Source: Patescibacteria group bacterium | Lineage (GTDB): Bacteria > Patescibacteriota > Patescibacteriia > Magasanikbacterales > GWA2-37-8 | Assembly (NCBI GenBank): GCA_004321885.1 | Contig: SCQK01000008.1 | Coordinates: 1 to 44,042 of the forward strand | Reading direction: 5' to 3' | DNA: 44,042 nucleotides | Part shown: positions 1 through 44,042 of the stretch, piece by piece | How positions within the stretch are numbered: position 1 is the stretch's first letter | Layout: each line of letters begins with the position of its first letter | Program-made: the position numbers and the translations under genes | Notes under the pieces: generated by a model | Told to the model about the DNA's origin: nothing | The model's input: only the letters and a program-made list of their open reading frames with translations | Databases searched by the model: none

Positions 1-1299
1 TACAGTTTTTTTAATCAAATCAACCAAATTTGGGTGATAGTGTTCATATTGATTTTTTCCTTCTTTATTTAAATATATTTTAAACCACTCTGGATGGGAA
101 CTGCGATAGTAATCGGCCATGCCAGCAATTGTTTTGAATCCGGTGTTCATTTCTTTGGCCAACCCGCCGTTAGTCATCCATCCTTCCGGCGCTATTTCAC
201 CTCTTTCATCCGCTTTCTGTTTAATCAAATTTATCAAGTCATGGTGATAATGTTCTGATGGTCTTGCTTTTTTATCTAAGTATATTTTAAACCACTCTGG
301 ATGATATCGGCGATGAATTTGGGCTAAGGATCGTACGAAATTCCAACTTACCCCCAATAAAACAGCCACCCCACCATTAGTCATCCATCCTTCCGGCGCT
401 AATTCACCCCTTTCTTCTATATTTCTTTTTATTAGATTAATTAAATCTGGATGAAAATGCTCGTTTGGTTTATGTGCCTTGTCTAAGTATATTTTAAACC
501 ACTCTGGATGGGAACTGCGATAGTGATCGGCCATGTCAGCAATTGTTTTGCATCCGGTGTTCATTTCTTTGGCCACCTCCCTATTAGTCATCCATCCTTC
601 CGGCGCCAACTCCCTTTCTTCTATATTTCTTTTTATTAGATTAATTAAATCTGGATGAAAATGCTCGCGGGCGCTTTTACTGGATTTTTCTAAATACATT
701 TGAAACCATTCAGGATGAGAATGGCGATGTGGTGCTGCAAGTAATTTTATACTTGAATTACTAATATCTAATATTTCAGCTAATCCATTATTGGTTTTCC
801 AATCATCTGGTGCTGTGGTTCCCCTGTTAGATAGTGTCAGTTTTATTAAGTCGATTAAATTTGGATGGTAATGTTCGGTTGGCTTATTTGATTTGTCTAG
901 GTATGTTTTAAACCATTCTGGGTGCGAATTGCGATAAGCGTTTGCTAAATTATTGATTATTTTTCTTCCGGCTTTAAGTTCTCTCTCTAAACCAAAATTT
1001 GTAAACCAGCCGTTAGGAGGCTGTGGTACCCTTTTGTTTAGGTACTCTCTTATTAGATTTATCAGATTCGGATGTAAATATTCGTGTTTATTCTGTCTAT
1101 TTCCTAGATATATCTTAAACCATTCTGGGTGAGAATCGCGATAAGAATTAGCCGTTGACTCTATGAGATAGGAACTAACATTAAAAGATTTCGCCACCCC
1201 GTTATTAGTCATCCATCCTTCCGGAGCCCTTTCGGCTTTCTCTGTTTTTTCAATTGTTTGTACTACCGGTGTTATACCTCCTTCTGGTTTTCTATTCAT
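1..1299 (-). CDS. Partial (3' end beyond the window) tandem-repeat protein. It has at least 6 copies of a roughly 80-aa repeat (…APEGWMTNxGxAKxxN…YRxSHPEWFKIYLDKxxKPxEHxHPxLIxLIK…). Each repeat contains an HTH-like W-x-T-x-x-x-A motif.
   Basis: A minus-strand ATG at 1299 (the plus strand reads 'cat' at 1297-1299). The frame stays open to position 1. The roughly 240-bp DNA repeats are near-identical, for example 70-190 versus 490-600. The ORF track omitted it because it runs off the window edge. Confidence 0.5.
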   Translation of the reverse strand, partial: MNRKPEGGITPVVQTIEKTEKAERAPEGWMTNNGVAKSFNVSSYLIESTANSYRDSHPEWFKIYLGNRQNKHEYLHPNLINLIREYLNKRVPQPPNGWFTNFGLERELKAGRKIINNLANAYRNSHPEWFKTYLDKSNKPTEHYHPNLIDLIKLTLSNRGTTAPDDWKTNNGLAEILDISNSSIKLLAAPHRHSHPEWFQMYLEKSSKSAREHFHPDLINLIKRNIEERELAPEGWMTNREVAKEMNTGCKTIADMADHYRSSHPEWFKIYLDKAHKPNEHFHPDLINLIKRNIEERGELAPEGWMTNGGVAVLLGVSWNFVRSLAQIHRRYHPEWFKIYLDKKARPSEHYHHDLINLIKQKADERGEIAPEGWMTNGGLAKEMNTGFKTIAGMADYYRSSHPEWFKIYLNKEGKNQYEHYHPNLVDLIKKTV

Positions 1300-1357
1300 A
1301 TCTTAGTGTTTATTATGGCTATATTTTACCTTTTTTATAGCACCGTGTCCATTAATG

Positions 1358-1392
1358 AAAACCCAGCGGTTTTATGCGCTGGGTTTTTGTGT
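1358..1392 (+). terminator. GC hairpin (aaaacccagcg…cgctgggtttt) followed by a T-tract. It looks like an intrinsic terminator and may be bidirectional.
   Basis: A perfect 11-bp inverted repeat with an 8-nt loop, followed by tttttgtgtttt. Confidence 0.4.
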
Positions 1393-1464
1393 TTTGTCAT
1401 AGGAACCACAGAAAATGTGTGAGAGGGGCAGCGCGACGTGAGTCGGCTGCCCCCCCTCTTTCTC

Positions 1465-1782
1465 CTAGTCTGGTATTTCAAGCGGATAAGCGCGCATGGG
1501 GCGTTCGATGCCCAGCGCCTGGCTGATGTCTTTGGGGCGGTTGAAGGTTTTGCCGTCAACTTCCACCTTGGTCAGACGGACCACACCGCCGTCAGTGGTG
1601 ATGTTGGGGATGCAGATTCCCCGGTACCCAACGGCTACGATCAAGCCCGGCTTGAAGGACAACACCTCCCTATATCGAGCGCTTACCTTGTTGTGTGGGT
1701 ATGGCTCGACTTCGAGTACACGGAACACCGTGTTGCCGATGCGGAGGGTTCTGCCGATAACCTCACGTCCAAAGAGCAGCAT
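1465..1782 (-). CDS. Hypothetical 105-aa protein. It may be a small beta-barrel of PUA/ASCH type, but that is unclear.
   Basis: Clean ORF. Every plus-strand ORF overlapping it looks like antisense shadow. Confidence 0.35.
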   Translation of the reverse strand: MLLFGREVIGRTLRIGNTVFRVLEVEPYPHNKVSARYREVLSFKPGLIVAVGYRGICIPNITTDGGVVRLTKVEVDGKTFNRPKDISQALGIERPMRAYPLEIPD

Positions 1783-1867
1783 GCCATGTCTCCTTGTTGG
1801 CGGTTTTAAGTCTGTCCGTTGTTTAAAACACTAATCTGAAAATACTGGCTTGTCAATATTATTGTAC

Positions 1868-1913
1868 AAAAAACCAGCCCTCCGAAGTTATATCGGAGGG
1901 CTGTTGTATTTTT
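1868..1913. terminator. Bidirectional intrinsic terminator (cagccctccga-agttatat-cggagggctg). It is T-rich on both sides.
   Basis: A perfect 10-11-bp stem. It sits downstream of the 3' end of the minus-strand SPFH gene. Confidence 0.55.
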
Positions 1914-1927
1914 GGACGATTGGCGAA

Positions 1928-1964
1928 AGGGATTCCTCCCCGCCCTGGGCGGGTCGGAATGACA
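1928..1964. repeat. P6-family element (gggattcYtccccgcccYgggcRggtcRgaatgaca).
   Basis: A near-identical copy at 3108-3143 and an inverted partial copy at 28543-28578. Confidence 0.6.
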
Positions 1965-1970
1965 AAACCT

Positions 1971-2005
1971 CACCCCCTGCCCCTCCCCTTATAGGGGAGG
2001 GTGCG
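1971..2005. repeat. P1 palindromic element (CCCTCCCC-TTATA-GGGGAGGG with one extended arm).
   Basis: One of about 16 copies of this family in the window. Confidence 0.7.
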
Positions 2006-2006
2006 A

Positions 2007-2777
2007 TTAAACCCTCGGCGGGAGGTTTTCTTTATTCAAGAATTTTTTGATGTCGTCTATCGTACTCATGAATTGCGCCGGGAAGATGATGGTGGAATTT
2101 TTTTCAATGCTGATTTCCGCCATGGTCTGCAAGTTGCGCAGTTGCAGGGCGATGGGGTGGGCCATCATCACGTCGGCGGTATCGGCCAGTTTTTGCGAGG
2201 CCAGGAATTCGCCCTCGGCCGCGATGATTTTGGCGCGCTTTTCCCGTTCGGCTTCGGCCTGTTTGGCCATGGCCCTTTGCATGCCCTCGGGCAGTTCAAT
2301 ATCTTTTATTTCCACCACGGCCACGACCACGCCCCAGGCCTCGGTGTGCGCGTCCAACACCTTGGCGATTTCTTTGTTGATGGTTTCGCGCTCGCTTAGT
2401 ATTTCGTCCAATTGAAATTTGCCCACGATGTTTCGCACCGAGGTTTGCGCGATTTGGTTGATGGCCGACATTACGTTTTCAATGGCCACGATGCTTTTGA
2501 TGGAGTCCACAATTTTATAATAAGCCACGGCCGACACGTCCACGGACACGTTGTCTTTGGTAATAATTTTCTGCGGCGGAATGGGCAGGGTAACGGTGCG
2601 AAAATCCACCTTGCGCATCTGTTCAATAATTGGAATAATCCAGCTTAAGCCGGGTTCTTTGACGCGCACGATTTTACCCAGGCGGAAAACCACGCCTTTT
2701 TGGTATTGCTGGACAATGCGCAGGCCCCAGAAAATGACGATGACCGCGATGACTATAATCCACCATGTTAGCGACAT
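2007..2777 (-). CDS. SPFH/band-7 (stomatin/HflC-like) membrane protein of about 256 aa.
   Basis: N-terminal TM (MSLTWWIIVIAVIVIFWGL), then a typical SPFH body and coiled-coil (…EREKRAKIIAAEGE…). The start is set at the internal ATG at 2775-2777. The upstream extension consists of repeat DNA. Confidence 0.8.
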   Translation of the reverse strand: MSLTWWIIVIAVIVIFWGLRIVQQYQKGVVFRLGKIVRVKEPGLSWIIPIIEQMRKVDFRTVTLPIPPQKIITKDNVSVDVSAVAYYKIVDSIKSIVAIENVMSAINQIAQTSVRNIVGKFQLDEILSERETINKEIAKVLDAHTEAWGVVVAVVEIKDIELPEGMQRAMAKQAEAEREKRAKIIAAEGEFLASQKLADTADVMMAHPIALQLRNLQTMAEISIEKNSTIIFPAQFMSTIDDIKKFLNKENLPPRV

Positions 2778-2802
2778 ATGGTTTTGATTAGTGAATGAGT
2801 AC

Positions 2803-2840
2803 CCCTCTCTATCTCTCCCCTTATCAAGGGGAGAGAAAAG
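2803..2840. repeat. P1 palindromic element, CTCTC variant (ctctcccc-ttatcaa-ggggagag).
   Basis: Inverted repeat in the SPFH 5' region. Confidence 0.6.
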
Positions 2841-2886
2841 TAAGTGTACAGTACAATACCTCTGTTTTTTTGTCCACAGGGGTGGC

Positions 2887-2914
2887 TTGCGTGAAAAAAA
2901 ATATCTGCTATAAT
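2887..2914 (+). promoter_or_regulatory. Sigma70-like promoter: TTGCGT, a 16-nt spacer, TATAAT.
   Basis: -35 element at 2887-2892 and a consensus -10 at 2909-2914. It would drive the DUF4430 / surface-protein operon. Confidence 0.45.
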
Positions 2915-3101
2915 GCACTGGCGACAATTCAAGTGTATTTGTGGAAGTGAGGTATCGGGCTTTTGGCCCTTAATTCCTCCACTGTGCCGCAACGGTAATG
3001 GTCGCCTTCGGCGACCGAGTCCGGTCTTCAAATATACTAAATCTCCCGAGCAGGAAATATTGTTTTCGCGTCAATTTCTGCTCGGCAGAAATTTTTTTGT
3101 T

Positions 3102-3716
3102 ATGAAAGGGATTCTTCCCCGCCCCGGGCAGGTCAGAATGACAATCGGGATGTTGATTTTGCTGATTTTAATCGCGATAGCGAGCGGGGTGTGGTTGTTG
3201 TTGGCAGAACAGAAAGATGCGAATACCCCTCTCTCTGTCTCTCCCCTAAAGGGGGAGAGAAGTTTGGATGCCTCTCCCCCTCCTGACATTCAGGCTCCAC
3301 AGCCCCGACGTAAAGTCGGGGACTATGGAGCCAGCCTCGTTACCCCTCCCCAACCCTCCTCCCGAAACAAGTTCGGGACAAGCTCTTATAAAGTGGAGGG
3401 TACGGCCACGAGCGCGCCGGTCGTTGGCGCGAAAATGCTCATCGGCGGGCAAGAGTTTATTTTTTCCGTCCCCGCGGGCGCCACGGTTTATGACGCCATG
3501 AAACAGCTGGCGGATGAGAAAAAAATATTTTTCAGCGGCAAAGAATACGCGGGCATGGGATTTTTTGCGGAAGAAATAAACGGCTTGCAAAACGGTGACG
3601 GCGGCAAGTATTGGATTTATTATGTCAACGGCCAGCAGGCAAAAGTAGGAGTCTCAAGTTATTTAATTAAATCAAGTGACATAATTTCTTGGGTGTATGA
3701 AAACGAAAAATTTTAG
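3102..3716 (+). CDS. DUF4430-like (transcobalamin-like C-terminal domain) membrane-anchored protein. The start is ambiguous among ATGs at 3102, 3138 and 3150.
   Basis: N-terminal TM (MLILLILIAIASGVWLLLA). The C-terminus (GKYWIYYVNGQQAKVGVSSYLIKSSDIISWVYE) matches the DUF4430 pattern. The linker contains two in-frame palindromic elements. The ATG at 3138 lies inside a P6 element. Confidence 0.55.
   Translation: MKGILPRPGQVRMTIGMLILLILIAIASGVWLLLAEQKDANTPLSVSPLKGERSLDASPPPDIQAPQPRRKVGDYGASLVTPPQPSSRNKFGTSSYKVEGTATSAPVVGAKMLIGGQEFIFSVPAGATVYDAMKQLADEKKIFFSGKEYAGMGFFAEEINGLQNGDGGKYWIYYVNGQQAKVGVSSYLIKSSDIISWVYENEKF
3108..3143. repeat. P6-family element; it overlaps the probable start codon.
   Basis: Compare the copy at 1928-1964. 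Confidence 0.6.
3226..3262. repeat. P1 palindromic element, in-frame inside the CDS (it encodes …PLSVSPLKGERS…).
   Basis: cccctctctctgtctctcccc-taaag-ggggagagaag. Confidence 0.65.
3295..3335. repeat. P2 hairpin element (gctccacagccccgac-gtaaa-gtcggggactatggagc), in-frame inside the CDS (it encodes …APQPRRKVGDYGAS…).
   Basis: A second copy lies at 40567-40606, intergenic. Confidence 0.65.
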
Positions 3717-5862
3717 AGGAGCAATTTTTGTCAACATCGTATTTTTTTTGGCAATAAGCGCGGCGGTTTTTTACGCGACGCCGGCGCAAGCGGATGAGGC
3801 GACCACTTCCACGCCCGCCTCCACCATTATCGTGCGCCATGAAAATCAAGTTGTGTTTAGCGGCTCTGCGCCCTTAGCCGCCACCATCTATCACGATGAC
3901 GTAAATAATATTGATTACACGTTGGCCACCGGCACGGTTTTTTCCGCCCTGGCGGCCGCGGACAATGCCAGCGCGGCCTTTGATATTACGGACGCGCAAT
4001 TTAATTCCGGCTTCAACAGTTTTTACGTGGCCTGCCTGGCCATCGCCAGCTCCACCAGCAGTACTGCGCCGCAAAATGCCTGCGCTAATTGGAACTATGT
4101 CGTGAACAATACTTACCCAAGCGTGGGCATGGATAAATATAATTTAAGCGGGGGCGAAACAGTATACGTGTATTTTTCCGATTCATGGAAAATTTCCGCT
4201 TCTACCAGCACCTTTCCGGCCAATACCACGACTACCCTGCAAACCTGGCGCTACCAATACGATAACACGGCCGAGCCCTGGGCGCCGGACGGCAATGACC
4301 TGATTGATATTTCCGTCAGCAATCCCTCGTCAACCGGCTGGTGGGACGCGACTATCACCGCTACCACCACACAAAGCAATGCCGGCGGCGCAGTTGATTT
4401 TAAGTTCGCGGCCACGGGCACATATTTCGCCAAAATCACATCGCTTGACTGGTCAAAATGGAGCAATCCCATCACCCTTTCCGTGTTGCCCGCTCTTGAA
4501 GTTGCGGCCGCAACCACCAGCGCCGAGCAAATCAACGCGGCAGTGGCGAAAGTTTTGAATTTTTTGAGAACAAAACAGGGCGCGGACGGCGCAATTGCGG
4601 ATTTGGGCACATCGGATTGGGCCGCCATGTCTTTTGCCGCGAGCAACACTTACGCGGCCGATGTCAAAAGCGCCGGCGCCTCGCTGGGAGAATTTTTAAG
4701 CGGCGCCGAAGCGACCACATCCACGGACCCGCTTAATATCTGCGCCGGCTATGCCCGGCACGCGCTGGGTTTGCTGGCCGCCGGAATTGATAAAAGCGAC
4801 GTCAAGATAGTTGAATTGAAAGACAAAATAAAAACCCGGTGTTATGCGGCCGGAATTGTGGGCAAAGCAGGCATCAACGATGATATTTTTATTTTGTTGG
4901 CCCTGCTGGCGGCCGATGAAAGCGTGGACAGCGAAATCGCGCAGGCCGCGCTAACGGCCGTCAAAACCGACCAGCAGGCAAGCGGCGCTTTTACCTGGAG
5001 CGGCTGGCCCGGCCAGGATGTAACCGGCGCGGCCATAAACGCGCTGAAATACGCGGCCGGCCGCGGCGCCGCAGTGGACGCGTCTGTGTTTGACAACGCG
5101 AAAAATTATTTGCGTTCCACCCAGTTGCCCGATGGCGGCTGGGGATTTGGCGCGGCCGACGCACTGACGACTGGCTGGGCGATGTATGGTCTAAACGCGC
5201 TGGGCGAAGGCCAAAGCCAATGGACAAACGCCCAGGGGAAAAATCCGTGGTCCGTGCTGGTCGGCACACTGGGCGCGGGCGGATATTATGAAACTGCCTG
5301 GAGCGCCGACGGCATTGATTGGTTTGCCACCAAGCACGCCGTGCCGGCCCTGCTGGGAAAATCATGGCCAGTTGTTTTGGCTCCGCGATATGTTGCCGCG
5401 CCTGCCTCGCCGGCAGTCGGCGGTTCTTCGCCGCCCGACGCGTCGCCTATAGACGCGCCGGTTTATTCCGTTCCGATTAGTTCATCTTTGCCCGGGATAG
5501 TTTCTTTCAGCGCCGTCACTGCCCCAAACAGCGCGGCCGCCGCGACTATTGTTGAAAGCGATAATGCCGCTATTTCGCCGCCAAACGCTCGCATCATCAA
5601 GTCGCTCAGGCAATTCGTCGCGTCTAAAAGCAAAGTGTTGCAAACCGCGGCCGGAATTAAAGCCGCCCCTGCCGGCGCCGCCAGCGAACAAAAAATCGCT
5701 TCACAAAAAATCGGTCGCCTAAGGCGACCGACTGCCATCGCGGAGGAAAAAAATCCCCGTGAAAATCCCCGCGCAAAAATTAAAGTTATATTTTACGCTT
5801 CGGCAATCGGCGTCGTGCTGGCCGGGCTATACCTGGGGCGTGGTCTGCTCGGGAAGGTTTGA
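3697..5862 (+). CDS. Secreted or surface protein of 721 aa with prenyltransferase/terpene-cyclase-type alpha-alpha toroid repeats and a C-terminal membrane anchor.
   Basis: Signal peptide (…ATPAQA). Repeated Q-x-x-DGGW / GWxxxGxxxAL motifs (QLPDGGWGFGAADALTTGWAMYGLNALG, QQASGAFTWSGWPG…). C-terminal TM (VIFYASAIGVVLAGLYL). It overlaps the DUF4430 gene by 20 nt, so the two form an operon. Confidence 0.7.
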   Translation: MKTKNFRGAIFVNIVFFLAISAAVFYATPAQADEATTSTPASTIIVRHENQVVFSGSAPLAATIYHDDVNNIDYTLATGTVFSALAAADNASAAFDITDAQFNSGFNSFYVACLAIASSTSSTAPQNACANWNYVVNNTYPSVGMDKYNLSGGETVYVYFSDSWKISASTSTFPANTTTTLQTWRYQYDNTAEPWAPDGNDLIDISVSNPSSTGWWDATITATTTQSNAGGAVDFKFAATGTYFAKITSLDWSKWSNPITLSVLPALEVAAATTSAEQINAAVAKVLNFLRTKQGADGAIADLGTSDWAAMSFAASNTYAADVKSAGASLGEFLSGAEATTSTDPLNICAGYARHALGLLAAGIDKSDVKIVELKDKIKTRCYAAGIVGKAGINDDIFILLALLAADESVDSEIAQAALTAVKTDQQASGAFTWSGWPGQDVTGAAINALKYAAGRGAAVDASVFDNAKNYLRSTQLPDGGWGFGAADALTTGWAMYGLNALGEGQSQWTNAQGKNPWSVLVGTLGAGGYYETAWSADGIDWFATKHAVPALLGKSWPVVLAPRYVAAPASPAVGGSSPPDASPIDAPVYSVPISSSLPGIVSFSAVTAPNSAAAATIVESDNAAISPPNARIIKSLRQFVASKSKVLQTAAGIKAAPAGAASEQKIASQKIGRLRRPTAIAEEKNPRENPRAKIKVIFYASAIGVVLAGLYLGRGLLGKV

Positions 5863-6594
5863 AACCGGATTGGCTTTGGCGCTCGCGTAAAGAGCAATCG
5901 CGGCCAGCGCCGAGAGCGGAGTGAAGATGGCGTTGATGGCCGAGCTGATAATACTTGTGGAAATTTCGCGCGTGAACTCGTCTTTGACCAGTAGGCCAAA
6001 CGGCGCGCTCAAAATCAGCGCAATAAGCGAAGACCCCAGGCCGATGACAACCGCTGGCGCGAGCAAGCGCCAAAGTATTCCCCACCAGCGGCCGGCCACC
6101 ATGGCCTTGCTTTCGCGCAAGGCGCTCATTCCGGTTTTGCCTTCCAAAGCCACGATATAGAAAACAAACGAATACCAGACCGAAAAAATAATACCCGGGA
6201 CAATGAGCAGGAAAGTGCCTCCTAAAATAATAATCCCCGCGAGCAGAGACGTGTACACGACCGGCCAAATTAAATTATTGCTTTGGCTGAAAGTTTCTTT
6301 CCAGTGCGGCAGTGGCTGGTCTTCCACCAATTTGAGCAGGGCGCGCGATAGGGCAATGGCGGCCCACAGCATAAATACCAGCCCGATGGCCACCAATCCA
6401 AAAAACAGCGCCAGCGCGCCGATCGCGGTCTTGGATGGGCCAAAAATTGAATAAAGGTAGGTGTTGGCGGTGTCAAGTATAAACAAAATTACGGTTGGCA
6501 AAAATATAAGCAACATGTAATTGCTTAGGTTTTTCCAGTTTTTTTTGTACAAATTCCAGCTTTTGCTTAAAATTTCTTCGGTGGAGATGAGCAT
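5827..6594 (-). CDS. Polytopic integral membrane protein of 255 aa with no assigned function.
   Basis: Several hydrophobic segments. It overlaps the tail of the convergent surface-protein gene. Confidence 0.55.
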   Translation of the reverse strand: MLISTEEILSKSWNLYKKNWKNLSNYMLLIFLPTVILFILDTANTYLYSIFGPSKTAIGALALFFGLVAIGLVFMLWAAIALSRALLKLVEDQPLPHWKETFSQSNNLIWPVVYTSLLAGIIILGGTFLLIVPGIIFSVWYSFVFYIVALEGKTGMSALRESKAMVAGRWWGILWRLLAPAVVIGLGSSLIALILSAPFGLLVKDEFTREISTSIISSAINAIFTPLSALAAIALYASAKANPVSNLPEQTTPQV

Positions 6595-6601
6595 AAGTGT
6601 A

Positions 6602-7300
6602 TTATAAAATAGTTTTTAATAAAGCCACGGCCTTTTGTTTTATTATATCAATTTTATCGGCAGTGGACAAGTAGTGAACGGCTGTGCCACGGTCGGTAAA
6701 GATTTTTTGGTACTCGGGATTTTTGAATTGCGCTTCGGCTTTTTTCAAAAATTCCAGTTTTTCAAAAACAGCATTATCTTTTTTATCGCCCCTTTCGTTC
6801 AGCCGCGCCAGGGCTTCTTCGGCCTGGAGGTCGCAGATAATCAGATGGTCGGGGCGATGTTCCAAAGCCAGAGCGTTGCCGGGAAGCGCGGCTATCCCGG
6901 CGAAGTTCATTTCGCCTCCAAATGTTTGGTAGGCCAGCGAAGTGCTAAACGAGCGGTCGGCGATAATACAACGGCCATCGGCCAGCAGTGGGATATACAT
7001 TTTTTTATATAAAATTAAGCGGTCAAGCGAATAGGCCTGGGCAATGGCGGCCATGGAATAATTATTGCCATTTTTTATCAGCTCTTCACGGATGACTTTA
7101 CCCACGCCTGTGTAGGTGGGCTCGGCGGAAAAAATAAAATCATACGGGCGCGTTTCCGTCAGGGACGGGTATTCACATGTTTCTTTAATATAATTTTTCA
7201 AATCAAAAATACCGTTGCCTTCGGCCGCCAACTCTTCTTTCCAAAAATTAATAATTGTTCCCTTGCCGCTACCGTCAATGCCGTCTATGACAATGAACAT
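6602..7300 (-). CDS. tmk: Thymidylate kinase.
   Basis: P-loop FIVIDGIDGSGKGT and the DRS…SLAYQ motif. Confidence 0.75.
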   Translation of the reverse strand: MFIVIDGIDGSGKGTIINFWKEELAAEGNGIFDLKNYIKETCEYPSLTETRPYDFIFSAEPTYTGVGKVIREELIKNGNNYSMAAIAQAYSLDRLILYKKMYIPLLADGRCIIADRSFSTSLAYQTFGGEMNFAGIAALPGNALALEHRPDHLIICDLQAEEALARLNERGDKKDNAVFEKLEFLKKAEAQFKNPEYQKIFTDRGTAVHYLSTADKIDIIKQKAVALLKTIL

Positions 7301-7339
7301 ATACCTAAATTTTCAATTCGCAAATTGATAAATTGAAAA

Positions 7340-7846
7340 TTATTTTACCCGATACTTTACCTGCACCACGTTTGTATCAAGTTGTTTGGTCTCCAAAAGT
7401 TCCAAATTCAAATCCACGTCCGCGCCTAAAAAAAGCGGCAGGCCTTTGCCAAAAAGTTTGGGCTCTATCGTGAGCCAGGTTTCATTTATCAGCCCCTCTG
7501 TCAAAAATATCCCGTTGATGGTGGCCCCGCCGCCGATGATGACCGAAGAAAAGCCGCGCTGTTCCAAGTCGGCCAAAAGTTCTTTTGGTTGCTTGTCAGT
7601 ATATTCTACCGAGCCGGCAATATTTTTGCTCGCGTCGGGTTTGCGGGTCATGACAACGATGAGCCGGCCAGGCAAGGGCTTGCCTACTGTGGCATAAGTG
7701 GCCTGGCCGAAAATAATGACACCGGCTTTTTTGGTTTCTTCCACGAACATTTTTTTGTCGGCCTTGCTGGTCCAGTCGGCCGTATGCTTGCTGTCCCGAC
7801 CGATGAGCCCGTCCGCCGTAACGGCCATTAGTAATATAGTTTTCAT
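7340..7846 (-). CDS. Dihydrofolate reductase family protein (DHFR / RibD-C fold).
   Basis: MKTILLMAVTADGLIGRD…GVIIFGQATYATVGKPLPGRLIVVMTR. It overlaps the thyA stop by 4 nt. Confidence 0.65.
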   Translation of the reverse strand: MKTILLMAVTADGLIGRDSKHTADWTSKADKKMFVEETKKAGVIIFGQATYATVGKPLPGRLIVVMTRKPDASKNIAGSVEYTDKQPKELLADLEQRGFSSVIIGGGATINGIFLTEGLINETWLTIEPKLFGKGLPLFLGADVDLNLELLETKQLDTNVVQVKYRVK

Positions 7847-8715
7847 ACAGCTATCTCAAAATTTATTTTCGGATAACTTTGGTAATTTAGAATTTTCGTG
7901 TCCTCGTACTTCCAGTCAAAAATGGAAGTGAAATTTTCGGTTTGGATTTGCGGCAGGGGGTAAGTGTTCGGGTCGCGGGTGAGTTGTTCTTTCATTCCCT
8001 CAACGTGGTTTAAGTATATGTGGGTGTCCGCCAAAAATCCCACGAGTTTTCCTTCTTGGTAGCCCGTTTCTTTTGCCAACAGATGAAGCAGGGTGGCGTA
8101 GCTGGCGATGTTAAACGGCAGGCCGAGCGCCGTGTCCACGGTTCGCTGGCTCCAAAGCAAATTTAGCCGACCAGACATCACGGTCACTTGAAAACCAAAA
8201 TGGCAGAAAGGCGGGTTTACTATGTCCCTGTCCATCGGGTTCCAAGCCAAAACCATCATTCGTCTGCTGTGGGGGATCGATTTTAGGTCGTCAACCGTTC
8301 TTTTTAATTGGTCAACTCCCTGGCCGGTGTAGTCCACATCATATCCGGCGTACTTGGCGCCGAAATGTCGCCACTGCCAGCCGTAGATGGGTCCAAGGTC
8401 GCGTTCCTCCAACATTTTCTTTTTTGATTCTTCGTCGTGGCTGTATGGCACTTTGGCCGGCGTGCACCACTCATCCCAGATGTGATTATTTCGGTCTTGC
8501 AGCCATTTTTTGTCGCTGATACCCTTGATGAAAAATTCCAGTTCCGAGGCCACCAGGCGATAGGGAATTTTTTTGGTGGTGAGCAAGGGAAAACCCTTGG
8601 ACATGTCGTGTTCAAACAAGGCCCCGGCAATGGCAATAGTGCCGGTGCCGGTACGGTCTTCCTTTTTTTCCCCTTTTTCCAAAATCGCGCGGACAATATC
8701 CAAGTATGCTCGCAT
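7843..8715 (-). CDS. thyA: Thymidylate synthase.
   Basis: DRTGTGT…, FPLLTTKK, and the catalytic region. Collinear with ThyA over its full length. Confidence 0.9.
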   Translation of the reverse strand: MRAYLDIVRAILEKGEKKEDRTGTGTIAIAGALFEHDMSKGFPLLTTKKIPYRLVASELEFFIKGISDKKWLQDRNNHIWDEWCTPAKVPYSHDEESKKKMLEERDLGPIYGWQWRHFGAKYAGYDVDYTGQGVDQLKRTVDDLKSIPHSRRMMVLAWNPMDRDIVNPPFCHFGFQVTVMSGRLNLLWSQRTVDTALGLPFNIASYATLLHLLAKETGYQEGKLVGFLADTHIYLNHVEGMKEQLTRDPNTYPLPQIQTENFTSIFDWKYEDTKILNYQSYPKINFEIAV

Positions 8716-8725
8716 AAAAATATTA

Positions 8726-9154
8726 TTATCCCGTGCTGCCGAAGCCGCCGCGGCTGTCGTCGCTCATTTTATCGGTTTCTTCCCACTCGGCCGTGTCCAC
8801 GCGCAGGAAAGAGGCTTGGGCCACCCGTTCGCCGCGCTCAATTTTGACTTCGGCATCGGTAAAATTGTAGGCCAAAAATTTTATTTCGTCTTCTTCGCCG
8901 TGATAATCCTGATCCACGATGCCGATGCCGTGCGGGGAGAGCAGGCCTTTTCTTTTGGGGGTGCTGGAGCGGGGAGTGACGGCCAGCATATAGCCCTTGG
9001 GGACTTCAATTATAAGATTGGTCGGTATCAGGGCGATGGTTTTGGGCGCGATGGTGATGTCTTCGCGCGAGTACAGGTCAAACGCCACCGAGCCCGGAGT
9101 TTTGTATTCAGGCAGGGGCATGGTTTTATCAATTCGTTTGATTTTTACTCGCAT
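8726..9154 (-). CDS. dut: dUTP diphosphatase.
   Basis: dUTPase motif GIGIVDQDYHGEEDEI. Confidence 0.85.
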   Translation of the reverse strand: MRVKIKRIDKTMPLPEYKTPGSVAFDLYSREDITIAPKTIALIPTNLIIEVPKGYMLAVTPRSSTPKRKGLLSPHGIGIVDQDYHGEEDEIKFLAYNFTDAEVKIERGERVAQASFLRVDTAEWEETDKMSDDSRGGFGSTG

Positions 9155-9734
9155 AGTCGTCCAGGGTTTTCAAAATATTCGTTTTAAATTCCTCCATCGC
9201 GCCCGTATTCAAAATCGTGTAGTCGGCCATAGCGATGGGCCCGCTTTTTTCAATATTTTCAATTTCCGCGTAATCGCGCGAGCGCGCTTCTTCTTTGGAA
9301 AAATTGCGGTTGCGCAAGTCGGTATCGCCCGCGCCCATTTGTCTTTTGGAAATTCTTTCGTGCCGCAAAGCCGGCGGCGCGTACACGGCCATCACCGTCA
9401 GCCGAGCGCCGTAGTAATCCTTCAAAATTTTATATTCGCTCCAGCTGTACAAGCCGTCGGCCGCCAGATTTTGTTTTTCCAAAATCGCGTCAAATTTGGG
9501 CAGGTTTAATTTGGCGAAAGCGCCCATGCCGTGCTCCTTGCGCACGGCTTCGCGCACGGCTTTTTCATTGGCCTCGTTGATTTTCATGCCGCGTTCTTTC
9601 AAAATATCCAGCGTGATTTGCCCCAAACGCACGTAACCCCAGCCGCGGCTAACCAGTTCATCGGACAGGGTGCTTTTGCCGGCTCCGCACATGCCTACGA
9701 TGGCTATGATTTTACTTGCCCCACTCGCACACAT
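9129..9734 (-). CDS. P-loop nucleotide or nucleoside(-monophosphate) kinase family protein.
   Basis: Walker A motif IIAIVGMCGAGKST. It sits inside the thymidylate operon. The exact specificity is not determinable. Confidence 0.5.
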   Translation of the reverse strand: MCASGASKIIAIVGMCGAGKSTLSDELVSRGWGYVRLGQITLDILKERGMKINEANEKAVREAVRKEHGMGAFAKLNLPKFDAILEKQNLAADGLYSWSEYKILKDYYGARLTVMAVYAPPALRHERISKRQMGAGDTDLRNRNFSKEEARSRDYAEIENIEKSGPIAMADYTILNTGAMEEFKTNILKTLDDYASKNQTN

Positions 9735-10206
9735 ATTGTCTGTATTTTATTCCGGCCGCGTCAAACAAACGGCGGGCGGCGGCGAAAGCGTCCACGTCGT
9801 GATATTTGTCGCTTTCAAATATCACTTCAATGATGCCGTTTTGAATCATTGTTTTAGCGCATTCGTTGCAGGGGAAAAGCGTACAGTAGGTTTTGCAGCC
9901 GCGGGTGTCGTTGTTGGCGTTGTAAACGGCGTTTTCCTCGGCATGGCAGACATAGGCGTATTTGGTGTCTAGAAATCCGCCCTCGCGTTCCCACGGCAAT
10001 TTGTCGCTGGCTATGCCGCGCGGGAAGCCGTTGTAGCCCATGCCGACCACCACGTTATTTTTGTCAACGACCACGGCTCCGGCCTGGGTGGAAGGGTCTT
10101 TACTGCGCTCGGCGATGACGTGCGCCATGCGCATAAAACATTCGTCCCAGGAGATGCAATTTTCGCGGGCTGAAGTAGTCATATCTAGGTATATAGTGTT
10201 GGGCAT
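9712..10206 (-). CDS. dCMP deaminase (CMP/dCMP deaminase zinc-binding).
   Basis: HAEENA and PCNECA zinc motifs. The start is set at the ATG at 10204-10206; the ORF-track start at 10260 lies inside the upstream terminator. Confidence 0.75.
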   Translation of the reverse strand: MPNTIYLDMTTSARENCISWDECFMRMAHVIAERSKDPSTQAGAVVVDKNNVVVGMGYNGFPRGIASDKLPWEREGGFLDTKYAYVCHAEENAVYNANNDTRGCKTYCTLFPCNECAKTMIQNGIIEVIFESDKYHDVDAFAAARRLFDAAGIKYRQYVCEWGK

Positions 10207-10211
10207 TTTAA

Positions 10212-10242
10212 CAAAAAAGCCGGCTTTACGCAAGCCGGCCCG
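10212..10242 (-). terminator. Intrinsic terminator (gccggcttgcgtaaagccggc followed by tttttt on the minus strand), directly after the PEP-domain gene.
   Basis: The plus strand reads aaaaaagccggctttacgcaagccggc. The stop codon is embedded in the stem. Confidence 0.5.
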
Positions 10243-11305
10243 TGTCCCCGTCAACGTCAATTATATCGCCGTCCCTTATCTTTTTCATGGCGTCTTTTAC
10301 CCTCACCACGCAGGGCTTTTTCAGTTCGCGCGCCACAATGGCCGCGTGCGAAAGCAGTCCGCCCTGTTCGCAAACAATCGCCGCCGCTTTTTTCATGAGC
10401 GGCACATAGTCAACCGTGGTCATTTCGCAAACCAGCACCTCGCCGTCGTTAAATTCCGCGCCTTCGGCCTTGGCGACCAGCCGCGCCGGTCCACGTGCTC
10501 GCCCAGGACTGGCGCCGATGCCGTCAATGTCGGCCTTTGTTTTTGGAAAAATAGATGAAAAATTGTTATTAAACATTTTGTAAAGCACGCGATTGTAGTC
10601 AATGAAGGAAATGCCATTGTCAGGCCAGACGACAAATTCAAAATATCCTTTTAAATATCCTTGCGAAGTGAATTCGGCCTGGAGTTTTTCGCGCAAAAGC
10701 GTGTGTTTGTCGGCGGACACAAGCAAAAACCTCAGCGCCTCCATGGTCAGTTTTTTTATTTCAGCGTTGTTTTTTGAGTAAAGCCAATTGGCGAAATCAA
10801 AATAAAAAATGGTCGGCGGTTCCTCGTAGAACCCCTGGGTCAATTGCCAGTGTGCTCCTTTGGCGATTTCTCCCCAGACGCCTGAATCGGTGACTATAAA
10901 AATGGCTGAAAATAGTGTGTCGTCGTTGTGCGGTATCGCCTCGGCTTTATAATCGTCAGGGTTGATATCAAGAGAATTAAACCAGAGCAGGTTTTCTTTT
11001 AGAGTTTTTCCGCGAACGCGAAGTTTGGGCAAGCCCGGCTGCAACGGCACCAATCGCAGGGCGCATTTCTGGTTGCCTTTTCTCTTTAAAATATCAAAAA
11101 AAACAGCCGTTCGGTCAACGATATCCCGGGCTGTCATTTTTTCCGGCTTGTCGTACTTTATGCCCAAAATTTTATTTAAGATTTCCAGCCGGTCTCTTTT
11201 ATTGTTGTCCTCGTCTCGGAAAACGGCAAGATTGGAAAAATCAATTTTTTCCATCCACTCAGTTATTGAGGGCATCTGTTGGTCCGCTATCTCTTTGATG
11301 TTCAT
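10226..11305 (-). CDS. Protein with a C-terminal PEP-utilizing-enzyme 'mobile' phosphohistidine domain. The N-terminal 270 aa are unassigned.
   Basis: C-terminus …GGLLSHAAIVARELKKPCVV…, the conserved GGxxSHAAIxAREL motif. Confidence 0.6.
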   Translation of the reverse strand: MNIKEIADQQMPSITEWMEKIDFSNLAVFRDEDNNKRDRLEILNKILGIKYDKPEKMTARDIVDRTAVFFDILKRKGNQKCALRLVPLQPGLPKLRVRGKTLKENLLWFNSLDINPDDYKAEAIPHNDDTLFSAIFIVTDSGVWGEIAKGAHWQLTQGFYEEPPTIFYFDFANWLYSKNNAEIKKLTMEALRFLLVSADKHTLLREKLQAEFTSQGYLKGYFEFVVWPDNGISFIDYNRVLYKMFNNNFSSIFPKTKADIDGIGASPGRARGPARLVAKAEGAEFNDGEVLVCEMTTVDYVPLMKKAAAIVCEQGGLLSHAAIVARELKKPCVVRVKDAMKKIRDGDIIDVDGDTGRLA

Positions 11306-12374
11306 ACTTCGCTCGATTTTTATTCCGGTAATTTTCCACCTCGGCGATTATTTTTCTGGCTATTGATATTGGGTACGCCGGTCTCATGCTTATGCCTGTT
11401 TCGTGGCAGAGCATTATGCCGTCAACGCCGTCTAACACCATGTTGGTCAAATCGGATAACTCGCATCGCTGGGGGATGTAATTATGAATAGTACTTTCTA
11501 AAATTTGTGTGGCGATAATCAGCGGTTTGTTATTTTTTTTGCACAACGCGATCAGGTATTTTTGGTAAAGGCCAATTTTTTCAAAAGGGGCGTGTATGCC
11601 CAAATTTCCGCGCTCCATGAGTATCATATCGCCGTAGTTTATGATTTCAGGAGCGTTTTTAACGCCTTCTTCACTTTCAATTTTTAAAATGATTTTCGGT
11701 TTTACGTTCCAGGACAATTTTTCAATCGCCGTTTTGTATTTTTCGGCGATAATTGCGCTGTCCACGAAGGGGCAAGCGATATAATTAGGGTCGAGCGAAA
11801 TCAGTTTGGGCAGAATTTTTTCTTCCAGCTGGCGTATGTGTTCCTCCATGTTGTAGGGATTGTCTTGCACGTTTATGCCTTTGTATCGCAAAATAGTTCC
11901 GGAGTTTAAAACGAGGCATTCCAAGGAGTCGCTGGAAAGGACGCTAATAATTTTGATAGCGACTTCTCCCTCGTCAATTACAATGGTTTGTTCCGGGAAG
12001 AGCTCGTTGCCCGCGTTCGGCAGCTGAACGGGCAAAAAGACGATAGGGTCGTCGCTGTAGGAGGCTGTTTTCAGTATTATCTTGTCGCCTTCCTGAACGG
12101 TAAAAGTTTTTTGCGGAAAATCTCCCAGCCGTATTTTCGGATTTGGCAAATCAATAAGAATTTTTGTACTGCTGTTCAGTTCGCTTATGACGTTTTGGGT
12201 AAGGCGGATTGATTCCATTTTTTCTTCGGCCGTGCCGTAAGAAAAATTGAAGCGCAGTACGTCACTGCCGGAAAGAATCATTTTTTTTAAAATGTTGAGG
12301 TTGGAAGACAGGTGAGAGGCCGTAGCTATAATAAGCATAGATTTTATTTTTGTCTGCGATGATGCGACTGCCAC
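11259..12374 (-). CDS. pyk: Pyruvate kinase, short form (barrel domain only, no C-terminal regulatory domain).
   Basis: …LRFNFSYGT…DLPNPKIRLGDF… and …DGIMLCHETGISMRPAYPI…. Confidence 0.75.
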   Translation of the reverse strand: MAVASSQTKIKSMLIIATASHLSSNLNILKKMILSGSDVLRFNFSYGTAEEKMESIRLTQNVISELNSSTKILIDLPNPKIRLGDFPQKTFTVQEGDKIILKTASYSDDPIVFLPVQLPNAGNELFPEQTIVIDEGEVAIKIISVLSSDSLECLVLNSGTILRYKGINVQDNPYNMEEHIRQLEEKILPKLISLDPNYIACPFVDSAIIAEKYKTAIEKLSWNVKPKIILKIESEEGVKNAPEIINYGDMILMERGNLGIHAPFEKIGLYQKYLIALCKKNNKPLIIATQILESTIHNYIPQRCELSDLTNMVLDGVDGIMLCHETGISMRPAYPISIARKIIAEVENYRNKNRAKYEHQRDSGPTDALNN

Positions 12375-12964
12375 TCTTTAATTGATTTTTTCATCAGGCT
12401 CCAAAAGGGGAATCTTTTCCAGTCAAATTTTTCTTTTATCAGCAATTCGTTGGCTATCAGGCGGCGCATGTATTGGCTGATTATCAGGGGCTGTTTCCAA
12501 AAATAAATTTTTTTGTTTTCCTCAAGTAATAAGTAAGAAGGATTGTCTTTGACTTGAAACCCGAGTTCTTTGTAGTTTTTTAATACTGTCGCTTTCCCCA
12601 GATGGGATTCTATTTTTTTGCGCAACGGGATGTTGAAAGGTAGTATGTGGAAGTGGGCGTGTTCAACGCAACATCCGCCTTTATCGTCATATGACGCCCC
12701 GTGTTCAAAGCAAATATAGTTGCGATAGTTTTTTTTCTTTATAAATTTTTCGGTCTCAGTTTTTATTTCTATAAATTGGTTGTATACTTTCGGTTCATTT
12801 AAAAAACTGCCGATCGCCCGTTGGTGAGCATGAGAAATTATTAGAAAATAATAAGGTAAAAAGGAACCCTTGGCCGGCGCAAGATAAAAATGGTTATTTT
12901 CAGTGATTTTTTCTTTGGTTAGTATTTTATGGTCGCAGAATGGACATTCCATAGAGCAAAACAC
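12344..12964 (-). CDS. HIT-superfamily protein, possibly of the GalT/Ap4A-phosphorylase branch.
   Basis: N-terminal CPFC zinc knuckle and the histidine triad HAHFHILP. Confidence 0.45.
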   Translation of the reverse strand: MFCSMECPFCDHKILTKEKITENNHFYLAPAKGSFLPYYFLIISHAHQRAIGSFLNEPKVYNQFIEIKTETEKFIKKKNYRNYICFEHGASYDDKGGCCVEHAHFHILPFNIPLRKKIESHLGKATVLKNYKELGFQVKDNPSYLLLEENKKIYFWKQPLIISQYMRRLIANELLIKEKFDWKRFPFWSLMKKSIKEWQSHHRRQK

Positions 12965-12990
12965 CCCCTTGCGGGGGTGCCTTGTTTTAA
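12965..12990 (-). terminator. Hairpin cacccccgcaagggggtg followed by ttttg (minus strand), after rplA.
   Basis: Inverted repeat immediately 3' of the rplA stop. Confidence 0.45.
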
Positions 12991-13664
12991 TTGCTTGAAA
13001 CTTTTATAGCCGGCCCCATCGCCGAGCAAATGATGAAGTTCTTAATGAACGCACCTTTGGCCGACGCCGGCTTGGCTTTTTTGAGAGCGTCCAGAAAGGC
13101 CGTGAGATTTTCGGCCAGCTGGGTTTCGCTGAAGCTGGCCTTGCCGATGAGTTGGTGCACGTTGCCGGTATCGTCGTTTTTGAAAGTTACCTTGCCTTTT
13201 TTCAATTCCTCTATCATTTTTTTCAGGTTTGGGCCCACGGTGTCGGTTTTAGGGTTCGGCATCAAACCCTTAGGGCCGAGTATTTTGGCGATTTGGGCCA
13301 GTTTGGGCATCAGGTCTGGAGTGGTTACCGCGACTTCAAATTCAATCTTGCCCGTGTCTTTTATTTTTTTAATTTCTTCTTCGCCGTAGACAAAGTCGGC
13401 TCCGGCTTCTTTGGCTTCTTTTTCTTTGTCCGGCGCCACGAAAGCGGCGATGGTTTTGGTTTTGCCGGTGCCGTGCGGCAAGACCACGGTAGCGCGCACC
13501 TGTTGCTCGCTTTTTTTGGTGTCAATGCCTAATTTGGCGTGCGCTTCCACCGAGGCGTCAAATTTAACATTGGCGGTTTCCTTTACCAATTTCACGGCTT
13601 CCTCCACGCCGTACTGCTTGTTTTTTTCCACTTTCGCCTTGAGGGCGGACATCCGTTTGGACAT
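12987..13664 (-). CDS. rplA: 50S ribosomal protein L1.
   Basis: Full-length L1 similarity (…VVLPHGTGK…GLMPNPK…). Confidence 0.9.
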   Translation of the reverse strand: MSKRMSALKAKVEKNKQYGVEEAVKLVKETANVKFDASVEAHAKLGIDTKKSEQQVRATVVLPHGTGKTKTIAAFVAPDKEKEAKEAGADFVYGEEEIKKIKDTGKIEFEVAVTTPDLMPKLAQIAKILGPKGLMPNPKTDTVGPNLKKMIEELKKGKVTFKNDDTGNVHQLIGKASFSETQLAENLTAFLDALKKAKPASAKGAFIKNFIICSAMGPAIKVSSN

Positions 13665-13831
13665 AAATATTGTTCTGGATTCCGGTCGCCTGCGGCGACT
13701 GGAATGACAGAGTAATGTGGTGCAAACTCCCGACTGAATCGGGATCCCACGTTGCCCCGATTATATAATAAAGAAGGTTGTTTTGTCAAGATGTTGCGAA
13801 AAAGCGCGTTTTAGGTTAGAATATTGAAAAT

Positions 13832-14575
13832 ATGCTCACGAATATCATATTAGCTAACGTGTTGATGGGGCTTGTCGGAGTTGTCGGGGCTTACGTCGCC
13901 GTCAGATTTTTGGCGAAAAATCATGACCGTCTGGTTTTTTTGGTAAGCTTTGCCGCCGGGTCGCTTATCGCCGTTTCGTTTTTTGACCTCTTGCCCGAAG
14001 CGGTAGAAGCCCACGGCGATTTGGGCGTTATTTTGCAGTTTGTGGTGGCCGGTATTTTAATTTTTTTGCTTATTGAAAAAGCCCTCCTTTATTATCATTG
14101 TCATGACGTGGATTGTCACGAGCATGGCACGACGGGGATGATAATTTTGGGCGACAGCTTTCACAATTTTTTGGATGGCGTGGCTATCGCCGGCAGTTTT
14201 TTGGCTGGCTGGCAGGTAGGCATTTTTACCACGTTGGCTATTATTATCCACGAAATACCGCAGGAAGTCGGCGATATGGGGGTGCTGATGCACGGCGGTT
14301 ACAGCCGCGCCAAAGCCCTGGCCTACAATTTTCTTTCCGCTCTGACCGCGATTTTGGGCGGTCTTATCGGTTATTATTTTCTGCGTCAGTTTGAGCAGTT
14401 TATTCCGTATATTTTGGCGTTGGTCGCCGGCGGCTTCATATATATAGCCGCGGCCGATTTATTGCCGAAGCTCAATCACGCCAACGATAGCCGGTGGAAA
14501 ATATTTTTGAACAGCTTGTGTGTGGTTTCGGGCGTGGCGGTTATCTGGCTGCTCGCGAAGTTCGTTGGAGAATAA
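13832..14575 (+). CDS. zupT: ZIP-family metal (zinc) transporter.
   Basis: HNFLDG and HEIPQEVGD motifs and several TM segments. Confidence 0.8.
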   Translation: MLTNIILANVLMGLVGVVGAYVAVRFLAKNHDRLVFLVSFAAGSLIAVSFFDLLPEAVEAHGDLGVILQFVVAGILIFLLIEKALLYYHCHDVDCHEHGTTGMIILGDSFHNFLDGVAIAGSFLAGWQVGIFTTLAIIIHEIPQEVGDMGVLMHGGYSRAKALAYNFLSALTAILGGLIGYYFLRQFEQFIPYILALVAGGFIYIAAADLLPKLNHANDSRWKIFLNSLCVVSGVAVIWLLAKFVGE

Positions 14576-14843
14576 TTTTTTCTTTGGAAAATTTAAGCCC
14601 TTCTTTTTTGAGCAAATTGATTTTTTCGGAGATGCCGCGGTTGAAGCCGCGCATTTTTTTATCCGAGCCGACCACGCGATGGCAGGGGATTCCGGGGTCA
14701 GAATTTTTATTGAGGATATTGCCAACGGCGCGGTAAGCGCGAGGACTGCCGGCGCGGACAGCGACTTGTTTGTACGTCAAAGTTTTCCCTTTCGGAATTT
14801 TAGCGACTATGGCCAAAACTTTTTGCTTAAAAGTTTTATTCAT
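14541..14843 (-). CDS. Methylated-DNA-protein-cysteine methyltransferase, DNA-binding/active-site domain only (MGMT-like, 100 aa).
   Basis: Active-site PCHRVV. Convergent 35-nt overlap with zupT. Confidence 0.7.
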   Translation of the reverse strand: MNKTFKQKVLAIVAKIPKGKTLTYKQVAVRAGSPRAYRAVGNILNKNSDPGIPCHRVVGSDKKMRGFNRGISEKINLLKKEGLKFSKEKIILQRTSRAAR

Positions 14844-14888
14844 ACAGATATTGTAACATTAAATAAAGCGTGATAAAATAATTGCCAT

Positions 14889-16142
14889 ATGCGCTACTCG
14901 CAACTTTTCGGGAAAACCAGTAAAACTGCGCCGGCCGACGCCGACAGCGTCAATGCCCAGCTCTTAACCAAGGGCGGGTTTATTGCCAAGCAGATGGCCG
15001 GTGTTTATAATTATCTGCCGTTGGGGCTTCGTGTTTTAACAAAAATTCAAAATATCATCCGTGAGGAGATGAACGCAATCGGCGGAAATGAAATACTGAT
15101 GCCCGCGTTGACGTTGGAAGAAAGTTATAAAGAAACCGGAAGAGACGTCGTCTTGGCCGATATACTTTTTAAGAGCGAAGGCCGTGATGGAAGCAAAATG
15201 GTTCTCAATCCAACCTGCGAAGAAGTAATTACGCCGCTGGTAAAAAAATTTGTCTTTTCCCATCGCGATTTGCCGCTGGCGGTCTACCAGATACAAAACA
15301 AGTTTCGCAACGAGCCGCGCGCCAAATCCGGTTTGCTTCGCGGGCGCGAATTCAACATGAAGGATTTGTATTCTTTTCATAAAGACGAAAATGATTTGAA
15401 TGAGTATTATGAAAAAGCCAAGCAAGCGTATTTTAATATCTACAATCGCGTGGGGTTGGGTGATATTACCGTCTTAACTTATGCTTCCGGCGGGGCTTTC
15501 AGCAAATACTCTCATGAGTTTCAAACTTTAACCGATATCGGCGAGGACACGATTTATTTGTGCGAGAAATGCAAAGTGGCCGTAAATAAAGAAATTATTG
15601 ACGAGCAAAAAGCCTGTCCTTCTTGCGGAAATAAAAAATTGATTGAACAAAAAGCTGTTGAAGTCGGTAATATCTTTAAATTGCGGACGAAGTTTTCCGA
15701 TGCTTTTTCATTTTATTATGCTGATGAAAACGGCAAGCAAAAAATAGTTGAAATGGGGACGTATGGTATTGGCCCGTCGCGACTGATGGGCGCGCTGGTG
15801 GAAGTTTTCCACGATGACAAGGGAATAATTTGGCCCGAAGCCGTGGCGCCGTATCAATATCATTTGCTCACTATCGGCAAAGAAGCTGAAGCGGCCAAAG
15901 CCGGCGAGAAGTTATACGCCGATTTGCTGAAAAAAGATACGGAAGTGTTGTATGACGACCGCGACGCTTCGCCCGGCGCCAAACTGGCAGACGCCGACCT
16001 GCTCGGCATCCCCACGCGTTTGGTAATATCAAAAAAGACATTAGAAAAAAATAGTGTGGAAGTGAAGAAAAGAAATGAGAAGGAAGCGAAATTGGTCGCG
16101 CTGTCTGTCATTGCGAGCGAAGCGAAGCAATCCCAAACTTAA
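14889..16142 (+). CDS. proS: Prolyl-tRNA synthetase, compact form of 417 aa with no editing insertion. It carries a Cys4 insert (CEKC…CPSC).
   Basis: N-terminus MRYSQLFGKT…, class II motifs. The last 14 codons are supplied by a P3 repeat element. Confidence 0.85.
   Translation: MRYSQLFGKTSKTAPADADSVNAQLLTKGGFIAKQMAGVYNYLPLGLRVLTKIQNIIREEMNAIGGNEILMPALTLEESYKETGRDVVLADILFKSEGRDGSKMVLNPTCEEVITPLVKKFVFSHRDLPLAVYQIQNKFRNEPRAKSGLLRGREFNMKDLYSFHKDENDLNEYYEKAKQAYFNIYNRVGLGDITVLTYASGGAFSKYSHEFQTLTDIGEDTIYLCEKCKVAVNKEIIDEQKACPSCGNKKLIEQKAVEVGNIFKLRTKFSDAFSFYYADENGKQKIVEMGTYGIGPSRLMGALVEVFHDDKGIIWPEAVAPYQYHLLTIGKEAEAAKAGEKLYADLLKKDTEVLYDDRDASPGAKLADADLLGIPTRLVISKKTLEKNSVEVKKRNEKEAKLVALSVIASEAKQSQT
16098..16137. 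repeat. P3-family half element (gtcattgcgagcgaagcgaagcaatccc) forming the 3' end of proS.
   Basis: It matches the left arms at 17556, 17650, 18522, 21402 and 40884. Confidence 0.65.
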
Positions 16143-16158
16143 TGTGTTAAACCCTCCT

Positions 16159-17553
16159 ATGTCCGAACTCAAACCACCCTCCACGGAAGAATTGGCAAAA
16201 ATGCAAGAATTGGCAGAAACGCTTAGAAAGACGGTTGAGGAAGAGCGGCAGAAACCCCCGCAAAGGTATAGAAAGTTCAGCCTGGCGGAAAAAAATGCTC
16301 AAAGCGAAGAGGACAAGAAAACGGGAGTCGAGGATTTTTTTAGCAATCCGGCTTTGAAGATATCGGAAACGTCGGATAACGATCCTGATGCCGACAAAAT
16401 TTTGTCCTCTCTATCTCTTCTCCCCGAGTCCTTCCAGGTGCTTTGGGACAAAATGGGCGGCTCGTCACCCGTCAACGCCGGTTCCAGCGAACGGAAGCAA
16501 ATAGAATTCTTGGAATTTATCGACGAAATCAAGGATTCCCACTTTTTATCCCTCTTCCAGCACTTTTTAGATAGTAACACCTGGTCTCTCCAGGAATACG
16601 CCCAAAAAATTACCTCGTTTTCTCAAAATCGAGCCATCACCCTCACAACCAAAGAAGCCGAGCAGGCCACGATTTTTCAAACCACCAATGAAGACCAAAC
16701 ATTTCAAACCAAATCCAAAAAAGAACAGCAAGAAATTATAGACCAGGCCAAAACCGAGGCCCAGGAAGCCGCGGAACTGGGCATGGAAATGCTCCTTATC
16801 GCCGCGGACAAAAAAGCCCAGGGGATGGTTGAAAAAGTCATCAGCAACCAAATCAATATTGACACCAAAGAAGGAAAAGAAGAATTTATCAAACAATGGC
16901 AAGAACAATGCCCCAACACCCCCATGCCGGCCGTGCCGGGCAAGAGCTGGGGTTGGAATTACTTGTCTTGGCTGAAAAACAATAAGGTTGTCAGCAACCT
17001 GGAACCGGAAGCAGATCAAGTAGACGAGCCTCAGCCAATCAAACCCCGATTCCATCGGCACCAAACACTCTGGGTGGACAAATGGCAAGAAGAAGATTAC
17101 AACGCGCCCCAAGCACAGGCCTCGCATACCTCCACTCTCGTCAAGCAATTCTTTCCGGAAAGAAACAGCGATAGAGTGGTTGAAATCAACAGAGAAGCAA
17201 TAGATCAAGCCCTGTGGGAAATTCCCATGCGTTGGGGAGGGCAACCCCCTCGCCGGATAAAATCCAAGGATCATGAAGAGTTTTTGCGTCAACATGGCTT
17301 CAACCCCGACGAATACGAACTGCGCCTCATAATCCACGACGAATACGCTCGCGGAGCCGGTGTCAAAAACTGGGGACAAAAAAATTTCTGGACCCATTTT
17401 GACCATTATTTTCTTGGGGACGACGGCGAGCGCGACGGTCTGAGTGGCGGGCGCCGCGACTCTGGCGGGCCTTCCCATGTGGACGCCTACTGGCGTGACG
17501 ATACGGATGGCTATCTCGGTGTCCGTCTGGTTCTCTCGCGCATACAAAAGTAA
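16159..17553 (+). CDS. Hypothetical protein of about 465 aa; acidic, with coiled-coil in the N-terminal half and no recognised domain.
   Basis: Long clean ORF; the 326-aa minus-strand ORF across it is shadow. The start is uncertain between ATGs at 16159 and 16201; there is no obvious SD. Confidence 0.45.
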   Translation: MSELKPPSTEELAKMQELAETLRKTVEEERQKPPQRYRKFSLAEKNAQSEEDKKTGVEDFFSNPALKISETSDNDPDADKILSSLSLLPESFQVLWDKMGGSSPVNAGSSERKQIEFLEFIDEIKDSHFLSLFQHFLDSNTWSLQEYAQKITSFSQNRAITLTTKEAEQATIFQTTNEDQTFQTKSKKEQQEIIDQAKTEAQEAAELGMEMLLIAADKKAQGMVEKVISNQINIDTKEGKEEFIKQWQEQCPNTPMPAVPGKSWGWNYLSWLKNNKVVSNLEPEADQVDEPQPIKPRFHRHQTLWVDKWQEEDYNAPQAQASHTSTLVKQFFPERNSDRVVEINREAIDQALWEIPMRWGGQPPRRIKSKDHEEFLRQHGFNPDEYELRLIIHDEYARGAGVKNWGQKNFWTHFDHYFLGDDGERDGLSGGRRDSGGPSHVDAYWRDDTDGYLGVRLVLSRIQK

Positions 17554-17555
17554 CT

Positions 17556-17642
17556 GTCATTGCGAGCGAGTCGCAGACGAGCGCGGCAATCCCATTCGTG
17601 TTTGGGGTTGCTTCACTCCACTTCGTTCCGTTCGCAATGACA
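17556..17642. repeat. Complete P3 MITE-like palindrome (gtcattgcgag…cgcggcaatccc / ggggttgcttc…cgcaatgac).
   Basis: Solo copy with both arms present. Confidence 0.65.
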
Positions 17643-17649
17643 ATCGTCT

Positions 17650-18056
17650 GTCATTGCGAGGTCGCCTGCGGCGACCGAAGCAATCCCATACAATCAAGTA
17701 TGCCGAAACGCAAGCAGTATTATGTTTACATAATGACCAACAAGAATAATACTGTTTTGTATACCGGTGTTACCAACAGTTTAGTCCGTAGAGCCTACGA
17801 ACACAAAAGCAAGTTCAGTTTTTATGAAAGTTTTACAAAAAAATACAATATCAATAAACTCGTCTATTACGAATGTTTTGATAATGTGAATAACGCGATT
17901 ACCAGAGAAAAACAGATAAAAGCCGGTTCGCGAAAAAAGAAAATAGATCTAATCAATAAAATGAATCCTATTTGGCGGGATTTGTATGGAGAACTTTACC
18001 CTGATTAGGGATGGGATTGCTTCGTCGGTCGCCTGCGGCGACCTCCTCGCAATGAC
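17650..18056 (+). mobile_element. GIY-YIG nuclease gene enclosed by P3-type terminal inverted repeats: IR-L 17650-17687, CDS 17700-18008, IR-R 18013-18056.
   Basis: IR-L is gtcattgcgag-gtcgcctgcggcgac-cgaagcaatccc. IR-R is gggattgcttcg…gtcgcctgcggcgacc…ctcgcaatgac, its near-exact reverse complement, including the shared core gtcgcctgcggcgac. Confidence 0.5.
17700..18008 (+). CDS. Small GIY-YIG nuclease-superfamily protein (YhbQ/UPF0213-like, about 102 aa).
   Basis: YYVYIMTNKNNTVLYTGVTNSLVRRAYEH, the GIY-YIG core. The ORF-track start at 17598 lies inside repeat DNA; the ATG at 17700 is taken as the start. Confidence 0.7.
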   Translation: MPKRKQYYVYIMTNKNNTVLYTGVTNSLVRRAYEHKSKFSFYESFTKKYNINKLVYYECFDNVNNAITREKQIKAGSRKKKIDLINKMNPIWRDLYGELYPD

Positions 18057-18061
18057 AGTAA

Positions 18062-18099
18062 AAAAATCCCCTCCGACGTAACGTCGGAGGGGATTTTGT
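18062..18099. terminator. Bidirectional terminator hairpin (aaatcccctccgacgtaacgtcggaggggattt), flanked by A7 and T4.
   Basis: It lies between the GIY-YIG gene (plus) and the small membrane-protein gene (minus). Confidence 0.5.
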
Positions 18100-18105
18100 T
18101 TATAG

Positions 18106-18510
18106 TTAAACCGTTTCTTTTTTGCGGATTATTCGCCAGTGAAAGGCGAAGAGCGGGATGCCGACGACAATCATTGATATGTCGCGCACCAGGTCGCGCT
18201 GGCGCTGGGCGGCGCGGTTTTCTTCAGCGTTCTTTTTTTCTTCATTTATTTGGGCGCATTCTTTTTCACCGGGTGAGCTGGTAACAATCTTTTTGATTTC
18301 GTCTTTGGGTGGGTTGCTTTCACAACCAGCCAAATGTGGCACATAGTAGTCAAATTTATCGGCTTTGGTGAAAACATACGTGCGCAGAAGCGTGTTTATA
18401 ATGTCGGCCGTGGAAAAAACCATCATCATCAGGGCGACGAAAGAAACCAGATAAAGATAAATATTTTTAATGACGTTGCCTTTACCCGGCGTTGTGTTTG
18501 GCGTGTCCAT
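18106..18510 (-). CDS. Small membrane protein of 134 aa with two TM segments.
   Basis: Hydrophobic N-terminal and C-terminal segments. It is flanked on both sides by P3 elements. Confidence 0.45.
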   Translation of the reverse strand: MDTPNTTPGKGNVIKNIYLYLVSFVALMMMVFSTADIINTLLRTYVFTKADKFDYYVPHLAGCESNPPKDEIKKIVTSSPGEKECAQINEEKKNAEENRAAQRQRDLVRDISMIVVGIPLFAFHWRIIRKKETV

Positions 18511-18521
18511 ATATCTTGTTT

Positions 18522-18608
18522 GTCATTGCGAGGAGGTCTGCAGACCGACGCGGCAATCCCAATGTTGAAAGGGATTGCTTCGGTCGCCACAGGCGACCTC
18601 GCAATGAC
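18522..18608. repeat. P3 MITE-like palindrome, an 'empty' copy with no cargo.
   Basis: It lies exactly between the trpS stop and the start of the 18106..18510 gene. Confidence 0.65.
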
Positions 18609-18611
18609 AGA

Positions 18612-19625
18612 TTAAAGTCCTATTAAATTTCTAACCCCTTCCATTGTTTTGTCCGCCACCTTTTGCGCTTTGGCCGCGCCGTCTCTCATTATCTTGTCCA
18701 GCTTGGCCGGATTTTTTAACAGCTCGGCGCGTTTGGCGCGGAAATCGGCGAAATAATTGGCAATCGCTTTGGCCAATTCGTCTTTCAGCTCACCGTATCT
18801 TATTGTGCCGTCCTTTTCCGCTTTGACAAATCTTTCGTAGCTGGATTCCCCCGTACTTAGTCGGGGGAATGACAGACCGGATTCGAACTTTTGCAGGAGC
18901 ATCAACAGGTTTATCACCCCGGGCGCTTGGCCGCCGCCTTCGGTGGCCGTCACGGCGCGTTTGATTTTTTGTTCTATCACGCCCGGCTCGTCAGCCATCT
19001 CAATCACGTGGTCGGCGCCCAAACTTTTGCTCATTTTTTTATTGGGTTCCAGCAAGCTCATTACTTTGGGCGTTTCGGTGAGCAGATGTTTTGTTTCCGG
19101 AAAATACGCCCCGTATTTTTTATTGAACCAGCGAGCAATGTCGCGGGTCAGCTCTACGTGTTGGATTTGGTCTTGGCCCACCGGCACCATTTCGCCTTTG
19201 TACATTAATATATCCGCCGCCTGCAAAATCGGATAGGTAAAAAGTCCGGCCGTGGACATTTTAAGTTGCGCTGTTTTGTCTTTATATTGAGTCATGCGCT
19301 CCAGTTCGCTCATCGGGGTGAGACAGTTCAAAATCCAGGCCAGCTCGGCGTGGCCGGCGATACGCGATTGAAAATAAAAAGTCGTTTTCTTCGGGTCAAT
19401 GCCGGCGGCCAAAAGTTCAGCGGCCGTTGTCCGCGTTTGCGCGCGCAGTTCGTCGGGTGTCATTTTTCCAGAAAGCGAATGCAGGTCGGCGATAAAAATA
19501 TACATTTCATACTTGCCCGAGTTTTGTAAATCCACCCAATTTTTTACCGCGCCCAAATAATTGCCGATATGCAGGTTGCCCGTGGGCTGAATGCCCGAGA
19601 CGATGATGTGTTTGTGATTGGACAT
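18612..19625 (-). CDS. trpS: Tryptophanyl-tRNA synthetase.
   Basis: HIGNYLG (HIGH-class) and KMSKS motifs. An in-frame P2-type hairpin at 18848-18871 encodes …SFPRLSTGES…. Confidence 0.9.
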   Translation of the reverse strand: MSNHKHIIVSGIQPTGNLHIGNYLGAVKNWVDLQNSGKYEMYIFIADLHSLSGKMTPDELRAQTRTTAAELLAAGIDPKKTTFYFQSRIAGHAELAWILNCLTPMSELERMTQYKDKTAQLKMSTAGLFTYPILQAADILMYKGEMVPVGQDQIQHVELTRDIARWFNKKYGAYFPETKHLLTETPKVMSLLEPNKKMSKSLGADHVIEMADEPGVIEQKIKRAVTATEGGGQAPGVINLLMLLQKFESGLSFPRLSTGESSYERFVKAEKDGTIRYGELKDELAKAIANYFADFRAKRAELLKNPAKLDKIMRDGAAKAQKVADKTMEGVRNLIGL

Positions 19626-19664
19626 ATTGGATATATTTTAGCTCATTAGCGGTCTTGGCGCAAC

Positions 19665-20135
19665 TTAGTAATGGTATTTACGTCCGCCGTTTATCATCAG
19701 CGCGCGGTAAATTTGCTCCAGCAAAAACACCCGGCACATTTGGTGCGTGAAAGTCAGGGGGGACAAAGAAAGCTCTAAATCGGCTTTTTGCCGGACGGAA
19801 GAATGTAGGCCGAGCGGTCCGCCGATAATAAAGGTGATATTTTTTCGCGTCTGTGTCTGGGAAAGCTGTTTTGCCAATTCGGTGGAAGAAAATTGTTTGC
19901 CGTGTTCGTCCAGGGCGATGATAAAATCATCCGTTTTCGGCAGGGCGTTTAAAATTTTGTCCGCTTCTTTTTGTTTTATCGTTTCCGGGCTGTCTTTTTC
20001 GCCAAAGGCCTCTTCTTTCAGTTCGCGGATTTCAATTTTCGTAAAAGGTTTCAACCGTTTTAAATATTCGGCTTCGGCCTCGCGCCAATACGATTCTTTC
20101 AGCTTGCCCAGGCAGATGATGTTAGTTTTTGGCAT
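19665..20135 (-). CDS. rlmH: 23S rRNA m3Psi1915 methyltransferase RlmH (SPOUT family).
   Basis: Collinear with RlmH (…IIGGPLGL…LTFTHQMCRVFLLEQIYRA…). Confidence 0.8.
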   Translation of the reverse strand: MPKTNIICLGKLKESYWREAEAEYLKRLKPFTKIEIRELKEEAFGEKDSPETIKQKEADKILNALPKTDDFIIALDEHGKQFSSTELAKQLSQTQTRKNITFIIGGPLGLHSSVRQKADLELSLSPLTFTHQMCRVFLLEQIYRALMINGGRKYHY

Positions 20136-21345
20136 ACGATTGCCATTCTTTTTTTAATTTCAAAAATTTGTCTTCGGCGATGGCCGCGCGGATTTGTTTC
20201 ATCAAATCCAAAAAGAAATGCAGATTGTGAATGGTGGCCAGGCGCATGGCCGAGAGCTCCCCGGCGTTAAAAAGATGGCGCAAGTAGGCGCGGGAATAAT
20301 GTTGGCAGGTGTGACAGGCGCAGTTTTTGTCTATCGGCTTGGCGTCGCTAGCGAACCGCGAGTTGGTGATGTTTATGCGATACCCCTCCCCAGCCCTCCC
20401 CTTATTAAGGGGAGGGAGAAAGAGCATGCCGTGGCGGGCCAAGCGGGTGGGGGCCACGCAGTCAAACATGTCTATGCCGCGTTCCACCACTTCAAAAATG
20501 TCCAAAGGCGACAGCCCCAGACCCATGCTGTAGTGGGGCTTGTCGGGCGGAAGCAGGGGGTAGACCCAATCCAAAATTTCTTTGGTCGCGGACATGTTGT
20601 AGCCGATAGATTCGCCGCCGACGGCGATGCCGTCAAAATCCATGGCGGAAATATGGCGCGCTGATTCTTCACGCAAGTCGCGGTGATTGGAGCCCTGGAC
20701 GATGCCGAAGAGATGTTGCCGATACCCCTCCCTCACCCTCCCCTTATAAAGGGGAGGGGATGATAGATGATATTCCAAACATCTTTTCGCCCATCTGTGC
20801 GTGCGTTCCATTGCTTCGCGCGCATACTTAGCATCAACATTGTCCGGCGCGCATTCGTCAAAGGCCATGATAATGTCCGCGTCCAGTTTGTGCTGGATTT
20901 TTATTGACGACTCGGGCGTGAAGCGATGCGTGGAGCCGTCTATGTGGCTTTTGAAGGTGACACCGTCCTTGTCTATTTTCGCCAAACGCTCTTTGCGAAA
21001 CTCCACCCCTTGTCCCTCCCCTAATAGGGGAGGAATTTGTTTGCCCAAACTGAAAACCTGGAATCCGCCGCTGTCGGTAAGCATTGGTCTGTCCCAATTC
21101 ATGAATTTGTGCAAGCCGCCCAGTTTGGCGACAATATCTTCGCCCGGGCGTAGATGCAAATGGTAAGTGTTTCCTAAAATTATTTGCGCGTTCAAATCGC
21201 GCAAATCAAAAGAATCCAGGGATTTTACGGTCGCTTGCGTGCCCACGGGCATGAAAGACGGTGTTTCAATGTCGCCGTGCTCGGTATGAATTACGCCCGT
21301 CCGCGCTCGGCTGTTTTTGTCTTGATGAAACGTTTCAAAAAACAT
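20122..21345 (-). CDS. tgt: Queuine tRNA-ribosyltransferase (tRNA-guanine transglycosylase). It carries three in-frame palindromic-element insertions.
   Basis: Full-length Tgt similarity including the zinc site CxCxxC…H (CACHTCQHYSRAYLRHL). The insertions encode [25 protein letters not shown] and PPLLGEGQG. Confidence 0.9.
   Translation of the reverse strand: MFFETFHQDKNSRARTGVIHTEHGDIETPSFMPVGTQATVKSLDSFDLRDLNAQIILGNTYHLHLRPGEDIVAKLGGLHKFMNWDRPMLTDSGGFQVFSLGKQIPPLLGEGQGVEFRKERLAKIDKDGVTFKSHIDGSTHRFTPESSIKIQHKLDADIIMAFDECAPDNVDAKYAREAMERTHRWAKRCLEYHLSSPPLYKGRVREGYRQHLFGIVQGSNHRDLREESARHISAMDFDGIAVGGESIGYNMSATKEILDWVYPLLPPDKPHYSMGLGLSPLDIFEVVERGIDMFDCVAPTRLARHGMLFLPPLNKGRAGEGYRINITNSRFASDAKPIDKNCACHTCQHYSRAYLRHLFNAGELSAMRLATIHNLHFFLDLMKQIRAAIAEDKFLKLKKEWQSYAKN
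20384..20421. repeat. P1 palindromic element, in-frame in tgt.
   Basis: cccctccccagccctcccc-ttattaa-ggggagggagaaag. Confidence 0.75.
20725..20770. repeat. P1 palindromic element, in-frame in tgt.
   Basis: cccctccctcaccctcccc-ttataaa-ggggagggga. Confidence 0.75.
21003..21034. repeat. P1 palindromic element, in-frame in tgt.
   Basis: ccctcccc-taata-ggggagg. Confidence 0.7.
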
Positions 21346-21401
21346 ACTTTAACTAAATGGTAAGGTATTTTGCAGGTTATGGCAAGACATGGTATGCTTT
21401 T

Positions 21402-21489
21402 GTCATTGCGAGGACCCGCCCGGGGCGGGGACGAAGCAATCCCATTCATAAGCGCGAGAGATTGCTTCGGCCTACGGCCTCGCAATGAC
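21402..21489. repeat. P3 MITE-like palindrome in the tgt/uvrD divergent intergenic region.
   Basis: gtcattgcgag…cgaagcaatccc … gattgcttcgg…ctcgcaatgac. Confidence 0.65.
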
Positions 21490-21494
21490 AACCT

Positions 21495-23711
21495 GTGTAT
21501 ATGATTGATTTTTCCAGCGACCTCAATGACGAACAATTAAATGTCGTTCTTAATGGCGACGGCCCGTGCTTGGTGTTGGCCGGAGCCGGCAGCGGCAAGA
21601 CGCGCGCCATTGTTTACCGTGCGGCTTATCTTTTGGAACAGGGCGTGAAGCCGGAAAATATTTTGCTCGTGACTTTTACCAACAAGGCGGCAGGGGAGAT
21701 GAAAGAAAGGGTGCGCGGACTCACCGGCAACGAGGGCTTGCCCTGGGCCGGTACTTTTCACAGCATCGGCAACAGAATACTGCGCCACCACGCCATGGCT
21801 TTGGGTTACATGTCCAATTTTACGATTTTGGATTCCGATGACAGCGAGTCATTGATAAAAATTTGCGCGAAAGACTCCCACCCCCCCTCAATCCCCCCCT
21901 CGGGCAGGGGGGGAGGATGGACCGGTGGTAAATTTCCCTCGGCCGGTAATTTGCAGGCGATAATCAGCTTTTCTCGCAACGCGGAAATGGCGCTTGCTGA
22001 AGTGTTGGAAACGCGCTGGCCCCAGTATGAGATGTGGGCCGACCCCCTGGCGGAAATCGCCAAGGAATACGAAAAAAGAAAATTACAGGCCAACGCCATG
22101 GATTTTGACGACTTGCTGGTGAACTTTTCGCGTTTGCTAAACGACCCGAAGATTTTGAAAAAATATTCCGGGCAGTTTCAATATATTCTGGTTGACGAGT
22201 ATCAGGATACGAATAAAATTCAGGCGTCCATCGTGAAAAAATTGGCCACCGAGCACGGAAATATTTTGGTCGTTGGCGACGACGCGCAAAGCATTTATTC
22301 TTTCCGCGCGGCCGACATAGAAAACATCTTGCGTTTTGAAAAAGATTTTCCCAAAGCGAAAATTTTCAAGCTGGAAACCAATTACCGCAGTAGCCAGGAA
22401 ATTTTGGACGTGGCCAACAACGTCATCGCCAACAATCCAAAACAGATAAAAAAGGAATTACATACCCCTCCCCAACCCTCCCCTTATAAAGGGGAGGGAG
22501 ATAGCGTTTCCTCCCCCTTTATAAGGGGGAGGTTAGGTGGGGGTGTCAAGCCCGAACTGCATCCGAAAATTGACCAAAGCGACGAGGCAAATTTCGTGGC
22601 CGAGAAAATCGCTTCGCTGATTCGCGGCGGAGTGGAACCGACCGAGCTGGCCGTGCTTTTCCGCGCGGCGCATCACAGCCAGCAATTGGAGCTTGAACTA
22701 ATGCGCATAGGCATTGATTACGATTATCGCGGCGGCCTGCGCTTTTTTGAACGCTCGCACGTGAAAGACGCCCTGGCCTACTTGCGCATACTGAACAATC
22801 TGGCCGACACGACCGCCTGGCTGCGCGTGCTTTTGTTTGAAGACGGCATCGGTCCGGTGGCGGCCGGCAAAATCGTGGATTATATAAGGAAGGTGGAAAA
22901 CGTGGAAGAAGTGGCCAAGGCCGGAGAGGTTTTGGGCGACAAAGCGCAGACGGGCTGGAATAATTTTTTACAAATTTGGAACAGCTTGCTGAATGTGGGG
23001 CCGGGCAGTCCGGCGCAACTGGTGGAGGCGATTTTGGCTTCGCCTTACCGCGATCGGCTGGAAGACGATTTTGGCAACGGCAACCAGCGGGCCGAAGATT
23101 TGAAACAGCTGGCGATTTTCGCGCGCAAATACGAAAAGCTGGATGACTTTTTATCCGAGGCGGCTTTGCAAGAGGCGTTTAGCATGCAGAGGAAAAAAGA
23201 AAGCGCCAGCAAAGCGCACGAGGGAAAAATTGTTCTTTCTACTATACATCAGGCCAAGGGGCTGGAGTGGTCCGGCGTGTTTGTGATTAATTTGCTGGAC
23301 GGGCAGTTTCCCAACGAACGCGCTTTGCGGGAAAACGGCGGGCTGGAAGAAGAGCGGCGCTTGTTTTATGTGGCGGTTACCCGCGCCAAAAAATATTTGT
23401 ATTTGTCGTATCCGCTGGCCGGCCCGGCCCGAGGCGGACAAAGCGGGGGCTGGGGAGACAGCGCGTCCGCGCCGAGCTCGTTTTTGGGTGAAATCAGTCC
23501 GGATTTGCTGGAAGATAGTTCGCTATTGCTTAAGCCGAGTTCGGTTTTTGATTTCTCTTCCCTTGCTAAGGGGAGAGATAGTGAGGGGTCGATCACATAC
23601 GTGGACGACCCGGATGCCGAGACCCGCCCCCACACCAAAGATTTTGGTGTGGGGGCCCGTCCCTTCCGCTTCAAACCCGGCAGTTTTTTGCGCGACGTGG
23701 GAGATTTATAA
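21495..23711 (+). CDS. uvrD: UvrD/PcrA/Rep-family ATP-dependent DNA helicase. It carries four in-frame palindromic-element insertions.
   Basis: Walker A GAGSGKT and helicase motifs across the length. The start is a GTG at 21495 or an ATG at 21501. Confidence 0.9.
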   Translation: MYMIDFSSDLNDEQLNVVLNGDGPCLVLAGAGSGKTRAIVYRAAYLLEQGVKPENILLVTFTNKAAGEMKERVRGLTGNEGLPWAGTFHSIGNRILRHHAMALGYMSNFTILDSDDSESLIKICAKDSHPPSIPPSGRGGGWTGGKFPSAGNLQAIISFSRNAEMALAEVLETRWPQYEMWADPLAEIAKEYEKRKLQANAMDFDDLLVNFSRLLNDPKILKKYSGQFQYILVDEYQDTNKIQASIVKKLATEHGNILVVGDDAQSIYSFRAADIENILRFEKDFPKAKIFKLETNYRSSQEILDVANNVIANNPKQIKKELHTPPQPSPYKGEGDSVSSPFIRGRLGGGVKPELHPKIDQSDEANFVAEKIASLIRGGVEPTELAVLFRAAHHSQQLELELMRIGIDYDYRGGLRFFERSHVKDALAYLRILNNLADTTAWLRVLLFEDGIGPVAAGKIVDYIRKVENVEEVAKAGEVLGDKAQTGWNNFLQIWNSLLNVGPGSPAQLVEAILASPYRDRLEDDFGNGNQRAEDLKQLAIFARKYEKLDDFLSEAALQEAFSMQRKKESASKAHEGKIVLSTIHQAKGLEWSGVFVINLLDGQFPNERALRENGGLEEERRLFYVAVTRAKKYLYLSYPLAGPARGGQSGGWGDSASAPSSFLGEISPDLLEDSSLLLKPSSVFDFSSLAKGRDSEGSITYVDDPDAETRPHTKDFGVGARPFRFKPGSFLRDVGDL
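21877..21920. repeat. P1-variant palindrome, in-frame in uvrD (it encodes SHPPSIPPSGRGGGW).
   Basis: cccaccccccctcaatcccccc-tcgggca-gggggggagg. Confidence 0.65.
22465..22545. repeat. Two tandem P1 elements in opposite orientation, in-frame in uvrD (they encode PSPYKGEGDSVSSPFIRGRLGGGV).
   Basis: Copy a at 22465-22502 and copy b at 22509-22545. Confidence 0.75.
23555..23590. repeat. P1 element (CTCTC variant), in-frame near the uvrD C-terminus (it encodes SLAKGRDSEGS).
   Basis: ctcttccc-ttgctaa-ggggagag…gagggg. Confidence 0.65.
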
Positions 23712-23726
23712 AAAAGCCGGTAAATC

Positions 23727-23758
23727 TTGACAGATTTTAATAGAGTTGTATTATATAT
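23727..23758 (+). promoter_or_regulatory. Sigma70-like promoter (TTGACA, 16-17-nt spacer, TATTAT/TATATA) upstream of the AAA+ gene.
   Basis: A consensus -35 at 23727-23732. Confidence 0.45.
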
Positions 23759-23782
23759 ACATAAGTAAACTATACTTTATTT

Positions 23783-25012
23783 ATGCCAGGTAAAAATAAA
23801 CAATTATTTAGATATTTGGAGCAACAGATAACCCGTTTGTTAGCCAAAAAATACTCCTGTCTGATTTTGGGTCCGCGCCAGGTCGGCAAAACGACGCTAA
23901 TAAACAAAGCGCTTTCGGGACTTAAGAATAAGGTGGAATATTTTTTGCAAAATCCGGCCGAGCGCCAAGAGCTTGAAGCCAATCCGGGCAGAATTATTAG
24001 GCGTATTGAAGCGGAGCCGCGTCCGCCCTACGTATTCGTGGATGAGGCGCAAAAGGTCCCTGAAATTTTTGACGCCGCTCAATATTTGATAGATAAGCGG
24101 GCCGCCCAATTCATTTTTACCGGCTCCTCGGCTCGCAAGTTAAGGCGAAGCGGCGTTAATCTTTTGCCGGGAAGAATAAAAAGATATTATCTTGATCCGC
24201 TTACTTGGGGCGAACTGGGTTTGCTTAGAGGCAGCACAATTCGCCAGCTTAATATTGACAATATTAATAAAAGCACGAGTTTTAGTTTTGAGGATTCTTT
24301 GGTTTTTGGTTCCTTACCCGGAATTGTCAGCTTGCCTGAAAAAGAAAGGCGGGATTTTTTGAGATCTTACGCGGAAATTTATCTCGAGGAAGAGATTAGG
24401 GCCGAAGCGTTGTCCAGAAAGGTCGGCGCCTTTTCCAGATTTTTGGAGCTCGCGGCAGTCGAATCGGGCGGAAACCCGAATTTTTCCAAGCTTTCCAATG
24501 AATCGGGCGCGAGCCAGCCGGCGATCAAGGATTTTTATAAGATTTTGGAAGATACATTGATCGTTGAAAGAGTGGACCCGCTACTCAAAAACGCGCGCAA
24601 AAGAATTTTATCCACGCCGCGCTACTATTTTTTTGATATTGGCGCGCGGAATTCATTGTCTCGTTTCCCCCTTTCGCCCGGGTTGGTGAACGCGCAAAAG
24701 GGAACGTTGTTTGAGCACGCCGTTATCTTGGAAATAATCAGAAGAATAAGGGCGCTAAACAAGAATTACAAAGTTTGCTATTGGCGCACGGCGGGCGGGG
24801 CGGAAGTGGATTGCGTTATTGACGCCGGCGACGAGTTTATCCCGATCGAAATCAAGGATTCTCCATACGCGACGCGGTCTGATTTATTGGGGCTGAAAAG
24901 CTTTTTGGTTGATTATAAGAAATTCGCGCGGCACGGATACGTGGTTACTTTGGGTGGAAAAAAAGAGAAGCTGGAAAAAAATATCACGGCTGTTCCTTGG
25001 TTTGAATTGTAA
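23783..25012 (+). CDS. AAA+ ATPase of the DUF4143/AAA_14 family.
   Basis: Walker A LGPRQVGKTTL. The C-terminal region is typical of DUF4143 (restriction-endonuclease-like fold). Confidence 0.75.
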   Translation: MPGKNKQLFRYLEQQITRLLAKKYSCLILGPRQVGKTTLINKALSGLKNKVEYFLQNPAERQELEANPGRIIRRIEAEPRPPYVFVDEAQKVPEIFDAAQYLIDKRAAQFIFTGSSARKLRRSGVNLLPGRIKRYYLDPLTWGELGLLRGSTIRQLNIDNINKSTSFSFEDSLVFGSLPGIVSLPEKERRDFLRSYAEIYLEEEIRAEALSRKVGAFSRFLELAAVESGGNPNFSKLSNESGASQPAIKDFYKILEDTLIVERVDPLLKNARKRILSTPRYYFFDIGARNSLSRFPLSPGLVNAQKGTLFEHAVILEIIRRIRALNKNYKVCYWRTAGGAEVDCVIDAGDEFIPIEIKDSPYATRSDLLGLKSFLVDYKKFARHGYVVTLGGKKEKLEKNITAVPWFEL

Positions 25013-25028
25013 TGATGCGTAATCATTA

Positions 25029-25046
25029 ACAATTTTGTTAATAATC
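25029..25046. promoter_or_regulatory. Perfect palindrome ATTAACAA-TT-TTGTTAAT.
   Basis: An 8+8-bp inverted repeat upstream of the 786-aa gene. The same half-sites occur at 36988-37001. Confidence 0.35.
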
Positions 25047-25135
25047 GCGCGCCATTCCTGGCTTGGCGGAGCAGCTTTTTGCGGGGCGTGGGGGATCTTT
25101 AACTTTTGCGAGCGGGGTGGTAAAATTAATGAGGT

Positions 25136-27496
25136 ATGCAAGAATCACGGCACTTAGAGTTTTTATTGGAAAGAGCTGGGATGCACGAAATGGAACGGCT
25201 TTTTGAAAAAGCCAAGCGGGATGTTTTGGATTTTTTGAATACGCCATATAAAGATTATGTTGAGAAATTGGACGATCAACAACCCGGCATACAATTTTTG
25301 CACAGCTCTGCTATTTTTGACGATTTTGAGAAAAAAATAAAAAATGTAATTGAAAAAGACCCGTCGCGTTTAAAAGTTGGCGCCATTAATTTTCTAAAAT
25401 TTTTATTGTTGAATGACAAAGCGGATGATTCACGAATTCCGCCAATTTTTGAAGATGTTTTCGTGAATTTTTATGACGATTCCGATACACCGACGCAAAA
25501 AACTTATCGGTCGTATCTTTACGAAAAAATAATAAAAGTTCTGATGAAGTTGAAAGGAAGCGATGCCGCTGTTGTAGAATGTCTGAAAGATATTGATTCA
25601 GTTGTATCCGTTAGCTTAATTGAGGATTTGCCACATGAGAAAGGCCGAGCGTACAAAATGTATAAGGGAAAATTTAATAAAGACATAAGCCCAGAGCAAT
25701 TTGACGTATTAAAACAAAGAAGACAAAAACAAATTGATGAAGGTGATATAGTGTATCGCGAGGATGCTTACGAAGAAACAGACATTGCGAATATAAATGA
25801 TGATAATTATAGAGTATATTATGATGAAGCATTTGAGGGGGAATTTTATGACGAAGAGGAGTATACATTTCCCAAAAAAACTGCTTTTAGGACGTGGAAC
25901 AAAAAGCAGGAAGTTGACCCGGTGGTCATTGACTATATAATTGAAAGCATTAGAACTGCTGAAACTGATTTTCGTGAAAATATTGATTTAATTTGTGAAA
26001 TTTTAAACAAAGACGCGGCGCGCGCCGGCAAAAAGTTGATGGAATTTGTCCAGCAAGAACAAAATCCGGTAAAAAAGTTAATCGCCACCAAGGTTTTATA
26101 TCGCCTGGAGTTCGGAAAAGTGGGAATGTCCGAAACAGGGTTGCGTTATTTGGACAAGCAGTTTGATTTGGGGGCGTACAACAATTCGGAAAATTTCGCG
26201 CATCGTCTTACGGGCGACGGCAAAGTGGGAATTTTTGACAAAAACAAACAAGCGCTCGGTTATTTCCAGTTGCACGGTCTGGATTCGCCGGAGCAAAAAT
26301 TAAAAGGTGATGTTTTGCGGTTCAGTTACGAGACATTGTTTCACCCCAAGCCGGGTGAAACGTCGAAAGAGCGCGCCGAGCGGGAGAAAATTTTGGAAGA
26401 ATTCAAGCAGAAATATTTTGACACTTATCTGCGGCAGGAAAAAGAAAAAGGAACCGGCAAGAGTTTTTATGAAGAAACCGGCGTGATGTTTAACAACTTA
26501 AGTTTTCCGGAACAGGGCTGGTTTTTGTGGTCTGTTTCGCATGCGAGCGAGGCGGATAAAAAACGCGCGATGGAGTTTATAAAAAAATATCGCGAGCCCG
26601 GGTTTAAGACGTTTTTATCGTTGGAACACGGGCAGGAAGGCGGGCGGGATATTTTGACTATCGGCGAAAATTTGGAACAGAAAACAGCCGAAGCGGTATT
26701 TCAAAAATATGGGCGGATAGTTGAAGCGACAAAGTCCATTGGCGGTTACATTGAGGCGCGGTTTGGCAAAGGGAAAAAATACAGCCAAGAGGACACGGAC
26801 AGAATTGTTGACAATCTGTTGAAAAGAGGGCAAAACTTACTTGCCGACACGGCCGATGAGATAGAAAAAGGCAAAGTAAAAGGCGAGATTATTTCCGAGA
26901 AATTGATGGAGAAGTTAAATTGTCTCCATGTGGATTTGCTGTTGTTCGCCAGCGCCTTCAAAGTATTTTCAAAAGATAAAAAAGAAATAAAATTTTCTGA
27001 AATAGAAGGAGTGGAACTGATTAGCAAGGACGCCAATGAGCTTGGAGAGCCGGAAAAAGAAGAAATGCGTAGAATTTTTATTGGCAACAGAAAAGAAGAG
27101 AAAGAGGAGTTTTCTGCGGAATATTTGGAAGAGCGGTCTAAACAATTTGATGAATCTGACCGCAAATATTATATCTTAAAAAAAGACGGCAAAGTCGTGT
27201 CATTTGCACGTTTCAACGAATTGCCGAACGGCAATTTGTATGTTTCTTTTATAAATACGGTTCCTGAAATAAAGGGCCATTCTATCGGTACCGCTTTTTT
27301 GAAGGTGGTTTTTGACCGAGAAACAACTAGTAGAGACGTAGAACTTAAAGTGCGCGTAGATAATCGCGTCGCCAAAAATTATCAAACAGATTTTGGTTTT
27401 AAAATAGTAGGTGAGCCGTTTGTTGATAAAAACGGGAAAAAGTATTTTAGGATGGTTCGGGAACCTTTGCGGGCGCGGCAGGAGAAGGCCGCATAG
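25136..27496 (+). CDS. Large hypothetical protein of 786 aa, AT-rich, with a C-terminal GNAT-like acetyltransferase fold.
   Basis: C-terminus …KVVSFARFNELPNGNLYVSFINTVPEIKGHSIGTAFLKVVF…VDNRVAKNYQTDFGFKIVGEPF…. By eye the GC content is lower than in neighbouring genes. Confidence 0.55.
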   Translation: MQESRHLEFLLERAGMHEMERLFEKAKRDVLDFLNTPYKDYVEKLDDQQPGIQFLHSSAIFDDFEKKIKNVIEKDPSRLKVGAINFLKFLLLNDKADDSRIPPIFEDVFVNFYDDSDTPTQKTYRSYLYEKIIKVLMKLKGSDAAVVECLKDIDSVVSVSLIEDLPHEKGRAYKMYKGKFNKDISPEQFDVLKQRRQKQIDEGDIVYREDAYEETDIANINDDNYRVYYDEAFEGEFYDEEEYTFPKKTAFRTWNKKQEVDPVVIDYIIESIRTAETDFRENIDLICEILNKDAARAGKKLMEFVQQEQNPVKKLIATKVLYRLEFGKVGMSETGLRYLDKQFDLGAYNNSENFAHRLTGDGKVGIFDKNKQALGYFQLHGLDSPEQKLKGDVLRFSYETLFHPKPGETSKERAEREKILEEFKQKYFDTYLRQEKEKGTGKSFYEETGVMFNNLSFPEQGWFLWSVSHASEADKKRAMEFIKKYREPGFKTFLSLEHGQEGGRDILTIGENLEQKTAEAVFQKYGRIVEATKSIGGYIEARFGKGKKYSQEDTDRIVDNLLKRGQNLLADTADEIEKGKVKGEIISEKLMEKLNCLHVDLLLFASAFKVFSKDKKEIKFSEIEGVELISKDANELGEPEKEEMRRIFIGNRKEEKEEFSAEYLEERSKQFDESDRKYYILKKDGKVVSFARFNELPNGNLYVSFINTVPEIKGHSIGTAFLKVVFDRETTSRDVELKVRVDNRVAKNYQTDFGFKIVGEPFVDKNGKKYFRMVREPLRARQEKAA

Positions 27497-28289
27497 GCGG
27501 CAAAGAATTCCAAATATATTCAAATAACGAGCGTTGCATCTGCGCTATATTTTTATCTTCAATGATGACTCCGATTTGTTGTTCCTCGGCAAGCGTGGAA
27601 TAACTGATGGTGTCGTTGTAAATTTGCATCCCAGTTTTGAAAGGATTTAACGCTTGCGGGATCAAACGCACTTCAAGCAAACGTGAACTCGGCGGCAAAT
27701 TTTTATATCTTTCCCTCGTAAATGGAGTATCAAGAGAGATTTGTTTTTTGTGAATTCCCAGTTCAATTCTTTTTTCAACATACTTTTTGTTCATTTCGCC
27801 TCCGTATTTAACCAAAGCTTCCATATCAATAAAAGTGTAAATTTCGCCTTTGGCTTTTAAAGAATCAAAAGTAACTTCTTTTATTCCTTCGGGACCTTCG
27901 TAAAATTTCACCCCGGGTTTGTGGTGGGCCAGGCGGTAGCTGGATTTAAGGTCGCCCAGCACGTCGCCGAGCATGGCTTTTTGGCGCTGGATTTCCTTTT
28001 CCTGGTCGGCCACAAAGTCCTCTAACTTTTCGGGCGGGGCGGCGTTGTACATGGTTTTCTTGCTTTTATCTCCTGCGCCGGGCTTTTTTTCGGTGGCCAA
28101 ATCAGACGCGATAAGGTTGTCCAGCACATAGTAGAGCATGGTGCGGGAAAAGTTGGTTTGCTGGCGCAGCTGGGGGATAGTGGCGTCGGGCGTTTTGAGC
28201 AAAACCTCATATAGCAAGGCCTCGTTTTCGCCCAGGCCCAGCTCTTTCAGGGTATTCTGGATAGTGGTATTTTGGTTAGCTTTCTGCAT
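27447..28289 (-). CDS. TrmB-family transcriptional regulator (N-terminal wHTH plus a C-terminal effector domain).
   Basis: …LGLGENEALLYEVLLKTPDATIPQLRQQTNFSRTMLYYVLDNL…. Convergent 50-nt overlap with the 786-aa gene. Confidence 0.6.
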   Translation of the reverse strand: MQKANQNTTIQNTLKELGLGENEALLYEVLLKTPDATIPQLRQQTNFSRTMLYYVLDNLIASDLATEKKPGAGDKSKKTMYNAAPPEKLEDFVADQEKEIQRQKAMLGDVLGDLKSSYRLAHHKPGVKFYEGPEGIKEVTFDSLKAKGEIYTFIDMEALVKYGGEMNKKYVEKRIELGIHKKQISLDTPFTRERYKNLPPSSRLLEVRLIPQALNPFKTGMQIYNDTISYSTLAEEQQIGVIIEDKNIAQMQRSLFEYIWNSLPPMRPSPAAPAKVPEPS

Positions 28290-28444
28290 ATTATTGACAT
28301 TTTTTTAGCTGTATAAAGCCATTATAGCACACTTTTAGATATTTGTCAAGAGCAGATTGACATATTTAGGCATTTAGAATAGAAATTGGCTTGGCTAAAA
28401 TTAGCCAAAAAAGAAAAAATAAGGCGGAAAGTGAGGCGTACCCC

Positions 28445-28473
28445 TTGACATATTTTAAGATATATGCTATAAT
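28445..28473 (+). promoter_or_regulatory. Near-consensus sigma70 promoter: TTGACA, a 17-nt spacer, TATAAT.
   Basis: TTGACA at 28445-28450 and TATAAT at 28468-28473. A weaker TTGACA-type promoter lies at 28357-28385. Confidence 0.6.
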
Positions 28474-28479
28474 GCTCTG

Positions 28480-28691
28480 TTAAGCTGGAAAATCTGAAAA
28501 AAGGGCTGAATAAGCACAAAGGGCTTAACAAACAGGGTGTCATTCTGAACGAAGTGAAGAATCCCTGTCGCACATTTCAATACAAATGGCGGATGACAGA
28601 ACCTGTGGAGGAGAGACCACGGGCGGACACAAAGCCAATTTTCTAAAAGCAATAGGGCCTCTCTCCAATTTGGATAGAGGCCCTTTTCGTT
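28480..28691 (+). ncRNA. Candidate small RNA of about 210 nt, bounded by the consensus promoter and an intrinsic terminator. Identity unknown.
   Basis: No ORF. It contains a P6-like internal hairpin (cagggtgtcattctgaacgaagtgaagaatccctg). Confidence 0.3.
28655..28691 (+). terminator. Intrinsic terminator gggcctctctcc-aatttg-gatagaggccc followed by ttttcgtt.
   Basis: An 11-12-bp stem with one mismatch, followed by a T-tract. Confidence 0.55.
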
Positions 28692-28734
28692 AGCGATGAG
28701 GCGAGCCGCTATAGCGGCAAGCCCATCCGGCTAA

Positions 28735-28752
28735 CGATCCGCCTTTGGCGGA
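28735..28752. repeat. P4 mini-hairpin (gATCCGCC-TTTGG-CGGAT).
   Basis: Further copies at 32303-32319 and 37217-37233. Confidence 0.5.
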
Positions 28753-29100
28753 TGTTGCTTACGCGGATGAGGGAGAGAACTTATTCATTTCCTCATCCGT
28801 TGAAGCAATGTGAACAACAAAGTTTCAACGCCACTTGTCGTGGATTGTACATTAAAATGCTCCTCCGCGAGTCCGGGCGACCGGTCCGCGGGTTGCGAAA
28901 AGCATCGTCTGGTTATTCGTATGAGTAGGAGAGAGTCCTACCGATAACAAGATGATTTCTCTGTTTGCTCCCGCCCAAGGCGGGAGACCGGGCGGAGAGT
29001 GTCCCACGATGCGGCGAAAGCCGAGTCCGGGCGCTCGCGGTCCGGCTATATGCCTACAGAGACATATAGTACCGAGTGCGCCCTAAATCCGATCACAACT

Positions 29101-29125
29101 GTCATCCTGAATTTATTTCAGGATC
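29101..29125. repeat. P5 hairpin (GTCATCCTGAA…TTCAGGATC).
   Basis: Second copy at 37111-37135. Confidence 0.5.
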
Positions 29126-29166
29126 TCCGTTCGGTCGGAGGCGGGGCAGACGATCCCATATCATTT

Positions 29167-29203
29167 CCTCCCCCTTAATAAGGGGGAGGTTAGGAGGGGG
29201 TAA
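29167..29203. repeat. P1 palindromic element.
   Basis: cctccccc-ttaataa-gggggaggttaggaggggg. Confidence 0.65.
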
Positions 29204-29320
29204 ATTGGATCGCCTGCCTCGCCGGAATCCTTGGAGAGAAAAGCGAGTCGGCGCTATTGAGAGAGTAGGCCTGGAGCACTTTGACAATTTATCCACTAAA
29301 GCTGGCAACTGTCGTTTTTT

Positions 29321-29354
29321 CTCCCCTCAATAAGGGGAGGACGAAGGAGGGGTG
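29321..29354. repeat. P1 palindromic element.
   Basis: ctcccctc-aataa-ggggaggacgaaggagggg. Confidence 0.65.
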
Positions 29355-29515
29355 TTGTCATTTTTAGTGGCGCCACCATGGTGGTGGCGAAAGAAAGGAG
29401 GTGCGCCATGAAGCGCACCTATCCGAGTGGGTTTCTTTAGATAAAAAAAAGAAACCCCGCGTTGTGGCTGGCATCCACTTTAATCACTGCCCGCGGCAGA
29501 CGCAGTTCTGTCGCG

Positions 29516-29575
29516 CCAACCAAACCTCGGCGGTTCACCAAGTAGCCGGGGAAGTCCTCGCGTCAGCGAGGGCGA
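29516..29575 (+). repeat. Direct repeat DR1 (…ttcaccaagtagccggggaagtcctcgcg-tcag-cgagggcga).
   Basis: Nearly identical to DR2 at 30041-30097; the two are about 520 bp apart. Confidence 0.6.
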
Positions 29576-30040
29576 GCGTGGCTCCGACGCCACTCGGACA
29601 ACGGTGCTGGCCGGAACAAACCAGCCGCGAGCCGCGATGCTAATATCTCCTATAAGTCGGCTGACATCCGACGAAGTGGAGAGAATGAGGCATCGCGAGG
29701 GGCGCGATAGACCCCGAAGGTGCCACACCATGGAGATGTGGTGTGGTGAGGAGACTCGTCTCCTCGGGTTCGCCCGAGGAGACGAGGAGGCCGTGCTTGT
29801 GGCGGCCCTGGCTGTCTTCGCGTTCGCGGAGGCGGCGGGGCTGCCGCGACCCAGCTTGAAGCTGGGTTGGATGGGGTGGAAGTATCTCACCCTGTCCAGC
29901 ACGCAGGAGGTGCAGCGACAGCTGCAGCTCCTGCGGGAGCACGGCCCCGCGGGTTACTGGGTGGCAGCCACCCGGTAGCCGGGCGGTTGGTGGACCGCTG
30001 TCAAAAACCACCCGTCTAAGCGCTCAATCGCTTAGACGCC

Positions 30041-30097
30041 CACCAAACCCCGGCAATTCACCAAGTAGCCGGGGAAGTCCTCGCGACGCGAGGGCGA
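30041..30097 (+). repeat. Direct repeat DR2.
   Basis: See DR1. Confidence 0.6.
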
Positions 30098-30238
30098 TAG
30101 TCCGGTCATCCGACCGGACAAGCGCTCGGAGGCGAACAAGCACATGTTCGCCTTTCCGATTACTCTTTTCACCGCAATAGTGCGGTGGAAGGAGTTGAGG
30201 AAAACAAAAAACAGCTTGCAAGCGCGAGCTGCCTTTAG

Positions 30239-30314
30239 TGGTGGACCCGACGGGAGTTGAACCCGTTCCTCTACTTGTCAATGGTAGCATGCTAACCGTT
30301 TACACCACGGGCCC
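30239..30314 (-). tRNA. tRNA of 76 nt with an encoded CCA. The anticodon loop is AUUGACA, so the apparent anticodon is UGA (nominally Ser), but it has a short type-I variable loop. The isotype is uncertain.
   Basis: Minus-strand cloverleaf. Acceptor GGGCCCG/CGGGTCC, D-arm GTGT-AAACGGTTA-GCAT, anticodon arm CTACC-ATTGACA-AGTAG, T-arm ACGGG-TTCAACT-CCCGT, discriminator A, then CCA. A TATAAT about 20 nt upstream of the 5' end. Confidence 0.7.
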
Positions 30315-30550
30315 CAGAGTCCACCGGGTCTAATTATAACACAAAAGTCCCTTCCTAAGAAGGGACTCATGTGTGACAAGTAGATGTAAACCCACGATGT
30401 ATAGGTTCATGCTACCAAAATTACATTATCAAGAAAGTAGTATTTTGTCAAGATTAAATTATCCACAGGCGATTTCCACTTCAAGCGTCACGCTTTATTG
30501 GCGTTATGCTTGAGGCGGGAATGGTTCCCGCCCTATGAAAGGAGGGCGCC

Positions 30551-31411
30551 ATGAAGAGCGCCCAGAAGAAGGGGCCGCCGAGCCCCTCGTCTCGGCACAA
30601 CGACCTCGCCTCCCAACACAGGGGGGTGAAGAGCGGAGGAGCCCTCCCCTCCGGCGACGCCAAGTCGCCGAAGAGGAGGCCCTCCAAGATCAACAGCCGC
30701 CAGTTGGAGGGAATGGAATTTCAGTATCTGCTCCTTGACGGGCTTTGGGTCAAATGCAAGCAGTTTGGCTTAAGCGAGCGCAACAATACGGTTCTGCTCT
30801 GCGCCCTGGGCATCACCAAAGAGGGCAAAAGAGAGATCGTTGGCTTTATGACGAGTGACGCCGAGGACGCCGAAAGCTGGGGGCAGATGCTCGCCAATTT
30901 GAAAGAGCGCGGATTGAATAAGGACAAACTCGAGCTGGTCATTGCCGACGACAACGCCGGACTGGTTTCAGCCGTAGGCCACTATCTGCCGGGGGTTAAA
31001 TTACAAAAGTCCGAATGAAGTTATTAAAGAAGTGGTGCTGTGAAAACTTGACTTTTTAGCCACAAAAAGCAAATTGCCGCCGATGTCAAAATTATCTATC
31101 AGTCCAACAGTAGAGAAGAGGCCACCGAGCGGATGAAACAATTCGCCAGGAAGTGGTACGTGGCCGAAGAGAAAGCCGTGAACAGTTTGCGCTTCAATTT
31201 TGAAAAAACATTGACCTACTTTGATTGGCCGCCCGACACCTGGAAAAAAATCAGGACCACCAACATTTTGGAAAGAGAGTTCCGGGAAGTCCGGCGTCGC
31301 ATCAAGGTGTTTGATAATTCGTTCAACGACCAAAACAGCTTACTCCGATACGGCAATTCCATTTTTGACAATCTTAATAATCATTACCCTGCAAAAAGTT
31401 ATACACACTAA
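30551..31411 (+). pseudogene. Degraded IS256-family (Mutator-like) transposase. The N-terminal third is missing and there is a frameshift or deletion between about 31018 and 31090.
   Basis: Fragment 1 is …FQYLLLDGLWVKCK…REIVGFMTSDAEDAESWGQMLANLKERGL…LVIADDNAGLVSAVGHYLPGVKLQ. Fragment 2, in a different frame, is …KQFARKWY…FDWPPDTWKKIRTTNILEREFREVRRRIKVF…. Confidence 0.65.
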
Positions 31412-31504
31412 AGGTTGACAGTACCCGCACAATCGCCGCACTTCCGTCATAGATTTTGATTTTTTGAAATTTGTGACGGGAGAATAAATTTTAACATCAA
31501 TTGT

Positions 31505-31831
31505 ATGGAAAAATTTAACCCAAACGAATTCGTAAAATACAACGATCAAACAGACAGCCAAGAGCCGCAATTCAAAAAATTTGATGATCTGCCGGCTAAG
31601 TATAAAGATCAATTTAAACCTGCACCTGGTGGAGGATTCGCCAGAATTGAAGCCGAAGAAAATATCAATAAAGCGCGAAATATGGCGATAGCTGAAAACA
31701 ATCGGCGAGAAGCGGCGCTGGCGTACCAGAAAAAAAGTGAGCGGCAGTTGGCGCGAATAATCGCCGAAGCGGAAGAGCAGGGAGAAATAGCGGGTGCGGC
31801 ATACGAAGAAGGAGCGGAAGAAAAAAAATAA
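31505..31831 (+). CDS. Hypothetical 108-aa protein, Lys/Glu-rich.
   Basis: ORF only. Confidence 0.35.
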   Translation: MEKFNPNEFVKYNDQTDSQEPQFKKFDDLPAKYKDQFKPAPGGGFARIEAEENINKARNMAIAENNRREAALAYQKKSERQLARIIAEAEEQGEIAGAAYEEGAEEKK

Positions 31832-31945
31832 GCCAAAGGCGAGCGGGCAAACCGGTCGCCTCTTCAATTTAATTTCAGAAATTTTGTTTGTAAAAAATTT
31901 AGGAATTGGATTGAGGAAATCAAATCCTCGAAAAGGAGAGCCAAG

Positions 31946-32245
31946 ATGTCGTCGATTTTGATCGAGAGGGTTGTGATATTCGCGGACTTGGTGAGGGCGT
32001 TGGTGACGATCAATGACGGTCAGTTGCTGTACGCGGGGGGCCGCCTTCGTGGCGGCTCTCGCGAGGCGGCGGGGGCGGCGGTCGCCTCCGCAAAGGAGAT
32101 CGTTCTTGTGCGGGGCGGCGTGGAGGTGATGCGAATTCCGGTTGACGCGTTTAGGCACGAGCGGGTTTGGTCCCGCGCGTGCGTTCAGGTTTGCGATGGG
32201 GTCGATCTGGCCCGCGTCGCCCGCATGTGGTACGGGGACTTGTAG
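31946..32245 (+). CDS. Hypothetical 99-aa protein, GC-rich, with a strong RBS (aaggagag-N7-ATG).
   Basis: A good SD. It sits at the head of the MoxR/vWA module. Confidence 0.45.
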   Translation: MSSILIERVVIFADLVRALVTINDGQLLYAGGRLRGGSREAAGAAVASAKEIVLVRGGVEVMRIPVDAFRHERVWSRACVQVCDGVDLARVARMWYGDL

Positions 32246-32255
32246 TACTCGGTTG

Positions 32256-32285
32256 GTGAACGTCGCGCATTCTTGACGTTCACCT
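32256..32285. promoter_or_regulatory. Perfect 10-bp inverted repeat ggtgaacgtc-N10-gacgttcacc overlapping a TTGACG -35-like hexamer. Candidate operator/promoter for the MoxR gene.
   Basis: Located 158 nt upstream of the MoxR ATG. A P4 mini-hairpin follows at 32303-32319. Confidence 0.4.
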
Positions 32286-32442
32286 GCCCATCATAATTTT
32301 TTATCCGCCTTGGGCGGATTGAAAATTGCGATGGGGACCCAAACCGCGGGGTTGTCCTGCGTGGAGGGAAAAGTGAGAGAGCTTTGCCCTCCCCAGGGCA
32401 AGCCCAATCCGAGCGCCAACAATAGGTGCGAGGAGGTTTGCG

Positions 32443-33528
32443 ATGTACCAGAAAATTCTCGTTATTCTTTCGACGATGTTCGTGTTCGTCGAGGAGATCG
32501 CCCGTCTCCTCGGTCTCGCATTCGAGAGCAAGAAGTTTGTGATCATCTTCGGTCCCGCTGGGCATGGGAAGTCAGAGATGGTCAAGGCGGTGGTGGAGGG
32601 GCTCGGCCTGGACGGCGAGACCTTCTACCAGTTTTTTGGGGAAGGCATGGATGAGAGTAGACTCTTCGGCGGGCTTAACTTTAAGAAGCTCGAAGAGGAG
32701 AAAATTCTCGAGTATTACCCCGAGAAGAGCTTTCTGGCTGCTCGGGTAGCAGTGTTCGAGGAGCTGTTCGACGCGCCAGCGTCGGTGCTCCTGGCGCTCA
32801 AGGACGTATTGACAGCACGTGAGCTTCGGAACGGCGCGCAACGTTTCAAGATGCGCACCGAGCTCATCATCTGCCTCACGAATAAGGAGCCGAGCGAGAT
32901 TTCTGATCTCGGTCCGGCGGCGCACGCACTGATCGAGCGCTTCCCGTTACAGCTCAATCTCAAGTGGCGTGATTATTCCGCCAAGTCGTATCTTGAGATG
33001 TTCGATAAGATCGCGGCGCGGTTGGGCGGCCCGGTGATGAACGGTTTCAAGGCCGTTCTCGCCGAGATTCTCGCCAACGCCTCGGCGAACGGAAATTTCG
33101 TGTCGCCGAGGACCGCGGTTCACGCGCTCCAGGTCTGTCAGGCCGCTGCTTCGATGCGTGGTTCCGACCACGTAGAGAAGCAGGATCTCACAGATCTGCG
33201 TTTCCTCCCAGGTCTGGAGGGTCTCGCTGAGACCATCCAGAAGGACCTCGAAGCGGCGATGGAGAGGGCGGCGGCGGAGGCCAAGGTGGTGGAGGCAGAG
33301 CGTAAGCTCGCCACCATCATCGCGTCGCTGGCTGAGGCGATGGCGGCGAAGAGCCCCATCAAGCTTCTCCAGTCGGCGAAGTGTCTCACGGCCTTCGGCG
33401 ACGAGGCCGCTGCGTTGAAGGTCACCGACGGTCTCACCGACCGTCGCAAGCGGCTCCGCGACGCGGCCTCGGAAAAGGCCGCCGAGGCCCAGAAGCTCGC
33501 GCTGGAGAACACGCGCGTCGCGGCGTAG
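32443..33528 (+). CDS. MoxR-like AAA+ ATPase.
   Basis: Walker A FGPAGHGKSE. The second region …ELFDAPASVLLALKDVLTAREL… is the kind of hydrophobic stretch where a Walker B could lie, but no acidic DE/DD pair is evident. The downstream partner is a vWA protein. SD gaggagg. Confidence 0.65.
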   Translation: MYQKILVILSTMFVFVEEIARLLGLAFESKKFVIIFGPAGHGKSEMVKAVVEGLGLDGETFYQFFGEGMDESRLFGGLNFKKLEEEKILEYYPEKSFLAARVAVFEELFDAPASVLLALKDVLTARELRNGAQRFKMRTELIICLTNKEPSEISDLGPAAHALIERFPLQLNLKWRDYSAKSYLEMFDKIAARLGGPVMNGFKAVLAEILANASANGNFVSPRTAVHALQVCQAAASMRGSDHVEKQDLTDLRFLPGLEGLAETIQKDLEAAMERAAAEAKVVEAERKLATIIASLAEAMAAKSPIKLLQSAKCLTAFGDEAAALKVTDGLTDRRKRLRDAASEKAAEAQKLALENTRVAA

Positions 33529-33754
33529 GTTCTCCCGAGGTCAGACTAAGACCTCGTAAAAATAAAAAAGAAAATTCCGTCGCCGGGCAACCTGCGGCGT
33601 TATATAGCCCAGTCATCTGACTGGGCAAGCACTCGAAGGCGGGCTCTGCTTGCACAAGCATCTCGCCCTTCGACTTTTGAAGCAAAAAATTTTTGAATCA
33701 GAAGTCGGAGCAATAGTGCTCCAAATTTCCCCCGCAGTGCGGGAGGAGGGCGTA

Positions 33755-35107
33755 ATGAGTCAGTTTACTTTTCGCACGACCCCTCCCGCTACCTACATCA
33801 GCCCCACGGCTGATGAGATGCGGGACGCGGCGAAAAAGGTCGGCCTCAAGTCGTTTTCGAAGGACCTGGTGGCTGACCTCTGCAACCTGGCGGCGGGCGG
33901 GCGCATCACGCCGCCGTCGGGATATCGTGGTGAGGTGATGCGTCGAGTCGAGGAGAGACTGCCGGCTCCCGACTCGAATGGATCGTGGTCCATTTCCGTT
34001 CGCAAGAACGGGGTGAAGACCTCGGTCAGAACGAAGAACCGGCAGGAGGCGATCCAGGCGAAGACGGACGAAGCCATGCGGTATCATGGCAATGTCTGCG
34101 ACTTCCTTGGGTCGCTTGAGCCCGCCTCCTTCGGCGAGACGCCGCTTGAGCAGGCAATGGCCTGCCTTAAGCTGCTATCAAAGAAAGAGGGCGGGCAGGG
34201 TGGCGGAGAGGCCGGCGAGCCTCTCCCCATCTTTTCGGAGGAGAACAGCAAGCCGGAGGGCATTGCCGAGGCCCTCCGGGACGCAATCGAAGTTCTCGAG
34301 AGCCTTTCCCCCGAGGAGAAGGCAATGCTCGACCCGGAAGAAAAGGGTCTGAGCAAGCTCGAGGTCGCCGAGGACATGCTCGGCGACAAGCGGCTGATGA
34401 TCGACATCAGCCGTCAGTTGGATCAACTCACCAAGCTGCAAGTTCGCCGCCAGCGCAAGCTGGAAGTGGACCCGGCCGGTGAGGAGGTGCGGACTCGCCC
34501 GATCCGCAACCTTGGAGAGCTTTCAAAGATCTCCAAAACCGCTTGGGGCATGAGGCAGGAGAACCCCACGTTCTTCCTGTACCAGGCGGTAACGGGGCAG
34601 CTTCCGGTGCGCGAAAGGGTGACGCGCATCGAGAAGAAGCAGAGCATCTTCATCCTCGTGGACGGGTCGGGGTCCATGAGTGGGCGGCGTCACTGGAAGG
34701 CGACTGGGGTGGTGATGAACCGCCTCAAGGCCGTTTTGGCCGGTGACGCCGAGGTGTTCCTCAGCGTATTTGACACTTCCATGGGGAATGTCAGCCACGC
34801 GGGGACGCCGGAGGAGGCCAAGGAGCTGATCAAAAAGTTCCAGGCCAATAATTTCTCCGGCGGCGGCACGGACATCGCTTCGGCGGTGCGTGCCGCGCAT
34901 AAGTACATCGAGGACCTCATCTCCAAGGGCGCGGCTTTGTACCGCCCCGAGATAGTGGTCCTGACCGACGACGACACGTCGGTCGCCTCCCTCAAGAAGT
35001 CGGAACTCGCGGGAACGCGGGTCCACGGCTTCGCGATGGAAGTCGCGAACAAGTCGCTTGTCGACCTCGCTCGTTCCACGGGCGGGGTTGGCATCGACAA
35101 GTTTTAA
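33755..35107 (+). CDS. vWA (von Willebrand factor A) domain protein with an unassigned N-terminal domain of about 300 aa.
   Basis: MIDAS motif DGSGSM, and a vWA fold through …TDIASAV…VVLTDD…. The start is taken at the ATG at 33755, after the SD gggaggagg. Confidence 0.7.
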   Translation: MSQFTFRTTPPATYISPTADEMRDAAKKVGLKSFSKDLVADLCNLAAGGRITPPSGYRGEVMRRVEERLPAPDSNGSWSISVRKNGVKTSVRTKNRQEAIQAKTDEAMRYHGNVCDFLGSLEPASFGETPLEQAMACLKLLSKKEGGQGGGEAGEPLPIFSEENSKPEGIAEALRDAIEVLESLSPEEKAMLDPEEKGLSKLEVAEDMLGDKRLMIDISRQLDQLTKLQVRRQRKLEVDPAGEEVRTRPIRNLGELSKISKTAWGMRQENPTFFLYQAVTGQLPVRERVTRIEKKQSIFILVDGSGSMSGRRHWKATGVVMNRLKAVLAGDAEVFLSVFDTSMGNVSHAGTPEEAKELIKKFQANNFSGGGTDIASAVRAAHKYIEDLISKGAALYRPEIVVLTDDDTSVASLKKSELAGTRVHGFAMEVANKSLVDLARSTGGVGIDKF

Positions 35108-35742
35108 TGTCCAACCGACAACAAGGAGGTGCGTCGTGACCTATCACGGCAGTTCGTAAGGCAGGGTTAAACTTGCAGGAGAAATGGCCGCGCTCCTTTA
35201 CTGAAGGTCGGCCCATGGTCTGCTGATAGCCATGTATCCCGTATGACCATGTGGGTCAAGGAAAGTCAGCTCGGGTCCTGGCGCGAAAGCGATAGTCCAG
35301 GAGCCTCACCAAACGAGGCAAACATTGCGAACAGGGAGTGATTGAGCCCCTCTCGTGATGATTGATCCGAAAGGATCAAGCCGTGAAAAACACGGCAATC
35401 AATCTCGGGTGCGCAGGCGCGGGCCAAACGCATCTTAAAGTTCGGTTCGACCACGGTGTCGAACAAAGTAAGGGCTGGCCAAATCATTGGGTGCCCAGAC
35501 CCGCGACCAAGGCGAAAGGAGGTGAAAACCGCGTGCGTTCCACACGCATTTGCCTTGGATCCGGCGATCCTACTCGAGGAGAAAAACGAAGACAGCGGCC
35601 GGAGCTGTCTACCAATGGGACAATGCGCTCGGGGAAAGGGTTCTTGATTGCACTACAGTCAAGAACCCACCCCATCCTTGCTGATAAAATTTTTTCAGCA
35701 GAGATGAGGTTTGAAATGGAATGCCAAGGAAAGGAGGAAACA

Positions 35743-36207
35743 ATGCCTTGGCTACTGAAGAATGGTGAAGTGGTCGTGAATCGTTACCAGAGTCACCTCC
35801 ACTCCGACGTCGAGCGCTTGCTCCCGGAAGCGCTCGGCCAGATTGACCCGGCCGGGAGAGGGTTTCTCGTCGAGGAGGTGGTCTTTGACCGCGTCGTCGG
35901 CGAGACCACCTGCGTCGCCACTGGGCCTGGTGACCAGGCCGTTTACGCGAAGCGGCCCAAGCGGTTCGGGCCGAGCCGGTTCGTGAAGAACCGTTCGCCC
36001 GAGCCGTGCAACAGCGTCGTCGTCATCCTGAAGGCGGGTGACGGCGAGTACGTTCTGGTCACTGCCTTCGTGGGTACACGGCCCGAGCCGGAGCCCTGGG
36101 ATCGGAACGCCACCGAGAAGTCGGTGGAGTTCTGGGCCTCGCACGCCCTGATTTGGGGCAGCGAGCCCGTGATCCCGGGCACCGAAACGGACAAGTGCCC
36201 GTGGTAG
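35743..36207 (+). CDS. Hypothetical 154-aa protein, GC-rich.
   Basis: Strong RBS (aaggaggaaaca-ATG). It is the last gene of the GC-rich island. Confidence 0.4.
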   Translation: MPWLLKNGEVVVNRYQSHLHSDVERLLPEALGQIDPAGRGFLVEEVVFDRVVGETTCVATGPGDQAVYAKRPKRFGPSRFVKNRSPEPCNSVVVILKAGDGEYVLVTAFVGTRPEPEPWDRNATEKSVEFWASHALIWGSEPVIPGTETDKCPW

Positions 36208-36340
36208 AATGGCGGTATGTCCGCCCGCGTTAGGCCGCAGTGGCGCGTAAGAAATATCTGCGACACACTCGGTGTTTGAGGAACGGCTTGCACAAGCGCT
36301 CCTCTTCACCCGCATAGCGACAAAGGAGATTTCTCGCTTA

Positions 36341-36390
36341 CCCCTCACCAACTCTCCCCTTATAAAGGGGAGAGAGAATGAGGGTAAAGG
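36341..36390. repeat. P1 palindromic element at the right edge of the GC-rich island.
   Basis: cccctcaccaactctcccc-ttataaa-ggggagagagaatgaggg. Confidence 0.6.
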
Positions 36391-36436
36391 AATCTCTCCT
36401 CCGCGCGAGGAATTAAATTTGTCGCTAGTCGGGTGA

Positions 36437-36470
36437 AAGAAAAAAGACGCTCTTATGAGACGTCTTTTTT
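36437..36470. terminator. Bidirectional terminator aaaaaagacgctc-ttatg-agacgtcttttttt.
   Basis: The stem is flanked by A6 and T7. Confidence 0.55.
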
Positions 36471-36698
36471 TATTTCCTCTAAATATTTTTTGATAAATTT
36501 TTCAACGTACTCTACTACTTCCTCGCGCGCTTCAGGCGGACTTTGCGCCACTTTTTGGAAGGGAGCGGCGATACAGCTTTCCAGCACGCGGGGGAAGCGA
36601 GTGTGAAACTCTGGAATAGGTTCGTTCCAGCCCATGGTATCTTGTGCCAAACGGTGGGCGGTATATTTTATCAGTTCTAAAGTGATTGGCTTGGACAT
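36453..36698 (-). CDS. Doc/Fic-family-like N-terminal fragment (81 aa) lacking the catalytic Fic motif. Probably a truncated toxin.
   Basis: ITLELIKYTAHRLAQDTMGWNEPIPEFHTRFPRVLESCIAAP resembles the Doc N-terminus. No HxFx(D/N)GNKR motif is present. Confidence 0.35.
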   Translation of the reverse strand: MSKPITLELIKYTAHRLAQDTMGWNEPIPEFHTRFPRVLESCIAAPFQKVAQSPPEAREEVVEYVEKFIKKYLEEIKKDVS

Positions 36699-36699
36699 A

Positions 36700-36951
36700 T
36701 TATTCTTGGCCCAGCATTTTTAACGTCTCGCCATATTCACGCACGACCTTTTTTACGCCCTTATCAATTTCTTTTTTTTGTCCGGCAGAAAGTTGACCGC
36801 CATTTATCTCTGGCAGGTCGTTTTTTTTGATGATATAAGTTTTACCGATTTTTTCGGCCTTAATTTCGCCTTTTTTGATTCTATTGAATATTGTCACCCT
36901 GCTTACCCCCAAAATTTCGGCCAATTGTTTGGTAGTAAGATAACCAGACAT
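36700..36951 (-). CDS. HTH DNA-binding protein of the excisionase / MerR-like HTH_17 family (83 aa).
   Basis: LTTKQLAEILGVSRVTIFNRIKKGEI. Confidence 0.6.
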   Translation of the reverse strand: MSGYLTTKQLAEILGVSRVTIFNRIKKGEIKAEKIGKTYIIKKNDLPEINGGQLSAGQKKEIDKGVKKVVREYGETLKMLGQE

Positions 36952-36987
36952 ATTAGTGTAGCTTATGTTAATAGATTAAATATATCT

Positions 36988-37001
36988 TAACATATGTTAA
37001 T
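36988..37001. promoter_or_regulatory. Perfect palindrome TTAACA-TA-TGTTAA, a candidate operator upstream of the HTH gene.
   Basis: The same half-sites as the palindrome at 25029-25046. Confidence 0.35.
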
Positions 37002-37245
37002 ATATTTGTCAATACTTAACAAAGATATAAACATGGCAGTTCTTGACACTTTTTCCCCCTTTCTATATACTATTGCCAAGAACGTTACCCCGAGTAATCG
37101 GGGCACCCGAGATCCTGAAACAAGTTCAGGATGACAGGGAACTCGTGGCTGAGCTTCATCGTTCAGCTTTTTGTTAACGACAGAAATTTAAGAATTAAAT
37201 TTCTTGTCAGTTAACAATCCGCCTTTGGCGGATATTCATTATTTA

Positions 37246-37280
37246 CCCCTCCCTGCCCTCCCCTTATTAAGGGGCGGGGA
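37246..37280. repeat. P1 palindromic element immediately upstream of rpsL. Its right arm may serve as the SD.
   Basis: cccctccctgccctcccc-ttattaa-ggggcgggg; the ATG follows 13 nt later. Confidence 0.65.
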
Positions 37281-37292
37281 AAATTAAGAATT

Positions 37293-37721
37293 ATGTCCAC
37301 AGTCAACCAACTGGTGCGCCGCGGGAGACATCCCAAAAAGCGCAAGACAAAAGTTCCGGCCCTGCAATTCACGCTGGACACTTTGCATCGCAAGAGAACG
37401 GATTTGCCGCATGGCGCGGCTTTTAAGCGCGGGGTTTGCACCAAGGTGTACACCACCACGCCCAAGAAACCAAACTCGGCCTTGCGCAAAGTCGCCAAGG
37501 TGCGACTCTCAAACGGCATGGAAGTTATCGCTTACATCCCGGGCGAGGGCCATAATTTGCAAGAGCACTCCATCGTGCTTTTGCGCGGCGGCCGCGTGAA
37601 GGATTTGCCGGGCGTGCGCTATCACATAGTGCGCGGTGTTTATGATACCCAAGGTATAGAAGCCCGCAGACGCGGACGAAGCGTTTACGGCGCTAAGCGA
37701 CCGAAAGCGGCCAAGAAATAA
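37293..37721 (+). CDS. rpsL: 30S ribosomal protein S12, with an insertion of about 15 aa between the PAL and RGVC motifs.
   Basis: …VPALQ[[20 protein letters not shown]][27 protein letters not shown]…. Confidence 0.9.
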
Positions 37722-37725
37722 TTTA

Positions 37726-37829
37726 CCCCTCCCTAACCCTCCCCTTATATGCGAAATGAGAGAGGAAACAAAAGCAATGCTTTTGTTTCCGAACGAATGA
37801 GCATATATCCAGGATATAAAGGGGGAGGG
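37726..37829. repeat. P1 element split by a 64-bp secondary insertion (37751-37814) that carries its own hairpin (ggaaacaaaagcaatgcttttgtttcc).
   Basis: The left arm is cccctccctaaccctcccc-ttata (ends 37750). The right arm is tataaa-gggggaggg (37815-37829). Confidence 0.55.
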
Positions 37830-37844
37830 ACTAACGAAACTATT

Positions 37845-38375
37845 ATGCGTGGAAGCAAAAAACAGGAAAAGCGGCCAATCGCGGCCGACCCAAAATATGG
37901 TTCGGTCCAACTGGCCAAGTTTATCAATTATGTGATGGAAAGGGGCAAGAAAACCGTGGCCCGAGCAATCGTTTACGGCGCTTTGGAAAACATCGCCGAA
38001 TCCGCCTCTGCCAAAGGAGTAGATGCGTCCTCTGGCGCCAAAGGCGGACAGGGCGGCAAAAAAGACGCGCTCAAAGTTTTTGAGGAAGCCGTGCGCAACG
38101 TGGCCCCCCAGGTAGAGGTGCGCTCGCGGCGCGTGGGCGGAGCCAACTATCAGGTGCCCATGCCTGTCAGCTCCTCGCGCCAGCACGCCCTTACTTTCCG
38201 CTGGATTATAGACGCGGCGCGCAATAAAAAAGGCCTGCCCATGGCCAAAAAGCTAGCCCAGGTTTTGCTTGACGCCAGCAACAACACCGGCGACGCCATG
38301 AAAAAGCGCGACGACGTGCATAGAATGGCCGAAGCCAACAAGGCCTTCGCGCACTTTGCCCGCTTTGCTAAATAA
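37845..38375 (+). CDS. rpsG: 30S ribosomal protein S7, with an insertion of about 14 aa (…[14 protein letters not shown]…).
   Basis: S7 similarity (…[16 protein letters not shown]…[15 protein letters not shown]). The start is at the ATG at 37845. Confidence 0.85.
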
Positions 38376-38381
38376 TTCTAT

Positions 38382-40457
38382 ATGCCCCGAGAATATACAT
38401 TGGATAAAACCAGAAACATCGGCATCATGGCCCACATTGACGCCGGCAAAACCACCACCACCGAGCGCGTGTTGTTTTACACGGGTAAGAAACACAAAAT
38501 CGGCGAGGTGCACGAGGGCGCGGCCGAGATGGACTGGATGGAGCAGGAAAAAGAGCGCGGCATTACGATTACTTCCGCCGCGACAACCTGTTTCTGGAAA
38601 GACCATCGTATAAATATAATTGACACCCCGGGCCACGTGGACTTTACCGTGGAAGTGGAGCGCAGTTTGCGCGTGCTTGACGGCGCCGTGGCCGTGTTTG
38701 ACGGCTCGCAAGGCGTGGAACCACAATCCGAAACCGTCTGGCATCAGGCCGACAAATACAACGTCCCGCGCGTCGCCTTTATAAACAAAATGGACAAGAT
38801 GGGCGCGGATTTTTACATGTCTTTGGATTCCATTCGCGAACGTTTATCCAAAGACGCTTATCCGGTTCAACTGCCCATCGGCAGCGAGGGAACTTTTTCC
38901 GCCTTGATTGATTTGATAGAAGAAAAAGCCTTTAGATACGAAGGCAAGAACGGCGAGAACATCGTGGAAATTCCCATTCCCGAAGACATGAAAGAAAAGG
39001 TGAAAAAATACCGCGCCGAGCTGGTGGAAAAAGCCGCCGAAGGCGATGACACACTCATGGAAAAATTTTTGGGCGGGCAGGCGCTTTCAAATGAAGAAAT
39101 CCGCCGCGGCATCCGCGCCCTGACTTTGCAAGGCAAAATGTATGCCGTGCTCTGCGGCGCCGCGCTGTCTAACATTGGCGTGCAAAATATGCTTGACGCC
39201 GTGGTTTGGTATTTGCCTTCGCCTTTGGACATGCCGCCGGTAAAAGGCGTTAACCCTGACACCGAAGCCGAAGAAACTCGCGACGCCGACGACAACAAAC
39301 CGTTCGCGGCTTTGGCCTTTAAGATTGCCACCGACCCGTTCGTGGGTAAATTGATTTTCTTCCGCGTGTATTCCGGACACGTCAGCGCCGGCAGTTATGT
39401 GTACAATTCTTCCAACGGCAACAAAGAACGTTTGGGAAGAATTTTGCGCATGCACGCCAATCACAAAGAAGACGTGACCGACGTCTACGCCGGTGAAATC
39501 GCCGCGGCCATCGGTCTCAAGTCAACTTTTACCGGCGATACTTTGTGTGATGAAAACCATCCGATCGTATTGGAAAAAATTGTTTTCCCGGAGCCGGTTA
39601 TCTCAGTGGCCATTGAGCCGAAAACCAAAGCCGACCAGGAAAAAATCGGCATGGCCATGCAAAAACTGATGGAAGAAGACCCGACGTTCAAGGTGCGCAC
39701 GGACGAAGAAACCTTGCAGACCATCATCTCGGGCATGGGCGAATTGCATTTGGATATTATTGTGGACCGCATGAAGCGCGAATTCAAAGTGGAAGCCAAT
39801 GTGGGCAAGCCCCAGGTGGCTTACAAAGAAACCATCCGTATTACTGCCGAAGCCGAAGGCAAGTACATCAAGCAATCGGGCGGCCGCGGCCAATACGGCC
39901 ACTGCTGGCTGCGCGTGGAGCCCGTGGAGCGCGGGGCCGGCTATGAATTTGTTGATGAAGTTAAAGGCGGCGTGATCCCCAAAGAATATTTGCCGGCCAT
40001 TGAAAAAGGCATCAAAGAAGCCATCACCCGCGGTATTCAGGCCGGCTATCCGGTGGTGGATTTGAAATGTTTCTGTTACGACGGTTCGTACCATGAAGTT
40101 GACTCTTCCGAGGCGGCCTTCAAGATGGCCGGCTCCATGGCTTTCCAGTCGGCCTGCCGCAAGGCCAGTCCGGTTATTTTGGAACCGATAATGAAGGTGG
40201 AAGCCGTTACTCCCGAACAATACATGGGCGATGTCATCGGCGACCTCAATTCCAAACGCGGACAAATTCAGGAAATGTTTGACCGCGGTCAGATGAAAGT
40301 GGTGAAGGCCATGGTGCCGCTCGCCACAATGTTCGGCTACGCCACCACCTTGCGCAGTATTTCCCAGGGCCGCGCCAGCTACACCATGGAGTTTGGCCAT
40401 TACGCCGAAGTGCCAAACAATGTGGCCGCGGAAATCATCGCCGGAAAACAGAAGTGA
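38382..40457 (+). CDS. fusA: Elongation factor G.
   Basis: [12 protein letters not shown] and DTPGHVDF motifs, full length of 691 aa. Confidence 0.95.
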
Positions 40458-40606
40458 CCCCGACGTTACGTCGGGGTCATCCTGACCCTGCACCGCTCTG
40501 GTGCAGGGGAAGGATTCCTTTCTCATTCGCTGGCTCCATACTTTGTGTGGAGCCAGTTTGCGTTATGGCTCCACAGCCCCGACTTGGTCGGGGACTATGG
40601 AGCCAG
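40457..40606. repeat. Cluster of P2-type hairpins after fusA: gaccccgacgttacgtcggggtc (40457-40479), ctgcaccgctctggtgcagg, ctggctccatactttgtgtggagccag, and gctccacagccccgac-ttg-gtcggggactatggagc (40567-40606).
   Basis: Four consecutive inverted repeats. Confidence 0.55.
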
Positions 40607-40667
40607 CGGAGATTCGCGCGGCCGTTTTTTTTATCCACAATTTTATGGTGAAACAACGATAAAATTA

Positions 40668-40676
40668 TGGTATAAT
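40668..40676 (+). promoter_or_regulatory. Extended -10 element (TGgTATAAT) for the large surface-protein gene.
   Basis: tggtataat at 40668-40676. No good -35 element. Confidence 0.35.
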
Positions 40677-40795
40677 ATATGTGTTAGATTTTCTGTTTTT
40701 ATGCTCGCAGGCGTAAAGGCGATATATTTGCGTTTGAAGCACAAATTATTTTGTGTATTTTTTAAGCACTCGTTAAGGCGGGCGTTCTCTTTGAA

Positions 40796-40835
40796 TCCCT
40801 CCCCTGTTAGGGGAGGGACAAAGGGTGGGGTATGT
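40796..40835. repeat. P1 palindromic element.
   Basis: tccctcccc-tgtta-ggggagggacaaagggtgggg. Confidence 0.6.
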
Positions 40836-40862
40836 CGCCATCGCCGCAGACGCGGCTTCGCT

Positions 40863-40979
40863 GTCATTCCGAAGACGCGTTTTGTCATTGCGAGCGAAGC
40901 GAAGCAATCCCATGCGTATTTAAGAAATGCCCTGCTTTTTTGCAAGGGATTGCTTCGTCGCTTCGCTCCTCGCAATGAC
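40863..40979. repeat. P3 MITE-like palindrome (with an extra partial left arm) in the 5' leader of the surface-protein gene. It ends 1 nt before the ATG.
   Basis: gtcattgcgagcgaagcgaagcaatccc…gggattgcttcgtcgcttcgctcctcgcaatgac. Confidence 0.65.
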
Positions 40980-43900
40980 ATGTTGCGCATGCTCCACTCC
41001 CGCCACTTTCGCGCGGCCATTGCCTCGCTGGTCATCATCACCGTCTTGCTCAACATTTTCAAACCCACGCCGCAGAATACGGCCCAAGCCGCCACCTATA
41101 CCTTCACCCAAACATCGTGGAGCGGCGGGGCGAGCACCACGGCCGTGGCCGCGCACGCCAGCGACCAGAGCGGGTGGAGTAAGTATGATTCCTCGTCAAA
41201 TGTTGCAGTTTCAGGCAACATAAGTCTTTCCTTAAATTCAAACCTTACTTTTATTGACAGTGGTTCACCAACAAGTACCGGCCTTGCCACTGGAGGCGGA
41301 TTTACGAATGGTGTTAATTCAAATACATTGGTTCAGGGTGGCGTGTCTACACAAGCTGATATAAAATTAGCCACTACATCAGAAACCCAGGTAAATGCCT
41401 GGTCTAATTTGTCCAATTTACCCTTTACATGCGGCCAAGGCGGATGTTCTGCTTTCAAGAGCGATGATTTTCCTGATTTTATCTATATTCATCGCGGCAC
41501 CAACACAGATTTTTCAAAATACAATATTTATGACAACACATGGACTTCTTTAAATGCCGCCCCAGTAACTTATTTGGTTGGAGCAATCACGTATCTAACA
41601 GGCGACTCCATCGCTGGCCAGAATTTCGTCAATGGAGATAATCTCTATTTTAGAGGTCAGAGTGGATATTCAAATCTTTGGTACAAGTATAATATTACGG
41701 GAAACGCATGGTCAGCATTACAAGCGCCTCCGGCCATACCAAATTGCGTTCAACAGTCAAAAAATTCAGATGTTATTCTTGCTTCAAATGGCACGACCGG
41801 ATTCTACAGCTATTCGGTTGCTCAAAATTCATGGTCAAATTTAACAGCCGTGCCTTCAACTTTAGGGGGCGGCTGCTGGATTTTTAGAGGCGGTTTAGAT
41901 AATAATGTTTTTGTGTTGGGAAGTAACGGAGCCCTTTTTCGGTACTCCATTGGTGGTAATTCTTGGGTTACCTTAAATACTGCCGGCGGAACAGTCAAAG
42001 GTGCTGTTAGGAATGATTCTGATGATGAAATATATGCTAGCACTTGGGTTGTTGATTTGAAAAAATATTCAATATCTTCTGGCCAATGGACTATTTTAGA
42101 TAATGGCACAGTTGCCGCCTATGATATTTGGCGTCACGGGAAAAGTGATAATGTGTATAGATTTGCTAGACACGTCACTAACGATCCGAATACAAAAAAG
42201 TATTCCCTAGCAAATAATTCATGGGCGAATCTTGGCACCGATAATATATGGAATCCGTTTATAAAAAATCATTCGGATTCCGAAATATATAGAATAAATG
42301 GCGGATATACTAGTAATGGATTTGGAAAATTTGTGTTAAGCAATCAGGCTTTTCAATCCTCTGGTAATTTTACTTCTGCCTCCATTGACGCCAAGGGCGC
42401 TACATATGATGGTTTTTTTTGGTCACCGACAAATACGCCGTCTCCGGCTGGCGCGGGCGCGCTTAAATTTCAAGTCGCGGCTAATAATGATAACTCCACT
42501 TGGAATTTCATTGGACCCGACGGCACTGGTTCAACTTATTTCACAGTTACTTCGTCCTCTTTGCCTGTGTCTGTAAATAATAATAGATATTTTAAATATA
42601 AAGCATATTTACAAACTGCCTCCACCACAGTTTCTCCGGCTTTGTATAATGTAACCTTAAATTATTCAACATATTCAACTTCGGGGAATGTTACCTCTTC
42701 TATTTACGACTCCGCTGACCCTACTAATGTAATAGCCAATATCAAATGGACCACCACCACCCAGCCCACGGGCACAGCCATCAAGTTTCAGCTCCGTTCA
42801 GCTTCCACCACAGCGCTTCTTTCTTCGGCCACTTTCGTTGGTCCGGACGGTACGGCCAATACATATTTTACCGACCCCACCGGCGCGGAAAACACCACCA
42901 CGACCATGCGCGACGGGGTGGGCGATAGATATTTTCAATATAAGGTCTTTCTTACTTCTGACGGTACCAACACCCCCACCCTTGACCGTGTCCAGGTTAC
43001 CTATGTGGTTAATGCCAGCCCAGAAGTGCAAAATGTGACGGCCGTGGCCAACTCCGACGGCACTGTTAGCATTTCATACCAAGTTCGCGATACTGACACG
43101 GATTCCGGCTCTCCGGCCAATCAATACAAAATCACGCCTTCGTTTCAGTACTGCCCGTCCGGCACCGGCTGTCAAAGTATCACCGCTCTCTCGGCCTCTT
43201 CCACAGAAATAAAGGCAGTAGCCACCTCAACCTGGAATACCTACTACGCCACCTGGACACCGGCCACGGACTTCCCAAGCACCTGGGACAGCAATGCTAT
43301 GGTAAAAGTTATTGCCAACGACGGCGAGGCCGCCAACAACACCGGTTCGGCTCTCTCGGCCGGCTTTACTTTGGATACCGGTAGTCCGTCATCAAACAGC
43401 GTCACAATTTACGCTTCTTCCACACCTGCCGCGCTCATTTTGAATTCATCAGACACGTCCACCCTTTATATGAAAATATCTCTTAATTCCGATCTGTCTG
43501 GCGCCAGTTGGCAGGCCTACACTTCCACCGCGACGATTTCTCTGGCCACCAATCCGGATACTGTCTACGTCCGTTTCAAAGATGCTTACAATAATCAGTC
43601 GTCAATTCTGTCCGTTGCCACCCCGGAATCGCCGGCCAGTTTTATGGTGCAGGATAACAGCAATATCCTAAACGGCGCCACTGACTACCGCCTGTTTTTG
43701 GCCTGGAAAAAAGTGTCTGCTCCAGACCCGGGATTCGCCAATTACAAACTTTATCGTTCCACTTCCACCGAGTCTTCCAGTTTTTCCCTACTAAGCACAA
43801 TTTACGACATCAACACCAATTATTATTTTGACACCAGCACACCTTACGATACCACGCTTTATTATAAAGTCCTCACGACCGACAACAGCGGCAATGTTTC

Positions 43901-44042
43901 ATATTTTTCATCTACTGTGAATGGCAAAGCCAACGGCACCCAAGACGCGGGCGAGGGCGGGGGCATCATACCGGCGGCCAACACCCCCACCATTTCCAAT
44001 GTCGCCACTTCCTCGCCCACACCCTCGTCAATCACCATTACC
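40980..44042 (+). CDS. Very large secreted/surface protein of more than 1020 aa; partial, continuing past the window end. It is Thr/Ser/Asn-rich with internal modules of about 110 aa (…F(I/V)GPDGT…YFT…RYF(K/Q)YK…L…) and a possible Fn3-like segment.
   Basis: The frame is open from the ATG at 40980 (or 40989) to 44042. N-terminal TM/signal (AAIASLVIITVLLNIF). The ORF track omitted it because it runs off the window edge. Confidence 0.7.
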   Translation, partial: MLRMLHSRHFRAAIASLVIITVLLNIFKPTPQNTAQAATYTFTQTSWSGGASTTAVAAHASDQSGWSKYDSSSNVAVSGNISLSLNSNLTFIDSGSPTSTGLATGGGFTNGVNSNTLVQGGVSTQADIKLATTSETQVNAWSNLSNLPFTCGQGGCSAFKSDDFPDFIYIHRGTNTDFSKYNIYDNTWTSLNAAPVTYLVGAITYLTGDSIAGQNFVNGDNLYFRGQSGYSNLWYKYNITGNAWSALQAPPAIPNCVQQSKNSDVILASNGTTGFYSYSVAQNSWSNLTAVPSTLGGGCWIFRGGLDNNVFVLGSNGALFRYSIGGNSWVTLNTAGGTVKGAVRNDSDDEIYASTWVVDLKKYSISSGQWTILDNGTVAAYDIWRHGKSDNVYRFARHVTNDPNTKKYSLANNSWANLGTDNIWNPFIKNHSDSEIYRINGGYTSNGFGKFVLSNQAFQSSGNFTSASIDAKGATYDGFFWSPTNTPSPAGAGALKFQVAANNDNSTWNFIGPDGTGSTYFTVTSSSLPVSVNNNRYFKYKAYLQTASTTVSPALYNVTLNYSTYSTSGNVTSSIYDSADPTNVIANIKWTTTTQPTGTAIKFQLRSASTTALLSSATFVGPDGTANTYFTDPTGAENTTTTMRDGVGDRYFQYKVFLTSDGTNTPTLDRVQVTYVVNASPEVQNVTAVANSDGTVSISYQVRDTDTDSGSPANQYKITPSFQYCPSGTGCQSITALSASSTEIKAVATSTWNTYYATWTPATDFPSTWDSNAMVKVIANDGEAANNTGSALSAGFTLDTGSPSSNSVTIYASSTPAALILNSSDTSTLYMKISLNSDLSGASWQAYTSTATISLATNPDTVYVRFKDAYNNQSSILSVATPESPASFMVQDNSNILNGATDYRLFLAWKKVSAPDPGFANYKLYRSTSTESSSFSLLSTIYDINTNYYFDTSTPYDTTLYYKVLTTDNSGNVSYFSSTVNGKANGTQDAGEGGGIIPAANTPTISNVATSSPTPSSITIT

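Follow-up and report, generated by a model that had tools for sequence, protein, structure and literature searches.

A short palindromic repeat interrupted by a second hairpin between rpsL and rpsG in a Patescibacteria genome

Why should the spacer between two ribosomal protein genes hold two hairpins, one of them inside the other? The window analysed here is a complete contig of 44,042 bp from a Patescibacteria (CPR) MAG close to Magasanikbacteria, in which the gene order at the locus is rpsL, rpsG, fusA. The first gene, an ORF at 37293-37721 on the plus strand with its TAA stop at 37719-37721, encodes ribosomal protein S12, as identified by Pfam Ribosom_S12_S23 on the identical gene in an independent Logan assembly of SRR8426592. 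Downstream, rpsG (37845-38375, plus strand, start ATG at 37845) encodes a ribosomal protein S7 of 176 aa, assigned from its homologues and from NCBI naming; the best other S7 match has only 75% identity to it. The 123-nt spacer between the two genes reads TT-TACCCCTCCCTAACCCTCCCC-TTATA-(65 nt)-TATAAA-GGGGGAGGG-ACTAACGAAACTATT. The initial annotation described it as a palindrome of a family named P1 that is interrupted by a second hairpin, and all the coordinates and sequences quoted for this arrangement are correct.

P1 is the commonest short palindromic repeat of the genome. It is about 40 nt long, of the form TACCCCTCCCCAACCCTCCCC-TTATAAA-GGGGAGGG, with the consensus (A/T)TACCCCTCCCC-AA-CCCTCCCC-TTATAAA-GGGGAGGG and a start that reads (A/T)TACCCC. 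Repeat finding and pattern scans located 17 copies in the 44 kb, on both strands, and the 18-nt left arm has eight matches in the window at three or fewer mismatches, where 0.02 would be expected. P1 is a real dispersed family of palindromes. Alignment of the flanks of 15 copies brought out neither TA nor any other consistent repeat that could be a target duplication of P1 itself.

The spacer copy has both halves of a P1 element. Its left module (37724-37744, plus strand), made up of the two C-rich blocks TACCCCTCCC-TAA-CCCTCCCC, differs by one substitution from the family module and by none from the 18-mer of the initial annotation. Then come the left part of the loop, TTATA (37745-37749), the inserted segment, the right part of the loop, TATAAA (37815-37820), and the right arm GGGGGAGGG (37821-37829), which pairs with the C block in both RNA and DNA folds. 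A tail, ACTAACGAAACTATT (37830-37844), precedes the start of rpsG. The right arm of this copy lies 76 nt from the left module, against the usual 2-8 nt. We counted arm distances in ten copies that have the 21-nt left module at five or fewer substitutions: a G block stands 2-8 nt downstream in seven of them, and in the minus-strand copy at 23570 the arm, a degenerate GGGAAGAG left unscored by the scan, follows 7 nt downstream. In the remaining two, the copy at 3341 (31 nt) and the spacer copy, the G block is far away. Nearly all G blocks in the window are part of P1 hairpins, and because they hardly occur outside them, the separated halves in the spacer are not a chance pairing.

What lies between the halves is a segment of 65 nt (37750-37814), originally given as 64 nt (37751-37814), to which T37750 is added here. 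Its flanks are GCGAAATGAGAGAGG and CGAACGAATGAGCATAT. Both DNA and RNA folds predict the same pairing for an inner hairpin at 37746-37807, with a 7-bp basal stem (TATATGC at 37746-37752 with GCATATA at 37801-37807), an 11x10 internal loop and an apical 12-bp stem. The apical part (37764-37790) is a perfect hairpin, GGAAACAAAAGC-AAT-GCTTTTGTTTCC, with a 3-nt loop, evident from the sequence, the folds and the stem listing. A 15-nt perfect palindrome, TATATCC-A-GGATATA (TATATCCAGGATATA, 37804-37818), also recovered as a minus-strand self-match by blastn-short, spans the end of the insert and the right TATA repeat. An ATG at 37749 is in frame with rpsG and was miscalled as the rpsG start in the independent assembly.

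Joining 37749 to 37819 yields CCCCTTATAAAGGGGG, in which CCCC-TTATAAA-GGGGG is the exact consensus loop of three uninterrupted P1 copies. The piece removed in this way (37750-37818) consists of the 65 nt and one TATA, and TATA is present on both sides of the insert (37746-37749 and 37815-37818). The pattern would fit a segment that inserted secondarily into a complete P1 and duplicated 4 nt, TATA, as a staggered cut would. The repeat is just 4 nt of low-complexity sequence inside an A/T-rich loop, where coincidence is possible. At the insert ends, the 7-bp inverted pair TATATGC/GCATATA shares bases with the TATA repeat, and another 7 nt (TCCAGGA) are found beyond the pair. The proposal that the target lay within the P1 loop is consistent with this reconstruction, in which excision rebuilds the loop and leaves the TATA repeat. 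The further suggestion that such inserts always land in TTATAA loops finds no support, given that the interrupted P1 at 3341-3400, described below, is split at the junction of arm and loop. TATGCG is repeated directly at 37748 and 37844, which delimits exactly 96 nt in the frame of rpsG; we regard this repeat as a coincidence, because otherwise both halves of P1 must have arrived separately.

We suspect, with a probability of roughly 0.6, that the spacer took up selfish hairpin DNA twice in succession, P1 first and then a segment into the P1 loop. In this scenario, a P1 copy would have landed in an A/T-rich junction, TAA-TAT-ATG, and a hairpin-forming segment of about 65 nt would then have entered the exposed TTATAAA loop of that copy, duplicating TATA. 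The spacer would thereby have grown from a few bases to 123 nt through two gains of selfish non-coding DNA. We infer this order of events, as well as a mechanism of insertion (by an enzyme, on single-stranded or double-stranded DNA), a preference for loops and a tolerance that comes through folding. The only transposase sequence in the window is an IS256-family fragment (30551-31015), and none that could plausibly move such hairpins is present there.

The relatives provide the starting point for this reading. A Logan contig, L005, is the closest relative: HTH_17, rpsL and rpsG follow one another in the same order, and rpsL together with its promoter has a nucleotide identity of about 90%. Its rpsL-rpsG spacer has 3 nt, TAA-TAT-ATG, and therefore the whole block of about 120 nt, P1 and insert together, was gained; the alignment places the tail before rpsG within the missing block as well. 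Upstream of rpsL, the same alignment reveals three further hairpin gains in the lineage of the window: a P3-type hairpin (about 37109-37140), a second hairpin (37178-37209) that lies between direct repeats of GTTAA, and a block with another small hairpin and an uninterrupted plus-strand P1 copy (37243-37279) just upstream of rpsL. None of the relatives examined has an uninterrupted P1 in the rpsL-rpsG spacer, and no P1 core occurs in any locus fetched from relatives; one P1-like core was found in a single IMG/VR contig. Across eight relatives, the orthologous spacers measure 3, 30, 35, 103, 128, 130 and 134 nt and share no sequence. The short spacers lack structure, and the long spacers have palindromes specific to their own lineages.

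Folding may explain how the junction accommodates the block. As RNA, the composite spacer hairpin folds at -43.6 kcal/mol (z -5.7 against shuffles); as DNA, its z is -6.4 against shuffles, and the inner hairpin alone reaches -14.1 kcal/mol (z -7.2). Insertion at the apex would leave the P1 arms pairing, so that the composite would form one long coaxial hairpin. The essential operon probably tolerates the block because the composite folds out, so that its base comes 5 nt past the rpsL stop and 15 nt short of the rpsG start. On the plus strand, no T-run comes after either hairpin to make it an intrinsic terminator, and there is only a weak match on the antisense strand. Nor is the G block of P1 likely to be a Shine-Dalgarno sequence for rpsG, since, as read from the sequence, GGAGG stops too far from the ATG, 16 nt short of it.

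Whether the 65-nt segment is itself mobile is a separate question. Searches of the window (exact, with three mismatches and by blastn-short) found no copy beyond the segment itself. A scan of the GTDB species genomes (596 Gb, a collection without this genome) for the insert core gave two exact matches, both with unrelated flanks. The core had 29 matches in JGI metagenomes, all of them generic terminator-like AAAACAAAAGC hairpins on unrelated contigs with unrelated flanks, and 0 matches in IMG/VR. When the concatenated six-frame peptides of the insert were compared with 5.8 billion proteins, six candidates shared words with them and none scored, so this peptide search revealed no coding remnant in the insert. 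A MITE-like element has multiple dispersed copies, whereas this segment is single-copy in the window and in the collections searched, against 17 copies of P1 in the same 44 kb. It cannot be called a second mobile family, because it is single-copy in everything searched, and only by analogy might it be taken for a mobile element.

The same arrangement recurs in the window. A second interrupted P1 (3341-3400, plus strand) has its left module at 3341-3361, an inner hairpin, TCCCGAAACAAGTTCGGGA, at 3360-3378, the loop TTATAAA at 3386-3392 and the right arm GTGGAGGG at 3393-3400. Here the inner hairpin sits at the junction of left arm and loop beside a CTC repeat, outside the loop proper. It belongs to a three-copy family (0.07 expected) with its other members at 29105-29123 and 37113-37131, and the nested copy has a compensatory C-G to T-A change in its stem. 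Another hairpin, GTCGCC-NNN-GGCGAC, has six copies: three at the apex of a palindrome named P2, a fourth at that of another arm family, and two that occur by themselves. P2 itself (arms TGTCATTGCGAG...GAAGCAATCCCA) has 13 copies with conserved outer arms and a centre that differs, yet is palindromic, in almost every copy. The one 44-kb contig has at least five hairpin families. Nesting of hairpin in hairpin is general in this genome. Changes concentrate at hairpin apices, which fits loop-targeted insertion. It fits equally a survival bias, in that apical changes keep the arms pairing, or diversification in place.

Diversification in place would also offer another account of the spacer, one that we consider possible if unlikely. 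The apex of the palindrome would have grown where it stood, the 65 nt arising from hairpin- or cruciform-associated replication errors at the centre of P1, through template switching, fold-back priming, or loop cleavage followed by filler repair, all of which yield new apical inverted repeats. A unique inner segment is what such growth would leave, and no related copy of it was found in the data searched; the P2 copies, with their constant arms and ever-changing palindromic centres, look much the same. The insert is likewise composed of concentric or adjacent palindromes, the 7-bp and 12-bp stems and TATATCCAGGATATA. However, the inner 11x10 internal loop is asymmetric, while simple fold-back copying predicts symmetry, and no local template was found. 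A duplication of the adjacent 5' end of rpsG, with which the insert shares TATATGCG and GGAAxCAAA, was rejected, its alignment being no better than shuffles (p = 0.23). In the two other nested cases, moreover, the inner hairpins exist elsewhere as discrete units, which favours import.

It is improbable that the spacer copy is instead a longer, less-deleted form of P1, whose arms would be MITE-like ends, whose 65 nt would be leftover interior and of which the 40-nt copies would be deletion derivatives. MITEs generally arise from longer elements through internal deletion, and the arms of the spacer copy are indeed intact and in the correct orientation. But the two long copies have unrelated interiors, of 24 nt and 65 nt, and the interior in the spacer has no coding remnant. 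The halves of the loop, furthermore, rebuild the consensus with a TATA repeat, as expected for insertion into a finished P1 and unlike a progenitor.

The position of the block also calls to mind a functional cis-acting RNA of the str operon, either a translational operator bound by S7 or a hairpin for processing or stabilisation. In the E. coli str operon, the S7 translational operator is located at the rpsL-rpsG intercistronic RNA, and the window has a structured RNA between rpsL and rpsG at the same genomic position, with a very stable fold on the mRNA strand. One of the only two GTDB matches to the insert core is, in addition, 35 nt upstream of rpsG in L007, a distant CPR MAG. Yet L007 has just the 11-bp stem, without shared flanks; its S7 is 51% identical to that of the window, and a 436-aa ORF stands between its rpsL and rpsG. 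We regard the L007 match as a coincidence, and at most as another sign of an insertion-tolerant junction. Differing from the E. coli operator, the structure in the spacer is unconserved in the nearest relatives, has no Rfam match and is built from a genome-wide repeat. The hairpin is missing in the closest relative and no related structure occurs in seven others, and the lack of relation among the eight orthologous spacers argues against a conserved S7 operator. Rfam gave chance-level hits only, both for the whole window at the gathering threshold and for the spacer at the permissive E <=10 (CRISPR-DR34, 18 bits against a 35-bit threshold). Nor is there a sense-strand T-run after the hairpin, and the outer arms belong to a generic repeat with copies inside genes too. 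We therefore rejected the reading as an S7 operator, given eight unrelated spacers and a distant L007 with the stem only in common, and consider a functional RNA of either kind quite improbable. The spacer block is probably ordinary selfish hairpin DNA stacking into itself, and no conserved regulatory element.

Palindromes are prone to chimeric-read artefacts, but the incorporation of a chimeric hairpin read at this palindrome during library preparation or assembly is extremely improbable, as the independent Logan assembly of SRR8426592 (L001) is identical over all 251 aligned bases, the whole spacer included, and the flanking genes are intact and in register.

Two successive gains thus remain our preferred reading of the spacer, and a wider idea can be built around them, one that we hold to be doubtful. 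Short hairpin elements in this lineage, and perhaps in many Patescibacteria, might favour hairpin apices for their insertion and also enter essential genes in frame (TGT, UvrD and possibly S7). If true, a hairpin system with a preference for apices would imply a structure-directed mechanism, lacking any recognisable transposase, that acts on single-stranded DNA loops. The nest between rpsL and rpsG would then be an example caught in the act, and the unique inner hairpins would be products of that mechanism and not of classical transposition.

Nested insertion of hairpins is a known kind of event, which has counterparts in organellar palindromes, BIMEs and MITEs. Throughout the mitochondrial and plastid DNA of Volvox carteri there are dispersed hairpin repeats, 10-100 nt long and with loops of A/T (TAAA/TTTA), and these palindromes are often inserted into one another, giving larger composite repeats (PMC2670323). 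They are organellar, occur in intergenic DNA and introns only, and account for about 80% of the non-coding DNA (PMC2670323). The Volvox plastid core TCCCCTTTAGGGA and the TAAA loops resemble CCCTCCCC-TTATAAA-GGGGAGGG of P1 on inspection. The host of P1 is, in contrast, a free bacterial genome, and P1 also occurs in frame inside genes. We consider the palindromes of Volvox organelles to be the closest phenomenon that has been described.

In Rickettsia, Ogata and colleagues are said to have described, in 2000, selfish palindromic elements that lie between genes and also in frame inside protein-coding genes, where they add peptide segments. These elements, RPE-1 to RPE-8, are about 100-150 bp long and restricted to Rickettsia, and nesting is no defining trait of theirs. 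P1, unlike the 65-nt insert, shares with them its presence in frame inside protein-coding genes, those for TGT and UvrD. Its length of about 40 nt and its host, a member of the Patescibacteria, exclude membership among the RPEs, a judgement made on length and host rather than on a comparison of sequences.

The REP/BIME elements of Enterobacteria and Pseudomonas are short GC-rich imperfect palindromes that occur in many copies and form mosaic clusters in the intergenic spacers of operons. They are extragenic, have a conserved 5' tetranucleotide of the GTAG type and are linked to a RAYT transposase gene. P1 and its companions are like them in being short GC-rich imperfect palindromes in many copies, with mosaics in operon spacers; unlike REPs, P1 starts with TACCCC and occurs inside genes. 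No RAYT or IS200-like gene was found among the ORFs that were scanned, which are part of those in the window. Bacterial MITEs (ERIC variants, Correia, Nezha) are non-autonomous, with inverted ends and short target duplications, and their copies are sometimes interrupted by other small elements, as in ERIC variants with internal insertions. The inner segment differs from these in having only a 7-bp inverted pair at its ends and a 4-nt A/T repeat, with neither a second copy nor an identifiable parent IS. A literature search found no published account of such elements in Patescibacteria, which does not prove their absence there.

Two conserved enzymes account for seven of the 17 P1 copies, all of them in frame within the coding sequence. 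In the gene for TGT (20122-21345, minus strand; Pfam E = 4e-146) there are three in-frame copies, and the three corresponding peptides of 11-13 aa (24 and a further 12 residues, not shown) are all missing from the TGT of Z. mobilis. Four more copies are within the intact 738-aa ORF of UvrD (21495-23711), where a head-to-head pair of P1 accounts for a stretch, TPPQPSPYKGEGDSVSSPFIRGRLGGGV, that is specific to the window. In one relative (L002), different hairpin families occur at the same loops of TGT, which implies repeated, independent colonisation of permissive protein loops. A palindromic origin was also considered for an insertion in the S7 protein (aa 53-70) and was rejected, the fold being not significant (z -1.6).

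The presence of P1 inside genes, much like that of Rickettsia palindromic elements, may matter more than the nest itself. Even at the tightly coupled rpsL-rpsG junction, a streamlined CPR genome can take up 120 nt of selfish hairpin DNA, and later changes build up at the apices of hairpins. If this is general in Patescibacteria, it would affect gene calling, as in the one public assembly in which the start of rpsG was miscalled inside the insert, as well as protein-family alignments and ideas on how "streamlined" genomes tolerate selfish DNA.

Nesting of hairpins in the window extends beyond the 65-nt hairpin segment that splits the P1 copy of the rpsL-rpsG spacer. A second interrupted copy of this C-rich/TTATAAA/G-rich palindrome lies at 3341-3400, and it carries the inner hairpin TCCCGAAACAAGTTCGGGA (3360-3378) at its arm/loop junction, beside a CTC repeat. 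The hairpin belongs to a family of three, the others being at 29105-29123 on the minus strand and at 37113-37131, and the stem of the nested copy shows a compensatory change.

Another palindrome family, P2, is built as TGTCATTGCGAG-[centre]-GAAGCAATCCCA, and its outer arms are conserved while the centre varies in almost every copy, remaining palindromic all the same. Copies of P2 are located at 16106, 17555, 17649, 18521, 21401 and 40883 on the plus strand and at 1964, 17642, 18057, 18609, 21490 and 40980 on the minus strand. The window has six copies of the small hairpin GTCGCC-NNN-GGCGAC (3001-3015, 5714-5728, 13685-13699, 17661-17675, 18028-18042 and 18583-18597); P2 arms have three of these at their apex, a fourth occupies the same position in a GGATTCCG...TGGAATGACAG element, and the remaining two are solitary. 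GTCGCC-NNN-GGCGAC is a modular inner hairpin common to different outer palindromes.

P1 palindromes are also found in frame within two conserved enzymes. The TGT gene (20122-21345, minus strand) contains three (20380-20416, 20722-20758 and 20998-21034) and the UvrD gene (21495-23711, plus strand) four (21878-21915, 22462-22498, 22509-22544 and 23555-23589). They add peptides of 11-28 aa that are missing from Z. mobilis TGT and from the UvrD of a relative, and despite them both ORFs are unbroken and Pfam scores are still strong. This behaviour resembles that of the Rickettsia palindromic elements; we found no description in the literature of in-frame palindromes of the P1 kind in Patescibacteria.

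In IMG/VR, the sole exact P1 core and the P2-like arm that it adjoins, GCTCGCAATGAC, are found in the region 471-560 of L042 (IMGVR_UViG_3300025311_000216), a contig predicted to be viral, which has hairpins of the same kinds as those of the window. The window itself encodes a 155-aa fragment of an IS256/Mutator-family transposase (30551-31015; profile positions 152-252 of 379 covered) adjoining a tRNA gene (30242-30314), and genes for a MoxR-like AAA ATPase and a VWA protein follow the fragment. A 207-nt tandem repeat at 1-1340 (minus strand) encodes a protein of 69-aa repeats with the motif APEGWMTN...HPEWFKIYLDK...HPxLINLIK, the gene for which runs past the contig start.

At the rpsL-rpsG junction, an ATG at 37749, within the insert, is in frame with rpsG and is followed by no stop up to the true start (37749-37844). 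Because of this open frame, the public gene call (from 639) on L001, an independent Logan assembly of the locus, makes S7 32 residues longer; the hairpin insertion has thus probably led to a wrong annotation. At one loop, S7 has an insertion (residues 53-70, about 38001-38054) whose length varies between lineages from 0 to 18 aa, and the DNA of which is only weakly and non-significantly palindromic (z -1.6). In the distant CPR MAG L007 (JAIXVU010000003.1, 2866-5464), a 436-aa ORF of unknown function separates rpsL from rpsG, and a hairpin 35 nt before rpsG has an 11-bp stem identical to that of the window's inner hairpin in the rpsL-rpsG spacer.

Upstream of rpsL, the closest relative, L005 (480-545), lacks three further hairpin blocks (window 37109-37140 and 37173-37279), one of which, the hairpin at 37178-37209, lies between the two copies of a GTTAA direct repeat (37173-37177 and 37210-37214). 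Between a near-consensus promoter-like sequence (37043-37071; 11/12 match) and rpsL lie the hairpin GGCTGAGCTTCATCGTTCAGCT and then TTTTTGTT, together a hairpin plus T-run (37147-37176). L005 has this hairpin in conserved form, and it can be recognised in another relative, L002. A role as leader or attenuator of the clade's str operon is possible.
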